From contig DXJF01000159.1 in assembly GCA_019057375.1 (NCBI GenBank), forward strand, positions 1-61,943: a stretch of 61,943 nucleotides of DNA, given 5' to 3'. Shown here one piece after another: positions 1-61,943 of this stretch; the first letter of the stretch is position 1; each line of letters begins with the position of its first letter. Made by a program: the position numbers and the translations under genes. This DNA is from Candidatus Heimdallarchaeota archaeon. GTDB lineage: Archaea; Asgardarchaeota; Heimdallarchaeia; Heimdallarchaeales; Heimdallarchaeaceae. Below the pieces are notes generated by a model. It worked only from the letters and a program-made list of their open reading frames with translations. It had not been told where the DNA came from and did not search any database.

Positions 1-904
1 AAAGGTTATTGTTTCACCAAATACTACAAAGCAAATAAAAACTGAATCTGTTAGACATGCACCTGACGAAGATTGTTATTCAACTAAACTCTATTTTGGT
101 CATGTTATGGCTATTAAAGATAAAGTTGATTATCTATTTATTCCAAGATTCGGAAGTAGTCATAAGACAAATGTTAGTTGCCCAAAATTCATCGGCTTAG
201 CAGAAGTTTTACAGTCGATGTTTCCCGATTTACCTCCAATTATAATGCCTTTCTATTCGACTGCAAAAAATGGTCATGGAAAAAGAAGGTTAATTTATCT
301 TATCTTTTCAATTGGATTCAAATTCACAAAGAATCCATTTAGAATCATCAAAGCTGCTAGAAGAGCATTTAAAGAACAAAAGGTTCACTATGAAAATTTG
401 ATTCTCGACGAAAAAACATTACACAAATGGGAGCAGACAGAATATCTACTAAATAATTTCCTAAGTCCAAAAGAGAGTGAAAGACCAATTAAAATTGCAC
501 TTGTTGGTCACTCATATGTTTTAAATGATGATTTTGCTTCGTTAAATATTCAACAGATTCTAAAGGAACATGGTGTAGACTATATAACTTCAGAGCAGCT
601 TCCCAGAACACTAGTTGAAAAACAAATGGATAAACTTGATTATAATCTTTATTTTGATTATGAGAGAGAAATACTAGGAACAATTATGCACTTCATCGAA
701 TGCAAATCTATCGATGGGATTATTCATCTTATAATTTTTAGCTGTGGTCCAGACTCTATCACAGGAGAAATGGCGGCTAGATACGCACAAAGAGATCCTT
801 CAGTTCCACTATTGCAATTAACATTCGACGAACTTACTTCAGAAACAGGTCTAGAGACTAGAATTGAAGCGTTTCTTGATTTATCAAGAAGGAGACAAAA
901 ATAA
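1..904 (+). CDS. Acyl-CoA dehydratase activase-related protein (DUF2229/COG3580-like), 5'-truncated by window edge
   Basis: Frame is open from base 2 (KVIVSPNTT...EDCYSTKLYFGHVMAIKDKVDYLFIPR), so the ORF-track start at 107 is internal; motifs CPKFIGL, GHSYVLND, FSCGPDS, DELTSETGLETRIEAFLD. Confidence 0.75.
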   Translation, partial: KVIVSPNTTKQIKTESVRHAPDEDCYSTKLYFGHVMAIKDKVDYLFIPRFGSSHKTNVSCPKFIGLAEVLQSMFPDLPPIIMPFYSTAKNGHGKRRLIYLIFSIGFKFTKNPFRIIKAARRAFKEQKVHYENLILDEKTLHKWEQTEYLLNNFLSPKESERPIKIALVGHSYVLNDDFASLNIQQILKEHGVDYITSEQLPRTLVEKQMDKLDYNLYFDYEREILGTIMHFIECKSIDGIIHLIIFSCGPDSITGEMAARYAQRDPSVPLLQLTFDELTSETGLETRIEAFLDLSRRRQK

Positions 905-1995
905 TGTCAATTACTTACCCTCACTTTGGATCATTAACTTATTTGTTTGAAATCTTCCTAAATGAATTGGGAAGACATGATATTGTTAGACCTAAAAATC
1001 CTAGTAGAAAAACTGCTATTATTGGTTCACGAAATTCTCCTGAATTCATCTGCACTCCATTTAAAATTGTTCTAGGAACTTTTATGGAATCACTAGAAGC
1101 CGGTGCTTATGAGTTAGTTATGGGAGGATTTCAAGCACATTGCAGATTTGGTTATTATTGGCCTGTTCTAAAAATGATTCTTGAAGATCTCGGATATGAT
1201 TTCAGATTTATAATCCTAGACCATACAAATCCTGTTGAATTTTTGCGAGTTTTGAAAAATGATGTTAGTGATAATCTTAAACTATTTCAAATCCTTAAAG
1301 CACTTAGAATTGTTTGGAATAAATTCTGTTGTATAGAACTTGTAGATAAGTTACTTAGCAGATATCGAGCAGTTGAATTTGATAAAGGTTCTTCTGAATT
1401 AGTTGCAGAGAAAGCATTCAAACTGATCGTTGAAGAAAAAGGCATAAGAAATATCAAGAATCTAAAAAAGAAACTGCCAGGATTATTTGAGAAAGAGGTT
1501 TGTAAAGATACTAAAGTTAATCCTTTGAAAGTTGCGATAATCGGAGAAATTTATGTTGTTCTTGAACCTTCGCTTAATTTAGAGATTCATAGAAGATTAA
1601 ATGGATTAGGAGTTATTGTAGATACTCCTGTTTCATTACGAAATTATGTAGATTTTGAGGGAATATTTAATCCTTTTAAAAAATCACATAAACAGATTAC
1701 ATTAAGAAAAGCAAAACATTATTTAGAACATAGTTGTGGTGGTGATGCTCAAGCAAGTATTGGTGATACAATTTTATATAAGGAAAAGGATTGGGATGGA
1801 ATGGTTCATCTTTACCCATTTACTTGTATGCCTGAAATAATCTCAAAAAGCATTTTACCACAAATTAGTAAAGAGTATAACATGCCTGTTATTTCTTTAA
1901 CATTAGATGAGCAAACAGGAGAAGCTGGTTTTCAAACTAGACTAGAAGCCTTTGTTGACCTTCTAGAAAGAAAGAAGGAATCGAATTGTAAGTGA
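904..1995 (+). CDS. 2-hydroxyacyl-CoA dehydratase/activase-associated protein (COG3581-like)
   Basis: SPEFICTPFKIVLG, CRFGYY, GEIYVVLEP, PFTCMPE, DEQTGEAGFQTRLEAFVD; overlaps upstream stop codon. Confidence 0.75.
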   Translation: MSITYPHFGSLTYLFEIFLNELGRHDIVRPKNPSRKTAIIGSRNSPEFICTPFKIVLGTFMESLEAGAYELVMGGFQAHCRFGYYWPVLKMILEDLGYDFRFIILDHTNPVEFLRVLKNDVSDNLKLFQILKALRIVWNKFCCIELVDKLLSRYRAVEFDKGSSELVAEKAFKLIVEEKGIRNIKNLKKKLPGLFEKEVCKDTKVNPLKVAIIGEIYVVLEPSLNLEIHRRLNGLGVIVDTPVSLRNYVDFEGIFNPFKKSHKQITLRKAKHYLEHSCGGDAQASIGDTILYKEKDWDGMVHLYPFTCMPEIISKSILPQISKEYNMPVISLTLDEQTGEAGFQTRLEAFVDLLERKKESNCK

Positions 1996-2162
1996 TATCA
2001 CTTTCTACAAAAACACATAAACAAAAGAAGCAAATAAGACACAAATCATGCTTCCAATAATTAGTAGTAAAATAATCATTTTGTTCTGATTAACACATAA
2101 TCAAACTTATCTTACTGAATCTAGTTGTTTTTCACAATGTTCTTACTTGACACACGGATAGG

Positions 2163-2191
2163 TTTATTAAATACATGTAGTTGACCTACAT
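2163..2191 (+). promoter_or_regulatory. TATA-like box followed by inverted repeat ATGTAG-N5-CTACAT (candidate repressor operator)
   Basis: TTTATTAAATA at 2163-2173; perfect 6-bp arms at 2175-2180 and 2186-2191; 18 nt upstream of the ATG at 2210. Confidence 0.5.
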
Positions 2192-2209
2192 ATCTTAAAG
2201 GTGTAAATC

Positions 2210-2692
2210 ATGGTTAGTCCAATAATCCCCACATTAATCAACTTCCTCCACGAGATATTTACAATCATTTGGATAGGAGGAATGCTACTATTAGTTCTGG
2301 TCATAATGCCAATTTTGAAAAAGCAATTTAAGCCAGAGGAATTTGAACTTCTTAATAAGAAGATTAGAAGTAGATTAAGCATATTTGTCTATATATCGAT
2401 AGTTGTTCTGCTTGTAACTGGATTACTACTCTCAAAGCAATCAACATTATCAAGTAGCTTTTTCTCATTTGAAAACACATATTCAATTATCTTATCAATT
2501 AAGCACATTCTATACTTCTTGATGGTTGCAATTGCAGTTTTCAGAGGTACTATATTAGATAGAATAAAAGGGATGAACAAAGATGTTAAGCATAAAGTTA
2601 GTAAGGTTCTATTACTGTCAAATGTTATCTTTGCAATTGCAGTTTTATTCTTAAGTGCATATACTGGAGTACTCGCTTCTATGCCAATTTAA
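2210..2692 (+). CDS. CopD/DUF4149-like four-helix membrane protein
   Basis: FLHEIFTIIWIGGML motif, four hydrophobic segments, ILSIKHIL. Confidence 0.65.
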   Translation: MVSPIIPTLINFLHEIFTIIWIGGMLLLVLVIMPILKKQFKPEEFELLNKKIRSRLSIFVYISIVVLLVTGLLLSKQSTLSSSFFSFENTYSIILSIKHILYFLMVAIAVFRGTILDRIKGMNKDVKHKVSKVLLLSNVIFAIAVLFLSAYTGVLASMPI

Positions 2693-2751
2693 TAGAAAAA
2701 ATTAATATTGCTCCTTTCTTTCTTTTACCTATATTATCTGAGAGTGAATCA

Positions 2752-3111
2752 ATGAACAATTCAACTAGAGAAAATATTCTCGAACCTGTACCAGTTGTTA
2801 GAACGTTATTGTTATTCTTGCTAAAAAGAAACCCTAACTCTTCAGGATACAAATTAATTAATCTTGTAAAAGAGTTTACAGCTGATCAAATTAGTCTGAA
2901 GACAGGAACTCTTTACCCTGAACTGAAAAAAATGGTTGAAGAAGGGATATTAATTCAAGATGAACATGTTACAGGTAAGAGAATAGCTTACCTCTATTGT
3001 TTGACTAACAAAGGTGATGAAGAGCTACTTAGATTAATTACTGCTATCAAAACTAAGAAAGATGTGTTACTTGACCCACTAATTAAAGAATATTCCAAAG
3101 ATAAATCTTAA
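2752..3111 (+). CDS. PadR family transcriptional regulator
   Basis: SGYKLI...GTLYPELKKMVEEGIL...RIAYLYCLTNKG winged-helix pattern. Confidence 0.85.
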   Translation: MNNSTRENILEPVPVVRTLLLFLLKRNPNSSGYKLINLVKEFTADQISLKTGTLYPELKKMVEEGILIQDEHVTGKRIAYLYCLTNKGDEELLRLITAIKTKKDVLLDPLIKEYSKDKS

Positions 3112-3175
3112 GAAATTGCAGAAACTCAAGCTTCCGATTAGTTGTATGTCTCAAGTACATGTCTTCGCCAACATA

Positions 3176-5167
3176 TCAAAATGCAAAGAAATTCCATGAA
3201 GTGAATATTCCAATCAGAATTATTAAGAGTGCAACTAGAACAGAAAAATGAATTCTTCCAGCTAATTTCCAATAAGGTTTACTCTCCTTGTTTTTAAATC
3301 CAGTCCATGAAAACCATGCGAATACTATTGTGATGATAACTGAAATAAGAAATAAGAATGGGAAAACTAGTAAACCTTTGAAAGCTGTAACCATTTCACT
3401 TACCAGCAAAATATCTGAATTCAATTTTACTGCAGTAATTACTAATATAATAGTTCCAAAAATGAGATTACCTAGAAAACTCCATCTTGCCACTCTCTGA
3501 ATTGAAGGAGATTCTTCTTTCTTCTTGTAGACCCTTACTAAACCTTTTGTTCCCCAATATGCTAATGAGATAAACATGAGAATGAGAATTACAGCAACCA
3601 AAACTGGCTTAAACGCAGATTCAAAATAGAGAGGATGAGTTCTTTCATAAGCAATAATAGGTCCTACAAAATTTGTGTAGAAATGAGTTATTTTTCCTCT
3701 GTTATCTTCTATGAATGCTATCTCTAAATGGTATTCACTTGTTGATTCAACAAAATAATTAGGTTCAACTTCCACAAATCTTATATTACCTATACCGCCA
3801 ACAGCAAGCAATCCTTTTTCTGCGGTAATTGATAAGCTCTCACTAAGATAATCTCTTTCATCAACAGCAGGTTTATCGGAATAAACTCTTCTAGACGAGA
3901 CGTAAAGTCCTTCAAACTTTCTTGCACGATTTTTGTATCCTTCCATTGGTTCAATAGCTTCCACAGGATATTGAAAATATTCTTCAATAATTTCATCAAA
4001 GAGTAGGGTTCTTGCAATAGAGCCGCCCATGCTATTGTAAGATGCAAAAATACCTATATTGAGTTCAGGAAGAAGAATCATTCGACTGTGGAAGAATCCT
4101 GTATCTCCACCATGACCAATTATACGTTGATCACTCACATCAAATTCGTAAGCTCCTAAACCTATTGATGCAAGATTTTCATGAGTAGTAAATTGTTTAC
4201 TTAACATCAGTTCTACAGAAGCATTTTCCAAAATTCTACTACCATCAAAGGTTCCATTATTTAATAGGGTCATCATAAATTTCGACATGTCAGAAGCTGT
4301 AGAACTACATGAGCCAGCAGGTGGAATGCTAATGTATTCAAAATAGGCGGGGATGTTATTTAAAATATGTCCAGCTGACATCTGTGAAGATAGGGAAACT
4401 GGAAGAGGTTGCAAAAATGTTGTAGAATTCATACTTAAGGGAGTTAATATTTCATCTTGTATGTAAGTTTCAAAATTCTTACCAGAAATTTCCTGAACTA
4501 TATAACCTGCTAGAGCAAAACCATAGTTCGAATATGCTGAAATTTTACCTGGAAGTCTTACCCTATCAGGGATTTCTTCAGCTAAAATCGTTTCTAAAGG
4601 TTCCATTAAAGAAGAACTTGATAATATTGTGCGAAGGGTTGATCTCTCAAATCCAGCTGTATGTGTTAACAAATGTCTAAGAGTTATTGATTCGTCAAAT
4701 GTTTCTGGTATTTTGAAAGCAGTAAGATAATCATTAATGTCAGTGTCCAGATCTAACAATTCATCTTCTACCAATTGTAGAACTGCAATAGAAGTGAAAG
4801 TTTTTGAAATGGAACCTATTCTAAATATCGTTTCATTGGCCACAACAGGAGTTTGAGTGACATAGTTAGCATAGCCATATCCTTTCTCAAGAAATACAGA
4901 GCCATCTTTTACCATAGAAAATGTAACACCAGCAAGAGAATAATTATCAAATTGTTCAGATATAATTTGATCTAAGAAAGTTTCTAGTTCAGTTGGTGTA
5001 GGTAATTCTTGACTAGTATCCTCAGCAAGATTAGTTTTTAATCCATTTGCATGAAAAGTGCTATCAATTACTGTATTGGAGGAGGTAAAAAATGGAGTGA
5101 GAAGTAAAGCTACAAGAACTATAATTGTCTGTTTCTGGAAGCTATGCCTTTTATTTATGAACCACAT
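3176..5167 (-). CDS. Membrane-anchored serine hydrolase (beta-lactamase class C/AmpC-like fold)
   Basis: SxxK (GSISKTF), YxN (YSNYG), HGGDT; N-terminal signal peptide and C-terminal TM helices. Confidence 0.85.
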   Translation of the reverse strand: MWFINKRHSFQKQTIIVLVALLLTPFFTSSNTVIDSTFHANGLKTNLAEDTSQELPTPTELETFLDQIISEQFDNYSLAGVTFSMVKDGSVFLEKGYGYANYVTQTPVVANETIFRIGSISKTFTSIAVLQLVEDELLDLDTDINDYLTAFKIPETFDESITLRHLLTHTAGFERSTLRTILSSSSLMEPLETILAEEIPDRVRLPGKISAYSNYGFALAGYIVQEISGKNFETYIQDEILTPLSMNSTTFLQPLPVSLSSQMSAGHILNNIPAYFEYISIPPAGSCSSTASDMSKFMMTLLNNGTFDGSRILENASVELMLSKQFTTHENLASIGLGAYEFDVSDQRIIGHGGDTGFFHSRMILLPELNIGIFASYNSMGGSIARTLLFDEIIEEYFQYPVEAIEPMEGYKNRARKFEGLYVSSRRVYSDKPAVDERDYLSESLSITAEKGLLAVGGIGNIRFVEVEPNYFVESTSEYHLEIAFIEDNRGKITHFYTNFVGPIIAYERTHPLYFESAFKPVLVAVILILMFISLAYWGTKGLVRVYKKKEESPSIQRVARWSFLGNLIFGTIILVITAVKLNSDILLVSEMVTAFKGLLVFPFLFLISVIITIVFAWFSWTGFKNKESKPYWKLAGRIHFSVLVALLIILIGIFTSWNFFAF

Positions 5168-5295
5168 TCAAATTGGGAAATAGACTTGAATATTTATTAA
5201 GCTATGTAAATAGAAATTGTGTGATACGAATAGTTCCTTTAATCGAGGTTTAGTATAACTTTAGAATATTGTAGCTAATAAATGAAGATTATATA

Positions 5296-6978
5296 TTATT
5301 TTGTTTTATTTAATCGTTTTTTTAGAGTTTTTCTTTTTAAGAAGATAGTAACCACAAACGAGGAAGACAAAATTAAGAATATCAGGTGATTCCTAGAAAG
5401 CTCAGGTACAACAACATCTCCCTCTTGAATTCTACCATCATATGCAACTAGACTAATGTCTGGGATTTTTCTAATGTAGTTGATTGCAGCATCTCGATAC
5501 ATGAAACCTGTATCTGTTGCAGGATAGACATCTTTGAAACTAACCCACCACACATAATCGATCATAAGTCCAGTATAAATGTTAGTAGGAATTATTTCTT
5601 CAAAAGTACAAGTTGAATTAATATACGCAGAGGTAATGTGAAATCCACCATCATAGTTGTAGCTGTATCTAATATTACCAATTGCATAATATCCATGTCC
5701 GGAGGTCAAAATATCTAATAATTCCTGACCTGTAATGCTTAGTTCGAGCATGTTATTTTCAAAAGGAATAACTGAAACTACATCCCCCATTGTGACATCC
5801 CCAGCACGGAAATAGTCTCTTATTCCTCCACCTCTATTAGTTATTGAAAAATCGTGGGTCCAGTTGAAATAGTCTAACATTCCATCTGCTACAAGATTAC
5901 CGATCCCACTTTCAGGAGAGGGATCATATATAGCAGTAGAAGCATATGATATTACTTCATCGGCACCTACAAGATCTACCCAGTAGTCAACTACTTGCTG
6001 GATCTCAGCATTAGGTGTAACTCCCCCTTCAGTATTTGCGACTAGATGCCCACTCTGTGAAACCACAAGTTTTGGATCAAGTGTAGTATCAACCTCTAGA
6101 ACTATTCGTACATATTGCTGAGCATAATGTCCTGCCATCGCCACAATTGAACCACTAACTTCCGTGACAGTAGGAGTGCCACCATGACCTCCTAGAAAGA
6201 CGCTAATATTAAGATCAGCTACATTAGCTGCTAAACTTATCAGTTCATTAGGTACAACATGAGTCAAAGCAATTATGATATCTGCTCCTGCAGTTCTCAT
6301 TGCTGGAACATTATTTCTCAAAGCCGTTTCATAATTTCCGAAATCATAATACTGAGTATATTTTGGATGAGCAGAAGTATATGTACTTGTAGTTGTTAAC
6401 CCCACAATTCCAACCTGTATCCCAGCATGTTCTTGAACAACCCAAGGAATGGTGAAGTTAGCTAAGTCAGTTGTACCTACATCATATATATTACATGATA
6501 ATAAGGGGAAATTAGCTATGTTTTGTCGATAATTCAACCAATCTATACCATAATCAAATTCATGATTACCAATAGCTGAAGCAGTAAAATTCATAGCATT
6601 CATAACATCCATCATAGATTCTCCTTTAGTTAGAGTAGCAACAGCTGGACCAGTGTTTTCATCCCCCCCATTTAAGAGAAGGAAAGAATCATCTGATGCA
6701 TTAAACCCTTCTTGCTTGAAATAACTCATGTAAGTTGCTGCACCACCTCTACCATCATGAGGTTCAAGCCAGCCATGCCAATCATTAATGTGAAGAATTG
6801 TAAGATTTACAGTATCAGCATTTAGTTTTACATCAGAGAAATCAGATGGGACATTTGTCTTAACAAGAGTTGTGAAGTTAGTAACAGCTGATTCTGGTTG
6901 CTTAAGTGGAGAATTCACCACCATCGATAAGACTAGAATGGTGTTAATTATGAAAAAGGTAATTGAATGTTTTCTCAT
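5296..6978 (-). CDS. Secreted bifunctional metallophosphatase/5'-nucleotidase with C-terminal membrane anchor
   Basis: HINDWHG, GGDENTG, GNHEFD, GGHG, NRGGGIR, PFEN; ends VVPEL + TM + basic tail. Confidence 0.9.
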   Translation of the reverse strand: MRKHSITFFIINTILVLSMVVNSPLKQPESAVTNFTTLVKTNVPSDFSDVKLNADTVNLTILHINDWHGWLEPHDGRGGAATYMSYFKQEGFNASDDSFLLLNGGDENTGPAVATLTKGESMMDVMNAMNFTASAIGNHEFDYGIDWLNYRQNIANFPLLSCNIYDVGTTDLANFTIPWVVQEHAGIQVGIVGLTTTSTYTSAHPKYTQYYDFGNYETALRNNVPAMRTAGADIIIALTHVVPNELISLAANVADLNISVFLGGHGGTPTVTEVSGSIVAMAGHYAQQYVRIVLEVDTTLDPKLVVSQSGHLVANTEGGVTPNAEIQQVVDYWVDLVGADEVISYASTAIYDPSPESGIGNLVADGMLDYFNWTHDFSITNRGGGIRDYFRAGDVTMGDVVSVIPFENNMLELSITGQELLDILTSGHGYYAIGNIRYSYNYDGGFHITSAYINSTCTFEEIIPTNIYTGLMIDYVWWVSFKDVYPATDTGFMYRDAAINYIRKIPDISLVAYDGRIQEGDVVVPELSRNHLIFLILSSSFVVTIFLKRKTLKKRLNKTK

Positions 6979-7132
6979 TTTATATAGAACAGAATGAAAT
7001 AACGGCTTATTAATTTATAGATAAATTCTCAAAGGTAAACTGAATCAACTTTCCTTTAATATTAATTAGTAAACAAGAATTAACAGTATTTTGAGAAATG
7101 CTTTTATTATTGTGTAAATCTTTTCGACTATC

Positions 7133-7738
7133 ATGAACACATTTCATTTTATGGCAATTTGTGGAATGCTTTCACCTATAATCTATACCATAACATGGAT
7201 TATTGGAGGATTTATTCGAACAGACTATAGCCATATTCGAGATGATGTAAGTTCTCTTTTCGCTATTGGAGCACCAAAAAGATGGTTATTTAACTCATTA
7301 TTCATTTCTGGTAGCGCATTGTTGTTTATTTTTTCTTTTGGACTACTCTGGGGAATAGAGGGAAATGGATCAGTTGTTGGACCAATTCTATTTCTTATTA
7401 GTACATTCATAGGATTACTTGTGACACTCTTCTTCCCTTTAGATGAAGGTGGAGAATTAGTAACACTACGGGGAAAGCTACATTTGATTCTTATAGTAAT
7501 ATCAGGAATTTTTGTATTGGTATCAATGATTCTTTTATGGCTTCGAACCAAAGTTTTAGCAGGTTGGATTGGCTTTGCTTGGTTCTCGTTAGTTTCAGTA
7601 CCAGTTATGCTTATTCTTATGGCTTTATCAGGCATCTTTGGTGGTGGACCTTACTTGGGTTTAGTAGAAAGATTCATGGTCAGTTACTTTCAGGTATACT
7701 ACTTTGTTATAGCATTAATGTTATTTCTAAATAATTAA
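7133..7738 (+). CDS. DUF998 family membrane protein
   Basis: DYSHIRDDVSSLFAIGAP, FPLD, LHLIL, GLVERF. Confidence 0.8.
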   Translation: MNTFHFMAICGMLSPIIYTITWIIGGFIRTDYSHIRDDVSSLFAIGAPKRWLFNSLFISGSALLFIFSFGLLWGIEGNGSVVGPILFLISTFIGLLVTLFFPLDEGGELVTLRGKLHLILIVISGIFVLVSMILLWLRTKVLAGWIGFAWFSLVSVPVMLILMALSGIFGGGPYLGLVERFMVSYFQVYYFVIALMLFLNN

Positions 7739-7811
7739 TTGTTAAAAAGGAGCAAAAAAGTTGGTAAGAAAGAATTTTTCCTTCTTAATTTCTAGGTGAT
7801 TTCAGTAGAGG

Positions 7812-9323
7812 TTAGGAAGTGACGAACTTTCTTTTGTCTTTCTTACAAATAACTTGTGTTATATTTCTACCTGACATAATTCCTACAGGTACTCCTCCAC
7901 CAACTGTAGCCCATTGACTAATCAAATAGAAGTTCTTTAACCCAGGAAGAGTCTTTTTCATACGTGTAACTAAACCTTTAGGAGTTAACATCCATCCCAT
8001 ATATCTCCCTTTCCAGTTATTTGTATATCGGATATAAGTAGCAGGTGTTGCAACATCAATGACTTCTACTTTTGATTTAATATTCCCAAAGAACTTGTCT
8101 AATCTGTCTATAACTTCCTCAGCTATTTTCTTTTTCTCTGCACGATATCTTTCTCTATCCTCATTTCTAAGATTACTCCAATATTCATCATTGTGAGTTT
8201 CAATTGAAACAGTGACAGTTGTTTTTCCTGCAGGAGCAAGTGTTGGATCGAAGTTGTAAATCATTAGCTCTAATCGTTCAATTTTATTATTATCTTCAAA
8301 AATTATTGGCTCATCAATAAACAGAGAGTATGAGTGGGGAGTGTTATCGAAAGTTCTATTTATCCCTAAAGATACTTGAACTAATGATCTAAAGAGATTT
8401 AGAGATTTATAGTAGTTCGCGATTTTTTTATCAATATATTTTCCTTCTAACATCTCAAAGATAGTATTGTATCCATCAGCAGCTGAAATGATTATATCAG
8501 CATGATGTTCATCTCCATTCTCGAGAATTATACCTTTTGCACTGTTTTTATCAATAATAATTTGAGTAACGTTTTGTTTGAAATGTAATTTTCCTCCAAG
8601 ACTTATGTAACGTTCTTCAATCTTTCTAGCAAATTCGAGAGAACCTCCAATGGGATATCCAGCAGATTTCAAGTTCATTGCTGAAAAAGATGTTATCATC
8701 GCTATTAGAGACATTTCTTCTCCCTCAAAACTTGCTGGAAGAACTTCTTTTAAGAATGGATTGGTTAGTTTGTTAACAAAATCTCTTACAGATATATTCC
8801 ATTTTTTTTGTAGATTGAGATAAGGTTTCATATCTTTGAGTAATTTTAATAATTCTACCATCCCTAAGGTCTCAGGAGCTACATCAATAGGCATATCAAT
8901 TTTATCGAATTCTTGTATTGCATTGATGAATTCTTCAATTATTACACTGTCTTCTGGAGCTATTCTTAACAATTCTCTTTTTAATTTCTCAGTATCAGCA
9001 AATAGTGTAAGAATGGTACCATCTTTTACTATCTGTGAATATTCCTTAAAATCAACAATTTCCATTCCCTGTATATCTATAAGCTCTTTCCATAAAGGAT
9101 AGAAGGCGTTTGATTCACCTGTACCATACAAGAAATGAATGCAACCATCGAAAGTGTACCCCTTTCTTGTCCAGGAAGTACAACAACCCCCTGATTTATC
9201 ATGCATTTCAAAAATCTCAGTATCATAACCATTTATTTGAAGATAACTCCCTGCACAAAGTCCTGCAATCCCTCCACCGATTATAATTACTTTTTTTTTT
9301 GTCATAATAACTACTTTACTCAT
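7812..9323 (-). CDS. FAD-dependent oxidoreductase, phytoene desaturase-like superfamily (start may be 9305)
   Basis: IIGGGIAGL Rossmann motif, FEMHDKSGGCC, GYTFDG, DVATPATYIRYT, GGGVP. Confidence 0.8.
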   Translation of the reverse strand: MSKVVIMTKKKVIIIGGGIAGLCAGSYLQINGYDTEIFEMHDKSGGCCTSWTRKGYTFDGCIHFLYGTGESNAFYPLWKELIDIQGMEIVDFKEYSQIVKDGTILTLFADTEKLKRELLRIAPEDSVIIEEFINAIQEFDKIDMPIDVAPETLGMVELLKLLKDMKPYLNLQKKWNISVRDFVNKLTNPFLKEVLPASFEGEEMSLIAMITSFSAMNLKSAGYPIGGSLEFARKIEERYISLGGKLHFKQNVTQIIIDKNSAKGIILENGDEHHADIIISAADGYNTIFEMLEGKYIDKKIANYYKSLNLFRSLVQVSLGINRTFDNTPHSYSLFIDEPIIFEDNNKIERLELMIYNFDPTLAPAGKTTVTVSIETHNDEYWSNLRNEDRERYRAEKKKIAEEVIDRLDKFFGNIKSKVEVIDVATPATYIRYTNNWKGRYMGWMLTPKGLVTRMKKTLPGLKNFYLISQWATVGGGVPVGIMSGRNITQVICKKDKRKFVTS

Positions 9324-9397
9324 TAACTATAATAAAGTTTAGCGAAAATAGAAGAAGAAATCACAAGGTTTATCATTTTATTTCTCATTCCTGACTC

Positions 9398-10357
9398 ATG
9401 AAAGCTGTAGTTTATGATAAATTTGGTCCTCCAGATGTTCTAGAATTTAAAGATGTAGATAAGCCAACACCTAAAGACAATGAAATCCTTCTCAAGGTGC
9501 ACGCAACTTCTGTAAATGCTATAGATATGATTTTCCGTAGTGGAGCCAGTCTCTTATTCGGCTTTACAAAAGTAATGGCAGGTTTTAGGAAGCCTAAAGT
9601 AAATATTCTAGGATTTGATGCTTCAGGCGAGGTTGACTCTGTTGGAAATAAAGTAACTAAATTCAAAAAGGGTGATCTTGTTTATGGAGCTGCAATGCTT
9701 CCAGGAGGAAATGCCGAATATTATCGTATTGCTGAAGAGAGAGCAGCATTAAAACCTGCTAATATGACTCACATAGAAGCTGCAGCTGTACCAGATGCAG
9801 CTTGCGTTGCTTACAGTGCGTTAATTGATAAAGTAAGTATTCAAGAAGGACAAAAAGTGCTTATTTATGGCGCATCCGGAGGTGTAGGAACCTTTGCTAT
9901 ACAAGTTGCTAGACTGTTTACTACTGAAGTTACTGCTGTATGCAGTACTGATAAAATCAGCAATGCCAAAGAACTTGGTGCTAAAGAAATAATAGATTAT
10001 ACTCAAGAAAATTTCACCACAAATGGTCAAGTTTATGATATTATCTTTGATGCAGTAGGGAGAAAAAAGATTACATATAAAGATTGTAAAAAATCGCTAA
10101 CTAAGAAAGGGATTTATATTACAGTTGATTTAGAAGCAGTATTGTTCAAATACATGTTCAATAAAAGAGTGATAGGGATTTTTGCTCCTGTTAATACTCA
10201 GATATTAGACTTCCTTAGAGAGCAAATTGAAGCAAGGAAAATTAAATCGATTGTTGAGAAAACCTTTCCATTAAGTCAAACAGCTGATGCACATAGGTAC
10301 TACGAAAAAGGTCATTTAAAAGGAAAAGTTGTAATATCGGTAATTAATAATAACTAG
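9398..10357 (+). CDS. NAD(P)-dependent MDR-family oxidoreductase (quinone oxidoreductase-like)
   Basis: VHATSVN, GFDASGEV, YGASGGVGTFAIQ, GHLKGKVVI. Confidence 0.9.
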   Translation: MKAVVYDKFGPPDVLEFKDVDKPTPKDNEILLKVHATSVNAIDMIFRSGASLLFGFTKVMAGFRKPKVNILGFDASGEVDSVGNKVTKFKKGDLVYGAAMLPGGNAEYYRIAEERAALKPANMTHIEAAAVPDAACVAYSALIDKVSIQEGQKVLIYGASGGVGTFAIQVARLFTTEVTAVCSTDKISNAKELGAKEIIDYTQENFTTNGQVYDIIFDAVGRKKITYKDCKKSLTKKGIYITVDLEAVLFKYMFNKRVIGIFAPVNTQILDFLREQIEARKIKSIVEKTFPLSQTADAHRYYEKGHLKGKVVISVINNN

Positions 10358-10528
10358 AGTCGTGATAAGTTCTTTTCAAATCAAGCGGAAGGAATACAAT
10401 TTCTTTAAAGATATAGTTCCTTTCTTTTTTCATTCTAACAATTTATAAGAATTATAAAAATTTGTAACTTTCTAATAATTCGTGATGTCTTAATTTAAGG
10501 AAAAGAATATAATAACCAAATACAAAGT

Positions 10529-10744
10529 ATGATTATGTCTGTTACTACTCGTAGGAAGAAGGACATTGAATTAGACATTAGAAGAATAACCGAATTAGAA
10601 CTAGATGGTGAGGATACTCTGAAAACACTTTGTCAACTAGTGGACTTCATGAGTAGTTTTCAAGATGATTCTGCAAAAAAAGAGATACGAAAAATTGATT
10701 TGTATCTTAGAGAAAGAAGAAACAGTAAAAGGTTGGCTAGATGA
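10529..10744 (+). CDS. Small hypothetical protein, translationally coupled to a nucleotidyltransferase (possible antitoxin)
   Basis: 71 aa charged ORF; stop overlaps the next start (ATGA). Confidence 0.55.
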   Translation: MIMSVTTRRKKDIELDIRRITELELDGEDTLKTLCQLVDFMSSFQDDSAKKEIRKIDLYLRERRNSKRLAR

Positions 10745-11307
10745 ATTCAGAAGAAGGGAATTTTGAACAATTTCTAAAAGACTTCATAAGAGCATTCAAC
10801 AAATCAGGGATAAATTATGTTCTAATTGGGGGAGTAGCAGTCAATTACTATGGACGACCTCGTTCTACACTTGATGCAGATATCATTGTAGAGAATAATT
10901 TGGAGAAGATAAAATTATTGGAAAAGTGTCTTGTAGATAGCAACTTTTTAGTCTCAGAAAATGAGATTATTGAAGCGGTAAATGAGAGGACTCATAGTTC
11001 AATTTTCTGGAACAAAGATATACTTCTGAGATTAGATATTAAAACTCCAACAAGACTATTAGAGGAAGAAGCATTGATTAATAAACGGAAAATAGAAGTT
11101 TTTGGTGAAGAAGTGTTCATTCAAATTCCAGAAGAGATAATCATAGCAAAACTAATCTATGGAAGTGATCAAGATCATGATGATGCTTATGGTATGATTC
11201 TTAGGTTAAAAAACCAACTTGATTATAATCTACTAGAAAGGTTAGCTAGAAGAGAGGGGGTTTTAGAAAAACTAAACATATTACTAGAAGAAAGTAAAGA
11301 ATTCTAG
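10741..11307 (+). CDS. Pol-beta-superfamily nucleotidyltransferase (DUF6036/AbiEii-like)
   Basis: LIGGVAVNYYGRPRSTLDADII; C-terminal EEIIIAKL...DQDHDD. Confidence 0.75.
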   Translation: MNSEEGNFEQFLKDFIRAFNKSGINYVLIGGVAVNYYGRPRSTLDADIIVENNLEKIKLLEKCLVDSNFLVSENEIIEAVNERTHSSIFWNKDILLRLDIKTPTRLLEEEALINKRKIEVFGEEVFIQIPEEIIIAKLIYGSDQDHDDAYGMILRLKNQLDYNLLERLARREGVLEKLNILLEESKEF

Positions 11308-11362
11308 TACTTCATCTTTTCTGGATAAATAAACAATTCTACAATAGTTTTAATAGCTGTAA

Positions 11363-12235
11363 GTGCATCGTAAATTCATGTTACATGTTTTTCTTGGTGC
11401 TCATTTAGATGATGCTGTAGCGAGTTGTGGAGGGTCTATAGCTAAACTAGTCTATGAAAGAGAAGATGTTCTAGTAGTAACGGTTTACACAAGACAACCT
11501 GATTTAAAGTCAATTTCAAAGAAATTTCATAAGTTTGCAATTTATGACCAAAGAAAGAAAGAAGATCAAAAAGCACTAGATAAACTAAGTGCTGATTACA
11601 AATGGTTAGATTTAGAGGAACGAGCTTACAGAACACCTTTAATTAAGAAACCAACTGATGTGTTCAAAATTAATTTGTCTGAAGGACTTAAGCAATTCTT
11701 GAATATCTCTGAGATACAAGCTGAACTGGAAAAAATATTTGAGAAAAATCCAAAAGCTAGAATTTATGCCCCTTTGGGAATTGGTAATCATTTTGATCAT
11801 GTTGAGGTCTTTCTTGCTTCCTTAATGTATATGGTCGATAACGCTCTTTTCGATAACTTCCAGTTTTATGTAGATTTTTATGGAATAACTAGTACGAAAA
11901 TAAGAAAAAAGCACTATCTAGGAAACAAAATAATAACTCGTGGAACCAAAAAACCTGAAAAATCAAGCATTAAATGTTATATGATCACTTCAGTTGTGAG
12001 CTCAAAGATTTCTGGACATTCTATAGATAAGATCCTTCCTTCTAGATATCTAGACATTGAGTGGGAGCTCAAAACAAACTCTATCAAAGGTTATGAAAAA
12101 CTTAAACTTTCAGCTCTTGAATGCTATGAATCTCAAGTTAAACTCTTTGGAACAAAAACATTAAAGAAATTTTTTAGCAGGCATCATAAAAATTGGAATA
12201 GTTCAGAATTATTTTTACATGCAAAAGTAATATGA
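11363..12235 (+). CDS. PIG-L/LmbE family deacetylase
   Basis: GAHLDDAVASCGG, NHFDH, YESQV. Confidence 0.8.
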   Translation: MHRKFMLHVFLGAHLDDAVASCGGSIAKLVYEREDVLVVTVYTRQPDLKSISKKFHKFAIYDQRKKEDQKALDKLSADYKWLDLEERAYRTPLIKKPTDVFKINLSEGLKQFLNISEIQAELEKIFEKNPKARIYAPLGIGNHFDHVEVFLASLMYMVDNALFDNFQFYVDFYGITSTKIRKKHYLGNKIITRGTKKPEKSSIKCYMITSVVSSKISGHSIDKILPSRYLDIEWELKTNSIKGYEKLKLSALECYESQVKLFGTKTLKKFFSRHHKNWNSSELFLHAKVI

Positions 12236-12403
12236 ACAGTTATAATTTTGATTTAAACACTCTGGATTATTCTTCTAGCTTGAAGTTTGAATAATTAGCT
12301 TAGAAGATCTTTGCTTAACTATGTTAAATTGGTAAAATCTAAACGATTTGGTAATAAATATTAATGTCTATAATTAGATAGCAATTAATCATTTGGTGAA
12401 GTC

Positions 12404-13429
12404 ATGACTATCAGAGGCCAAGAAGATATAGATGCACAGATTCTAGAAAAGATATGTCAGCTTTATGATATCTCTGTTAAGGATTTGAATTTCCTAGTTG
12501 CTATAGACAACAATTTTGTTTATGAATTTCGGAAAGATGATAAAAAGTATATCTTAAGAGGAGGTACACGACACTCTTCAGATCAGGTTCAAGCTGAATT
12601 GGAGTGGATCTTGTTTTTGCATTCCTCTGATGTAAAAGTATCCTTACCAATTAAATCTATGAACAATAATTATTTAGAATTAGTTCAATATAAAGATAAA
12701 ATTATCAATGCTATAGTTTTTGAGAGAGCTCCGGGAAAAGAAGTAGAATATCGGAATCCAGAAGTATGGAATGAAGATTTATGGGAAGAAATGGGGAGAA
12801 CATTGGGGAAAATGCATACTGCAGCTGTAATGTATAATTCTGAAAAACTAGAACCTAAACGAAAAACAGCTTTTGAAAGTGTTCATGCTGCATCTGAAAA
12901 CATCTTGAATCCTGAAGAAGACAGTATAATAATAAAGAGGTTTGCTGAGCTTAAGAAGAAACTTAATCTACTTCCAAGAGAGAAGAATGAATTTGGATTA
13001 ATACAGTATGATTTTCACGCTGATAATTTCAATATTGACAATGGAGAGATAATTGTTTATGATTTTGATGATTCTCACTATTTCTTTTTTATTTATGATT
13101 TAGCAGCTTGCATCCATGAGGCAGTGTGGGATAACCCTGATGAAAAGAAACTTGATTTTGCTAATCGTTTCATTCCCAGTTTATGGAAAGGGTATACTGA
13201 AGAGTTTATTCTTGATCGTAAATGGTTAGAGTATTTACCAGATTTTCTTAAATGGAGAGAATTTGTCATCTATGTAACATGTATAGAAACTTATAATGAT
13301 GAAACTACCCCAGAGAGAGATTTACCAATGTATAAGGAATTTATTGCAGAATTCAAAGAAAGAACTAAATCAGACGATCAAATTGTCCCAATACCTGAAG
13401 ATTTGATAAAGTGGTTTAAAGAATTTTAA
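12404..13429 (+). CDS. Aminoglycoside phosphotransferase/type II homoserine kinase-like kinase
   Basis: GRTLGKMH, Brenner motif QYDFHADNF, YDFDDS, YDLA. Confidence 0.85.
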   Translation: MTIRGQEDIDAQILEKICQLYDISVKDLNFLVAIDNNFVYEFRKDDKKYILRGGTRHSSDQVQAELEWILFLHSSDVKVSLPIKSMNNNYLELVQYKDKIINAIVFERAPGKEVEYRNPEVWNEDLWEEMGRTLGKMHTAAVMYNSEKLEPKRKTAFESVHAASENILNPEEDSIIIKRFAELKKKLNLLPREKNEFGLIQYDFHADNFNIDNGEIIVYDFDDSHYFFFIYDLAACIHEAVWDNPDEKKLDFANRFIPSLWKGYTEEFILDRKWLEYLPDFLKWREFVIYVTCIETYNDETTPERDLPMYKEFIAEFKERTKSDDQIVPIPEDLIKWFKEF

Positions 13430-13447
13430 AAACAATTATGAAGAAAT

Positions 13448-14152
13448 CTAAGGAGAATCATCCGTCTCCAATTTTATTTTCTTTCTCCTCTGTATGTTTA
13501 GAGTTATTGAAACTGTTATTATCCATGAAAAAATCGAAAATGCAACAAGCCACTCCAAGAAAGCTATAATTAAGAACCAAGGTCTTGGACGGATTAAAAC
13601 ATCATCTAAAGAGTCTTCAGGCAAGAAAATAAACAAAGCAAAAATTATAGCTACAAGCAGACCAAAAATACCTAGCCATTTAGGAAGAACTTTTTTCTTA
13701 TCAACAAAAATCAAAACAGAGAAAAGAATAACTGTAATCATCCCACCATAAAAGAAGCTCAAAGCTGATATAACATGTCCAGTCATAAAAATATCGTTAT
13801 CGAAATCCATTGGAAATATACCTACAAATAAAACACTGACAGAGGAGAATATTCCTCCCACAGTACAAAGCCATCCAAAAATAGAATTGTATTTTATTCC
13901 TAAACCTAGCATAAAAATGATTAAAGGAATTCCACCAATAATTAATCCCCAATTAAACAACCATGCAGTTTGGGAAACTGCTCTTTCTCCGAGTTCTGAT
14001 ACAAACATATTGAAAATTGAAAACGGGGCTCCAAGCGGGTCTAAATATATAATTCCTGTAAGCAACATTGCAAATACTGGAATGCCTACACCTACATATC
14101 CCCAAATAAAAACTGGGCTTTTTTCATAGAACTTATCCAATTTTTGACTCAT
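13448..14152 (-). CDS. DUF998 family membrane protein (second copy)
   Basis: FVSELG, FNWGLI, GIFPMD, GHVISA, LEW; ATG at 14152 preferred over the ORF-track start 14212. Confidence 0.75.
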   Translation of the reverse strand: MSQKLDKFYEKSPVFIWGYVGVGIPVFAMLLTGIIYLDPLGAPFSIFNMFVSELGERAVSQTAWLFNWGLIIGGIPLIIFMLGLGIKYNSIFGWLCTVGGIFSSVSVLFVGIFPMDFDNDIFMTGHVISALSFFYGGMITVILFSVLIFVDKKKVLPKWLGIFGLLVAIIFALFIFLPEDSLDDVLIRPRPWFLIIAFLEWLVAFSIFSWIITVSITLNIQRRKKIKLETDDSP

Positions 14153-14282
14153 ACTGAAATTATATTTGATGGTTAAATAAAAAAATTCTCTTTGTTCTTG
14201 AAACAAAAACAATATATTCCACTGATAGATTTAGTTTTCTCTTCTCATTCTTTCTCTTTTGACTCGTTTACTAATTAGCTCT

Positions 14283-15158
14283 TCAGGTTTTAAATGATTC
14301 ATAGCTTGAATACATTGTAACCATTACAGCACCCTTTCCTACTGTACAGACAATTACAGGCGGTAGGGTCCAGATTGTAACACTATTAACTTCTCTAATT
14401 TCTTTGACAATTTTTTCTAATTTCCCTACCTTTTCTAAGTCATTTGAATGAGTGATTATTATATCGTATTGAACATTTTTGCTAGTAATCTCTTTAATTC
14501 TCTTCTCTATCTTTTTTAGTGATCCGCCAAAGCCAATCCCTCCACCGAATCCAACTACACCTTCATCTAAGGGTACATCAAATAATGGTTTAAGATTCAG
14601 CAATTTTGTTAGTACTGTCATCCGAATATTTTTCTTTACTTTCCCTGTTCGAAAAAGAGTAGAGAAATCTCTTGATACACCAATAGTATATATGTACTCT
14701 TTCACTTTATCAAAAAAGTCAATAATTTCATGTCTGTTTCTCTTCTCTTCGAACATTTTCAGAGCATATATGGTAAATGGAGCTTGACTAGGACCAGCAA
14801 GTTGTGTAGGATAGAAGTTAAATTCTATTTCATCCTTCATTCTTTTAGCTGCAACTCTTGCCGAATTAATCTGATTTGATGTTTTTTGTGTAATAAAGGG
14901 ATATAATATTAATTCATATTTCTCCTCAACTGCATTCTTGAAGGCTTCTAAAGCGTCATTGGGAGAAGTTAAGCTAGTTGTAGGCACAAAATCCATCTTC
15001 TCAAAATTCTCAATAAAATCAAAACTATCTATCTCTGATAATTCATTTTGACTTTCATTTTCATCTAGAATTGACATCTCAAATACAGCAACATCATTCG
15101 AATCTAGAAATTCTTTTGGAATGCAAGAAGTTGAATCAGTTACGAGTTTTACTTTCAT
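14283..15158 (-). CDS. DegV family fatty-acid-binding protein (copy 1)
   Basis: MKVKLVTDSTSCIP, PTTS, LLNLKPL, IITHS, PPVIVCTVGKGAV. Confidence 0.85.
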   Translation of the reverse strand: MKVKLVTDSTSCIPKEFLDSNDVAVFEMSILDENESQNELSEIDSFDFIENFEKMDFVPTTSLTSPNDALEAFKNAVEEKYELILYPFITQKTSNQINSARVAAKRMKDEIEFNFYPTQLAGPSQAPFTIYALKMFEEKRNRHEIIDFFDKVKEYIYTIGVSRDFSTLFRTGKVKKNIRMTVLTKLLNLKPLFDVPLDEGVVGFGGGIGFGGSLKKIEKRIKEITSKNVQYDIIITHSNDLEKVGKLEKIVKEIREVNSVTIWTLPPVIVCTVGKGAVMVTMYSSYESFKT

Positions 15159-15430
15159 TGAAATCGAGATTAATAGTAAAAACAGCAGCATATAAATATA
15201 TCTAAATAAATAACTAAATGGCTAATTAATTATAAAATTGCGTTGGTGTTTTTTTAAAAAATTTGAATAAGAAATTTCACAAAAGTAGAAACAAAATTAC
15301 AAATGATTTAGAATTTCTTCTTAGCCATAAATGGGTTAGAATATCTTACTTAATATTCCTATTTTATTCTTGCTAGGTTTCTTGCTTCTTTTAAGAAAAA
15401 TTTAATATAACCCAGAAATAAAAGTAAAAT

Positions 15431-15841
15431 ATGTTGCATGTATTATTTGGCATTCTTCTCATAATTCACAGCTTAATTTTTATTATGTTTCTAGTTTATG
15501 TAAAACTACCTGAGGAGGAGGGATATTTTGGATGGTCAAGAAAATCATGGTTATTAGACAGATTCCTTGGTGAGAAAATAGTAAAGATTATTGGGTTTGT
15601 TCTCTGGGTATTAGTAATGGTTGGTTTCGTAGTTTCTGGAATAGTAATTCTCGCTAAGCATGAATCATGGAGAATTATTGACATTATCGCATCATTTATC
15701 TCACTATTCGCTTTTATTCTTTTCTGGAAAAATTTGGAACCAAAAAAAACATATTTCATTCTAGGCCCAATTATAGCCATCGTGAATATAATAACTCTAC
15801 TGATTAATAGGTGGCCTACAAACACGATCATCTTTGGTTAG
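15431..15841 (+). CDS. Hypothetical membrane protein
   Basis: Four hydrophobic segments; G..L..HSL and SWLL motifs. Confidence 0.65.
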   Translation: MLHVLFGILLIIHSLIFIMFLVYVKLPEEEGYFGWSRKSWLLDRFLGEKIVKIIGFVLWVLVMVGFVVSGIVILAKHESWRIIDIIASFISLFAFILFWKNLEPKKTYFILGPIIAIVNIITLLINRWPTNTIIFG

Positions 15842-15954
15842 GATGACAGAATTTGTTTTCAAAAAGAGGAAGTGATTTTTCTTTTTTATCATTAGATTTC
15901 GAGTTTGTTCAACAGTTTCTATAAATAATGTGAAACACTAATTTTTAATAATGA

Positions 15955-16782
15955 ATGTCATCTAGTCGAGCTATGAAGGAAAAGAATATCATTAAATTTA
16001 CTGATTCTGTTTGGGATTACACTCCTAGTGAAACATCTTCTCATATTTCTTTCATCAAACTAGACAAGTACCTTATTATGGTAGATACTGGAATGGATCC
16101 CTCCTTAACCAAGAAAGTAAGAGAATTTGCTGAATCAGAAACTGGTTTGAAAGTTAATTATGTTATCATTACTCATTATCATGGTGATCACACTTTTGGA
16201 ACTAAGGTGTTCAAAGATTGTGATATAATTTCAACAAGAAGTACTAAAAAAATTCTTGAACAAAAAATTGAGGGAGATTATAAAGATAAAGAAATAATTC
16301 TACCCAATATCACTTTTGATGGACAGTATGAAATAAAGGACGAGTTCAAAACAGTAAAAATCATAGAAACACACGGACATACTCAAGGGAGTGCGTTTGT
16401 CCATGTTCCCGAAGAAAATGTTATTTTAACAGGTGATTTATTATTTTCTGATATGTTTCCTTTTGCTGGAGACGAAACAGTTAATCCTTATCTCTGGGTG
16501 GATGCATTTCAAAAAATGATTGATTTAAATCCAAATATTGTCATACCTGGTCATGGTCACATTGGGTCAGTTAAAAATTTACAGAATGGTCAAAAGCTAA
16601 TTTCTGAAATGATAGAAATAGTTGAGAATCTTTTCAAGGAAGGACTAACCAAAGATGAAGTGCTTAAATATGAAAACTTACCTGAATTTACTAAAAGTGC
16701 TAATCAAAGATGGCTTAAGATGACTATTGATGCATTTTATAATGTAGTTGAAGAGAAACACAATTTGTTGAAGGAAATCTAG
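15955..16782 (+). CDS. MBL-fold metallo-hydrolase
   Basis: VDTG, THYHGDH, GHTQGS, TGDLLF, PGHG. Confidence 0.9.
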   Translation: MSSSRAMKEKNIIKFTDSVWDYTPSETSSHISFIKLDKYLIMVDTGMDPSLTKKVREFAESETGLKVNYVIITHYHGDHTFGTKVFKDCDIISTRSTKKILEQKIEGDYKDKEIILPNITFDGQYEIKDEFKTVKIIETHGHTQGSAFVHVPEENVILTGDLLFSDMFPFAGDETVNPYLWVDAFQKMIDLNPNIVIPGHGHIGSVKNLQNGQKLISEMIEIVENLFKEGLTKDEVLKYENLPEFTKSANQRWLKMTIDAFYNVVEEKHNLLKEI

Positions 16783-16931
16783 CTACTTTTTTTTGAGTTA
16801 TATTAAATTTTTATGATTGTGTTTTTTCGTAATTTAGATTATAAAAAGACATAATTCTAGAGTTTTAAATTTTTTAAATATCCGATTATTTGTAAAGTTA
16901 TAAGCTACAAAAAATTGCTAGAGGTACCAAA

Positions 16932-17837
16932 ATGCAAGAAGTCATCGAAGAACTTCAATTAGATCTACCCAAAGTTTGCATGGATATTGAGGATTTCATT
17001 AGAAAAACACTACAGAAGATGAATAAGGATGGCACAGTTGTTGGCTTAAGTGGAGGATTAGATTCAGCTGTAACAGCAACTCTAACAGTTCGAAGCTTAG
17101 GGAAAGAAAATGTACACTTATTTAACATGCCTGAAAGAGATAGTAAACCTATTCACAAAAAACATGCAAAAGAATTAGCAAATTTTCTTGGAGTAAAATT
17201 AAAGAAAAAATCTATTACACCTATCGTAAGAGCTGTCAAAGGTTACAAATTACTCCCTATAAGATTTATTCCTAGTAGGAGGCTGAGAGGTTTGTTAGTT
17301 AAGTTTGGAAGGTCTAAGCTGATTTCCAGAGAAGAAAGTAATCTACTTGAAAATAGGTTACACCCCAAAGCTGGTTCATGGATAGCTAGAGGTAATGCAT
17401 ATGCAGTTACAAAGCACAGAACAAGAATGGTTGTGTTGTATCAATATGCAGATGTAAACAATCTAATGGTGGTAGGTGCTGCTAACCGAACAGAATGGAT
17501 GACTGGTACATTTTCCAAATGGGGAATAGATCACTGTTCTGACATGATGCCTTTATTACATATTTATCGAAGTCAACTAGAACAAATAGCAGAGTATCTT
17601 GAGATTCCTTGGTGTATTAGATCAAAATACGCCGATCCTGATATAATGCCAGGAATTGATAATAAAGGGGAACTTCTTGGAAACTTTACATTAGTGGATC
17701 AAATACTAGTTGCTAGTGAAAACGGATTTTCTTCTGAAGAATTATACAATGCGTATGGAAAGATTAGTGTTCAACAGATTCTTACTTTGAAGGAGTATTC
17801 TAAACAGATGAGGGAATCCCCATATCATAAAAATTAA
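16932..17837 (+). CDS. nadE: NH3-dependent NAD+ synthetase
   Basis: PP-loop GLSGGLDS, AANRTE, TFSKWG; no glutaminase domain. Confidence 0.85.
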   Translation: MQEVIEELQLDLPKVCMDIEDFIRKTLQKMNKDGTVVGLSGGLDSAVTATLTVRSLGKENVHLFNMPERDSKPIHKKHAKELANFLGVKLKKKSITPIVRAVKGYKLLPIRFIPSRRLRGLLVKFGRSKLISREESNLLENRLHPKAGSWIARGNAYAVTKHRTRMVVLYQYADVNNLMVVGAANRTEWMTGTFSKWGIDHCSDMMPLLHIYRSQLEQIAEYLEIPWCIRSKYADPDIMPGIDNKGELLGNFTLVDQILVASENGFSSEELYNAYGKISVQQILTLKEYSKQMRESPYHKN

Positions 17838-17860
17838 ATTAAAAGAAAAAAGATCCAACA

Positions 17861-18697
17861 TCATCCTTTTTGTATAAACTGTTTCTTTTCTCTATATTTT
17901 CTTACAACCAATAGAGCGATGAACAGTATGAGAACTATTATGTTGAAATACCAGAAAAACGGACTTAAGTAATCAAAGAGATGACCTACAACTCGTATTG
18001 TTGGGAGTTCCAAAATATAAACTAGAAGTCTAATTAGCAATATACTACACACATAAGCAATCGCTGTGAAAATATATCTACGCCAATATTTTATTTCCTC
18101 AATCTTCTTTCGATGTTTCCTTTTAGCAAATAATCTAGGAAAGAAAAACCCAGTAGTTAATCTGTAAGAATTATATTCGTCTCCATATATTTTTACAAGT
18201 TTTCTCTCTTCCCTATCTGATATGATAAACAAAATCAGCGTAAATAAGGACCATGATAGAATTTCTCCAACCCTAATAAATGTATCAGCTGTCCAAGGGA
18301 TGTATAAAGATATACCAAGTGTCATCAATATCAAACCTAAATGCTGGGGGTGTCGGATGTACTTATATGGACCAGTTTGAACTAAACCAGTTTTTTTTAG
18401 TTTAGCTCTCGCAATGAGTACAACACCCCAAATAAACAAAACCAAACCAATTCCAAAAATCAAAAATTCAAAAACAATCAGAATTATCATTTGGTCATTA
18501 ACTGCAATTATCCCCAGAACCCAATTTTTATTTCCAACAAATGCAAATAACCACCATGAGGTAAATGCAACCGGAAACATCCAAACCATTGCAAATAAAA
18601 TTCCAGCAATAATAGGAGAATAGATCCACATTAATGTTGGAATCAGCAATATGATTTCTGCAACTCTAGATAATTTTCTTTTGGTTTCTTCTTTCAT
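17861..18697 (-). CDS. Isoprenylcysteine carboxyl methyltransferase/phospholipid methyltransferase family membrane protein
   Basis: GLVQTGPYKYIRHPQHLG, EERKL...YGDEY..Y; extra TM helices. Confidence 0.8.
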   Translation of the reverse strand: MKEETKRKLSRVAEIILLIPTLMWIYSPIIAGILFAMVWMFPVAFTSWWLFAFVGNKNWVLGIIAVNDQMIILIVFEFLIFGIGLVLFIWGVVLIARAKLKKTGLVQTGPYKYIRHPQHLGLILMTLGISLYIPWTADTFIRVGEILSWSLFTLILFIISDREERKLVKIYGDEYNSYRLTTGFFFPRLFAKRKHRKKIEEIKYWRRYIFTAIAYVCSILLIRLLVYILELPTIRVVGHLFDYLSPFFWYFNIIVLILFIALLVVRKYREKKQFIQKG

Positions 18698-18767
18698 ACT
18701 TTTCAAAGGCAATAAATACTAAATAATCTGATTGTGTATTTTTGGACACATCCTATTATTGCATTTC

Positions 18768-19412
18768 TTATTCCCAATGAGCATCAAAATCAATTTTCTC
18801 CACTTCTTTCTTATCATAAACTAGAAACCATCTGGATTTAACTTCAACTGGATGAAGTCGTAACCATAGATCATCAGGAAGATAAACGTGTACATCACAA
18901 TATTTGCATGGAACCAAACGATCCTTCCCATCTATAATTAACGCCCCTCCACATTGTGGGCATGTCAAGGCTATTCCACCAGTTATTGCTGGTTCACGAT
19001 CCTCCAATTTGTCATGCATTTGCACATTAACAAAGAAATCAGCTGTAGGTACCCTTCTTTTCAACCAACTAGGAGCTGGAACAATATTGGTTTCTTTGCC
19101 ACATTTCGAACATTTAACCTTTGACTCTTTATTCCTATCAACATTCTTCAATTCAAGTTTTTTTTCGCATTTACTACATCTAGGAACAAGTTCATAGACA
19201 CTCCATTTTGTGTTAAATAGGCCAAATTGCATCAAATTATAACTCTCTCCTTCCTTCATATCTGATACAATCCATTCTAAAGCGTCATATAAATTCTCCT
19301 TCCAATATTTAACTGGGACATCTGTGTCATTTTGACAAGCATTACAATGTACTTTTCTAACAGGACCTTGAAGCATAATTGAATTATCGCACTTAGGACA
19401 GGTTATACTCAT
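18768..19412 (-). CDS. Multi-zinc-ribbon hypothetical protein
   Basis: Six CxxC motifs (CPKC, CNAC, CSKC, CSKC, CPQC, CKYC). Confidence 0.7.
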   Translation of the reverse strand: MSITCPKCDNSIMLQGPVRKVHCNACQNDTDVPVKYWKENLYDALEWIVSDMKEGESYNLMQFGLFNTKWSVYELVPRCSKCEKKLELKNVDRNKESKVKCSKCGKETNIVPAPSWLKRRVPTADFFVNVQMHDKLEDREPAITGGIALTCPQCGGALIIDGKDRLVPCKYCDVHVYLPDDLWLRLHPVEVKSRWFLVYDKKEVEKIDFDAHWE

Positions 19413-19464
19413 TTCGAAAGCTGCAGAGTAAATATTAATTCACCAAGAGAGTAAAACGTCTTCT

Positions 19465-19593
19465 TCATAAAAACTTAGTGTAAATATTTAGTCTAAAGAG
19501 TGTACTTCTTTCAGAAAGAGAAGTAAAGTCAGCTGGTTCTATATCATCCTTGCAAGGATCCCATCCAAATAGCTTTTTAACCCCTCTCTCCAT
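19465..19593 (-). CDS. Possible 42-aa small ORF (MERGVKKLFGWDPCKDD...)
   Basis: ATG 15 nt after the CPBP gene stop, same strand; below the ORF-track cutoff. Confidence 0.25.
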   Translation of the reverse strand: MERGVKKLFGWDPCKDDIEPADFTSLSERSTLFRLNIYTKFL

Positions 19594-19608
19594 ATTCTTT
19601 GTATATCT

Positions 19609-20370
19609 TTAAAGTAGTAGGAAGAATGTTGTTATGCACATAATCAAATTGAATGAAGAATGTGCTAGAATTGCTGGTAATATACTCCCACTCTTTTTTC
19701 TACATACAGTGAAAAGTATAGATAAAATAAACATAAGTAGAAACCAGATTATTCCAGGACCTACTAGATACTGTAATGTTGTTCCTTCTACAATAAATCC
19801 AAAATGAAAAATATGAACTACTGCAAATGCAAAAGAGTTAACTATAGTTGCAACTTTTTCATTAGTTTTATCTCTGACTGCTTCATGAATCATTCCTCTG
19901 AAAAACAACTCCTCTCCAATAGGACTAAGGATTATTGAAGGTATTGTTGTCATAAAGAATACTGAAACAAAGGGCAGTATCTCCCTTATCTCTGGAGACA
20001 TTACTTGATTAATAATTGAAACATACCAATGCTCAACATTGGAAGTAACAAACAACACACCAATACCTAGAACAGCCAAAGCAGCTATCGCACCAATTAG
20101 AAAACCCCACAATAACCACATTGGTTTATCGATTTTCTTTATCCCAATACGCTTTCGCCCATATTTACTGAAGAAAGAAAAGGGCAAAAACCACATTAGT
20201 ATAAACCCTACCATTATTAGTATTCGGATTTTCTCTGGTCCAAAAGCTCCAAACCCTCTGACAAGAGCAAGAATGACATACAGAATAAGGATTACAATCC
20301 AAGGTTGTTTGAATATTGCCTGAATCTTTAGGTATAACAGGTTTTTTTCATCCTTCAGACTGTTCTCCAT
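19609..20370 (-). CDS. CPBP (CAAX protease/Abi) intramembrane metalloprotease
   Basis: GEELFFRG, FAVVH, AHSSFN. Confidence 0.9.
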   Translation of the reverse strand: MENSLKDEKNLLYLKIQAIFKQPWIVILILYVILALVRGFGAFGPEKIRILIMVGFILMWFLPFSFFSKYGRKRIGIKKIDKPMWLLWGFLIGAIAALAVLGIGVLFVTSNVEHWYVSIINQVMSPEIREILPFVSVFFMTTIPSIILSPIGEELFFRGMIHEAVRDKTNEKVATIVNSFAFAVVHIFHFGFIVEGTTLQYLVGPGIIWFLLMFILSILFTVCRKKSGSILPAILAHSSFNLIMCITTFFLLL

Positions 20371-20481
20371 GAAGAAATAATGATATGTTGGTATTTAAGA
20401 ATAAGCAATAAAAACTTGAAATATTCTTATGTAAAAACAAAAAATAATAATGAAAAAGAATTGGGTCTTGGGTTCAGCAGT

Positions 20482-20871
20482 TTATTCTTCTTTCTCTTCT
20501 TCTTCAATTTCTGTTTCTTCGAATAATTCTTCAATAATTTCATTTCTCAGTTCATATAGAACTTCGTAGGTTTTCTCAACTATTTCAGACACTAAATCAG
20601 CTAGTTTTGTTTTAGCATCTTTAGTTATTATTCTAGCTATTTTTTCACCTATTATGAACTTCTGAACTTCAGTCATATCTTCAGAGATATCTTCAGGAAT
20701 GATTTCTGCAACTTGATCCCAAACAGCATCTTGAATTTGCTTTACAATAGCTTTAAGTCTCTCTTCAATGATCAACTCTCCTAATCCATCAAATATTTCT
20801 TCTTCAATTTCATCCATTACTTCTTCAAAAATGGTTTGTGCTAAATCTGTAGTTTTATTCTCTTCAGTCAT
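20482..20871 (-). CDS. Highly acidic helical hypothetical protein
   Basis: 129 aa, 41 D/E by manual count, amphipathic periodicity. Confidence 0.7.
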   Translation of the reverse strand: MTEENKTTDLAQTIFEEVMDEIEEEIFDGLGELIIEERLKAIVKQIQDAVWDQVAEIIPEDISEDMTEVQKFIIGEKIARIITKDAKTKLADLVSEIVEKTYEVLYELRNEIIEELFEETEIEEEEKEE

Positions 20872-20993
20872 TTTACCACAACAGCTAAAACACCATCAGA
20901 ATAAAAAATCTTCTTATCTATCTCTATTGTTCAAATTTTACTTTGAAGTCTGAAAATCTATTTAAGTAATTAATTTAAATTTAATTGATTATT

Positions 20994-21101
20994 ATGGTTC
21001 ATTTTGAACAAATTTCTGAATCTGTTTGGGCTCATACTGAAGGAGAAACCCTTGGTCATGTTGCTTTTGTCAAATTAGAAGAATGTACTATTTTTATTTG
21101 A
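20994..21101 (+). pseudogene. 5' remnant (35 aa) of an MBL-fold hydrolase gene
   Basis: MVHFEQISESVWAHTEGETLGHVAFVKLEECTIFI* aligns with the N-terminus of the 15955 MBL protein and stops exactly where DTG would begin. Confidence 0.6.
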
Positions 21102-21990
21102 AAATTTCTTCATACAGAAAATCTGCGATTCCTGCAGAATGGGTGAATTCATTTGTTTTAAGATCAACAAGTTCTGAATTTTTAATACTAGCAGCTATTC
21201 TTTTGGAAATTTTTGTACGATGCAATTTATCCTCACTTTCATCTACAACAAGCACTCTACTCTCAATTCCTGCATAAGTATCCCAATATTTGTCAAATGC
21301 TAGTCTCATGCAGAATTTTTTCCATTTTTTTGCATCACCTTCATCTATGACTCTTATGTATTTAGCAGCTTGTTCAGGTGATTCGCTTTTAGATTTTCTA
21401 ATCCAAAATTTACCTATTGGGGCAAATAAACGGTAAATAAAGGCAGGAACAATGAAAAGCAAATATCTAAAGATTGGAGGCATGTCTATTTTTTCAGGAG
21501 GTCCAACTAAAACTGTCAAAAAAGGATCAATCTTCTTTTTGCATAAAGCATCAGCTATTACGATAGCTCCAAACGAAGAACCAAAGAAAATAGTTTTTTT
21601 TGGAGCTAGTTGACAAATTTCGATCAATTCTCCCAAATCAGAAGAAATTCTATCAACAGTATATTTTGATTTCTTTGCTAGAATGCTTGATTTCTTTTCT
21701 CTTGTCTCCAAATAATAAACATTGAAGTAATCCTTAGATCTCATTAAGAATTCATCCCACCCAAGAACGATAGAAGCCCAGCCTGGTATAACAACAAGAT
21801 TGAAACTTTCTTTCTTTGTGTTGTTAACCTTGGTTGTTAGAATTTTAATTTGAGAACCATCTGATACTGTAATCATCTCTTTGTTAGCTATTTTCTCAAA
21901 TTCAGCTTCCATTTTTGAAAGAAAAATGGATTTCTTTTCTTTTTTATTCATTATAAACTGTTTTCCTATTTCAGCTTTTAAAGCTTTCAT
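21094..21990 (-). CDS. Alpha/beta hydrolase (start may be 21951)
   Basis: VIPGW, nucleophile elbow GSSFG, DKLH, C-terminal THS. Confidence 0.8.
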   Translation of the reverse strand: MKALKAEIGKQFIMNKKEKKSIFLSKMEAEFEKIANKEMITVSDGSQIKILTTKVNNTKKESFNLVVIPGWASIVLGWDEFLMRSKDYFNVYYLETREKKSSILAKKSKYTVDRISSDLGELIEICQLAPKKTIFFGSSFGAIVIADALCKKKIDPFLTVLVGPPEKIDMPPIFRYLLFIVPAFIYRLFAPIGKFWIRKSKSESPEQAAKYIRVIDEGDAKKWKKFCMRLAFDKYWDTYAGIESRVLVVDESEDKLHRTKISKRIAASIKNSELVDLKTNEFTHSAGIADFLYEEIFK

Positions 21991-22846
21991 AGTTTGGATA
22001 AAGGGTTACCATTACTGCACCTTTTCCAATTGAACATACAACTGAAGGTGGAATCTTCCATACAATTTCATTAGCTATAGGTCTTATTTTTTTAACTTCC
22101 TTACTTAGATATTCTGCTTTTTCAATATCGTTTGAATGCGAAATTATAATATCATATTTTGTTTCAGAATCAGTGATTTTATTAATCTGCTTCATCATTT
22201 TCTTTATCGATCCCTTAAAACCTATACCTCCTCCAAATCCTACAACTCCTTGATCTAGAGGAATATCGCTGATAGGTTTTAAGTTCAGAATCTTTGTAAG
22301 CAAAGAAAAATGAACTTTCTTCTTGATTTTTCCAGTTCTAAATAATGTTGAAAAATCTCTAGATACTCCGATTGTATAAATGAAAGGCTTAATTTTATCG
22401 AAAAACTGTATAATTTCATCTATACTTTTACCCTCATCAATCATTTTCATTGCATAGAGTATAAAGGTTGCTTGACTGGAAGATGCATAATCAGTAGAGT
22501 AAAAATGAATCTTCATCACTTTTCTAATTCTCTTCTCAGCAGATCTAGCAGAGTTGACTTGGTTAGAAATTTTAGTTGTCATAAATGGATAAAGAATTTC
22601 AGTAAAACCTTCTTTCTTAGCTTTTTCAAAGATGATTAAAGCATCAGCTGGAGGTGCGAGACTTGTAATTGGAACAGGTTCATTTAAATGAAAGGTATCT
22701 GTAAAGTCAACTAAATCTATTTCAGTTAAATCACGTTTATATCCTTCATCTGTTGAAATTTGTACCTCTAACACATCAATGTTGTTCTCCTCTAGAAATT
22801 CTAGAGGTATAGTGGAAGTTGAGTCAATCATCAATTTTATTTTCAT
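21971..22846 (-). CDS. DegV family fatty-acid-binding protein (copy 2)
   Basis: MKIKLMIDSTSTIP, ILNLKP, IISHS, PPSVVCSIGKGAV; close paralog of 14283-15158. Confidence 0.85.
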   Translation of the reverse strand: MKIKLMIDSTSTIPLEFLEENNIDVLEVQISTDEGYKRDLTEIDLVDFTDTFHLNEPVPITSLAPPADALIIFEKAKKEGFTEILYPFMTTKISNQVNSARSAEKRIRKVMKIHFYSTDYASSSQATFILYAMKMIDEGKSIDEIIQFFDKIKPFIYTIGVSRDFSTLFRTGKIKKKVHFSLLTKILNLKPISDIPLDQGVVGFGGGIGFKGSIKKMMKQINKITDSETKYDIIISHSNDIEKAEYLSKEVKKIRPIANEIVWKIPPSVVCSIGKGAVMVTLYPNYESFKS

Positions 22847-22978
22847 TTTGTACGTTTGGAGAAGAACTCATCTTATTTATAAAGATTATTAAGGAAAACA
22901 GCCTCTAACTAAGTAATTCTGAATAATTGTAAAATATGTTTCCAACATCATAAAAATATAGACTGTCATGCTGAAGAA

Positions 22979-23839
22979 CTAAGTAAGTTCATTTATTTCT
23001 TCTAAAATTATTTTTGCATAAGCCTCACTATGAGTATCATTCTTAAAAGGTACAGATCTAAATTTTGCTCCAGGGATTAATTCAACAATTTCTTCTATTG
23101 AACCTGTATCATGTTCAGGATCATCTTGAGCTCCAACAATAATCACAGGGGATTTTATGTTTTTTACTGCTTCTCTGGTCATCTCATAATCAGGCATAAA
23201 GGATTTCAATTCCTTCATCCATTGCAAACTACTTTTTTGCAACATTCTTCTTAAAGTATGAATTCTACTTATGCCTGATTCTTTATCTCTTCTGAATTTA
23301 ATCTTATAACTCAGATATACGAAGGGCTTAACTAGTGAGACGAACCAATGAGGAAACAATTTCGGTAATAGTTTAATTTTGTTATTTGCTTTGTATGTCT
23401 TCTGTGGAGATGAGTGAACAGATAGAAAAGGTTGAACATCATATTTACTCATCGCTTCAAGGATACCTACTGAAGCTATTGAAGATCCAGTAACAACACA
23501 GTCTTCTGGCTTAAGTTTAAGTTCTTTTAAAGATTGTACAAAATCCTCTCCTAAAGTGTAGACGTCATAAACAATATTATTTGGTGGGAAGGAAGAAAAT
23601 TCCTTTTCTCTAGTTTCTATGAAAATTATATTATGGTTTTTTCTTAAAAGTTTCACAGATTCTCTCCAGAGAAAGATGTAAGAAATGTATCCAGAATAGA
23701 AAACAATATCCCTGGTTTCATCAGTTTTTTTATCTGCCTTAAGAGTGATAACTCTAAGTTTAGCTCCGTTTGGTAAATCCACAAACTTCTTAGTTGTTTC
23801 ATTTTCAAGAGCATATTCACTCTTTGGACGTCTAACCAT
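22979..23839 (-). CDS. Alpha/beta hydrolase, paralog of 21094-21990
   Basis: FYSGY, IETREK (shared with 21094 protein), GSSIA, DPEH, THS. Confidence 0.75.
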   Translation of the reverse strand: MVRRPKSEYALENETTKKFVDLPNGAKLRVITLKADKKTDETRDIVFYSGYISYIFLWRESVKLLRKNHNIIFIETREKEFSSFPPNNIVYDVYTLGEDFVQSLKELKLKPEDCVVTGSSIASVGILEAMSKYDVQPFLSVHSSPQKTYKANNKIKLLPKLFPHWFVSLVKPFVYLSYKIKFRRDKESGISRIHTLRRMLQKSSLQWMKELKSFMPDYEMTREAVKNIKSPVIIVGAQDDPEHDTGSIEEIVELIPGAKFRSVPFKNDTHSEAYAKIILEEINELT

Positions 23840-23943
23840 ACGAACGAATTTATCAGTGAGTATAAAAAGATTCTATTAAGTGTTGTAAAGTTCCATAGCT
23901 TAAGATTAATAATGTATTTAGAACTTGATATCATAGAAAACAG

Positions 23944-25158
23944 ATGCCAAATTTCATTTTGAAAACAAATCAGTTTGAACCTATTCTTATCGAACGTGCA
24001 ACTGGATCTTGGATTGTTGATGTTAATGGAAAGAAATATCTTGATTGTGAATCAGGAATGTGGTGTTGCAATCTTGGGCACAACCCTCCAGAAATAACAG
24101 AAGTCATTAAAATTCAATCATCTAACATTATTCACAGAAATAAAGGATTTCTCAATCCTGTTACAAATAAAGCAGCAGAAAAACTATTAGATTTCATACC
24201 AGGAGATTATGATAAAGTCACATTTCTTAATAGTGGAAGTGAAGCTGTTGAATTTGCCATTAATTTTGCTAAAAAAATCACAAAAAGAAAAAATGTTTTG
24301 TCACTAAAAGATTCTTATCTTGGAGCTTTCGGAATTGCTAGAGATATTTCTTTTACTTCTCAAGAAAATATGGAGTTCAAACTTGACTATCCTGTCAGTG
24401 AGGGGAACGATTGTGATGATCTGGAAGAATTTATCCAAAAAGCCAATTTAGTGATAGACAATAAAGCAGACGAGATTGCATGTTTTGTTCTAGAGCCTAT
24501 AATGGTTGGAGGTGGAGTTCTTAAACCATGTTCTAAATTTGTTGAACATATCTGCAACAGAATGAAAGAAATTGGAGCGTTAGTTATTGTTGATGAGGTT
24601 ACAACAGGCTTTGGGAGGGCAGGAATGAAGTTTGGTTTTGAGCTCTTTAACATGACTCCTGATATCTTAGCTTTAGGAAAAGCATTAGGTAATGGATATC
24701 CAGTCAGTGCTATTGTTACAAGATCAGATTTAGAGGAAAAACTTTCTCCTTCTGAATTATATTACGCTCAATCACATCAGTTAGATCCTCTAGGAACTAG
24801 TATAGCTTTGAAAGTTGTTGACCTATATGAGACTAAAGAAGTTATAGAAAGAAGTAAAACAAAAATTGAAAAGTTACATTCCTTTCTTAAATCACTTTCA
24901 TACCCTTTCATTCAAGAAATAAGATCATTTGGCTTAATTTATGCTATTGAGTTTAGAGCTTTTAGCAATCTATCCACAACTGATTTAGTTCTAAAGATTA
25001 AAGATGATTTACTTGAAGCGGGTGTTATGATAGGATATAGCATAGGGAAAGAACAAATCAGATTTTTACCTCCTCTAATCATATCAAATGAAGAAATTGA
25101 GTTCTTTCAAAAGAAAATCATACAAGTATTTGATTCAATTTTAATATTAGAGAAATAA
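23944..25158 (+). CDS. Class III PLP-dependent aminotransferase
   Basis: GKKYLD, NSGSEAVE, DEVTTGFGRAG, LGKALGNG, RFLPPL. Confidence 0.9.
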   Translation: MPNFILKTNQFEPILIERATGSWIVDVNGKKYLDCESGMWCCNLGHNPPEITEVIKIQSSNIIHRNKGFLNPVTNKAAEKLLDFIPGDYDKVTFLNSGSEAVEFAINFAKKITKRKNVLSLKDSYLGAFGIARDISFTSQENMEFKLDYPVSEGNDCDDLEEFIQKANLVIDNKADEIACFVLEPIMVGGGVLKPCSKFVEHICNRMKEIGALVIVDEVTTGFGRAGMKFGFELFNMTPDILALGKALGNGYPVSAIVTRSDLEEKLSPSELYYAQSHQLDPLGTSIALKVVDLYETKEVIERSKTKIEKLHSFLKSLSYPFIQEIRSFGLIYAIEFRAFSNLSTTDLVLKIKDDLLEAGVMIGYSIGKEQIRFLPPLIISNEEIEFFQKKIIQVFDSILILEK

Positions 25159-25189
25159 AAGTTTATTAATAACTCTCCTTAGGTAAGTC

Positions 25190-26095
25190 ATGGGGAAAAT
25201 TAGAGATAAAACTTCTCAAATTATCAAACTTCGAGACGGAAGAAAGCTTGGTTTCGCAGAATTTGGTGATTCTGAAGGAAAACCTATACTCTATTTTCAC
25301 GGAAATCCCGGTACTAGAACTGAAGCTAAATTATCTGAGCTAGAATTATCAGAAAAAACTGCTAGAATAATTTCAATAGATCGTCCAGGTTTTGGATTAT
25401 CTGATTTTAAAAAAGGTAGAAAAATACTAGATTGGTCAGATGATGTTGAGGATTTAGCAGATTCATTGGGATTAAGAAAATTTTCGATTCTTGGTGTTTG
25501 TGGTGGTGGGCCTTATGTCTTAGTTTGCGCATATAAGATACCCAAAAGATGTCAATCTGTAGGGATTATAGCAAGTACGGGTCCAATTAATAGAACTACA
25601 GTAAGATTAGAAGGAGTTAGTAAAAGAATTGTTTTTGTAAATAAAAGATTGCCTTTTCTTTTTAGAGCTTTTTTCTGGTTGAAAATGAGTAGACACGCAA
25701 GATCCACTAATGAATCAATGATTAGACAAAAAATGTTAACTCATGTAATAAAAAATTTCTCTAAACCAGATAAGAAATTATTAAAAAGACCAAAAATTAT
25801 GGACATACTCATTGAAAGAATGAGGGACGTTGGAAGATTAAGTACTAAGGGTACAGTATTTGATCGAAAACTAATCTTCAGACCTTGGGGGTTTAGACTT
25901 GAGGATATTTCTTCTAAAGTTAAAGTTCATTTATGGCAAGGACACCTAGATAAAACTGTACCCATTTCTATTGGAAGATATATGTCAAAGAAAATACCTA
26001 ATTGCGTTGCGAAATTCTTTCCTAAAGAGGGGCACATTTCAGTTTGTGTAACTAAAATGAATGAAATAGTAAGTAGTTTGACTAGTTCACCTTAG
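25190..26095 (+). CDS. Alpha/beta hydrolase with Cys at the nucleophile position
   Basis: FHGNPG, DRPGFGLS, GVCGGGP, WQGHLD, EGH. Confidence 0.85.
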   Translation: MGKIRDKTSQIIKLRDGRKLGFAEFGDSEGKPILYFHGNPGTRTEAKLSELELSEKTARIISIDRPGFGLSDFKKGRKILDWSDDVEDLADSLGLRKFSILGVCGGGPYVLVCAYKIPKRCQSVGIIASTGPINRTTVRLEGVSKRIVFVNKRLPFLFRAFFWLKMSRHARSTNESMIRQKMLTHVIKNFSKPDKKLLKRPKIMDILIERMRDVGRLSTKGTVFDRKLIFRPWGFRLEDISSKVKVHLWQGHLDKTVPISIGRYMSKKIPNCVAKFFPKEGHISVCVTKMNEIVSSLTSSP

Positions 26096-26102
26096 TGTAT
26101 AA

Positions 26103-27110
26103 TTAGTCAAGTTTTTTCACAATATCATCAGGCAAAATTACATCAAATTCACAAATAGGGTCTCCATTCAGTACTGTTTTGACTGTCTTAACTTTAATAG
26201 GTTGGTCTAGAACAATTTCCCAATAATTCTTATAGTATCCTCCACTGCAATTACAAAAAACATTAGGAATTTCATCAACAGAACCATCCTTTATCGATTC
26301 TTTTACCCAAGGACAATGACAATAATAATAAGCTTTTAGCATTTCATCTTCTTCGTTTAGATATTTACTTGTCTCATGTGGAATTTTTGATACTGTTAGT
26401 ACATTTCCTTTTCTTACCCCACCTTCAATTCCAGGTTGATTCTTAACATATTCAAGAACTTCTTGGTTTATTTCTTGCGTGAAAAACAGTGTTCCCTCTT
26501 TCTCATGTTCTTCAAGTGATTTTATGAATCTTTTTCTTTTTTCTGCTAGAAATTCATCTATATTCTTCGATTTAAGGAATCTTTCTCTGTCAGGTTTTCT
26601 CCATTCATAATAAGGATCTCTCAAACCTTTAGCAAGAAATTCTTCACAAATTTGCTCTCCTACTTTATCTTGAAATCTCGAAATTAATTTCTTTGTATAT
26701 TCAGGTTTATCTTTAGGATCAATTCCTAAAGGTGGAACAGCAATATCTTGGAATATCTCATCCCTAAAGTCTTGTCCATATTCTTCTATCAATCGTTTGG
26801 AGAGATTTGCCATAACTTCGCTCCCATCAAAAACTTCTCTTCCAAGTTTAATCAGTGCATGGTTATTGATGAATTGTCCAAATATGATGAAAACTTCGTA
26901 AGAAAAACCTGTATTTCTTCCTTGCTCTATTAATATTTCTGAGAATTTGTAAAAGTCTTCAGAATTTGCATTTTCAAGGTTTTTATTACTTTTTTGTAAG
27001 AATTCATAGTAATCAGTTAATAACGTTACAGAATCTTCTACTTTATCTGGAGGGTTTTCTTTTTCAAATAATCTTTGTTTAAAACGATCTATATCATCCA
27101 TTGATATCAC
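26103..27110 (-). CDS. Cys-cluster protein (DUF6144/V4R-like C-terminal domain)
   Basis: YYCHCPW...FCNCSGGY...TVLNGD..CEF. Confidence 0.6.
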   Translation of the reverse strand: MISMDDIDRFKQRLFEKENPPDKVEDSVTLLTDYYEFLQKSNKNLENANSEDFYKFSEILIEQGRNTGFSYEVFIIFGQFINNHALIKLGREVFDGSEVMANLSKRLIEEYGQDFRDEIFQDIAVPPLGIDPKDKPEYTKKLISRFQDKVGEQICEEFLAKGLRDPYYEWRKPDRERFLKSKNIDEFLAEKRKRFIKSLEEHEKEGTLFFTQEINQEVLEYVKNQPGIEGGVRKGNVLTVSKIPHETSKYLNEEDEMLKAYYYCHCPWVKESIKDGSVDEIPNVFCNCSGGYYKNYWEIVLDQPIKVKTVKTVLNGDPICEFDVILPDDIVKKLD

Positions 27111-27382
27111 AATTTGATTCTTGCTAAGACACTTAAAAGAAGTACGTATTTAAAGATGATAATCACTATGGATGGATTTTTAGGTAAGGCGAGTTTAAAA
27201 CCTGCACTGTAAGTTCTCTCTGAAATTAAAACTATAGAGTTGTTATTGTTCAAATTTTTATGGAAATAGTAAGGCAATTTTAAATCCATTTTAAAAGATT
27301 TAATTACCAATTAAAATAAACTGCTCAAATGTTATAAAGGCACAAAACGAGTTGTTATATTAGAATCTATTGAGGTAAAAAA

Positions 27383-28504
27383 ATGAGTGAAAATTATAAG
27401 ATTCATAAACAAATATTCGAACATCACTTGATTGAAGGAAGTCACTATGAAATAGGAAAGAAACAAGGTGTAATCATGAAAAAGTATGATGCAGCCGTGA
27501 AAATGTATACATCAGGTAGCTTCGATTCTAAGAAATCAAAATTCAAAAATTTTCAAGAAGTCTATGATTTCTATGACTCTTATTGTCCTGGACTAAGAGA
27601 AGAAGCACAGGGTTTTGCTGATGCATTAAAGGTTAGTGTTGAGAAACTCTTCATATTTGATTTTCCTGCATCTGTTGATTGGTGGTGCTGTCATTTGGTA
27701 GCACCTTCTACTATAACAAAGAAAAATGAAATCCTAGTTGGGAGAAGCTACGAATGGGATTTCAGAAATGAGGATCTTCAACTACGTACAACAAAAGTAA
27801 ATGGAAAATATCGACATTTGGGTTTTTCTGGAATGGTTTTTGGAAGATATGATGGTATGAATGAGAAGGGACTCTGTATTACTTATTCAGCTGCAGGAGC
27901 TTGGAACGCACCAATTCATAAAAAAGGATTGAATTGGGCACATGCAGTTCGAGTTATGTTAGATAATTGTAAAGATGCTAATGATGCTCTTAATACTTTT
28001 GAGCAGATACCCATTGATTGGTCATCAAATTTCATTCTAACAGATAGAAGTGGAACGATTTTTCTAATTGAATCAATGGATGCAGAATCTGAAGTAAAAG
28101 AACTCGATAAAGATTCAGAAGAAAACTATGTTTTAGCAACAAACCACTTCACTCTCCCAAGTAAGGTTGAATATAATAAATTCAACAATCCCTGGTTACT
28201 TCCTAACTCCCAAAAACGTTATGAGATAATTAGTTCTCACCTTGATAAAAATAAAGGAAAAATAAACGAAGATTCGATGAAGAAACTACTAGGTTCTGAA
28301 TTCCCAGAAGGTATCTGTTGTCATTGGCATACTGATTGCTTTGGAACTGTTTGGTCAATGTTATTCAACGTAACTGAAGGGAAAACACTGATTAGTTTTG
28401 GACCTCCTACTCACAACAAATGGTATGAGTTTTTCATCCAAGATGAAGTGACAACTAATGAGTATGAAGCAACTTTTGTTGATAAAAGAATAGAATCCGC
28501 TTAG
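27383..28504 (+). CDS. C45 family autoproteolytic acyltransferase/hydrolase (Ntn fold)
   Basis: EEAQGFA, WCCH cleavage-site Cys, GRSYEW, DGMNEKGL, TNHF, SQKRY. Confidence 0.85.
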   Translation: MSENYKIHKQIFEHHLIEGSHYEIGKKQGVIMKKYDAAVKMYTSGSFDSKKSKFKNFQEVYDFYDSYCPGLREEAQGFADALKVSVEKLFIFDFPASVDWWCCHLVAPSTITKKNEILVGRSYEWDFRNEDLQLRTTKVNGKYRHLGFSGMVFGRYDGMNEKGLCITYSAAGAWNAPIHKKGLNWAHAVRVMLDNCKDANDALNTFEQIPIDWSSNFILTDRSGTIFLIESMDAESEVKELDKDSEENYVLATNHFTLPSKVEYNKFNNPWLLPNSQKRYEIISSHLDKNKGKINEDSMKKLLGSEFPEGICCHWHTDCFGTVWSMLFNVTEGKTLISFGPPTHNKWYEFFIQDEVTTNEYEATFVDKRIESA

Positions 28505-28570
28505 CAGATTTTTATTTTTTTTCTTTGAAAAATACATCCTTTTATAGTGTAATAATCTTTGAAATCACAT

Positions 28571-29488
28571 ATGAGCAATGATTATTCCAATAGACTTGAA
28601 CAATGTGGTGTTTGGCTGAGCACTCTTGGTTTAGGAGTAGAACATTTTGTCAGAGGAGTAAGTAAAGTTCAACATTTGAGTAGGGATGAGAATTCTAAGC
28701 TGATTCTAGAAGAAGCTTACAAACAAGGAATAACACATTATGATTTGGTTTTTGATTTTCCATACTTCTTTGATGTTTTCAAAGAATTTAGTAGAGATAG
28801 GAGAGATAAGATTACTTTCACAACTCATATAGGAAATGTATACGATGAGAGAACAGGTAAAGCTGGCAAAACTCGATCTATTAATAAAATCAGAAAATCA
28901 TTTGATCGAATTATGAATGACCTAGATACTAACTACACGGATATTGCCCTTATTCAGTTTGTAACCAATTTAGAGGATTATAACAAGGTGGGTAAGAATG
29001 GTATTATTGAATTTGTCAAAAATCTAAAACAGGGAGGAAGAGCTAAAACTATCGGAATTAGTGCTCATAATCCCGATCTATTACTTAAGATTATAGAAAA
29101 AGATGAATATGATGTTATCATGTATCCTTTGAACTTCGCTACAGGTGTTTTGAAATCAACAGAAAAATTAATTGAAGTCTGTAAAGAGAAAAACATAGCT
29201 CTGATAGCTATAAAAAATCTTCATAAGGGAAAACTATTTACAACTAAGAAAACTGATTTATCAGCCTATTATTCTGGTGGAAGAAAGATTTCTTTACAAT
29301 TAAATCAAGCAGCAACTCCAGCACTATGCTTTAATTATGCACTTAATTTAGGCGCAGATTCTGTTGTATTCGGTGTTAAAACTGTAGAAGAGTTGAAGGA
29401 AAATATACATTCCTATAAAACAGAACAAAATGTTGACTACAGTTATTTCGTTAAAAAATTTGAAGAAATTGTGAGCAATGGTGTGTAG
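28571..29488 (+). CDS. Aldo/keto reductase
   Basis: LGLG, GITHYD...Y, TDYTDIALIQ, IGISAH, DVIMYP; ORF track starts at TTG 28559. Confidence 0.8.
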   Translation: MSNDYSNRLEQCGVWLSTLGLGVEHFVRGVSKVQHLSRDENSKLILEEAYKQGITHYDLVFDFPYFFDVFKEFSRDRRDKITFTTHIGNVYDERTGKAGKTRSINKIRKSFDRIMNDLDTNYTDIALIQFVTNLEDYNKVGKNGIIEFVKNLKQGGRAKTIGISAHNPDLLLKIIEKDEYDVIMYPLNFATGVLKSTEKLIEVCKEKNIALIAIKNLHKGKLFTTKKTDLSAYYSGGRKISLQLNQAATPALCFNYALNLGADSVVFGVKTVEELKENIHSYKTEQNVDYSYFVKKFEEIVSNGV

Positions 29489-29543
29489 AGAAAGGTCACA
29501 GAAAAAAATAGAGAAGTGATTAAAGTAGGAAAAAGAAATTTCT

Positions 29544-30470
29544 TTACTTTTTAGCTTTCTTTTCCCAAATTCCATTAATTTGCTTATGTTGAAAACCTAT
29601 TGAGATATAGAACTGTTGACCATCTCCAACATAGACTTTCTTTGCACCCTCCCTTTTAACTCGGTTGATTGCTTCATAAATGGTTACTTTAGCTAATCCT
29701 TTTCGTCTATGATCAGGAACTGTTCCTACAGGTTCTAGAATTCCAATTTTATTTTTCTCATCGTACCAAATCAAACAAAAAGAAACAATCTCTCCATCTG
29801 GAGCTTCAACATAAACATCTAAATCCTTTCGATAGTCTGGAGCTTTCTGAAGGGCTAGATAAGAGGAAGATTGAACCTCATCTTCTGTTCCCCAATTTCC
29901 AAATGCTCTAGCAAATGCTTCAGTCCTTTTTACAACTTGATTTTCATCGGCCATACTCTTTATCACATAACCTTTTGGAAGATCAGGATAGGAAAAATCT
30001 CTATCAAGGGTAATCAAAGAGGTTGTCTCTTTAGCATCTTCTCTTTTGACATATCCTCTGCCTTTAGCAATTTTTTCTAGTTGACTATCACCAATCCTGA
30101 TTCTAGGTCTTAAAATCATATATCCCTCTTGTTCAAATTGAAGATTTTTTTCAGCAAACTCAAACATCTCCTCAAATGGGATAGAATCTTTATAAGTAGG
30201 ATTAATCTGGAAGAACGTCTCTCCTCTTCCTACTGCTTCATTGAGAACTAAACTCACTATCTCTCCTTCTTCATTCTCCCATATCCCTATTGTTTCACTC
30301 CATTGTTCTATAGTAAATTCAAACATATCTCTGATAAAGAATGCAGCATAATTCCATCTCTCTAAAGTCCAGTTTATTAAATCACCATCATCAACATATG
30401 TTTGTTGAAGAAAATCTTTAATTCTAGAAAAATCCTTATCATGATTATATGATTTGAGATCTATCTTCAT
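29544..30470 (-). CDS. GNAT family N-acetyltransferase (two-domain)
   Basis: LEPVGTVPDHRRKGLA; ATG at 30470 preferred. Confidence 0.85.
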   Translation of the reverse strand: MKIDLKSYNHDKDFSRIKDFLQQTYVDDGDLINWTLERWNYAAFFIRDMFEFTIEQWSETIGIWENEEGEIVSLVLNEAVGRGETFFQINPTYKDSIPFEEMFEFAEKNLQFEQEGYMILRPRIRIGDSQLEKIAKGRGYVKREDAKETTSLITLDRDFSYPDLPKGYVIKSMADENQVVKRTEAFARAFGNWGTEDEVQSSSYLALQKAPDYRKDLDVYVEAPDGEIVSFCLIWYDEKNKIGILEPVGTVPDHRRKGLAKVTIYEAINRVKREGAKKVYVGDGQQFYISIGFQHKQINGIWEKKAKK

Positions 30471-30534
30471 GGAGTGAAACCGAATTTTTGTAATTATAAA
30501 ATTTCTGTTAACAGTAAAATAGGAAAATTCTTTC

Positions 30535-31134
30535 TTATTTCTTCTTTGCATAAACCCAATATTGCAACTCATCCCCTCTATCTAGAATTTCATCAAAAAG
30601 AATCTCAAATTCTGCTTCTTTAACTAAAGAAAGTGTCTTTTCAGGAGGATAATTACTCCAGAACATTTCTTCTCCCAAGAATTCATTAGTATCATCTCCC
30701 CCTAAGTGTCCGACACAGAAGAAAAGAATACCATTTTGTTTAAGCATTCGATGAAAGTTCTTCAGAATAGAGAAATGTTTCTCTTTTGGAACATGAAAGA
30801 GTGAATAAACAGCTGTTATGCAATGAAAAGCATTATCAGGAAAAGCCAAATCATTCATATCATATTGAAAAAATTCAGCTTTAGGAACATTTTGTTTTGC
30901 TAATCCCACCATTTTTTCTGAGATATCAATTCCAGTTACTGAAAAATCATGATCAACAAAAAATCTTGCTACAGGAATTCCTACTCCACAACCAACATCA
31001 AGGATTTTAGCATTTCTAGGAAGAAGTGTTATAAGATACTCTAACTCTTGAAGATTATCAAAAATACTTCTGAATCCTTTGAACTTGGGAGCAATCTCAT
31101 TGTACCCATTTCTTACCATTTCTTCTTTTTTCAT
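30535..31134 (-). CDS. Class I SAM-dependent methyltransferase
   Basis: ILDVGCGVG, GIDISEKM, YSLFH. Confidence 0.9.
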   Translation of the reverse strand: MKKEEMVRNGYNEIAPKFKGFRSIFDNLQELEYLITLLPRNAKILDVGCGVGIPVARFFVDHDFSVTGIDISEKMVGLAKQNVPKAEFFQYDMNDLAFPDNAFHCITAVYSLFHVPKEKHFSILKNFHRMLKQNGILFFCVGHLGGDDTNEFLGEEMFWSNYPPEKTLSLVKEAEFEILFDEILDRGDELQYWVYAKKK

Positions 31135-31264
31135 CTTAAATCCTATTAGGTTCGATTTGTATACTACATATAAAAATTATCTTTAAGTTTCTAAGAAAGA
31201 AAGATAAAATCTAAAACATCTCCTAAATACTCTGTCAGGCGATATAATAGAGAAAGGATTGTTT

Positions 31265-31717
31265 TTAGTCTTTACCTTCCTTAACTGGTCCCCCACATTC
31301 TGGACATTTAGAATCACTTCTAGTAGCTTTAAAACCGCAATAAACGCAATAGTAAGGTTGGGTCTTCTTACTCGCTCTACCAGAGTAAGAGGAGGTTGTG
31401 TATGGAACTCTAGCAACATCAGTTAGAGAAGTAACAGACGAATCTACACCTCTTCGACCTTTGACAGCACTAATTATGGCACCAGTAATTATGATTACAA
31501 ATATTGAACCAACCATTGAACCGAATACTGCTCCACCTATACCTGCTAGCCTAAAACCTAGATCAAAATTGTTTTTGGTTACTATTACAGCAGAAAAGAA
31601 AATAGCAATAGAACTAAAAAATAAACTTGCTTCTAGAACGACAATTGCTAAAGACCACTTGTTTTTGAAGCGTTTCTTTTTAACCACATCACCATTCATC
31701 AATTCCGAAGTCATCAA
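31265..31717 (-). CDS. Two-TM membrane protein with C-terminal zinc ribbon
   Basis: Two hydrophobic helices; CVYCG...CPECG. Confidence 0.65.
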   Translation of the reverse strand: MMTSELMNGDVVKKKRFKNKWSLAIVVLEASLFFSSIAIFFSAVIVTKNNFDLGFRLAGIGGAVFGSMVGSIFVIIITGAIISAVKGRRGVDSSVTSLTDVARVPYTTSSYSGRASKKTQPYYCVYCGFKATRSDSKCPECGGPVKEGKD

Positions 31718-31918
31718 AAAGAACAGTACTAATAGTATTATTAAAATTTAGTGAACGAAATCAAGATGATTTATCAGAGTTTCAATACCGCAATATTGAC
31801 AAAATATTTGAATATTCTAAGGATTTTTTTTGGAAGAAAACGATTTTAAAACAGATTTGTGTACTTTGAAAGATGTAACCAAATTGTATTTACTCATAGC
31901 ATATAGATATCTAAATTC

Positions 31919-33187
31919 CTAGTTCGTACTCTTTGATTTCAGTTTTCTTTTCAAAATAAGATAAACCATTAGACCAACTATAAATAAAGAACTAACAGTA
32001 ATAGATAGATAAACTGATGTAGGCAAATCAGTGTTTCTCCAGTCTTTATTTTGATTAAGAGTGTAATAGGTTTTCATAAAAGATTCTAATGTTAGTCCAG
32101 TAATCAACAAACTTTCTATATCGATGTTGCTTAAGTCATCAGAATGAGTGTGATGATAAGTCCAATCGCCTTCTACAAAATCGATAATCAAATCAATTAC
32201 AGATATTCCAAAATTATCAAAAGCCACATGGTCATCTGTGATAGCCATCACCTTAGGTCTGCTTGGAAATACCTCATAATATCCCAGCTTCACGCCTTCA
32301 TCAAAGATGCTATCATGTAATGCTTCATCTGATCGTGACTCTTTGATAAATTGAAGGTTGCTTCCACCGACCATGTCTAGAAGTATGAAACACTCAAATA
32401 TTTCTGCTGATGAATTATAATAATTGTCTATTTCATTAACAAATGCTAACGAACCTTCTACCCAATACCACCCTTCTAATCCATACAATCCTCTTGAATA
32501 ACCTTGATCTTCTGCATCAATAAAAAGGAACCAAACCTGACAGTCTAACTCATCTTTGTAAGCATATAATACTCTAGCTAATTCCATTAATACAGCTACA
32601 CCTGATCCACCATCATTTGCTCCAGGAATTGGTGACCTTTGATTTTCGGTATCCTTCTCTGCAACATTTCTTGAATCCCAATGAGCTCCGAAAATGACAA
32701 TATTCTCTTTTGTTGGGTTAATTTTTCCTAATATGTTCTGGCATTGATAACTTGGTTCACTATATTTTTGTATTGTGAAATTGTGAGTCATTATATTGTC
32801 TGTAATATCAACTAGCTCTTCTCTAATCCAATCAGCACATTCACCATGTGAGAGAGTTCCTGGAACTCTGGGACCAAAGTTTAATTGTGTTTCAATATAA
32901 TTATAAGCAGTTGTTTCATTAAAAAAAAGCGTTCTTGCAGCTGAAGTTTCAAATAAGCTATCATTGCTACTCAGTTTTACATTAGATTGTGAAATGAAAC
33001 CTTCTATATTCAATCCAAGAAAAACAATTGATATAAACAGAGCTCTAAGAATCTTTTTGGATTTAGGTTTCACAATCAATAAAGAAGAATAACAAATTAT
33101 TAACTTTTGTAAAGGATAATATAAGTTCCAGTTTCTTTGAAAGCATTTACATAATAGTTCTTTTTTTTGTATGCCTTTGCTAAACAA
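31919..33187 (-). CDS. Secreted M28 family peptidase (glutaminyl-cyclase-like), C-terminal anchor; true start possibly GTG 33073
   Basis: GAHWDSR, GANDGGSG, DAED, LLDMVG, DDH, HHT. Confidence 0.85.
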   Translation of the reverse strand: MFSKGIQKKELLCKCFQRNWNLYYPLQKLIICYSSLLIVKPKSKKILRALFISIVFLGLNIEGFISQSNVKLSSNDSLFETSAARTLFFNETTAYNYIETQLNFGPRVPGTLSHGECADWIREELVDITDNIMTHNFTIQKYSEPSYQCQNILGKINPTKENIVIFGAHWDSRNVAEKDTENQRSPIPGANDGGSGVAVLMELARVLYAYKDELDCQVWFLFIDAEDQGYSRGLYGLEGWYWVEGSLAFVNEIDNYYNSSAEIFECFILLDMVGGSNLQFIKESRSDEALHDSIFDEGVKLGYYEVFPSRPKVMAITDDHVAFDNFGISVIDLIIDFVEGDWTYHHTHSDDLSNIDIESLLITGLTLESFMKTYYTLNQNKDWRNTDLPTSVYLSITVSSLFIVGLMVYLILKRKLKSKSTN

Positions 33188-33317
33188 TACCCTTGGCCAG
33201 TATAATTTACAAAAGGTTATTTTTATTGCTTCTTAGATTGTTTTTTCGATGAAATCTTTATATATTTCTAGAGATTATGAGGAGAATATTCAATAATCAC
33301 ATAATGGAGCTAATCTT

Positions 33318-34412
33318 TTGAAAAACACAGATCATGAAGAATACGTAATTGAACAATTCATAATTGAGAGAGAGAAATTTGATGAGTTATCTAAGCTAAT
33401 CACTCAAGCTTTCCTAAGTGATGAAACTGCATTAACAGAAGGGGCAACTGTTGCATTTTCAGAAGAAACGTTTAACATAATGTATGGAGCTCCTTCTATT
33501 GATAAGGACCTTTTCATCAGAGCTATCCACAAACAAACAGGAGAAATAGTAGGATTCCTAGGTTCAATTCCTAGAAATCTTTCTATTATGGGTGAAGTTT
33601 ACAAATTAGCTGTACCTTCATGGTTATGTGTTCACTCTAAACATCAGAAAAAAGGTTTAGCAAAAGGTATGGGGAAGAAGTTATTTGAAATTGGTCTAGC
33701 CAAAGGTTATGATGGAGGATTTTCTCTTCATGAACCTGAGCAACATGGAATAGATGTTTCTACAGCTGTATCCAGAGAGAAGGATATTCCCTTACAAAGA
33801 GTAGTCACTCTAACTAAATTTGTAATCAAAGCATTTGATGTAGATAAAGTTGCTACTGTGGTTAAACTAAGATGGTATGAAAAGCTAGTATTCAGATTCT
33901 TTGAGAAGATAAAAACTATCAACTCTGACCAAATCAGAAAATGTCAGGATAAAGATATACCAGATATGTTTGAAATCATTCAAGAGCAAGTGAAACGAAA
34001 TCAGCTATCAATAGTTCCAGAGCTGGAGGATTTCAAATGGATGCTCAAGAATCCAAATGTTAATTGTGTTATTCATGAAGATAGCAAAGGTAAAATCAAA
34101 GGATTTATGCTAGCCTGGGAATTTTATCTTGCGGGTTTCGGAAACAAAATTCCTTTTGGATGGTTAGATATGATTCATATACATAGGTTGAACACGAAGG
34201 AAGCTAGTAATTTAGCAAATTATCTGAGTCAAACATCCAAAGAACATGGATGGATAGGACTACAAACTCCATATATTCCTTATTTTGATATGAAACCTTT
34301 GAAAAAAGCAAAATTCTTCTTCTTTGGTAAAAAAATCAACTTAGACCTCTTCAATATGAATAATATATCAATTCCTGAAAAAGTTGAATCTTTTTATTTT
34401 GATTGGAGATAA
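33318..34412 (+). CDS. Tandem-GNAT acyltransferase colinear with eukaryotic N-myristoyltransferase (NMT-like)
   Basis: IVGFLGSIPRNLSI, WLCVHSK, IRKCQDKDIP, KF-x10-LFN, EKV; TTG start with GGAG upstream. Confidence 0.7.
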   Translation: MKNTDHEEYVIEQFIIEREKFDELSKLITQAFLSDETALTEGATVAFSEETFNIMYGAPSIDKDLFIRAIHKQTGEIVGFLGSIPRNLSIMGEVYKLAVPSWLCVHSKHQKKGLAKGMGKKLFEIGLAKGYDGGFSLHEPEQHGIDVSTAVSREKDIPLQRVVTLTKFVIKAFDVDKVATVVKLRWYEKLVFRFFEKIKTINSDQIRKCQDKDIPDMFEIIQEQVKRNQLSIVPELEDFKWMLKNPNVNCVIHEDSKGKIKGFMLAWEFYLAGFGNKIPFGWLDMIHIHRLNTKEASNLANYLSQTSKEHGWIGLQTPYIPYFDMKPLKKAKFFFFGKKINLDLFNMNNISIPEKVESFYFDWR

Positions 34413-34414
34413 AA

Positions 34415-34978
34415 ATGAAACAAAAAGAGGCTTTAATACAAGAATTAGAAGTTGTTGACATAAATTTTCTAATGTCACTTAAGAATATAGATGCAAGGAT
34501 TGTTACCAAACAAAAACAAAAGGATGCAAATCATATAGCATGGATTGTAGGACATTGTGTATCACACATGGACTATTATTTATCATATCATACTGGTAAT
34601 AAAATTCTATCATCAGATGAAAGAGAGTACTATGCATATGGAGTTTCAAAAGACCATGTTGTTGAATATCCATTTTCATTTCAAAAATTGATAGATAACT
34701 ACTTAAAAATTTCTTCAGACTATTTTCGAATACTAGAGAAACTTCCAGTTGAAGAGTTTGACAAAATACCACATGAAAATCAAAGTGAGAAATTATCTGA
34801 TCTGGTTCATAGAATTTCCTTACACATAATGGGGCATACAGGTCAAATCGTTCTATTAAGAAGAATGTTTAACAATCCTTTTTGGGATTTTGTGGGAGGA
34901 GTTTCAGAGTCTCAAAGAAATGAATTACGCCAAGGTTGGTTAGATTGGTGGAAAAAAAACAAGAAAGAATATATTTAA
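34415..34978 (+). CDS. DinB/YfiT family metal-binding protein
   Basis: HIAWIVGHC, HIMGHTGQI; starts 2 nt after the NMT-like stop. Confidence 0.8.
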   Translation: MKQKEALIQELEVVDINFLMSLKNIDARIVTKQKQKDANHIAWIVGHCVSHMDYYLSYHTGNKILSSDEREYYAYGVSKDHVVEYPFSFQKLIDNYLKISSDYFRILEKLPVEEFDKIPHENQSEKLSDLVHRISLHIMGHTGQIVLLRRMFNNPFWDFVGGVSESQRNELRQGWLDWWKKNKKEYI

Positions 34979-36564
34979 ACTTCAGGCCATTTAAGTGCTC
35001 TTCTGAGATTAATGAATCTCTTTAAACACTTTGGGTTTACCTCATCTGATGAAGCATAGTTGACATTCATAGAATCTAGAATTTGATTGAATTTTTCTAG
35101 TCTAAAAATAAATGACTTATAGTTTTTATTCTGTTTTAACGACCATGCAGTTTCAGCTACAGCAGCGAGTCTGGGAAAAACTTGCCAGTCTAATCTCGCA
35201 GTATTTGGAACCCATTCGGTCCATATAGGTGCTTCAACACCTTTTATTTGTTCATGATTCTCTTTTTTCAATTTCCGAGGAATTGGTTCAAAATTGTAAG
35301 TTTTCCTAAGGGGTGTTACGAAGTAATTATAATCGAGATAATAACGAAAGAAATTCGAGACAACAATTTCTCCACCTTTTCTTATATGTTTAAGCACTTG
35401 TTTCTTACCTGTTGGAGCCCAGTATTGTCCGATTACATCAACATCTGTTTTTTCATCCAAAATCTCATTCCACCCAATTGTTCTCCTTCCGTTAGATTTT
35501 AGATAATCACTTATTCTTTCTGTAAAATAGGAATGTAGTTCATTGTGCTTTTCTAAACCTTCTTCTTCCATTCTCCCTTTACAATCAGAACAACTTTTCC
35601 AGTTTTTCTTTGGAACCTCATCTCCGCCAATGTGTATAATCTCTGAAGGAAACAGATCTAGTACTTCATCTAAAATATTTATTAAAAACTCAAATGTAAT
35701 CTCTTTTCCTGGACAAAACACATCTGAAAAAATACCAAACTTTATTGGTACTTCGATTTTCTCCTCTTTGCAGCTTACTTCAGGATAGGAAGCAATTGCA
35801 GCTGAAGAATGTCCAGGCATTTCTATTTCTGGAACAATTGTTATGAATCGCTCTTTTGCATATTGAACAATCTCTTTAACTTGTTCTTGCGTATAGAAAC
35901 CTTCATGTGGTTGTCCACGGTATTTTTTACTTGTCCAACCACCAATTTTTGAATCCTTTCTTCTTGAACCTATTTCTGTAAGTTGTGGATATTTCTTGAT
36001 TTCAATTCTCCATCCTTGATCTTCTGTTAGATGCCAATGAAACACATTCATCTTCAATAAGGAAATCAAATCTAAGACACGTTTTATCACGTCTATGCTG
36101 TGAAAATGCCTTCCAACATCAAACATAAATCCTCGCCAAGTAAAGCGCGGAAAATCTTCTATAATTAAACACGGAATTTCCCAAGTAAATTCCCGATTTA
36201 AGACAGATATATCACCATCTCGAGGTAGTAATTGTTTTATTGTTTGAATTCCATAAAAAATACCTGCTTCTCCAGATGAACGAACATCTATGTGTTCATC
36301 TGTTATTATAAGTTCATATCCTTCAGGTCCTAGTTTAGTTAGAGTGTCATCAAGCTTAAAGTTGATTGAATTCTCTATTAAATACTCTTTAGATGATTTT
36401 ATTGTCACTCCAAAATTCTCTGAGAAATATGATATGAAATAGTGTTTTAGATTCGCAACTGATTCAGCTGAGTGAATTTTGGTATTTTTGCTGAGAACAA
36501 ATTTACCATCTTTGAGGTTTAGATTTACAGGTATTGGAATCATTAAATTATCATATTGAATCAT
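34975..36564 (-). CDS. GH20 beta-N-acetylhexosaminidase (no signal peptide)
   Basis: DFPRFTWRG, DVGRHF, HWHLTEDQGWR, PEIEMPGH, HIGGDE, WTEW, FPRL. Confidence 0.95.
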   Translation of the reverse strand: MIQYDNLMIPIPVNLNLKDGKFVLSKNTKIHSAESVANLKHYFISYFSENFGVTIKSSKEYLIENSINFKLDDTLTKLGPEGYELIITDEHIDVRSSGEAGIFYGIQTIKQLLPRDGDISVLNREFTWEIPCLIIEDFPRFTWRGFMFDVGRHFHSIDVIKRVLDLISLLKMNVFHWHLTEDQGWRIEIKKYPQLTEIGSRRKDSKIGGWTSKKYRGQPHEGFYTQEQVKEIVQYAKERFITIVPEIEMPGHSSAAIASYPEVSCKEEKIEVPIKFGIFSDVFCPGKEITFEFLINILDEVLDLFPSEIIHIGGDEVPKKNWKSCSDCKGRMEEEGLEKHNELHSYFTERISDYLKSNGRRTIGWNEILDEKTDVDVIGQYWAPTGKKQVLKHIRKGGEIVVSNFFRYYLDYNYFVTPLRKTYNFEPIPRKLKKENHEQIKGVEAPIWTEWVPNTARLDWQVFPRLAAVAETAWSLKQNKNYKSFIFRLEKFNQILDSMNVNYASSDEVNPKCLKRFINLRRALKWPEV

Positions 36565-36672
36565 TCATAAAAAGTTTTGTTAGTGAATATTATATAAACT
36601 CCCATCTAAATATGATTTTGATTTCCCAGTGTTTTTATATGAGAAATCTCTATTTCTCTTTGTGAGAATACT

Positions 36673-37041
36673 ATGGCTCGAAGAAGAAGACCAATGCGTA
36701 GACCAATGCGTAGACCATTAAAGGATCTAATGAGAGGACCAATCAGACGAGGGATGAATCGACGTCAGAGGAGAATATTTCGACGACAAAGAAGAATGAT
36801 TAGAAGAACAAGAAGGTTCATTTTCGGTTCTGTGATAATTCTCGCTCTTGCAAATAGCAGACATAATTACAAGTTTCATCAAGAGGATGTAGCTCGTATT
36901 GAAAGCTATTATGGAAGACCAGCTGAAGATTTAACTGATGTAGAACTTATTCAAGCAATGAGGAAATTAGGAATTAATCATCTAGACATTAATGACCATG
37001 AGAATGACAAAATTATTGATGATATTGGAGAAGAGTATTAA
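36673..37041 (+). CDS. Hypothetical protein with extremely Arg-rich N-terminus
   Basis: 23 Arg in the first 50 aa, then a hydrophobic stretch and an acidic helical domain. Confidence 0.7.
   Translation: MARRRRPMRRPMRRPLKDLMRGPIRRGMNRRQRRIFRRQRRMIRRTRRFIFGSVIILALANSRHNYKFHQEDVARIESYYGRPAEDLTDVELIQAMRKLGINHLDINDHENDKIIDDIGEEY
36688..36717 (+). repeat. In-frame 12-bp tandem repeat (AGACCAATGCGT x2.5, encoding RPMR)
   Basis: Direct reading of sequence. Confidence 0.9.
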
Positions 37042-37187
37042 TCATTCTTTTAATGAAGATTCACAAAACAAAAATGGAATCTGCTTCTCTTTCTAATTCA
37101 AATTTTAAACTAACATCAATATTCATTGGTGATTTGGATGCTTCTAGGATATCTAGTTAACGAAAAAAAAGGGAAGGAAAAAAGCGA

Positions 37188-39203
37188 TTAGAATGAGATT
37201 CTAATCCAATATGCAGGATGGTCTGATTGCTCTGTTAGGATATATCTTGCATCTAAAACAGTCGTTCCAGAACTAACAAAAATATGGTCAATTCTATCTG
37301 AACTATTGAATGAATTATCATCTAATCCAGAAGGCCATTTAAGATACCAGCTGTCATTGAGTACTGCTGTAGTTAAGCTATATTGTACAGAATCTTTTCT
37401 GAAATTAAAATCACCCATAAAAATAACATTGCTTAATCCATCTACTCTTGTTAGCATCTCTTCTTGTTGAAGAATCATTGTACTTGATGCACCAGAGGGA
37501 TGATTAACAAAAACATTGTAAACGGTTGAATCTAATGTTACTTCTGCTTGAGCTGAACCAATTTGTTCTTCATCACTGAACATAAAGAATGACATTTCAT
37601 TAGATATAGGGAATTTAGAAAGGATTGCGCATCCATACGTGTTAGTAACAGTATTTGGACCATAATATGAATACATATTTAGTTTTTCTGCGAAATATCT
37701 CACAACGTCCAGATTTCCTCCAGATATCCTTGTAGGATCACATTCCTGTAAACCTAGAATGTCGGGGTCAACTTGCCTTATCAGCTCAATTTGGCTATCA
37801 AAATTCCTATCTCCTGTAACATTTCTTCCTTGTTGAATATTGAATGTCATTATAACCAGATCTCCATCTGGTGTATAGTTTGGATAAGGTTTTGTCACAA
37901 GTGTACCTACTAATGTTCCTAGGAAAATTGTACTAAGCAGTACTATTACACTCATATTTCTTCTTTTATTTGTGTATAGTTTACCTAAATCAAACGAGCT
38001 TTTCTTAATCAATAGAATGGATAAAGTCAGTATTAAACCAGGTAAAAAGAAAGCTAACCAATACTTATCTCTAAATCCTGTACTAATCGGTTCAAGGTAA
38101 CCCCAATTATTGGGTAATATTTGAACAAAAATCATTACAATGATATAGAGACTACCAGCTAATGCGAAACTACCACCCATTTTTCTAGTGGAGGGTTTTA
38201 TCTTGATTATTTCTCTAGTTAGAAGCATAAAGTTAACATAGATTATTGGTGATAGAAGAATCATTATAGCTAGCGGTATGTGATAGTACCAAGCAGTTTG
38301 TGGAGCAACTATAGGATATAAAGCAGATTCGTCGGGAAAGCTCAGTTGATGAACAAGAACAGTTAGGAAAAGAGACATAGCAAATACACCATTCCATAAC
38401 CAAAGCATCCATGTTTTCAATTTGCTTAACAAATCTGGTTTAAGCATTTGTCCTATTACAAACAAAGATAAGACTCCAAGTATGCCTAGAGTTATTCCAA
38501 TATAATTTCCTTCTGTCCATCTAGAAATTACCGTAGGACTAGCAAAAGTAAACCAAATAATAATGAAAACGCTTACAAGTCCAGAAGTTAAAGCAAGGAT
38601 TTTACCAAAACCACTTCCTTTTGAAGACTCTTTGATTTCTTCTTGAGTTTCCTTCTGTCCTTCACTTTTGAATTTCATCCCAAATAGCATAATTCCTGCA
38701 ATTATACCGAAAATCCAACCAATCACTTGATACCAACTATACATCGATATGTCAAGAGAGGAATTTAAAGATCTAAGCAAAATGGATAATGCGACAGCAA
38801 TTGCAAGTGATAGTCCAAGAGTTGTACTCGTTTTCTTCTCTTCATTTTTCATCCTTGTTAAATAAATTGGAAAGAAAACTAAGAAACATCCAACTGCTAA
38901 ACCTGAAGTAACCAAAATTCCTTGTCTTTTTAGTAATGGATCTAGTAATCTAGATAAAATTATTAATTCCCCTAGTATAACTAATATCTTATCTGGCAGC
39001 CTTTTACGGAAGAATAAAAGCACAACAGGAGTAATAAGAAATACCAATCCTAAAATGTTCTCATCAGGTTCTAGGTTTAAGAGGGCAAAACCATAAATTG
39101 TTTCAACTAAATCAGAAAGCGCTTGAAAGAAGAATAAGAACAAGATTGCAAACATAATTAACTCGGAATAGAATTTCTTGATATTATCCCTAATACTTGT
39201 CAT
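37188..39203 (-). CDS. Polytopic membrane protein with C-terminal EEP domain, Cwh43/PGAP2IP-like
   Basis: About a dozen or more TM helices; TFNIQQG, GLQECD, GNLDV, LNMYSYYGP, TYGCAILSKFPI, GDFN, RIDHIF, SDH. Confidence 0.8.
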   Translation of the reverse strand: MTSIRDNIKKFYSELIMFAILFLFFFQALSDLVETIYGFALLNLEPDENILGLVFLITPVVLLFFRKRLPDKILVILGELIILSRLLDPLLKRQGILVTSGLAVGCFLVFFPIYLTRMKNEEKKTSTTLGLSLAIAVALSILLRSLNSSLDISMYSWYQVIGWIFGIIAGIMLFGMKFKSEGQKETQEEIKESSKGSGFGKILALTSGLVSVFIIIWFTFASPTVISRWTEGNYIGITLGILGVLSLFVIGQMLKPDLLSKLKTWMLWLWNGVFAMSLFLTVLVHQLSFPDESALYPIVAPQTAWYYHIPLAIMILLSPIIYVNFMLLTREIIKIKPSTRKMGGSFALAGSLYIIVMIFVQILPNNWGYLEPISTGFRDKYWLAFFLPGLILTLSILLIKKSSFDLGKLYTNKRRNMSVIVLLSTIFLGTLVGTLVTKPYPNYTPDGDLVIMTFNIQQGRNVTGDRNFDSQIELIRQVDPDILGLQECDPTRISGGNLDVVRYFAEKLNMYSYYGPNTVTNTYGCAILSKFPISNEMSFFMFSDEEQIGSAQAEVTLDSTVYNVFVNHPSGASSTMILQQEEMLTRVDGLSNVIFMGDFNFRKDSVQYSLTTAVLNDSWYLKWPSGLDDNSFNSSDRIDHIFVSSGTTVLDARYILTEQSDHPAYWIRISF

Positions 39204-39262
39204 AAAGATTTATTTTTTTTAGCTTCTTTAAAAGATTATTCAGTCTTATTAAACCTGTTTAA

Positions 39263-40018
39263 CTAATTTTCTTTTAGTTTTGTTACTACTTTTGATAAAA
39301 TTTCTCCAGCACTAACCTCGAGCTTGATATCAGCTTTTTCATCCAAAGGTGTTGAGTCTATATTAATAATAATTAATTTTACACCATTCTTTTGTGCTTT
39401 TCTAGGCAATCCTGCAGCAGGAAAAACTGATAAACTTGATCCTACAACCAACATTAAATCACACTTCTGAGTGTGTTTCTTCGATATAGCCATTTCTTTC
39501 TCAGGCATAGGGTCATTAAAATTAATAACAGAAGAAATTATTCTACCATTACACTTTGGACATACCGGTTGGTGATCAAGTTGTTCTTCTGTTCTAGAAC
39601 CTCTTCCATGAATTTCTCGATCCCAACCAATCTCTTCCCGCTTATATCGAGTATCACATTCTATACATTTCATAAACATATAGTTCCCATGAAGTTCAGC
39701 TATCAATTCAAGCTTAATACCGGATTTAAGATGAAGATTATCCACATTTTGAGAAATTAAGAATTTAAGTATCCCCATGTCTTGCAAGGCAACTAGAGCA
39801 AGATGGCCAGTATTCGGTTTAACTTCATCAAAATGTTTTCCTCTTTTAGGTGGTAGTCCCTTTTCTTTTCTTGTCCAGATACCGTCTTTACCTCTGAAAT
39901 CAGCTAATCCAGATTCAGTACTTATACCAGCACCTGTAAAAGCTACTACATAGTTAGATTCATTGATCATCCGGACGATGTCATTAACATCTTTTTCCGT
40001 AAATGGGATTTTTTTCAC
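39263..40018 (-). CDS. Sir2 family NAD-dependent deacylase, class IV (SIRT6/7)-like
   Basis: GAGISTESG, FRG..GIWT, SQNVDNLH, ELHGN, CxxC/CxxC, GSSL. Confidence 0.9.
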   Translation of the reverse strand: MKKIPFTEKDVNDIVRMINESNYVVAFTGAGISTESGLADFRGKDGIWTRKEKGLPPKRGKHFDEVKPNTGHLALVALQDMGILKFLISQNVDNLHLKSGIKLELIAELHGNYMFMKCIECDTRYKREEIGWDREIHGRGSRTEEQLDHQPVCPKCNGRIISSVINFNDPMPEKEMAISKKHTQKCDLMLVVGSSLSVFPAAGLPRKAQKNGVKLIIINIDSTPLDEKADIKLEVSAGEILSKVVTKLKEN

Positions 40019-40101
40019 CTTGAATAGAAAAAAAGAAGAGAATTTTAACTTTACCTTTTAACAATGAATAAACTGTTTAGAAAGAACTCCCAGGATCTAA
40101 A

Positions 40102-40314
40102 TTGATACCATTAATAGCTATGGGGGAAATAGATGGCAGGTTTTATAGAGAAAAAAAAACGTTGCAACTTATGGTTTTGCTTTATATTGATCCAGAATTG
40201 CCACTAGATGAATTCCTAAGCATGGTACATGGTATAAACGAGAAGATTGGATTAAAAACTTTTGATTTTTCACTTAAAGCATACTATAACCTTGCTAAAG
40301 AATTTCTTGAATAG
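40102..40314 (+). CDS. Small hypothetical protein (start may be 40120)
   Basis: Fills an otherwise empty gap; protein-like composition. Confidence 0.4.
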   Translation: MIPLIAMGEIDGRFYREKKTLQLMVLLYIDPELPLDEFLSMVHGINEKIGLKTFDFSLKAYYNLAKEFLE

Positions 40315-40437
40315 CAAGACAACTAAAAGAAAGATGAAATTATCATATTAAACAAGAAGAATTTCCATTTTTCTCAACAAATCTTTAAATAAACTGTAGA
40401 CAATTTGAGATAATTAAAGAAATTAGGAGGAAACAAA

Positions 40438-40653
40438 ATGGATGATGACAAAGTTTACAAAATAATTGAATTGGTTGGATCCTCTCCAAATAATTGGGAA
40501 GAAGCAGTTCAAGCAGCTGTTGCACAAGCTTCAAAATCACTTAGAGACCTTCGAGTTGTTGAAGTAAAGAAATTAGATGCCAGAATTAATGATGGGATGA
40601 TTGTTGCATACAGAGCCAGGGTTAAGTTAAGTTTCAAGTATCAAAAAGAATGA
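40438..40653 (+). CDS. Dodecin (flavin-binding)
   Basis: VYKIIELVGSS..WEEAVQAA...LRDLR..EV...YRARVKLSF; AGGAGG Shine-Dalgarno at 40425-40430. Confidence 0.95.
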   Translation: MDDDKVYKIIELVGSSPNNWEEAVQAAVAQASKSLRDLRVVEVKKLDARINDGMIVAYRARVKLSFKYQKE

Positions 40654-40679
40654 GTGGGGAAATTGTAATTAAAAATACG

Positions 40680-41582
40680 TTATTTACTAAATTTCTTTCT
40701 AGCTTTTCTTACTAATTCATCTGGTTTTTCACTGTAAGGTATGTAAAACTCTCCTATTGATGTTTGGTTTATACTTTTTTCAATTATATCACTTAGTGTT
40801 TGATTAACTTCAAAACCAAGGAAATGCCTGAAAGAACCTTTTGCTGCAACAGCTGTTGTACCATTACCTATAAATGGATCTAGAACCAAGTCACCAGGTT
40901 TGCTACCAAAATCTATACATCTTAAAACAACCTCTAGAGGAAGTTTAGTTGCATTCTTCTTTGTTCCTCTTTCATATTCTCTTTTGAAAGTCCATACATC
41001 TTCAGGATAGTGTTCAACCTTGTTGAAGAAATAATTCTTTTCGTTTTTAACTGCAAATAGAACATGATAGTGACTAGTGACAAATTTTCTTCTAGTGAAA
41101 ACACCAAATTGATATTTCCAGATAATATGGTTGATCAATGTTAGGTTGTTATCTCTTAATGCGTTCAAGATATCTACAAGATTTGTCCAACCGCTAAAGA
41201 TCCAAACACCAGCATCATCTTTCATAAGACGAGGAAGTTCACTTATCCATTTTTCTGTGAAATCCATATAATTCTCAATACAAATATCTTGGTATCCTTC
41301 TGCAACATAATTACTGTCTCGATTATAGAGCGGTTCCATGTCACTGAAATTTAAACCAAAAGGAGGATCTGCTACAATCACGTCAACACATTCTGTTGGA
41401 AGATCCTTCATTCCTTTAATACAATCTTTTAAATGAATCTTATCAACTTCAAAGGTAAATAATCTATCATTAAACAAACTCAATGCTTCAGCTTCTGTCC
41501 AATCAAATGCTGGCTTGAATTCAGCAGCAGCTTTATGAGGTATATATGATCTTTTGCTACCTTTGGTTTGCGAAGTTTTCAT
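40680..41582 (-). CDS. Orphan beta-class N6-adenine/N4-cytosine DNA methyltransferase
   Basis: Catalytic DPPF precedes SAM-binding DPFIGNGTT; IIWKY, ATKLP. Confidence 0.9.
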   Translation of the reverse strand: MKTSQTKGSKRSYIPHKAAAEFKPAFDWTEAEALSLFNDRLFTFEVDKIHLKDCIKGMKDLPTECVDVIVADPPFGLNFSDMEPLYNRDSNYVAEGYQDICIENYMDFTEKWISELPRLMKDDAGVWIFSGWTNLVDILNALRDNNLTLINHIIWKYQFGVFTRRKFVTSHYHVLFAVKNEKNYFFNKVEHYPEDVWTFKREYERGTKKNATKLPLEVVLRCIDFGSKPGDLVLDPFIGNGTTAVAAKGSFRHFLGFEVNQTLSDIIEKSINQTSIGEFYIPYSEKPDELVRKARKKFSK

Positions 41583-41610
41583 AAGCTCATCACTAACTGT
41601 TTTTCATAAC

Positions 41611-42444
41611 TTAAAACTCTTTTTTTTCAATCAAAGTATTATACATCTCAGGTCTTCTATCATTGAAGATGTGATTGTTGTCACTTAACCACTTGTTTCT
41701 TGCTTTTGTGATATCTATTTCAACAATATGCATTTCTTCCTTATCAGTACTAGCTTGTACAAGCCTTTTCGCATCTGGAGTCGTCACTTGACTATGACCT
41801 TTAAAATGAAGGCTGAATTCTCCATTTGTTTCGATACCAATTCGATTAGAGGTAATAGTAAATATCTGGTTTTCAATGGATCTTGTAATCATTGCAGTTT
41901 GACAAAAGGAAAGAACGAGATTTGTTGAATGAGCTAATATATCCATACCTTGGAGTGCGAGGCTTCTGGTGGCCTCTGGAAAAATCCAGTCCCAACATAC
42001 TAATATCCCTAGATTCATCCCCCTGATATTATATACTTTGAAAGGTCCATCCCCAGGTTCAAAGAACAGTTTTTCCCTATCAAATAAATGTACCTTCCGG
42101 TATTTAGCTACAAAACCTTCAGGACCTACTAATACTGAAGAATTAAAGTATTTACTTCCACTTTTTTCACAGACTCCACAGACTATATAGCCATTTTTTT
42201 GTTTAGCTAATTCACTTAATTTCTCAACAAAATATCCCGAAGGAATTTCTTCAGAAACTTTAGCTAGTTCTTCCTTCTCCACAAAAACATATCCAGAATT
42301 CGCTAATTCTGGAATAACTAATAAATCAAAAGATTTTGTTCCTTCAACAAGTTTGGAAATTGTATCAATATTCTTCTCAACATCTTTCAAAATTGGCTGA
42401 AACTGTAGAAAACCTACTTTCATCATTTTTCGTTTGATATTCAT
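41611..42444 (-). CDS. Carbon-nitrogen hydrolase (nitrilase superfamily)
   Basis: E-K-C triad: PELA, YRKVHLF, VCWD. Confidence 0.9.
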   Translation of the reverse strand: MNIKRKMMKVGFLQFQPILKDVEKNIDTISKLVEGTKSFDLLVIPELANSGYVFVEKEELAKVSEEIPSGYFVEKLSELAKQKNGYIVCGVCEKSGSKYFNSSVLVGPEGFVAKYRKVHLFDREKLFFEPGDGPFKVYNIRGMNLGILVCWDWIFPEATRSLALQGMDILAHSTNLVLSFCQTAMITRSIENQIFTITSNRIGIETNGEFSLHFKGHSQVTTPDAKRLVQASTDKEEMHIVEIDITKARNKWLSDNNHIFNDRRPEMYNTLIEKKEF

Positions 42445-43136
42445 CTATTTAAATTTGTGGCAGAGAGATTTACTGATTTCTTGAAGGAATCGATCAAAGA
42501 GATAAGTTCAGTAATTTCATAAATATTATAATCTGGTTTTAATTTCATCACTTTTTCAGGAGTAGAAGCTCCATAATATGCTAAAACTGAATTAACTCTC
42601 GCTTGTTTTGCACTTCGTATATCAAACTCTGTATCACCTATCATGAATGTGCGACTATTTGAGATACTGAAATCATTCATGATTTGAATAATAGCTTTTG
42701 ACTTTGTTTTATCAAGAGTACCTATTGGTTTATCGAATAAATGAGAAATTTTAAAGTGTTGTAACCACTTTTCCATCCTTTCTTGAGATTTTCTAGACAC
42801 TAATCCAATATAGTTTGTTTTCTTAAGTTCTTCAAGTGTTTCTCTTACACCAGAATAAAGACTTCGTAAATATGAATATTTATCTGTAATGTTTACATAA
42901 TATTGAAGAGCTAAATCTAATAATTCAGGATCATCATTTTCTAAGAATTCAATGAAATCCTGTTTCTGATCGGTATTTCCCACCCTTTCTTTGAAAACTT
43001 TCTCAGATAATTTCTTACCTGAGAAATGCTCTACAGTTTCTTGCATCTGCATAGCATATGCTTCTTTGGAATCAGCTAACACTCCATCAAAATCAAAAAT
43101 GATTAAACAACATTTTTCGCTATTTCTCAAACCCAT
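42441..43136 (-). CDS. HAD-superfamily hydrolase (phosphoglycolate phosphatase-like)
   Basis: IFDFDGVLADS, VSRK, MIGDTEFD. Confidence 0.9.
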   Translation of the reverse strand: MGLRNSEKCCLIIFDFDGVLADSKEAYAMQMQETVEHFSGKKLSEKVFKERVGNTDQKQDFIEFLENDDPELLDLALQYYVNITDKYSYLRSLYSGVRETLEELKKTNYIGLVSRKSQERMEKWLQHFKISHLFDKPIGTLDKTKSKAIIQIMNDFSISNSRTFMIGDTEFDIRSAKQARVNSVLAYYGASTPEKVMKLKPDYNIYEITELISLIDSFKKSVNLSATNLNR

Positions 43137-43179
43137 TAATCCCTAAGAAAAGAATTAAAATAAATAGTTTGGGATGAGA

Positions 43180-43923
43180 CTATTCATCCTTTCTTAAAGG
43201 CGCACTGCAATTTGTACAGAAAAAAGCATCCATTTCATTTCTGGTATCACAATTCCAACATTTTACAGTAGTTGAACCTTTTTTCCCAGATATATTACCA
43301 GCTTTTTCTTTCCAATCAAATTGATCAAAACCGGTAGATTTTTCTTCCATTCTTTGTGCAATTTTGTCTTCAACTTTGTGAAGATCATCATAAAAACCAT
43401 CTATTTCTTCAGTTCTTTCCCTGAATTTTCTGGCTTCTTTAGCTCTAGCCTCGAAATTGAAAACATATTTAATATACTGAAATATATTCATCTTTCTATC
43501 TTTCAGATAATTGTTGATTAAGAACATAATTGCTCCAATTTCAAGCACACCTAAAATAACATAGATAACAATTCGAACTGATTCTCCAGATGGCTGGTAG
43601 AATGCAAGAAAAATACTCACTGGCAGAAATCCTGCGGAAATAACTAGAATTGGTAGTGCAAGAACTAAATAAACAAGTTCATTCATAGCACTTGCTACAC
43701 TATAACCTGCTCCAGAGAAAAACTCTATAATATAATATGTGAATAGCATTGTTCCAACAATAGCTAATGCTAGAATTGATAAAACCTTAAGAAGTGTAAT
43801 GTTTAAAATGAATGAATAAGCAACACAAGCTACTATAACACCTGCAAGTATGACTTGCTGCATAACATTTTCTCTCTTGAAAATTTTACGTTTTCCTTTG
43901 GGTAATCCATGCATAAACGTCAT
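43180..43923 (-). CDS. Membrane protein with C-terminal zinc ribbon
   Basis: Four TM helices; CWNC...CTNC. Confidence 0.7.
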   Translation of the reverse strand: MTFMHGLPKGKRKIFKRENVMQQVILAGVIVACVAYSFILNITLLKVLSILALAIVGTMLFTYYIIEFFSGAGYSVASAMNELVYLVLALPILVISAGFLPVSIFLAFYQPSGESVRIVIYVILGVLEIGAIMFLINNYLKDRKMNIFQYIKYVFNFEARAKEARKFRERTEEIDGFYDDLHKVEDKIAQRMEEKSTGFDQFDWKEKAGNISGKKGSTTVKCWNCDTRNEMDAFFCTNCSAPLRKDE

Positions 43924-44004
43924 CTCAAATGAAAATCATATATTTATTTATTTTACTATGTGAGCAATAGTGCCAATAATAAAATAAAAAAGTTAAGAAG
44001 AGTT

Positions 44005-46695
44005 CTATTCTTCTTGTTTTCTTCTTCTTCTCCGATATACAACCATAGCTTGAATTACCAACAAAGTTGCTCCAATAGAAAGCAATGTTACTGCGTCGAA
44101 ACCAGTTTCAGTAACAGGAGATTCAATGTATATTGTATAATTATTTACTGTTCTATAGAATGTACCATTAATATCTACAACACTGATAAAGAATTCAATA
44201 ATCGCATTTAAATCAAATCCTGATACAAATTCGAAGAAGTAGAATGGGACATAAGCAGTTCCATTGTAGTCCATTATAGCTGTAAATCCAGTTGTAACAT
44301 TATTGTTTGGATCAAATTCTGACCATGTGATGTTTACATGACTCCTACCTGATCTGATCTCAAGATCAGTTCTGTTAGTAATCTCAACAGTAATCATATA
44401 TTTTTCATTTTCATAGAAGAGATTGGTCGGTAGAGTAACGTCTTGACCATCTTCATCAGTGGTCAAGATGGAGATTTCAGGAGTTGAGATATAGACAGGT
44501 GTAAACTCAGATTCAAGTACCACATAACTCTCATTTACAGAAAAGACTTGCTTTGCAACTGATTCATCAGAATATTCCACCATAATTCGGTAGATTATGA
44601 CATTATCATAGTCAAATGCAGGAATAGTTCCTGAATATGAGCTAATTGCACCAATTGAACCTATAGGCGTTCCTGATGAAGTTATTTCAATATTAGTCCA
44701 TTTTAGGTCATTGTTAAGAAGATACTGTAGATATACCTTAACATTTTCTGTATCAGTAGGTACAAATATTTGAGATTCAACAAATACTTCATCAATGTCT
44801 TGTGGATTAATGATGTCTCTTGTTACATATTCTATTGATGGGATAACTGTATATTCTTTCTCGAGAGGATAGAGGTCTTTAATTTCATGATCAACAGAAT
44901 CAATTGTAACAAGATCAATTAAAACCTCAGTAGCTCCAGGTTCATTTAGATAATAATTACCAACATAAGTATCCTGATCAATTTGTTTATAGAAAAGCCC
45001 TATACAATTAGTTATTGAACCATATTGTCCAACAGTTCCAAAATTGTTATTGTATACCGAAAAACCGTTACTATCAATGAGGGTTATTGCTTCTCCAGAA
45101 ATTGAATCAAATGAATTTCCAGTTACAATAGGAGATGTAGATCCAATAATCTGTATACCTATATTTAACACCTTATAGGTTCCATCTCGAATTTGCAAAT
45201 AGAATGTATTTCTGGCAACAATTCCAATGTCTGAAGTGTTTACGTCATTTCCTAGTAGTCTGATATTATCTGAGAACCAGATACTGACTCCATAAACGGA
45301 GTCAAATATACCATTACTGGCTAGAAGAGCGTAACTAGAAGACCAGAGGGATATACCATATTCAGCATTAATCGCACCGTTAGCTGTTATAACTACTTCT
45401 TTAGTTTGTTCAACATAGATACCAGTTATTGTATTAATGATAATATTACCAAGAATTGTTACTTCTCGTGAGGAGACTACACCTATTCCTTCCCCTACAT
45501 AGGATAAAGTATTAGATTCAATCTCAATATATCTTCCACCTAGAATGTTGATTCCTGTTGTAACATTATAAAATTCATTAAATGATATTATTGTATCTCT
45601 TGTATCTGTAATTTCAACAGCCGTTTTTGATATGTTATAGAATTCGTTATTTAACACTTCCATTCCATCTGAATCTAGAATAACTATACCATAATCAAGA
45701 TTATCAAAGTAATTATCTATAATCCAATTTGGTGATGTGAAAAAATCAAAGGCTTGATAACTATCTATGAATCTATTTTCAGTTATTAAAGATAATCTTG
45801 TACCTTCTGCTTCTATACAAATATCTGAAACATCTGTGAAGTTATTGTTGCTGATTGTAGATAAATCTGCATTAGTTAGAACAATACCATTTTCAATATT
45901 CAGGAATGTATTATTAGTCAATGTTATTTTTGAATTGTCAACATAAGCCCCTAGTTTAACAATCTGGAAACGATTATTTATAATTTCAACTGGATTTATA
46001 TCATCTATTCGAAAACCAATTTCATTTACATTTCCAAAATCATTGTTATCAAGGATGAGATCATTGGCATTATCTATTAGAATCCCATAATCTACACTGT
46101 CAATGGTAAGTCCTCTAGCTATGATTGAATAACTATCTTCTATTTCTAAGCCGATTTCAGTTCCATAAATTAAACTATTTTCAATCAAAATATCTTGACC
46201 ATTAGCTATATAAAATGAACAACCAAAGAACTCCATGTCATCTATTGTTATATCAACTGCATTTCTAATATCAATTATTGCAAAATCCATGCCACCTTCT
46301 ATGAAAGTTACAGCTGATGCTACACTTAAATTTGTACTGATGTGAGTTGCTTTAATTTTAAAATTGTATAGAATGTTTGTTGGTTGTAAATAGCTGTTTT
46401 CAACATGAAGAGTTGCACCATCTTTCAATTCTATTGTACATGAGAAAGTTTGATTTGCCAAGAAATCAACAGTTGAGTTAATAATCCTCAACTCTCCACC
46501 TTCTTCAATTGTAATTGAACCATTGATTATTACATCGTTTGTTATTGTTTCCAAACCTGTAATAATCCATTCTCCTTCCGTTGGTGGTTGTAATTTAATA
46601 AAACTATTAGTTGCTTTAGAGACAGTGCCAACAGTTAAAAACCCGATAAAAAGTGTAACTGTGAATAGTGTTAATATTTTCTTAGAAACCTTCAT
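44005..46695 (-). CDS. Cell-surface protein with parallel beta-helix (NosD-like) repeats and CTERM-like anchor
   Basis: Signal peptide; repeated I.NN.F/GI.L patterns; ends TGF + TM + RRRRR. Confidence 0.85.
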   Translation of the reverse strand: MKVSKKILTLFTVTLFIGFLTVGTVSKATNSFIKLQPPTEGEWIITGLETITNDVIINGSITIEEGGELRIINSTVDFLANQTFSCTIELKDGATLHVENSYLQPTNILYNFKIKATHISTNLSVASAVTFIEGGMDFAIIDIRNAVDITIDDMEFFGCSFYIANGQDILIENSLIYGTEIGLEIEDSYSIIARGLTIDSVDYGILIDNANDLILDNNDFGNVNEIGFRIDDINPVEIINNRFQIVKLGAYVDNSKITLTNNTFLNIENGIVLTNADLSTISNNNFTDVSDICIEAEGTRLSLITENRFIDSYQAFDFFTSPNWIIDNYFDNLDYGIVILDSDGMEVLNNEFYNISKTAVEITDTRDTIISFNEFYNVTTGINILGGRYIEIESNTLSYVGEGIGVVSSREVTILGNIIINTITGIYVEQTKEVVITANGAINAEYGISLWSSSYALLASNGIFDSVYGVSIWFSDNIRLLGNDVNTSDIGIVARNTFYLQIRDGTYKVLNIGIQIIGSTSPIVTGNSFDSISGEAITLIDSNGFSVYNNNFGTVGQYGSITNCIGLFYKQIDQDTYVGNYYLNEPGATEVLIDLVTIDSVDHEIKDLYPLEKEYTVIPSIEYVTRDIINPQDIDEVFVESQIFVPTDTENVKVYLQYLLNNDLKWTNIEITSSGTPIGSIGAISSYSGTIPAFDYDNVIIYRIMVEYSDESVAKQVFSVNESYVVLESEFTPVYISTPEISILTTDEDGQDVTLPTNLFYENEKYMITVEITNRTDLEIRSGRSHVNITWSEFDPNNNVTTGFTAIMDYNGTAYVPFYFFEFVSGFDLNAIIEFFISVVDINGTFYRTVNNYTIYIESPVTETGFDAVTLLSIGATLLVIQAMVVYRRRRRKQEE

Positions 46696-46958
46696 CTAAT
46701 TAACCTCGAGTGTTAGTCTTAATTTAATCAATCGTGACGAATGCACATTTTTAAAGTTTCTGTAAGAACTGTGATTTCGATTTTCCTAGTATGGAAAGAA
46801 GTTATTTCTCTAAACTTACAATTGACTTTTGTTGGAGAAAAAAACAAGAGAAAATTCTAACACAATACGTTCTTGTTATCTTTATTTCGTTAAGTATTTT
46901 ATCTGCAAAAATTATTTTGGAAATATAAAGAAAATTAAACTAATTTACTCGTCATCAT

Positions 46959-47903
46959 CTACTTCTTATTTGATTTAGCTTTTTTTTCCTTACGTCTTCT
47001 TTTTTCTCGTTCGATTCTTTCTTTCTTATACTTCTTAAGCTTTAATCTATCTAATTGCTCATGTGTCAAATCTGGAGATTCTAACAGAGGTTCAGGATGT
47101 TCTATTAATTCTTTTAGTAAATCAATAGTTGGTCCACTGTAACTTCCAGGTGTGATTCGATCATCAATACAGATTTTAAGTTCCATCACATCACGGATAT
47201 CAATATCTTCAGTTTCTTCATTGATTACTTGAGCCTTGTGAATTTTACCAATTGTTACTAACACTCCAGTTGTCCCCAGCCCAAAGAGATGATGATAAAC
47301 TGCATCTATATTTATTGATCCTAGATGAGCAAGAAACGCTGTGGACCACATAGGTATATCTTTTGTGAGGGAATAAATTGGCATATTATGTTCATCAGTC
47401 CAACGTAATAACCAAAAAATGAAATTAATGAAAAATCTAGGAAAAGCACCCCAAAATTTGACGTCTTTTTCGTTTTGGTTTTCTCCATATCGAGCTTCAT
47501 ATAATTTGCTAGTAACTGTTTTTTGAACTGTTTCCAAATTATCAAATGGATCAAATTCAATCATTGCATTAATTTCTTCTCCGCCTTCAATTTTGTCCTT
47601 CTTAACTACAAATGAAAGGATAATCTGATTTCGTTGCCATAATCTTCGCCCAGAAACAAATCTATTAATCTTAGGGCGTAAAGTTACAGCTCTTACTGCT
47701 GCTGTTAAATAAATTTGGAATAATGTTAGTTTGTCTTTGTCATCTCGATTTTTATTATACTCTTTCAAAAACTTGAATGTATGAGTGAGATCTATCTGAG
47801 TTTTAAAATGAATTTCACTATCTGTTTTCTTGCGCATTATCAGAAATTCAAATTCATGAAATTTTGTAGTTTTTACTAATTCTGCATCAGGTCTTCTCGG
47901 CAT
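46959..47903 (-). CDS. Stand-alone 2-oxoacid dehydrogenase E2-like acyltransferase catalytic domain
   Basis: PKINRFVSG, HLGSINIDAVYHHL, IDDRITPG; no lipoyl domain. Confidence 0.8.
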   Translation of the reverse strand: MPRRPDAELVKTTKFHEFEFLIMRKKTDSEIHFKTQIDLTHTFKFLKEYNKNRDDKDKLTLFQIYLTAAVRAVTLRPKINRFVSGRRLWQRNQIILSFVVKKDKIEGGEEINAMIEFDPFDNLETVQKTVTSKLYEARYGENQNEKDVKFWGAFPRFFINFIFWLLRWTDEHNMPIYSLTKDIPMWSTAFLAHLGSINIDAVYHHLFGLGTTGVLVTIGKIHKAQVINEETEDIDIRDVMELKICIDDRITPGSYSGPTIDLLKELIEHPEPLLESPDLTHEQLDRLKLKKYKKERIEREKRRRKEKKAKSNKK

Positions 47904-48020
47904 CTACTTCACTTCTCCTAATAAGAATTAAGGTTCATTGATGTAAAAGATACTTCATTAAATACATTTCGTCCATTGGTGCTTCATAAAAATATTTTTT
48001 AAACGACTAGTAGCAGATAC

Positions 48021-49349
48021 TTGACTAACTTGATTCATACTGAAGAAGAAATACCTAAAGAAAAAGCTATCAAGAAAGATAAAATTAAGACTTATGCAAT
48101 TGCCGCAGCTAATAGTGGTGGGCAGCAGTTCTACTTTAACTATGCTACTTTGATTGCTGTTGGAATAGGAGCAACTCCATTACAGATGTCCTTCATTACA
48201 GCTATTCAAAATTTAGGGTCGTCTCTTCTACAAGGTTTTTTTGGTCGTCTATCAGATAGAATAGGTAGAAAATTAGTCTTATTATTTGGGTTCATTATTG
48301 CTACTATAACTACAGTTAATTTAGCATTCCTTACTTCACCTGTTCTTTTTATGGTTATTATTGGAATCTATTCTTTAGGAATAAGTATGGTTATTCCTTC
48401 CTGGAATGCCCTAATGGGAGACATTACCACAGAAAAAACTAGAACAAAAGTAATAAGCCAGCTCAGCATGGTAGGAACTCTCATATCTTCAGGATTGCTA
48501 CTTCTATTAGGTTTTATAATCGATTTAATACCATTCAAGAACACTGAATTAGAAACAAAATACAGGGTTATGGTTTTAGTGGGAGCTTTGTTCTTTGCGC
48601 TTGCATCTATAGTAATCTTAACCCTTTCAGAAACTAACAGAACAAAATCAGTAAGGAAAGCTGTTCCTATTAAAACTCTCCTGAAGAACAGATCATTTGT
48701 AATTTTCAGTGGAACTACAATGATATGGTGGCTAATAATGAGTTTATTATGGCCTTTATCGCCCTTCGTTCTTAGTAGATTGGAACCTAGCACATCTGCA
48801 GTAGCTATTCTTTCAGCTGTTTTTTCAGCAAGCATGGCTATTGGATTCATAATTACTTTCAAAGTAGCAGATAGAATAGGTAGAAAATTCATGATTTTTA
48901 TTGGATTCATTTCACTCTGTTTAGTTCCTATTACTTTGGCTTTTAGTACTCACTGGGCTCTAATTATCATTACTAATTTTTTTGGTGGGCTAGGAAATGG
49001 TTTAGTTAATGTATCTGTTAGTACAGAAATTCTCAATCTTGCTGATCCAGAAATCAAAGGAACATATAGTGGAACATATAATGTCTTTCTGGGTATTCTA
49101 ACTTTTACAGGTTCTTTTATTTCAGGATTAATTTTCGAATTCTTTACAAAATCCAGTGTCTCTTTAATTTCTAAATCAGTTTGGTTAGATTTTTCAACAG
49201 GCATTTTTTCAAAATTTCTAGATACCTCTTTAGATAGTTTTGGACTCTTTCTCAGAAACTTCCTTATCATAATTACTTGCTTAAGACTACTAGCTGCCAT
49301 TCCTATACTTGTTCTGGCTTTAAAAGAAAGAAGAAAGTCTAAATTATAA
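48021..49349 (+). CDS. MFS transporter
   Basis: GRLSDRIGRK and ADRIGRK motif A repeats; about 12 TM. Confidence 0.9.
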   Translation: MTNLIHTEEEIPKEKAIKKDKIKTYAIAAANSGGQQFYFNYATLIAVGIGATPLQMSFITAIQNLGSSLLQGFFGRLSDRIGRKLVLLFGFIIATITTVNLAFLTSPVLFMVIIGIYSLGISMVIPSWNALMGDITTEKTRTKVISQLSMVGTLISSGLLLLLGFIIDLIPFKNTELETKYRVMVLVGALFFALASIVILTLSETNRTKSVRKAVPIKTLLKNRSFVIFSGTTMIWWLIMSLLWPLSPFVLSRLEPSTSAVAILSAVFSASMAIGFIITFKVADRIGRKFMIFIGFISLCLVPITLAFSTHWALIIITNFFGGLGNGLVNVSVSTEILNLADPEIKGTYSGTYNVFLGILTFTGSFISGLIFEFFTKSSVSLISKSVWLDFSTGIFSKFLDTSLDSFGLFLRNFLIIITCLRLLAAIPILVLALKERRKSKL

Positions 49350-49391
49350 TCCTCTGCGAAACAGTTAAAATCCTCTCACAAAATTAAAGTT

Positions 49392-49874
49392 ATGAAATTC
49401 GTTCATAGGACTAATTATTGTACTAAATGTAACAAAAAGGCATTTTATCCTCAGTTAGTAAACATAAAAACGATAGAACAGAACAAAATGTGTCCTAGAT
49501 GTGGTTCTGACGTAGTTTCATTTTGGGAGGAATTAAATAATAAATATATTTTACCATATTTTGTAGGTATGCCTTTCTTTGCTATGTCTGCAATTTATGG
49601 GTTTTGGACATCAGCTTTAGATCAAATAAGATCTGTAGATATATTTGTAATTATCTTCAATATTATAATGTCTGGAGTTTTCACAGTTTATGGAATGCGG
49701 TATCGTAAACTAAAATTAATTCCTCAAACCAATGATAATTCTCTAGAAATTTTAAAATCATTTAGAAAACAAACACTATTTGCTTTTCTTTACACTTTGT
49801 GTGGTTTTGTGATAGTAATCATTCTAGATATCCTTATAGTCCTTACTTGGTTAGGTGTAGCAAAAATAACATAG
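49392..49874 (+). CDS. Membrane protein with N-terminal zinc ribbon
   Basis: CTKC...CPRC followed by three hydrophobic helices. Confidence 0.65.
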   Translation: MKFVHRTNYCTKCNKKAFYPQLVNIKTIEQNKMCPRCGSDVVSFWEELNNKYILPYFVGMPFFAMSAIYGFWTSALDQIRSVDIFVIIFNIIMSGVFTVYGMRYRKLKLIPQTNDNSLEILKSFRKQTLFAFLYTLCGFVIVIILDILIVLTWLGVAKIT

Positions 49875-49919
49875 GTTCTACAAAATCCGAACAAAAATAG
49901 AAAAAAATAAGAGTTTATT

Positions 49920-51119
49920 CTATTCTAGATAAAGGGTCTTCTCCTTTTGTATTCCTCGAGTAGAAAAGAAGATTAACAGTCCTAAGAGTGCAGTTATTAA
50001 GGAAATATAAACCACGATTTCGATACTGAATTTTCCAGATATCAACAACAAACTCACTCTATAACACCAGTAAAAAGGATTAATCATAGATGCTGAAGAT
50101 GAGCCGAGTGGATTTGATACAGCTCCAAAGTAGAAAAACATAGCTAATCCAATAGAAACAAGTGGAGAAATCCTTTCTGATGCTTCTCTAGCTAAGTTGC
50201 TATCTATTGCCATAGTGAGGAGTAGTGATATAAGTAACGCTAAAACTGCGAATAAAATCGTAACAATGATGTCTCCAGCATTTAGAACGCCTAGATTCAA
50301 ACCAAAGATTTCAAATATACTACTAAAGCTTGCTCCAGAAATTTGGGTTGCAGCAATAATTCCTAAAACATATGATAGTGTCGAGCCCAAGGAAGCAACT
50401 AAACCTGTTATTGCTTTCGAGATTACTAAATCACTATGACGATGAGAATAAGCTAAAAGAATTTCCATTGTTCTCATTCTTTTCTCTCTAGCAAAACCGA
50501 TACTGGAATAAGAGCCAGAGTTAAGGGCTATAAGTAGAAAAATCATATAACTTAAAGGCATAGCTAGAGCAGCTGCTTTAGGTCCTAAAAGTAATTCTTC
50601 AGGTATAGATGCAGGAGCAACTTCATCTTGATTAACTGGAGGAATTGTTCTATTTGCTAGAGTTGTAGCAATTACACTGTTTGCAATACTTCTGACAGTT
50701 GCAAAAAGATTTTCAGAGAAAAGTGATTGAGTAGCATCTACAATATAATAAGTTGGTACTCCTAGAAATGCTAGTTCAGAGAAGTTAGATGGGATATACA
50801 AACCAAATTCAGCTGTATAAGTTACAGCGGATAAATTTGCTACTACCTCTACTTCAATTGTAGAATCACTCAAAAAATAAAATGTGAGATTTCCAAGAAT
50901 GGAATCACCTATGTTTGTACCAGAATAACCCAAGTCATCACTGCAAATTAAGAATGAAGATGTTTGTTGTGTACTGAATAAAGAAGGTAAACCAATTAGC
51001 AAAAACATCATAATGAAAGGACCTCCAAACACGAAAATAGCAACTCTCTTTCTGAATAAAAGCCTCAAATCTTTTTTCAATAAAGTCTTGAGTTGACTTA
51101 CCCCTTTCTTCTTACTCAT
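49920..51119 (-). CDS. ABC-2 type transporter permease
   Basis: REKRMRTMEILL, ISKAITG, NPFYW. Confidence 0.85.
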   Translation of the reverse strand: MSKKKGVSQLKTLLKKDLRLLFRKRVAIFVFGGPFIMMFLLIGLPSLFSTQQTSSFLICSDDLGYSGTNIGDSILGNLTFYFLSDSTIEVEVVANLSAVTYTAEFGLYIPSNFSELAFLGVPTYYIVDATQSLFSENLFATVRSIANSVIATTLANRTIPPVNQDEVAPASIPEELLLGPKAAALAMPLSYMIFLLIALNSGSYSSIGFAREKRMRTMEILLAYSHRHSDLVISKAITGLVASLGSTLSYVLGIIAATQISGASFSSIFEIFGLNLGVLNAGDIIVTILFAVLALLISLLLTMAIDSNLAREASERISPLVSIGLAMFFYFGAVSNPLGSSSASMINPFYWCYRVSLLLISGKFSIEIVVYISLITALLGLLIFFSTRGIQKEKTLYLE

Positions 51120-51895
51120 AATGATCCCTCCTTTTCAGGAGTTGAACTCTTTATTGGTGTTTTAAAAGCTTCAATAATTGCATCTTCAAATTCTTGTGTA
51201 TCAGGAGCATAAGTATTGATAATTTCCTCTTTTTTTCCTTGAAAAACTAATTTTCCTTGCTTAAGAATTCCACAATAGTCAGCTAATTCCTCTAAATCTG
51301 AAACGATGTGAGAAGAAAGCAAAATTGTTTTTCCTTCTTCTTCAACCAAGTTTTTAATAATTGATCTAATATATTTGGCTCTAGATATGTCCAAACCTGA
51401 AGTGGGCTCATCTAGCACGAGAAATTCTTTGTTTGTTATTACAGCCATAATAAAACTAATTGATCTTTGTTCTCCCCCAGAAAGTTTCGAAAATGATTTG
51501 TTCAACATCTCATGAGTTATTTCTAGGGTTTTAAAATAATTAGCTAAAGTTTGACTAACTTCCTCATAAGAAACTTCATTCATTTCCAGAATAAATTTGA
51601 TATTTTGCATAGGTGTCAGATCATAATATGCTGCAGAAATCTGTGGTAATAAACCAATTTTTCCTCGAATAGCTTTAGGATTCAATGTTACATCGATATC
51701 GTTAACAATAACTCTACCGAAAGTTGGTTTTAGTAGCCCAAGCAACATTCTAATTGAAGTGGTCTTACCCGCACCATTGGGTCCTAAAAGTGCATATATC
51801 TTCCCTTTTGGTATCTTCAGATTCACTCCATCTACTGCTAGTAGAAATTTGAATTGTTTAGATAGTTGTTGTGTTTCAACCATTAAATCTGACAT
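51116..51895 (-). CDS. ABC transporter ATP-binding protein
   Basis: GPNGAGKTT, LSGGEQR, LDEPTSGLD, SSH. Confidence 0.95.
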   Translation of the reverse strand: MSDLMVETQQLSKQFKFLLAVDGVNLKIPKGKIYALLGPNGAGKTTSIRMLLGLLKPTFGRVIVNDIDVTLNPKAIRGKIGLLPQISAAYYDLTPMQNIKFILEMNEVSYEEVSQTLANYFKTLEITHEMLNKSFSKLSGGEQRSISFIMAVITNKEFLVLDEPTSGLDISRAKYIRSIIKNLVEEEGKTILLSSHIVSDLEELADYCGILKQGKLVFQGKKEEIINTYAPDTQEFEDAIIEAFKTPIKSSTPEKEGSL

Positions 51896-51997
51896 TAGAA
51901 TGAATAAACCAACTGTATTTTTAAAACTATTTCTATCTTAATTTTCTCATCGACTTTAAAGAGTATATTTATTAAACTCTCCAATCCCCATATCACA

Positions 51998-52969
51998 ATG
52001 ACTATTGATTATGCCATTTGTGGTACTCGTAATTCGAATGTAGGTTTACCAACTGGTTTGAAAATTCTTAGAGAAGGTGGTCAAGCTTTAGATGCTGTTG
52101 AAGAAAGCATCAAATTAATAGAAAACAATCCTTATGATATTACTGTTGGTTTCAATGGTTTTCCAAACCTTCTTGGTATTGTTGAACTTGATGCTTCTAT
52201 TATGGAAGGTAAGACACGAAATGCTGGAGCTGTTGCAGCTGTGAAGAATTTTCGTCATCCCATCTCAATCGCTAGAAAGGTTATGGAAATCAGTCCTCAT
52301 GTGATGCTAGTTGGGGAAGGTGCAGAAAGATTCGCAAAAGCATTGGGTTATCAGGAAGAAGAAATCATTGATGAACTAGGTATTAAAAATTATCAAAATA
52401 TCATGGATGGGAAAAGCCTTGAAATGCCTCTTGAAGCCCAGAAATTAGTCAGAGAGCTTTTTATGAGGTTTGATGTTCACCTTAAGGATGTTATGGAAAA
52501 TTATTCAATCAAGGAATGGTATAGAAAACTAAGTTTTGATAAGCATGGAACAACAAATGTAATTGCTTTAGATAATGAAGGTAATCTTGCAGTAGGTGTT
52601 TCAACTTCAGGATTAGCTATGAAATTTCCAGGCAGAGTGGGAGATTCACCCATTTTTGGTGCAGGAATTTATTGTTCTGACAAAGCAGGTTCTGCATGTA
52701 CTGGAACCGGTGAATTAGCAATTCGATTGTCAACTACTCGTTTGGTTGTTGATAAGATTCATCGAAAAATTCCTATTGATAAGGCTACAGAGATGGGAAT
52801 TTTGGAACTTAAACAGCTCAAAGAAGAAGGAGTTTTACACATTATATCTATGGATACATCTGGTCAATGTGCAGCATTTACCAATAAGGATGGTTTATTC
52901 CATTATTATGCAGATCCATCCATGGAAGAACCCGAAAAAAGACAAAGTGTTTTTCTGAAAATTCAATAA
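51998..52969 (+). CDS. Type 2 (Ntn) asparaginase/isoaspartyl peptidase/glycosylasparaginase
   Basis: LDAVEE, ELDASIM, HGTTNV, STSG, GRVGDSP, TGTGE. Confidence 0.9.
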   Translation: MTIDYAICGTRNSNVGLPTGLKILREGGQALDAVEESIKLIENNPYDITVGFNGFPNLLGIVELDASIMEGKTRNAGAVAAVKNFRHPISIARKVMEISPHVMLVGEGAERFAKALGYQEEEIIDELGIKNYQNIMDGKSLEMPLEAQKLVRELFMRFDVHLKDVMENYSIKEWYRKLSFDKHGTTNVIALDNEGNLAVGVSTSGLAMKFPGRVGDSPIFGAGIYCSDKAGSACTGTGELAIRLSTTRLVVDKIHRKIPIDKATEMGILELKQLKEEGVLHIISMDTSGQCAAFTNKDGLFHYYADPSMEEPEKRQSVFLKIQ

Positions 52970-52992
52970 AAGAAGAAAAGATAGATGTGAAT

Positions 52993-54696
52993 CTACCCGA
53001 AGAAAAGAGATAAAATGTGAATAATAAACACAGTGAAGATTCCTATATTAATAAGACCTACTAGAACATAAGTCGATATTGTTAGTATTTTAAATCCTTT
53101 TTCATCAACTTTGGTGGCTATAAATAGATATGCTATTGGAAAAATAACAAGTGCTACTATAAATGTTGCTTGTAATGCTAATGTTACTACATGAATCAAT
53201 TCAAATCCATATCCATAAAAGGCTCCAAAAAGTGCTATCACAGTCATAACATAAAGCACTAACTCAAATAATAAAATAAGGAATAACCCATTGAAATACA
53301 TCCTTATATTATCCATTGTTCTATCTTCTTTGATATTTTGAACTATTTTGTAAATAATGTGAATTGACAACGGTATAACAATCAATGCTATAACCCAAGT
53401 AAAGCTTAAGATAAGTTGGAGATTTGCAGTAGTAAAAACTCCTTTTGTTAATATACCATTTAAGATAAATTGTACAACAATAAAGATTAGAGTGGGTAAC
53501 ATAATAAACCTTGAAGTTGTGGTTAACAACTCTTTAGTTCTTATTTCAGGTGGTTCAATTGTTTCATCCTTTTCAGGTACTGCTATAACGACTAGTTCAT
53601 CTCTCTCAAATTTAATCATTGAATACTGATAAGATATTATAGCTGCCCCAGCTAATAGGATCCCATCATGTGGAAACATGTTCCAAGGAAGTAAAAATGC
53701 AAATCCAAAGAAAGTAGCAAAAATTGTTAGCCACATACTGTTAACAATAAGCTTACTGGGTCTTTTATCGATATTTCTCTCCCTTTTATCTCTTCCTGTA
53801 ATTGCTCTTCCCATCTTATTAAAACTCAATTGAATATGATATATCATTTGACTAAAAGGATTCTTTTCTTCAATGAATCCAGCTCTTCTGTCAAAATCAG
53901 CGATTCTAGCCTCTCGAATAGCTCTTTTTTCTCTTATTGTCTTCCTTGTTGTGTAGAGCACAGCCACTAATAAAAAGATGAAAGCAAATGGATAAATTAA
54001 CCCATAGGAAGTTTGTAGAATATTATAGTGAAATCTTGAATCACTTATAACATTAAAGAATCCCAGAATAACTTCCAGACCCCAGAAGATAAGTGCTGGT
54101 ACAAAAACCAACATTAGCAATCTTCCACCAAGCCTGGGAGAGTAATCAGGTTTTCTTGATGTCCAGAAGGATACACTCAATAGTAGCAGAAACAGAACAA
54201 CTAAATAGATTACTTGTTGTCCAATTATGTATCCATAATTATCTCTTGCACTGAAAAGAAATAGGCCGGAAAATGTTGCCAATAATATCAATAATTTCAA
54301 AATAGAATAAATTGTAGTTCTTGTTAGTAAAACTCTTTCTTCTTTAGTATTTGTTTTTGCATCCTTGTATCCTATCTCTGCTAACTTCTTATCAGAATCA
54401 TTTTTTGCTGTATAAAGTTTAGATGTAACACGTGAAAAAAGCAGAAGGCACATAGCGATAATAAGAATTCTAAAGCCAAAGATTACCATTTGAAATATTA
54501 CTGTAAGGTTATCTTTCAAAGGATTTGAGAGAAGTATTACAGTCGGAAGACCGAAAATTAGTGTTGTTGCAAAAAGAACCTTAAACATACTTGTCATTCT
54601 TGAAGATTTATTTAAAGAGGCTCCTAAAGCACCATATCTTTGCCTTTGTAAAATAAGGTTTTCTGATGTTGAATCTAGATTTGACATTATAAACAA
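52993..54696 (-). CDS. Hypothetical polytopic membrane protein
   Basis: 567 aa with more than ten hydrophobic segments; no recognised motif. Confidence 0.7.
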   Translation of the reverse strand: MFIMSNLDSTSENLILQRQRYGALGASLNKSSRMTSMFKVLFATTLIFGLPTVILLSNPLKDNLTVIFQMVIFGFRILIIAMCLLLFSRVTSKLYTAKNDSDKKLAEIGYKDAKTNTKEERVLLTRTTIYSILKLLILLATFSGLFLFSARDNYGYIIGQQVIYLVVLFLLLLSVSFWTSRKPDYSPRLGGRLLMLVFVPALIFWGLEVILGFFNVISDSRFHYNILQTSYGLIYPFAFIFLLVAVLYTTRKTIREKRAIREARIADFDRRAGFIEEKNPFSQMIYHIQLSFNKMGRAITGRDKRERNIDKRPSKLIVNSMWLTIFATFFGFAFLLPWNMFPHDGILLAGAAIISYQYSMIKFERDELVVIAVPEKDETIEPPEIRTKELLTTTSRFIMLPTLIFIVVQFILNGILTKGVFTTANLQLILSFTWVIALIVIPLSIHIIYKIVQNIKEDRTMDNIRMYFNGLFLILLFELVLYVMTVIALFGAFYGYGFELIHVVTLALQATFIVALVIFPIAYLFIATKVDEKGFKILTISTYVLVGLINIGIFTVFIIHILSLFFG

Positions 54697-54767
54697 TCAA
54701 TTCATAGTTTAGGTGTTTATAATATTTTCTCTGCCGATTTAAATTTATTACGCCTTATTCTTGTAAA

Positions 54768-54882
54768 CTGAAATCTCCTAAATTGATTATTCTAGTAATG
54801 AAACTCGAGATTACTTTCAGCAGTAACAACGTCTAAATCACCCGTCTGAAATCTCCTAAATTGATTATTCTAGTAATGAAAC
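54768..54882 (+). CRISPR. Orphan CRISPR-like mini-array: 2 identical 37-nt repeats and one 41-nt spacer
   Basis: CTGAAATCTCCTAAATTGATTATTCTAGTAATGAAAC at 54768-54804 and 54846-54882; 3' GAAAC end; no cas genes in window. Confidence 0.6.
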
Positions 54883-54966
54883 TGCTATTTCTGGCAGTTT
54901 TTGTCCTTTTTCTAAAGCCACTAAAGATTTAAAAATTTGATTAACACATTATATTTTTTAGTACTA

Positions 54967-55494
54967 ATGGATGAATCCTCAAAAAAAACAAGGAAGTTTG
55001 ACAATCTATCCAATAAACTTCAAGATGTAAACTTAAAAAAACTAAGTTTGAATCAAAAAATAAACCTCTGGATTGATCAACTTGGAAATTTTAGTACTCC
55101 TGACAGAGTCTATATTTATTTCTTCGAAAAAGATGAAAATGACTATATAATTGCGAATAATACTCATGAATGGTGTGGTAAGAAAATCCCTTCAATTAAA
55201 GATGAGCAACAAAAAATTCCAATTGACCTGTTCCCATTTTACAGGCAAATACTATATGAAAACAAGGAAATTGCTAGAATTAATAGTATTAATGATCTTA
55301 CAGATGATGCTCAATCAATGATTGAATTGATGAACTTTCAAGGAGTAAAAAGTATTCTTGCTGTTCCTATCATAAAAGAAGCCAATACAACTGGTTTTAT
55401 TGGATATGAGACAATTAAAAAAGAAAAGCTTTGGAGTAATGAGGATTTGAAAGCTCTTGAACTTGTGGCTAGTTTGATAACCTCAAAACGTTAA
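54967..55494 (+). CDS. Stand-alone GAF domain protein
   Basis: DRVYIY, NTHEWC, QGVKSILAVPI, GFIGYE, W...DL..L. Confidence 0.85.
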   Translation: MDESSKKTRKFDNLSNKLQDVNLKKLSLNQKINLWIDQLGNFSTPDRVYIYFFEKDENDYIIANNTHEWCGKKIPSIKDEQQKIPIDLFPFYRQILYENKEIARINSINDLTDDAQSMIELMNFQGVKSILAVPIIKEANTTGFIGYETIKKEKLWSNEDLKALELVASLITSKR

Positions 55495-55576
55495 GATCTA
55501 TAATAATGAGATTTTGTTTTTGGATAGAAAAGCTTAAAATTCAATTCATTAGAAACAAAGTGTAACTTATAACCGA

Positions 55577-55683
55577 GACCAGGTAGTCAAGCTTGGTATG
55601 ATACATCCTTGGGGACTTGAATGGATGTTTCCCTCAAGCTATAATGGATGTGATCGGGGGTTCAAATCCCCTCCTGGTCACCA
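55577..55683 (+). tRNA. trnP: tRNA-Pro(GGG) with 30-nt intron at canonical 37/38 (55615-55644) and encoded CCA
   Basis: Acceptor GACCAGG/CCTGGTC, D-stem GTCA/TGAT, anticodon stem CATCC/GGATG, T-arm GGGGG-TTCAAAT-CCCCT; relaxed BHB with outer helix CTTGA/TCAAG; TATA-like CTTATAA upstream. Confidence 0.93.
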
Positions 55684-56079
55684 TTATGTTTTCTTCCTTT
55701 TGGTTCTACGATTTTCTGTATATACTAGAAAGATTGTTGCCAGTATGCTACATATAAGTCCAGCAAAAGATGTGGCTGTAGGTTCTTCAACGTATTCAAG
55801 TGCATTTTCAATAGGTACCCACTCTTGACTCGAAAATATCATTAAATCATATAGACATGATTCTATAGTTATTTCCTTATCTGTTAAATTCTCATAAAAA
55901 ACATCTATATCAATGGGGAGTTGGAAATGGAACTTGCCTAGCTTGCAAAGCAAGATTAAAGATTCAAAAATAATAATTCTTATTCTTTTTTTCTCTATCT
56001 GAAGAAATTTTTCTCCGGTTCTTCTAGTTCCATGTACCAATGTTAGTTTTTTTAAATGCATTCGAAAGTAACATGTCAA
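55684..56079 (-). CDS. Small hypothetical protein or gene remnant with CTERM-like anchor; start uncertain
   Basis: Ends PTATSFAGLICSILATIFLVY + RRTKRKK; stop codon abuts the tRNA CCA. Confidence 0.4.
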   Translation of the reverse strand: MTCYFRMHLKKLTLVHGTRRTGEKFLQIEKKRIRIIIFESLILLCKLGKFHFQLPIDIDVFYENLTDKEITIESCLYDLMIFSSQEWVPIENALEYVEEPTATSFAGLICSILATIFLVYTENRRTKRKKT

Positions 56080-56097
56080 AAGGAGTCTATTCTAAAA

Positions 56098-56331
56098 ATG
56101 ACACAAGCAGCTTATATCCTTCTAAACGTCCAATCGGGTATGTTAGAAAAAGTTCAAGAAGGCCTTAAACACATTGTAGAAGTTACAGAAGTCTATGCAG
56201 TGTATGGTATCTATGATTTAATTGTAAAGATTGAATTCGGAACAATGGACGAATTGAAAAATCAAGTTTTGAACAACAATATTATTCTAGAAGGTGTAAA
56301 GAATTCAATGACAATGATTTGTGTCAATTAA
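56098..56331 (+). CDS. Lrp/AsnC ligand-binding (RAM) domain protein without HTH
   Basis: AYILLNV, EVYAVYGIYDLIVKI; AGGAG upstream. Confidence 0.85.
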   Translation: MTQAAYILLNVQSGMLEKVQEGLKHIVEVTEVYAVYGIYDLIVKIEFGTMDELKNQVLNNNIILEGVKNSMTMICVN

Positions 56332-56334
56332 TCT

Positions 56335-57537
56335 CTAATCCTTCGAATCTCTTGGTTTTGATAGTATATTCTCAATTCTTTCTACAAGAACAGTTGCAGG
56401 GATATCAAAAGTTGTTATTTTGGCTCGTCTTCCTCTTTTACCTTCTTCAATTGGTCCTACACTTTTACCAATAACACCTACTTTATCTAAGGTTTCTATA
56501 GCAGATCTAAAAGTCGATTTTCCTCTTGAATCTTCTTCATATTCTTCACAGGCTAAAAGGTAGCTTTCGTAACCTTCATCTACTGTTGTAGATGTAACAC
56601 CTTTTAACGAAAGTTTTTTCGCTACACCTAAAGCAGTTAATAATTCATGATCTCTAAGCTCAGATAAAACATCTCTTCTTAGTTCTGGATAAACATCAGC
56701 TTTTGCGGCTCTAATATAATCCGGAACAATAAAGTTCTCTTGTTTTAAATCAGTCAGTTTTCCAGATCTATAAAGAATTTCGAGTCCATGTCTTGCATTC
56801 TGAGAAGAAGCACAAATATCTGCAATAAGATTCAATGTTTCATCAGAGTAAGAAGTTGGATAGAGTGCCATGCTAGCTCTATATTCAAGAATTTCCAGCA
56901 ATTGATCCTTTGAATAACCAGAAACATCTAATTGATCATGAATATGTCCAGACAGAGGTACATTTAGAAGAGATTTCCATTCAGTAGGTCTGGAAATTAT
57001 TATTGTTGAAATCATGCTTTGCTCTGAACCGAAGTACTCACCAGCATGGAAGATACTCAGGATATCTTCGGAATTTAACATATTAGCTTCATCAAGAGCG
57101 ATTATTAATCGTATATCTTCTTTTGTTAATCTTTTTACTAGCATATCTAGAATTTCTTCATCGCTAAAACCTCGAGATTGAATACGGAAGTGTTCTGATA
57201 AAACATTTCGTAAAATTGCTGTTTTGCTTCTGAAAGAATGACAATTATAATATAAGAATTTTACATTTATATGCCTTGAATTTGCTGTACTTTCAAACCT
57301 TTTCATAGTATATTTACACAAATTAGTTTTTCCAATTCCAGCATTCCCAACTATTGCAACATTAACTGAAAATGAACCTTCTTTTCCTAGAAGTGATCTA
57401 AAATTTCTTGCTAATCTCTTAATCTCCTCTTCTCTTCTTGGAAGTTCTGGTGGAACATACTCTGGATACAGTGTAGATTCATTTTTGAAAATGGATTTCC
57501 CAAACATCGCTTCTTCTACATAATCAAAGCCAGACAT
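56335..57537 (-). CDS. cdc6: Orc1/Cdc6 replication initiation protein
   Basis: YVPPELPRREEE, Walker A GNAGIGKT, Walker B LDEA, ILEYRA, NARHGL, C-terminal winged helix; GAGGAG Shine-Dalgarno. Confidence 0.93.
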   Translation of the reverse strand: MSGFDYVEEAMFGKSIFKNESTLYPEYVPPELPRREEEIKRLARNFRSLLGKEGSFSVNVAIVGNAGIGKTNLCKYTMKRFESTANSRHINVKFLYYNCHSFRSKTAILRNVLSEHFRIQSRGFSDEEILDMLVKRLTKEDIRLIIALDEANMLNSEDILSIFHAGEYFGSEQSMISTIIISRPTEWKSLLNVPLSGHIHDQLDVSGYSKDQLLEILEYRASMALYPTSYSDETLNLIADICASSQNARHGLEILYRSGKLTDLKQENFIVPDYIRAAKADVYPELRRDVLSELRDHELLTALGVAKKLSLKGVTSTTVDEGYESYLLACEEYEEDSRGKSTFRSAIETLDKVGVIGKSVGPIEEGKRGRRAKITTFDIPATVLVERIENILSKPRDSKD

Positions 57538-57666
57538 AATTTCTCCTCAACAGAGATATACATTGTGACTCAAATAAAAAATCTTCCGCTTAAAATAAAA
57601 TTTGTACCATATATAGTTTTATTAAAAGAGGAAACTTAGTTTAGAAAAGGTTAAAGGGTGAATTAA

Positions 57667-58110
57667 ATGGAAGAACATCAAGAGCAATCTGATGTGATAG
57701 TTCACATAATTGATTATGATGATGTTCCTAGTCACCAATTTCCTTTCTTTGTTTCCTATAGAATGTTCTTTGATGAGCAAATTAAATGCTATGGGTTTTT
57801 CGTTGAAAAGGAGTTAGTTGCTGTAGCAGCTGTTATTCCTGATGAACCTGGTTATGAAGGTGGTTTTGTACCCGTAGGATGTCCAATAATCTATGTTTTT
57901 GAAGTAAGAGAGGACATGAGAAGAAAAGGTATGGGTTACAAATGTGCTCAAGAACTGATAAATAATGTCATAGAAGAAGATACAATCCAGCTTTGCTGCT
58001 CACCTTTTGTTCAACCATTTTGGTCAAAAGTAGGATTCGAAATAACGTTTTTCGATCAATCACTCTATATGAATAAAATGATTTTGAAAAAAGAAGAAAA
58101 GGAGAATTAA
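57667..58110 (+). CDS. GNAT family N-acetyltransferase
   Basis: FEVREDMRRKGMG, FWSKVGF. Confidence 0.8.
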   Translation: MEEHQEQSDVIVHIIDYDDVPSHQFPFFVSYRMFFDEQIKCYGFFVEKELVAVAAVIPDEPGYEGGFVPVGCPIIYVFEVREDMRRKGMGYKCAQELINNVIEEDTIQLCCSPFVQPFWSKVGFEITFFDQSLYMNKMILKKEEKEN

Positions 58111-58119
58111 GTTCTTTTC

Positions 58120-59643
58120 TTATTTTTTAGGACCAGAAGAAATTCTCTTTATAATCATACCTTCTAATAGGTATGGGTTAAGATTCATAGCTAAATTGAT
58201 AGCCTCAGTCAATCTTCCTTCACTATTTGAGTAAATGGTCATCACTATTTCATCCTTTTTACAAAAATCACCAATCTTCTTATGAAGATAAACTCCAGCT
58301 TCTTTATGTCTTGGTGCTCCAGCAGCTTTTGCTATTCTTTTTACAGCAGAATTTGCTAATTTTACAATGTATCCATCTTTAGGAGCTAAAATATCAGAAG
58401 TAAATTCACCAACAACTACTTCTTCTCCTGTAACTGTTGCATTTCCTCCTTGAACGCCTATAATCTCTTCCATTTTTGCCTTGGTTTTGCCTTTCATAAT
58501 ATAATCAGCTGCTAACGCAGCACCTTGCCCAGGTTGAGCAATACCAGCTAATTCAAAGAGAATTCCTGAAAGTTCACTACTTTTTTCAAATACACTTGTT
58601 GGTCCTTTACCCTCAATTACATCAAGAGCTTCTCTCGCTTCAAGAGCTGGACCTACAGCTTTTCCAAGAGGTTGTTCTCCATAGCTTAAAGCTGCTTCAA
58701 TTTGAATTCCAAGTCTTCTACCTAACTCTGTAGCTTCATGTGCATAGTCGACCGCATCTTCTTTGGTTGGCATTTTAGTTCCTATACCTGTAGGTATATC
58801 TAGAACCATATGATCCACACCAGTAGAAACTTTTTTACTAAAAATACTTGCAAGCATCTGACTGTGAGGATCTATACCTAATGGTTGTTCAACTTTATGA
58901 ATTACAATTTCATCTAAAGGTGACAAATCTAGTGTTCCACCCCAAACTAACATTCCTCTTGTTTTAGGTGCAATTTCTAAAATCTCATCTGCTGAAAAGT
59001 TTACATCACAAAGTACTTCCATTGTATCAGCGGTTCCAGAGGGGCTTGTTATTGCTCTAGAACTTGTTTTAGGAATAAGTAACCCTGCTGCTGCTACAGT
59101 TGGTACAATAACAAGACTCACTTTATTTCCTGGAATACCGCCTATTGAATGTTTGTCATAAACTGGTTCTTCAAAATTAAGTGTAGTACCATATTCAGCC
59201 ATAAAGGTTGTAAGATATTGAATCTCATCCATATTCAAACCGAGATAATATTGAGCGAGGGTAAACATGGATATTTCTAAGTCAGTATAATGCCCACTAC
59301 ATATATCATTAACAATTGAACGTATTTCTCCCTCTTTCCAGATACTTCCTTGCCTTTTATTCTTAACATGTTCAATCGATGCAGGTCTTCGACGAACAAA
59401 AACATTCACTTTTTTGTTTAATCCCACTTTTAATAGTTCAAGTGTTCCACTTTTTAATCCAACAAAACCTGGTTCAATCAGTTCTTCAGTGGCAATCACT
59501 TCGCACATAATTTCTCCGCTATCACTTTTAACTTTAACATTTGCAGAATGCTTTATTTTTAAATCATTGAGTGTTTCTGTATTTAAGAGAGCAAAATCTC
59601 TCTCTACTTTTAAATCAACTTTTTTAGTTTTTAATGTGGTCAT
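58120..59643 (-). CDS. deoA: AMP phosphorylase (archaeal thymidine phosphorylase family)
   Basis: DKHSIGGIPGNKVS, KTSSRAITSPSGTADTMEVL, GPALEARE; N-terminal barrel extension. Confidence 0.92.
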   Translation of the reverse strand: MTTLKTKKVDLKVERDFALLNTETLNDLKIKHSANVKVKSDSGEIMCEVIATEELIEPGFVGLKSGTLELLKVGLNKKVNVFVRRRPASIEHVKNKRQGSIWKEGEIRSIVNDICSGHYTDLEISMFTLAQYYLGLNMDEIQYLTTFMAEYGTTLNFEEPVYDKHSIGGIPGNKVSLVIVPTVAAAGLLIPKTSSRAITSPSGTADTMEVLCDVNFSADEILEIAPKTRGMLVWGGTLDLSPLDEIVIHKVEQPLGIDPHSQMLASIFSKKVSTGVDHMVLDIPTGIGTKMPTKEDAVDYAHEATELGRRLGIQIEAALSYGEQPLGKAVGPALEAREALDVIEGKGPTSVFEKSSELSGILFELAGIAQPGQGAALAADYIMKGKTKAKMEEIIGVQGGNATVTGEEVVVGEFTSDILAPKDGYIVKLANSAVKRIAKAAGAPRHKEAGVYLHKKIGDFCKKDEIVMTIYSNSEGRLTEAINLAMNLNPYLLEGMIIKRISSGPKK

Positions 59644-59807
59644 TAAAATCAACTCATGGTTATTTTACATTAAAATTCCATTATTTTTCTTTCGGAAGAA
59701 AAAAACTGTTAAGGAAACATATAACATTTTCGTTATCGGGTAAAATTGGATAAAAATGCTCTATTAACAATTTAAAAAAAACAAATTAAAAGAAAAGAAA
59801 AGGAAAC

Positions 59808-60776
59808 TTAATCCTTTTTTGCTATTTTTCTTGCTTCCAAATAGAGTTTTAATCTTTGGAAAGCACGTAACCTGATTGCTACAATTAATCCAACTGTAAT
59901 CAAAAGTATGGGAATCCATACTACCCAAGTTGTAATAGTATACGGCAGCCCCCACCCATGAAGCCGAATTAGAGACATGTTAACACCAGCAAAGTGTCCA
60001 GTTCCATTTATGAATGAAGCACTATAGTACATTCTATTAGACAAACCCGTATCTTTGTCATAAATTATCTCGATTTGAGTTATATTATTTATCTCGGAGA
60101 TAATTGTGTTAGTATATACTACAGTATCATCTTCTAGTACAGTCCACCGTGTTGTATTAATATAAGGTGATCTAGCTAAATAATCAGAAAAACTTGTTTC
60201 ATTATAGAAGAATGTTTGATTATAATGAGTTACTGCAAAATCAGTAAAGTTATAATTTTCCTCATAATAGTTTAAAAATGCTGGTGAGTTATAATATTCA
60301 TTAGTGAAGTTATCCCAGTGATCAATTCCAATTGGTTGTAAAAACTTGAAAACAGCTCGACCATGTTCGAAATCATTACTATATCTTGCCATTACATCGT
60401 TAACATAAATCAGGCACCAAGAATGTGGTTGATCTAATTGTAAAGATGGATCAGTACCAATAAGGAGGATTATTTTATCTCCTATCTTTATTTTCTTATC
60501 ACCTTCTGCAATATGGAAATTATCTGTTCTTTCTAATGTTTCAATTTTCCATTTGAATCTCCTACTTCCTTTAATATCTTCATGATATTCATACTGATAT
60601 AATTGTGACATATTGACAATTCCAGGAGCATTAATTGATTGCTCAATATCATTATTCAATTCATATTCATTATTCTGAATATGGTTATAGAGAGCTGAAG
60701 CAGTCCACATATTGATAGAAGAAGAACTTAGAATTATGAGAACAGTAAATAAACCTACGAATCTGCCCAATTTCAT
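59808..60776 (-). CDS. Secreted hypothetical protein with C-terminal TM anchor
   Basis: Signal peptide, many N-x-S/T sequons, C-terminal TM and basic tail. Confidence 0.75.
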   Translation of the reverse strand: MKLGRFVGLFTVLIILSSSSINMWTASALYNHIQNNEYELNNDIEQSINAPGIVNMSQLYQYEYHEDIKGSRRFKWKIETLERTDNFHIAEGDKKIKIGDKIILLIGTDPSLQLDQPHSWCLIYVNDVMARYSNDFEHGRAVFKFLQPIGIDHWDNFTNEYYNSPAFLNYYEENYNFTDFAVTHYNQTFFYNETSFSDYLARSPYINTTRWTVLEDDTVVYTNTIISEINNITQIEIIYDKDTGLSNRMYYSASFINGTGHFAGVNMSLIRLHGWGLPYTITTWVVWIPILLITVGLIVAIRLRAFQRLKLYLEARKIAKKD

Positions 60777-60877
60777 AAATATCCCTTTTTCTACTAGTAT
60801 ATTTGTTTTACCGTTGAATAAGACACATTATTAACTTTATTGGTTAAACCTATGGAATGAATTATTAGAGCAAATAA

Positions 60878-61597
60878 TCAGGGTTTAACTGTGAAATATA
60901 ATCTCTTCTTGTCCTTTCCCCTATTTTCAGTTTTCAGAGGAACAAATGAACCTATTTCCTTAGTACTATTAACATGAACTCCTCCATCAGCTTGGCGATC
61001 AATATTTTCTATATCTACGATTCGTAAAATCTTCACACTCTCAGGAATGAGATTAACTTTTGTTCTAATTAAATCTGGATCTTTCAGAGCTTCTTCTCGC
61101 TCTAAGAATGATACAGATACTTTATGATCACCCTCTATTATCTTCTTCACCGTAGTTTCAATTTCTTGAATTCGTTCTTGTCTTAAATGATCAATATCAA
61201 AATCTACTCTACTCTTCTCAGGAGTAATATTACCTCCTGTAACAGCAGTACCATATTTCTTGTACAGAATGCTAGAAATTGAGTGTAAGACTGTATGTAA
61301 CCTCATCTGTTTGTATCTTCTTTCCCAATCTAAAATGCCCTTTACTGATGTTCCTCTATATTTGCTATCTGGATTTGATGAAAGCTTGTGATAAATCTTC
61401 CCACCTTTGGAAGTAACTTCAATAACATCCAGTTGCGTTCCATCATTAAATGATAAAGTTCCAAGATCTGAAGTCAAACCCCCACCTTTTGGAGCAAAGG
61501 CTGTTTTATCTAATATTACTGAATCCTCGATGATTTCAATGATTTTTGCTTCAAATTCTTTTAGATAAGAATCTTGTTGGAAAAGTAATTCTGTCAT
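60878..61597 (-). CDS. alaXM: AlaX-M type alanyl/seryl-tRNA editing protein
   Basis: LDKTAF.P.GGG...D.G, MRLHTVLH, ADGGVHV, RLYF. Confidence 0.9.
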   Translation of the reverse strand: MTELLFQQDSYLKEFEAKIIEIIEDSVILDKTAFAPKGGGLTSDLGTLSFNDGTQLDVIEVTSKGGKIYHKLSSNPDSKYRGTSVKGILDWERRYKQMRLHTVLHSISSILYKKYGTAVTGGNITPEKSRVDFDIDHLRQERIQEIETTVKKIIEGDHKVSVSFLEREEALKDPDLIRTKVNLIPESVKILRIVDIENIDRQADGGVHVNSTKEIGSFVPLKTENRGKDKKRLYFTVKP

Positions 61598-61651
61598 GAA
61601 TCAAATAAAATTCAGAGAAATTAAAAATGTTATGAATGGGAATTTAAAGAT

Positions 61652-61943
61652 TTAATCTTCAATTACTGAAACTTTGGTCATTGTATCTACATCTATCAAT
61701 CCTTGGTCTGTAATTTTTAAATGTGGAATTACTGGTAAGGATACGAAGGCTAGTGCCATAAATGGCTCAGAAATTGTTGTTTTCAAATCTTCTAAAGATT
61801 CGTGCAACTGTTGTGTCTTTGAAACAACTTCCTCAAAAGGCTTGGTACTCATTATTCCAGCAAATTCTAGAGGAAGAATAGTAATTTTTTCCTTAAAGAC
61901 AACCACTTGTCCACCCTTTGATTCTTTAATAGCTTCAATAGCT
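61652..61943 (-). CDS. ade: Adenine deaminase, C-terminal part (gene continues beyond the window)
   Basis: GGQVVV, LPLEFAGIMS, PFMALAFVSLPVIPHLKITDQGL. Confidence 0.88.
   Translation of the reverse strand, partial: AIEAIKESKGGQVVVFKEKITILPLEFAGIMSTKPFEEVVSKTQQLHESLEDLKTTISEPFMALAFVSLPVIPHLKITDQGLIDVDTMTKVSVIED

Follow-up and report, generated by a model that had tools for sequence, protein, structure and literature searches.

Does an archaeon possess an N-myristoyltransferase (NMT)? N-myristoylation is, to our knowledge, generally presented as confined to eukaryotes, and it is unsettled where NMT came from. The question is raised by a gene on contig DXJF01000159.1 of a Candidatus Heimdallarchaeota archaeon, a stretch of 61,943 nucleotides referred to below as the window, for which an initial annotation made from the letters alone had proposed a full-length NMT homologue. 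The gene occupies positions 33318–34412 of the plus strand, begins with TTG and ends with the stop codon at 34410–34412; the open reading frame list, the homologues and the signature of selection agree on a complete gene for an NMT-type double-GNAT protein of 364 residues. Orthologues start at the same residue, many of them with ATG, 108 homologues have the same length, and dN/dS between the window gene and six orthologues ranges from 0.07 to 0.24. The reading frame is genuine, intact, conserved and under purifying selection, and the NMT-like gene is present in one copy in the genome. Its archaeal origin, as first assumed, holds as well: the window shares its gene order with contigs of Heimdallarchaeota MAGs, in which the NMT-like protein is 84–90% identical, and the genome belongs to the same phylum as Candidatus Harpocratesius.

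Identity between the window protein and NMTs is 14–17%, and the relationship emerges from searches of increasing depth. With phmmer against the PDB, NMTs account for 31 of the 38 matches listed, the best 31 included. A profile of the family to which the protein belongs, termed here the WR family after its chain end, retrieves only NMTs as its best 35 distinct PDB sequences, with E values down to 6.8 × 10−14, and meets its first non-NMT match only at E = 0.004. On yeast NMT, this profile aligns in two colinear stretches: the first, in the N-terminal lobe, falls on yeast residues 56–165, and the second, residues 200–270, on yeast residues 222–300. Comparison with 22 eukaryotic NMTs by hhalign gives a probability of 98.2% and E = 3 × 10−14 over 233 columns, and a profile built from more distant relatives matches NMT at E = 4 × 10−25 with coverage of both lobes, stronger than the WR family's own match. 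Four of the five segments that had been matched to NMT by eye reappear when HMMER is run against solved NMTs, among them residues 75–117 (with VGFLGSIPRNLSI and WLCVHSKHQKKGLA), which pair with residues 107–149 of human NMT2, and residues 202–265 (IRKCQDKDIPDMFEII through HEDSKGKIKGF), which pair with 221–286. The Pfam search suggested alongside them succeeded in one half and failed in the other: over residues 17–117, the NMT N-domain (PF01233) clears its cut-off of 25 with 37.4 bits, whereas NMT_C (PF02799), matching residues 200–264 only, reaches 14.7 bits and stays below its cut-off of 27.9. The likeness to NMT is homology, far beyond chance. The kinship is genuine and remote: the window protein is a homologue of NMT yet not an orthologue in function.

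The predicted structure leads to the same family. The AlphaFold model (pLDDT 94.4, pTM 0.91) places two GNAT lobes in one chain with the topology of NMT. All of the best 50 Foldseek matches are NMTs (E about 1 × 10−21, TM 0.72–0.78), and in an exhaustive structural search yeast NMT is matched with Z = 31.4 and an rmsd of 2.9 over 337 aligned residues, from residues 3–364 of the model to 73–455 of the yeast enzyme, and Cryptosporidium parvum NMT with Z = 29.8 over 327 residues (range 78–466), the chain end 364 falling on 466. The best structural matches are NMTs and not the generic bacterial tandem GNATs that the initial annotation had named as its structural refutation, and the proposed colinearity across both lobes is borne out by sequence and structure alike. 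The N-terminal lobe (33342–33833, plus strand; residues about 9–172), delimited by the Pfam NMT match, an Acetyltransf_9 match, the yeast NMT profile match and the model elements from β1 (9–14) to β6 (159–172), is predicted to bind acyl-CoA. The C-terminal lobe (33933–34355, plus strand; residues about 206–346), delimited by the sub-threshold NMT_C match, the profile match to residue 270 and the model elements 206–346, is predicted to bind the acceptor; direct reading of its residues 288–293 finds no Q/R-x-x-G-x-G/A motif.

Two motifs in the N-terminal lobe connect the protein to acyl-CoA chemistry. At the β4–α3 junction (33642–33662, plus strand), the sequence H109-Q-K-K-G113-L-A115 conforms to the acyl-CoA pyrophosphate-binding motif Q/R-x-x-G-x-A (defined in PMC12219266) and pairs with L-R-x-K-R-L-A of NMT in both hhalign and MAFFT alignments; H109 is invariant and A115 nearly invariant in the family. 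Strand β4 with its bulge (33612–33635, plus strand), V99-P100-S101-W102-L103-C104-V105-H106, pairs in HMMER and hhalign alignments with E-I-N-F-L-C-V-H of NMT, so that W102 and L103 lie at the oxyanion-hole positions, S101 stands for Asn246 and V99 for Glu244; P100 and V105 are invariant in the family. The replacement of EIN by V99-P100-S101 and the absence of the GDG turn, in whose place the protein reads KFFFFGKK, had been noted from the outset and are real. The canonical CoA loop would argue for an acyl-CoA donor. FemABX-type transferases, which have a tandem GNAT-like fold, use aminoacyl-tRNA and lack a CoA loop, do not appear among the 50 structural matches listed; a lower match is possible.

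The last segment of the protein (residues 347–364; 34356–34409, plus strand) ends in SFYFDWR, and R364 is predicted to act as catalytic base through its free carboxylate. R364 is invariant and W363 nearly so; the stop codon follows WR at once in 46 of the 47 family proteins derived from loci, bacterial ones included (the exception, from locus L057, ends in YE), as it does in nearly all full-length family matches, and the chain end holds its register throughout the family as well as in more distant relatives. In NMT, the catalytic role of the C-terminal carboxylate is documented (PMC7048800), and in the model, whose last four residues have a mean pLDDT of 79, the chain's own C-terminal carboxylate is predicted to sit in the active site in the same way. 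The fifth of the matched segments, KF-x10-L[FY]N together with the chain end, fared less evenly than the other four: it is backed by MAFFT L-INS-i run on 78 sequences, by the way in which secondary-structure elements follow one another in the model and by structural alignment through the last aligned residue of the yeast and C. parvum enzymes, but local hhalign stops at residue 269, before the region is reached. A forced global hhalign run pairs FYFDWR with YYLYNW instead; this pairing has low confidence, clashes with the secondary-structure order and the structural alignment, and was deemed unreliable.

The distribution of the family is patchy. Members occur in 43 of 301 sampled Asgard genomes, limited to four families, and in bacteria such as Smithella, deltaproteobacteria, Leptospirales, Fusibacter and others, where the genes lie on long contigs (0.16–5.7 Mb) with the G+C content of their hosts (44–68%). 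Bacterial and archaeal proteins are 35–50% identical and share the WR end. The gene is broken in two closed Heimdall genomes: close relatives have lost it through inversion or IS insertion, in two independent inactivations. Cluster labels of the ESM Atlas, taken as leads, suggest that NMT-like proteins of about 350 residues are widespread in bacteria and that the distant relatives of the family are mostly bacterial. In a careful tree, relied on because an AU run showed that the free search behind a quicker tree had missed a better topology, the family forms a clade that excludes eukaryotic NMTs with a support of 100/100; within it, bacterial and archaeal members are interleaved, with the Asgard proteins nested in bacterial diversity. 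No origin of eukaryotic NMTs inside the Asgard sequences is seen, and the gene is an accessory rather than a core gene, moving between Asgard archaea and several bacterial phyla. The idea that it is an Asgard speciality pointing to archaeal N-myristoylation is not supported, the same family being present in bacteria.

Homology, fold, motifs, the matched chain end, distribution and selection are the observed facts, and on them it is probable that this accessory gene encodes a soluble acyl-CoA-dependent N-acyltransferase built like NMT. In the proposed mechanism, the N-terminal lobe would bind acyl-CoA through the Q-x-x-G-x-A loop, the β4 bulge (W102/L103) would polarise the thioester, and the degenerate C-terminal lobe would offer the acceptor site; the C-terminus (W-R-COO−) would fold back into the active site and there, by its carboxylate, take a proton from the acceptor amine, as happens in NMT. 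A conserved block specific to the family, GYDGGF..HEPEQHGID (33705–33755, plus strand), may add to this. It follows β5, at the place of the YTAG segment of NMT with its Thr282 platform, and is not alignable to it: here hhalign opens a gap in NMT, some 16 residues long, the MAFFT pairing differs, and the model shows β5 (133–138) and α4 (144–154). Here, E139 is nearly invariant and G144 invariant, and E139 is a candidate extra general base that may assist or replace the C-terminal carboxylate. Since neither the region that shapes the acyl pocket nor the Thr282 platform can be aligned, the donor and the chemistry could differ from those of NMT more than assumed. As for the acceptor, no neighbouring gene is conserved beyond one archaeal family among the archaeal and bacterial loci compared. 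Given that the motifs are almost unchanged across Asgard archaea and bacterial phyla and that there is no conserved partner gene, the acceptor is most likely common to both domains, and this indirect argument favours a small amine that is widely available or a single protein conserved in all organisms.

How much further the kinship with NMT extends can be judged from the glycine pocket. A true archaeal NMT would transfer myristate or another long acyl chain from acyl-CoA onto the N-terminal glycines of many proteins after removal of methionine, as in eukaryotes, and would be the Asgard forerunner of the eukaryotic enzyme; no known protein is a closer relative than NMT in sequence or in structure, the chain ends match, the genome carries acyl-CoA synthetase-like and acyl-CoA dehydrogenase genes, and a sister position of eukaryotic NMT to the family is not rejected by an AU test (p = 0.77). 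However, the residues that hold the glycine are changed. In human NMT, Tyr180, Tyr192, Asn246 and Thr282 of this pocket are strictly conserved, and Glu244 serves as a back-up base (PMC7048800). In the window protein, the counterpart of the Ab-loop region (AFLSDE...EGATVAF; 33408–33458, plus strand) carries F32 and F47 in the hhalign columns of Tyr180 and Tyr192 of human NMT1, both nearly invariant in the family in which G42 is invariant, while Asn246 and Glu244 are replaced as described above and Thr282 has no reliable counterpart. Neither the alignments nor the model reveal a counterpart of the conserved FWxTQPV region and the basic leader at the N-terminus of NMT; only eight residues precede strand β1, and the alignments begin at about residues 52–76 of a 421-residue NMT, beyond FWxTQPV. 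With the glycine-holding residues and the N-terminal motif absent, the acceptor would not be the eukaryotic Gly-peptide consensus, in line with the early caution that specificity may differ. The NMT_C score below its cut-off, the position of eukaryotic NMTs outside a family whose Asgard members are nested among bacterial ones, and the patchy, twice-broken gene also speak against such an enzyme, as do Asgard Arf proteins, which two papers describe as lacking a myristoylation signal. An acyl-CoA-binding protein (ACBP, PF00887) was not found in the genome, which counts for little at 89% completeness. A true N-myristoyltransferase is, on balance, very unlikely.

A wider proposal of the initial annotation, covering 33318–40018, had the protein acylate lysines of other proteins, as the writer of a reversible pair with a nearby Sir2 deacylase as its eraser. 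NMTs are able to acylate lysines (PMC7048800, PMC7044312), and a Sir2 gene (PF02146) lies 4.9 kb downstream in the window. In 11 Heimdall loci from three NMT-like subclades, the window included, a Sir2 gene and the NMT-like gene lie no more than about 10 kb apart, and in some of these loci the Sir2 gene is directly adjacent and convergent; in a deltaproteobacterial locus (L048) a Sir2 gene abuts the NMT-like gene, with 27% identity and the look of an unrelated protein. Proximity in one Heimdall family and adjacency in one deltaproteobacterium would fit a protein-lysine acceptor instead of the acceptor favoured above. The linkage is nevertheless limited to archaeal family f1, being absent from the loci of f6, f27 and Loki and from 12 of the 13 bacterial loci; the intervening genes are mixed (GH20, TPR, DinB and an EEP membrane protein), and the two genes are convergent and therefore not co-transcribed. 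Phyletic coupling was considered and rejected, as most Asgard genomes without the NMT-like gene do have an orthologue of this Sir2 (identity about 50% or higher); family f14, for example, has Sir2 in 67 of 68 genomes and the NMT-like gene in none of the 68. The pairing is to be doubted as strongly as a true NMT. The neighbours of the bacterial copies vary and include 2-oxoacid dehydrogenase-like, OTCase, MFS and xylose isomerase-like genes.

If the NMT likeness reflected nothing but the shared double-GNAT fold, the protein would rank with the ordinary tandem-GNAT acetyltransferases, such as Eis, MshD or MAB_4324. Acetyltransf_9, the Pfam model of Eis-type GNATs, scores 37.3 bits, level with the NMT N-domain, tandem GNATs are present among the structural matches listed at Z = 18–23, and Eis likewise uses its C-terminal carboxylate. 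Yet the family profile finds NMT at E = 7 × 10−14 and Eis at E of about 1, and the Z of NMT exceeds that of the next-best tandem GNAT by about 9, at a lower rmsd and with more aligned residues. The chain of 364 residues, as modelled, consists of two lobes without a third, SCP2-like domain, and MAB_4324 is absent from the PDB results of the WR-family profile and of the distant-relative profile, the latter matching NMT over both lobes. The data lean towards a grouping of the family with NMT that leaves out Eis and MAB_4324, and an ordinary acetyltransferase is very unlikely. That the protein has lost catalysis and keeps the NMT fold for binding or as a scaffold, as the replacement of several catalytic-platform residues might imply, is the least credible reading of all, in view of strong purifying selection and of a CoA loop, bulge and chain end that are invariant or nearly invariant in archaea and bacteria alike.

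For the acyl-CoA-dependent N-acyltransferase favoured here, the question that the family raises is a biochemical one: which acyl group is transferred, and to which acceptor. The family provides an outgroup for NMT, being a conserved prokaryotic family with NMT as its closest characterised relative; it is a tractable set of proteins, including bacterial ones from Smithella and Fusibacter, and makes it possible to test concretely if catalysis by the C-terminal carboxylate is older than eukaryotes. A bolder proposal, unlikely at present, holds that the family is a working prokaryotic protein fatty-acyltransferase acting on N-termini or lysines, and that eukaryotic NMT arose from this stock as the sister of the WR family; if so, Asgard archaea and some anaerobic bacteria lipidate proteins and NMT is not a eukaryotic invention. 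The significance is limited by a glycine pocket that is not conserved and by data in which the Asgard genes do not come out as ancestral to NMT. Our literature search found no paper describing an Asgard or bacterial NMT family and one relevant statement, in a 2025 article (PMC12219266), so the existence of prokaryotic NMT-type proteins is already in print and not new.

Among known systems, NMT itself (EC 2.3.1.97; eukaryotic and giant-virus; PF01233 plus PF02799; yeast Nmt1p, 2p6e; human NMT1, 5mu6) is the natural reference. Like the window protein, it is a single chain of two GNAT lobes with a CoA loop in the N-terminal lobe only, and it has the β4 bulge at aligned positions, F-L in NMT and W-L here; the modelled C-terminus superposes on the catalytic C-terminus of NMT. 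In contrast to NMT, the window protein has Phe, Phe, Ser and Val for Tyr180, Tyr192, Asn246 and Glu244, a longer HEPEQHG block at the Thr282 strand, and neither the FWxTQPV region nor a Lys-rich leader; its chain ends in W-R, whereas NMT ends in a hydrophobic residue plus Leu or Gln, and its family is patchy, dispensable and includes bacteria. A structure search of the AlphaFold DB (PMC12219266, Nat Commun 2025) has brought up NMT-type double-GNAT proteins in archaea and bacteria, a Thorarchaeota and a Euryarchaeota protein among them. The window protein is prokaryotic and uncharacterised as well and, as modelled, is a double GNAT with its C-terminus at the active site as in NMT1, which is how that article defines the type; the article names no family, motif, distribution or function. 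Mycobacterial Eis (PF13527 plus an SCP2-like domain; 3sxn) resembles the window protein as a tandem GNAT with an active N-terminal lobe and a match to the same Pfam model, but differs in its third domain and is structurally remote (Z = 20.3, rmsd 6.0). MAB_4324 of Mycobacterium abscessus (7q3a), a bacterial two-lobe GNAT of about 340 residues, is the best non-NMT structural match listed (Z = 22.6), but its alignment ends at model residue 347 and leaves the C-terminal tail unmatched. Human histidine acetyltransferase HisAT/NAT16 (9emd), likewise a double GNAT with an active N-terminal lobe, acts on a small amine; it belongs to a β-hairpin structural subtype and reaches a Z of only 14.7.

The gene at 33318..34412 on the forward strand is a 364-aa ORF with a TTG start, and its start residue is common to the orthologues, many of which begin with ATG. 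It occurs in single copy in the genome, with a dN/dS of 0.07-0.24 against six orthologues. The initial annotation, made from sequence alone, had proposed a full-length N-myristoyltransferase (NMT)-like protein, and its NMT matches are reproduced by HMMER, which aligns residues 75-117 with residues 107-149 of human NMT2 and residues 202-265 with residues 221-286, and matches Plasmodium NMT over one stretch (residues 26-264 of the NMT-like protein). In Pfam, the protein scores 37.4 bits for the NMT N-terminal domain (cut-off 25) and 37.3 bits for Acetyltransf_9; NMT_C is below threshold (14.7 bits vs. a cut-off of 27.9). The AlphaFold2 model (mean pLDDT 94.4, pTM 0.91) consists of two GNAT lobes, at residues 9-172 and 206-346, followed by an 18-residue tail. 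In a Foldseek search of the PDB, NMTs take all of the first 50 places (E about 1e-21, TM 0.72-0.78). On exhaustive structural alignment to 48,161 chains, the yeast NMT reaches Z 31.4 (rmsd 2.9 over 337 residues, model 3..364 on chain 73..455) and that of C. parvum Z 29.8 (model 4..364 on chain 78..466), compared with 22.6 for MAB_4324 and 20.3 for Eis, two other tandem GNATs. Given that NMTs outscore both, the best matches among solved structures are not generic bacterial tandem GNATs. The observation itself (ORF, sequence matches, and fold) is thus confirmed, and the interpretation partly so: the protein is a predicted NMT-type double-GNAT acyltransferase; identity as a myristoyltransferase and ancestry of eukaryotic NMT are not borne out.

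A search of 5.8 billion proteins returned 108 relatives, nearly all 360-367 aa long, from Heimdall-, Loki-, Thor-, Gerd-, and Sigynarchaeota, whose source labels say at most 'GNAT family N-acetyltransferase'. An alignment of 53 family members has a mean column identity of 53% and an invariant last residue, R364. When its profile is compared with the PDB, the 35 best distinct sequences are NMTs (E down to 6.8e-14), each lobe giving its own colinear stretch of match; non-NMT sequences begin at E 0.004, and Eis stands at E about 1. Against 22 eukaryotic NMTs, hhalign gives a probability of 98.2% and E 3e-14 over 233 columns. Exhaustive phmmer searching of 1.8 billion representatives picks up true NMTs (E 4e-4 to 7e-7), together with distant relatives of ~330-410 aa at 21-25% identity, several of which pass Pfam NMT. 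A profile of 24 of these distant relatives matches NMTs in the PDB at E 4e-25 over both lobes, more strongly than the window's own family does. In the ESM Atlas, clusters near in features and shape reach TM 0.81-0.87 over the whole model and carry mostly bacterial labels (Aminicenantota, Acidobacteriota, Pseudomonadota, Myxococcota), which serve as leads, and eukaryotic NMT clusters reach about 0.80. A previous survey of the PDB and AlphaFold DB had already reported NMT-type double GNATs from archaea and bacteria; among those it lists are a Thorarchaeota and a Euryarchaeota protein, both uncharacterised in that paper (Nat Commun 2025, PMC12219266).

At E 1e-10 or better, the gene is present in 43 of 301 evenly sampled genomes of the phylum: 23/28 in the window's own genome family (f1), 11/11 in f6, 7/7 in f27, which includes Candidatus Harpocratesius, and 1/76 in f11, with none found in the other families of this sample, for example, f14 (0/68). 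The gene is inactivated in two closed genomes belonging to the window's family: in G026 (L072, G026:C1:1010600-1013700) by inversion of the part encoding residues 77-143, and in G074 (L073, G074:C1:1137300-1142300) by a 1.8-kb insertion that splits the ORF and encodes a 500-aa TnpB/Cas12f1-like protein (PF07282). Scanning of species genomes yielded 60 family loci, including 13 full-length copies in bacterial MAGs. Several of the latter lie on long contigs (Smithella, 160 kb; 'delta proteobacterium', 5.7 Mb; Leptospirales, 187 and 331 kb; Fusibacter, 1.25 Mb; and one 2.3-Mb chromosome), and the G+C of bacterial loci is host-like (34-68%; Asgard loci, 32%). They are real bacterial genes rather than binning errors, and their neighbours are unrelated from locus to locus. 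The family is an uncharacterised, horizontally exchanged, accessory prokaryotic one. A Leptospirales contig (L052:8001-10414) holds two tandem copies of 365 and 383 aa. Non-Asgard labels are also found at 53-58% identity, on L030 (Bathyarchaeia; about 32% G+C, Heimdall-like neighbours) and the proteins P0063 and P0106 (Zixibacteria, Aminicenantes); in contrast to the high-G+C bacterial loci, these members may have been misbinned or misnamed.

In the window, the gene order is M28 peptidase, NMT-like, DinB-like, GH20 hexosaminidase, a 122-aa gene, PGAP2IP/Cwh43-like EEP membrane protein, Sir2, dodecin, DNA methylase, and CN-hydrolase, a block seen again, rearranged, in Heimdall-labelled loci only. 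The DinB-superfamily gene (34403-34978, forward strand) overlaps the NMT-like stop codon by 10 nt, and this pair is kept in nine loci (the window and eight Heimdall or uncultured-archaeon loci), so the two genes may be co-transcribed. The 122-aa ORF (36673-37041, forward), whose N-terminus is strongly arginine-rich, matches no Pfam model and occupies the same place in two related loci, L010 and L014. The 671-aa EEP protein (37188-39203, reverse) passes PF23226, the Pfam model named for eukaryotic PGAP2IP/Cwh43, at 68 bits through its C-terminal endonuclease/exonuclease/phosphatase domain, and four further Heimdall loci keep its gene adjacent or close to the NMT-like gene. A second GNAT gene (29544-30572, reverse; 342 aa, acetyltransferase domain in the C-terminal third), 2.7 kb upstream, is kept in three related loci. 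The Sir2-family gene (39263-40018, reverse; 250 aa), 4.9 kb downstream, had been proposed to form an acylation writer-eraser pair with the NMT-like enzyme. A Sir2 gene does lie within about 10 kb in 11 Heimdall-labelled loci, sometimes adjacent and convergent, and a 27%-identical Sir2 abuts the NMT-like gene convergently in a deltaproteobacterial locus (relevant loci, L041, L032, and L048). However, orthologues of the window Sir2 occur in most Asgard genomes devoid of the NMT-like gene (67/68 in f14), and the linkage is absent in f6, f27, and the other bacteria, leaving the pairing an unsupported, low-probability reading.

As for the origin of this NMT-type double GNAT, a careful IQ-TREE run (59 rows, 361 columns, LG+C20+F+G4 PMSF model) groups the eukaryotic NMTs, along with a short form that may be viral, at 100/100; their stem measures 2.65 changes per site. 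The relatives sharing the W-R chain end form a clade without them, also at 100/100, and the backbone of the tree is unresolved; within the W-R clade, bacterial and Asgard sequences are interleaved and a Heimdall plus Loki subclade is nested. A sister relation between the two is not rejected by the AU test (p 0.77), in which the constrained sister tree scored better than the quick free tree, and may hold, although the tree is unrooted and its NMT stem long; descent of eukaryotic NMT from within Asgard genes is, on the same tree, not supported. Asgard Arf GTPases are reported to lack a signal for myristoylation. The metagenome protein P0162 (364 aa), basal in the eukaryotic clade, has both NMT Pfam domains strong (145 and 104 bits), and may be a giant-virus NMT, since ESM Atlas clusters of its kind are labelled Nucleocytoviricota.

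In NMT, the glycine pocket is formed by Tyr180, Tyr192, Asn246, Thr282, Leu495, and the Gln496 carboxylate, the oxyanion hole by the backbone of Phe247 and Leu248, and the back-up base is Glu244 (Dian et al., PMC7048800). In the alignments, Tyr180 and Tyr192 of human NMT1 correspond to F32 and F47, Glu244, Ile245, and Asn246 to V99, P100, and S101, and Phe247 and Leu248 to W102 and L103; the initial annotation was right that EIN is replaced and the GDG turn absent. H109-Q-K-K-G-L-A115 makes up a canonical CoA loop, the Thr282-bearing strand has no reliable counterpart, and the FWxTQPV region conserved in NMT is absent. The catalytic frame of CoA loop, bulge, and chain end is thus retained, and the glycine-recognition platform, its pocket residues being changed, is not. 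After beta5 lies a longer, highly conserved block, GYDGGF..HEPEQHGID, with E139 nearly invariant and G144 invariant. An acidic residue directly after beta5 is a common site of the GNAT general base, a position that E139 would occupy. The model's final residue pairs with the catalytic C-terminal residue of NMT in the predicted structure. Translated from genome contigs, 46 of 47 family proteins, bacterial ones included, end in [DEY]-W-R followed immediately by a stop codon, the exception being L057 (DYE); nearly all full-length database matches share the W-R end, other endings (ILR, for example) being rare, and a few matches are truncated or read through. The distant relatives end in the same register, mostly in [DE]-x-R, although I, M, L, or K is the last residue in some. 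Such a fixed chain end across this divergence fits a functional C-terminal carboxylate, as in eukaryotic NMTs, whose chains end in V-M-L and similar residues, whereas the NMT-like family ends in W-R.

Follow-up and report, generated by a model that had tools for sequence, protein, structure and literature searches.

A SIRT6-like short-form sirtuin of a Heimdallarchaeota genome and its relatives in Asgard archaea, bacteria and eukaryotes

The class IV sirtuins SIRT6/7 serve chromatin and genome stability in eukaryotes, and the origin of this class bears on the rise of eukaryotic chromatin regulation. The class is understood here as the SIRT6/SIRT7 lineage (Frye 2000). A gene in the window, the 61,943-nucleotide stretch of Candidatus Heimdallarchaeota DNA analysed here, was assigned to class IV in a first-pass annotation on account of its likeness to human SIRT6. 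This raises the questions of whether the likeness is real, what the archaeal enzyme is likely to do and what it says about the source of the eukaryotic enzymes. The gene and the features of its product are as follows:

39263..40018, minus strand: complete sirtuin gene with a GTG start, 251 codons plus stop (open reading frame list and translation)
40041..40048, minus strand: A/T-rich TTAAAATT preceding the GTG by 23-30 nt (direct reading)
39920..39934, minus strand: GAGIS, Rossmann NAD-binding motif, residues 29-33, aligned to SIRT6 G52-S56
39752..39919, minus strand: short linker, residues 34-89, including DFRG (40-43) and W48, gapless against SIRT6
39740..39751, minus strand: QNVD of the nicotinamide/ribose pocket, residues 90-93, aligned to SIRT6 Q113-D116
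39683..39697, minus strand: ELHGN, residues 108-112, with the catalytic His110, aligned to SIRT6 H133
39551..39667, minus strand: zinc module C118-x2-C121 ... C153-x2-C156, 32 residues between the Cys pairs

The translated product belongs to the SIR2 superfamily (PF02146; Bitscore: 113.4; cut-off: 24). The GTG start is credible, since orthologs of 250-252 amino acids cover 100% of the protein and begin at the same aligned position, while the TTAAAATT sequence upstream is possibly an archaeal TATA-like box. In an alignment of 15 diverse short-form sirtuins all catalytic, NAD-binding and zinc residues are invariant, namely G29, G31 and S33 of the Rossmann motif, Q90, N91 and D93 of the nicotinamide/ribose pocket, E108, H110, G111 and N112 around the catalytic histidine, and the four cysteines C118, C121, C153 and C156. 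A further Pfam family, TPP_enzyme_M, was set aside as its match falls below the curated cut-off (27.5 versus 30.4 bits); it presumably reflects remote similarity, at the level of the fold, in the C-terminal Rossmann half of the sirtuin.

Comparison against all PDB chains with HMMER identified human SIRT6 as the closest relative of known structure (Bitscore: 176; e-value: 1e-50), followed by Sir2-Af2 (138 bits), Sir2Tm (126 bits), Sir2-Af1 (123 bits) and SIRT7 (100 bits), the last of which thus ranks under Sir2-Af2. Residues 8-245 align with SIRT6 31-266 in a single stretch interrupted by one 2-residue gap, and residues 8-145 pair with SIRT6 31-168 with no gap at all. The first-pass annotation had set a 35-residue segment, FRG to HLAL, gaplessly against human SIRT6. 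HMMER returns the same pairing (residues 41-75 against SIRT6 64-98), with 16/35 positions identical, the SIRT6 letters quoted there are those of the PDB chain as printed, the LKFLISQNVDNLH block aligns as stated there, and AELHGN is common to both proteins. The segment LKFLISQNVDNLHLKSG is identical to the LRFLVSQNVDGLHVRSG of SIRT6 at 12 of 17 positions. A fish SIRT6 (P0139) shares 35% amino acid identity over 244 columns (BLASTP; e-value: 4e-59) and, when used as query against this genome, retrieves the present gene (179 bits) ahead of its two paralogs (70 and 53 bits). The resemblance to SIRT6 is therefore real and well above chance level.

Overall identity could nonetheless suggest an ordinary prokaryotic CobB-type sirtuin of class U or III with a superficial likeness to SIRT6, as the protein shares on average 38.6% identity with the nearest canonical long forms, about as much as with the eukaryotic SIRT6-like set (36.3%), and the best NCBIfam model is of the CobB type. 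However, the CobB equivalog model (NF040867) reaches 207.9 of the 320 bits set as its cut-off, and all seven NCBIfam models of the CobB/PRK00481 type remain under their curated cut-offs and match in two stretches. The protein thus falls short of every CobB/deacylase cut-off and does not count as equivalog of a characterised enzyme from prokaryotes. Matches in a protein atlas, all of them to bacterial SIR2 clusters, contributed nothing further.

The class IV assignment had also invoked a short segment devoid of the helical module found in typical archaeal and bacterial sirtuins. The Pfam SIR2 match is split in two, with profile positions 27-56 skipped, and residues 34-89 form a linker, gapless against SIRT6, in place of the cofactor loop and helical module of other sirtuins. 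In the tree alignment the distance from S33 to Q90 is 57 residues, versus 73-93 in canonical sirtuins; it is 56-58 residues in the Asgard and bacterial short forms and mostly 56-62 in the eukaryotic SIRT6-like rows, with one row at 68. Measured from GAGIS to QN(V/I)D, the distance is bimodal. The query, SIRT6, the Asgard orthologs and some bacterial proteins fall at 60-62 residues, and canonical sirtuins, including the two others encoded in this genome, at 77-87, which amounts to a shortening of the stretch by some 17 residues. The model computed with AlphaFold2 from an alignment of 15 sequences (mean pLDDT: 92.2) places only one short helix, residues 47-52, within residues 34-69. Alignment and model thus agree that the protein lacks a helix bundle separating the Rossmann from the zinc domain, as does human SIRT6 (3K35, 3PKI, 3ZG6 and 8G57). 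In a Foldseek comparison of the model with the PDB, SIRT6 chains take the first rank (TM: 0.85; rmsd: 2.7 Å; 242 columns); the Sir2-Af2 and Sir2Tm structures follow at TM 0.74-0.76 and rmsd 4.6-5.4 Å, and with Sir2-Af1 included the range is TM 0.68-0.76 and rmsd 4.6-6.9 Å. The lack of the module had also been read as the class IV hallmark that opens a pocket for long acyl chains. This part of the claim does not hold, as Sir2-Af2 possesses the module and was crystallised with a myristoylated peptide (4twj, entry title). The acyl preference of the enzyme cannot be read from its sequence.

The assembly (3.47 Mb, 89% complete) encodes three sirtuins. One paralog has Sir2-Af1, SIRT5 and CobB as its best PDB relatives and is class III-like, while the best PDB relatives of the other, Sir2-Af2 and Sir2Tm, mark it as class U-like. 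Sirtuins of class U (Sir2-Af2, Sir2Tm) and class III (Sir2-Af1, CobB, SIRT5) share the fold and chemistry of the query and are of similar size, but carry a helical-module segment that is longer by about 17 residues, give two-piece or lower-scoring matches, and are placed outside the clade described below.

A phylogeny was computed with IQ-TREE (LG+C20+F+G4, PMSF) from 94 rows and 244 columns and rooted on class III-like sequences. The tree covers class U-like and class III-like sequences along with the short forms, and excludes SIRT7, class I and class II. Among the 150 best cluster representatives the eukaryotic proteins are SIRT6-like only, and P0164 and P0147 each score higher to SIRT6 than to SIRT7. 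Every short form, comprising 17 Asgard, 13 named bacterial, 11 metagenomic and 24 eukaryotic sequences, falls in a clade of 68 rows with support of 100/100. Nearly all canonical long forms lie outside it, among them the class U-like and class III-like paralogs of this genome. A sirtuin phylogeny had been proposed as the check on the class IV assignment, with grouping among class U/III sirtuins named as the contrary outcome. No such grouping occurred, and the protein clusters with eukaryotic SIRT6-like proteins at 100/100 relative to class U-like and class III-like sequences. The shared deletion of some 17 residues, the first rank of SIRT6 both by sequence and by fold, and the placement of the paralogs elsewhere join the sub-threshold CobB models in arguing against an ordinary class U or III identity, which was not upheld by tree and matches and which we regard as most improbable.

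The remaining three rows of the 68-row clade are long-form metagenome proteins (P0132, P0190 and P0127), positioned mostly near its base. Their linkers measure 80-93 residues, and they may be close to the state preceding the deletion of about 17 residues; P0127 sits on a long branch (1.28). Three metagenomic short forms, P0124 (408 aa), P0129 (537 aa) and P0140 (481 aa), carry N-terminal extensions of approximately 160-290 residues.

Within the short-form clade, the query belongs to a mostly Asgard group of 16 rows (98/97), and the eukaryotic rows, which include fish SIRT6 and proteins of a lycophyte, Willaertia, Pelomyxa and a chytrid, form a single clade (100/100). The backbone connecting such groups is weak (59/71, 86/89, 44/82, 38/82 and 77/82). 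The Asgard short forms do not constitute one clade, bacterial sequences being nested among them, and no Asgard group is resolved as sister to the eukaryotic SIRT6-like proteins, with bacterial sequences interleaved. A topology uniting Asgard archaea and eukaryotes to the exclusion of the named bacteria is not rejected by the AU test (delta lnL: 6.75; p: 0.37), and the eukaryotic proteins share on average 36% identity with the Asgard and 38-40% with the bacterial short forms. As the order in which the short forms of Asgard archaea, bacteria and eukaryotes diverge is weakly supported, these data are compatible with an origin of SIRT6/7 in Asgard archaea without demonstrating it.

The nearest homologs are found in named Heimdallarchaeota, at 94% identity, and others occur in Thor-, Loki-/Promethe-, Hod-, Jord-, Frey- and Borrarchaeota. 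Of 201 genomes sampled from the phylum, 62 (approximately 30%) carry an ortholog (at least 235 bits and at least 47% identity), and a clean gap separates these orthologs from the paralogs, which reach at most 144 bits. In one genome of the same class, the ortholog (G199:C181:6065-6793) contains an in-frame TAG, which may stem from a sequencing error, mark a pseudogene or be a stop codon that is recoded.

A scan of species-representative genomes extended the distribution to bacteria of the Acidobacteriota, Actinomycetota, Chloroflexota and deltaproteobacteria. Short forms with 48-51% full-length identity to the query were identified in Pyrinomonadaceae, Blastocatellia, an Actinomycetota bacterium and Rubrobacter, and further ones, at 44-49%, in Dehalococcoidia, Chloroflexia, Syntrophaceae and deltaproteobacteria; many alphaproteobacterial matches, at 36-41%, are canonical long forms. 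The bacterial short forms share the short linker and the 100/100 clade with the query at 44-51% identity, and are uncharacterised. Most of them differ from the query in a much shorter zinc module, the Cys-pair span being 13 residues as compared to 32 in the Asgard forms and 20-24 in most canonical sirtuins; the 32-residue span is also found in an Acidobacteriota/Actinomycetota group. Class IV was originally defined as eukaryotic, as the first-pass annotation pointed out, whereas the present protein is archaeal and named bacteria carry the short form as well. The short form thus extends beyond eukaryotes and Asgard archaea, and that it is equally common in several bacterial phyla is a point for caution.

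The nested bacterial sequences imply some interdomain transfer in the history of the family, and together with the lack of a single Asgard clade they could be taken to mean that the gene is a recent acquisition or a contaminant rather than a resident of this genome. The GC content near the gene equals that of the whole window (0.33), and a block of neighboring genes is shared with related Heimdallarchaeota contigs. This block, which encodes a dodecin, an orphan N6/N4 DNA methylase, a CN-hydrolase and a HAD hydrolase (71, 300, 277 and 231 aa, respectively), occupies one flank of the sirtuin gene (40438-43136) and is conserved in three such contigs (L097-L099). Ortholog identity, moreover, decreases stepwise with relatedness: members of the genus span 94% to 63%, other genomes of the phylum 47-59%. 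On the grounds of composition and graded orthology, contamination or recent transfer was rejected, and we consider it hardly credible.

Whether Asgard examples of class IV had been reported before was left open in the first-pass annotation. They had: Grau-Bové et al. described, in 2022, a sirtuin clade of Heimdall- and Lokiarchaeota as well-supported sister to SIRT7 (bioRxiv 10.1101/2021.11.30.470311). That clade comprises the same lineages and carries the same claim of class IV affinity as made here. The two analyses differ in that SIRT7 is the sister group there, whereas the eukaryotic clade of the present tree is made up of SIRT6-like proteins and has no resolved Asgard sister. Furthermore, a 2026 preprint reports that sirtuins of Lokiarchaeota deacetylate histone-tail peptides in an NAD+-dependent manner, that Loki and Hod sirtuins rescue a yeast sir2 deletion, that LoSIR2a-c of Ca. 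Lokiarchaeum ossiferum replace yeast Sir2 once fused to a Sir2 targeting domain, and sets LoSIR2b against the SIRT6-nucleosome structure (bioRxiv 10.64898/2026.07.02.735847). Ca. Lokiarchaeum ossiferum has three sirtuin paralogs, as does the present genome. In LoSIR2b, QNID (94-97) and ELHG (112-115) are spaced by 18 residues, as are the corresponding motifs of the query, whereas LoSIR2a (N106/H123, spacing 17) is not a short form; QNID at position 94 occurs in none of the 120 homologs listed. The SIRT6-like short-form sirtuin is thus genuine, was rightly recognised and is already known in Asgard archaea, and the gene adds one intact Heimdallarchaeota member to a clade that has been described.

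The archaeal protein and SIRT6 have in common the GAGIS, DFRG, QNVD and ELHGN motifs, the catalytic histidine and a zinc module of equal overall length, but share only about 35% identity and diverge in several respects. SIRT6 possesses a splayed CxxC...Cx10C zinc finger, whereas that of the archaeal protein is the canonical CxxC...CxxC (118/121 and 153/156). The third cysteine of SIRT6, C166, pairs with T143 rather than a cysteine, and the ten-residue loop ahead of C177 is replaced, the query having CPKC (153-156). SIRT6 K170, R172, R175 and R178 anchor the enzyme to the nucleosome acidic patch (PMC10942634), while the query has H149, P151, P154 and N157 at the aligned positions. SIRT6 residues 1-30 and 267-355 have no counterpart, the query consisting of the core only (251 versus 355 aa). 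Neither the Cx10C finger with its basic loop nor the terminal extensions, by which a SIRT6 ortholog may be recognised, is therefore present, and the features by which SIRT6 anchors to the nucleosome were added in eukaryotes. As such, the first-pass description as a SIRT6-like class IV sirtuin stands as regards sequence, predicted fold and tree position, and does not extend to the specialities of SIRT6 itself.

Sequence, predicted fold and family placement together make it very likely that the product is an active NAD+-dependent protein lysine deacylase of the short SIRT6-like (class IV-like) form, working as a stand-alone enzyme. We infer its activity, acyl preference and substrates, and, by homology to solved sirtuins, its mechanism. 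NAD+ would bind in the Rossmann cleft through GAGIS (29-33), DFRG (40-43), QNVD (90-93) and N219, and an acyl-lysine would enter the cleft between the Rossmann domain and the zinc module (C118, C121, C153 and C156). With His110 acting as the general base, the reaction would release nicotinamide and O-acyl-ADP-ribose.

Lysine deacylase activity is probable by this analogy. Eukaryotic class IV enzymes are, however, weak deacetylases on free peptides (PMC10652111; PMC10942634), and deacetylation is for that reason perhaps not the main activity of the archaeal enzyme either. Like SIRT6/7, it might act chiefly in long-chain deacylation or mono-ADP-ribosyltransfer and only weakly in peptide deacetylation. 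The SIRT6-like architecture is consistent with such a role, as are a zymograph survey in which class IV enzymes displayed no significant peptide deacylase activity (PMC10652111) and the name given to one homolog in the JGI database, 'mono-ADP-ribosyltransferase sirtuin 6'. ELHGN, which Simonet et al. (2020) tie to the ADP-ribosyltransferase activity of class IV, is furthermore conserved, in 16/17 Asgard rows and 17/17 eukaryotic rows where the motif was found. The motif also occurs in 11 of 24 canonical long-form rows, however, and is therefore not diagnostic, while long-chain deacylation is also seen in forms with the helical module (4twj). A main activity other than deacetylation thus appears possible, though on the doubtful side.

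The substrates of the predicted deacylase are likely non-histone proteins, for example Alba or metabolic enzymes. No Pfam histone fold (PF00808) was found in the 89%-complete assembly, where the best match reaches 15 of the 21.4 bits required by the cut-off, and the genome contains two Alba genes (L106 and L107). This agrees with a preprint which describes KowaHeim1, a member of the Heimdallarchaeia, as devoid of nucleosomal histones. As no canonical histone was found, histone deacetylation is not to be assumed in this genome, and nothing in the sequence supports either histone targeting or a particular acyl preference.

The flank opposite the conserved block encodes a PGAP2IP/Cwh43-like membrane protein, a GH20 hexosaminidase, a DinB-like protein and an NMT/GNAT-like protein, of which two are detailed here:

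37188-39203, minus strand: 671-aa polytopic membrane protein with a C-terminal Exo_endo_phos/PGAP2IP (Cwh43-like) domain
33318-34409, plus strand: 364-aa open reading frame for an NMT-like GNAT (Pfam NMT: 37.4 bits; Acetyltransf_9: 37.3 bits)

The membrane protein gene starts 59 nt past the stop codon of the sirtuin gene on the same strand. This proximity, the PGAP2IP domain and the NMT match could point to a local fatty-acylation system in which the sirtuin is the eraser, acting with the NMT-like GNAT and the Cwh43/PGAP2IP-like protein. The NMT match is nevertheless equalled by a generic GNAT match (Acetyltransf_9; 37 bits each), and beside the 94%-identical sirtuins of two relatives (L097 and L098), where the block is kept, a B12-binding radical-SAM gene takes the place of the NMT-like gene. 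Adjacency of sirtuin and EEP genes is lost in a relative at 70% identity, in which the block is partly kept and the phosphoesterase is gone, as well as in other Asgard loci, and the block is absent from the Frey and other Heimdall loci. No conserved operon or partner gene hinting at a substrate was found in four Asgard loci. An eraser role in such a local fatty-acylation system is accordingly very unlikely. The NMT-like reading frame overlaps the start of the DinB-like one by 10 nt.

The most far-reaching scenario joins descent and function. The Asgard ancestor would already have had the short form, which would have descended vertically to eukaryotes, founding SIRT6/7, and which in this Heimdall lineage would act on Alba-type chromatin proteins or fatty-acylated lysines, possibly with the NMT-like GNAT. 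If true, the sirtuin would represent a pre-eukaryotic eraser of chromatin or lipidation marks; we consider this combination improbable.

Between the membrane protein gene and the GNAT-like gene, a 122-aa open reading frame on the plus strand (36673-37041) encodes a product whose N-terminal half is extremely rich in arginine (RRRR and RRQRR runs) and leads into a hydrophobic stretch. Pfam gives no match for it, and open reading frames of 103-118 aa are called at the same place in the relatives L097 and L098.
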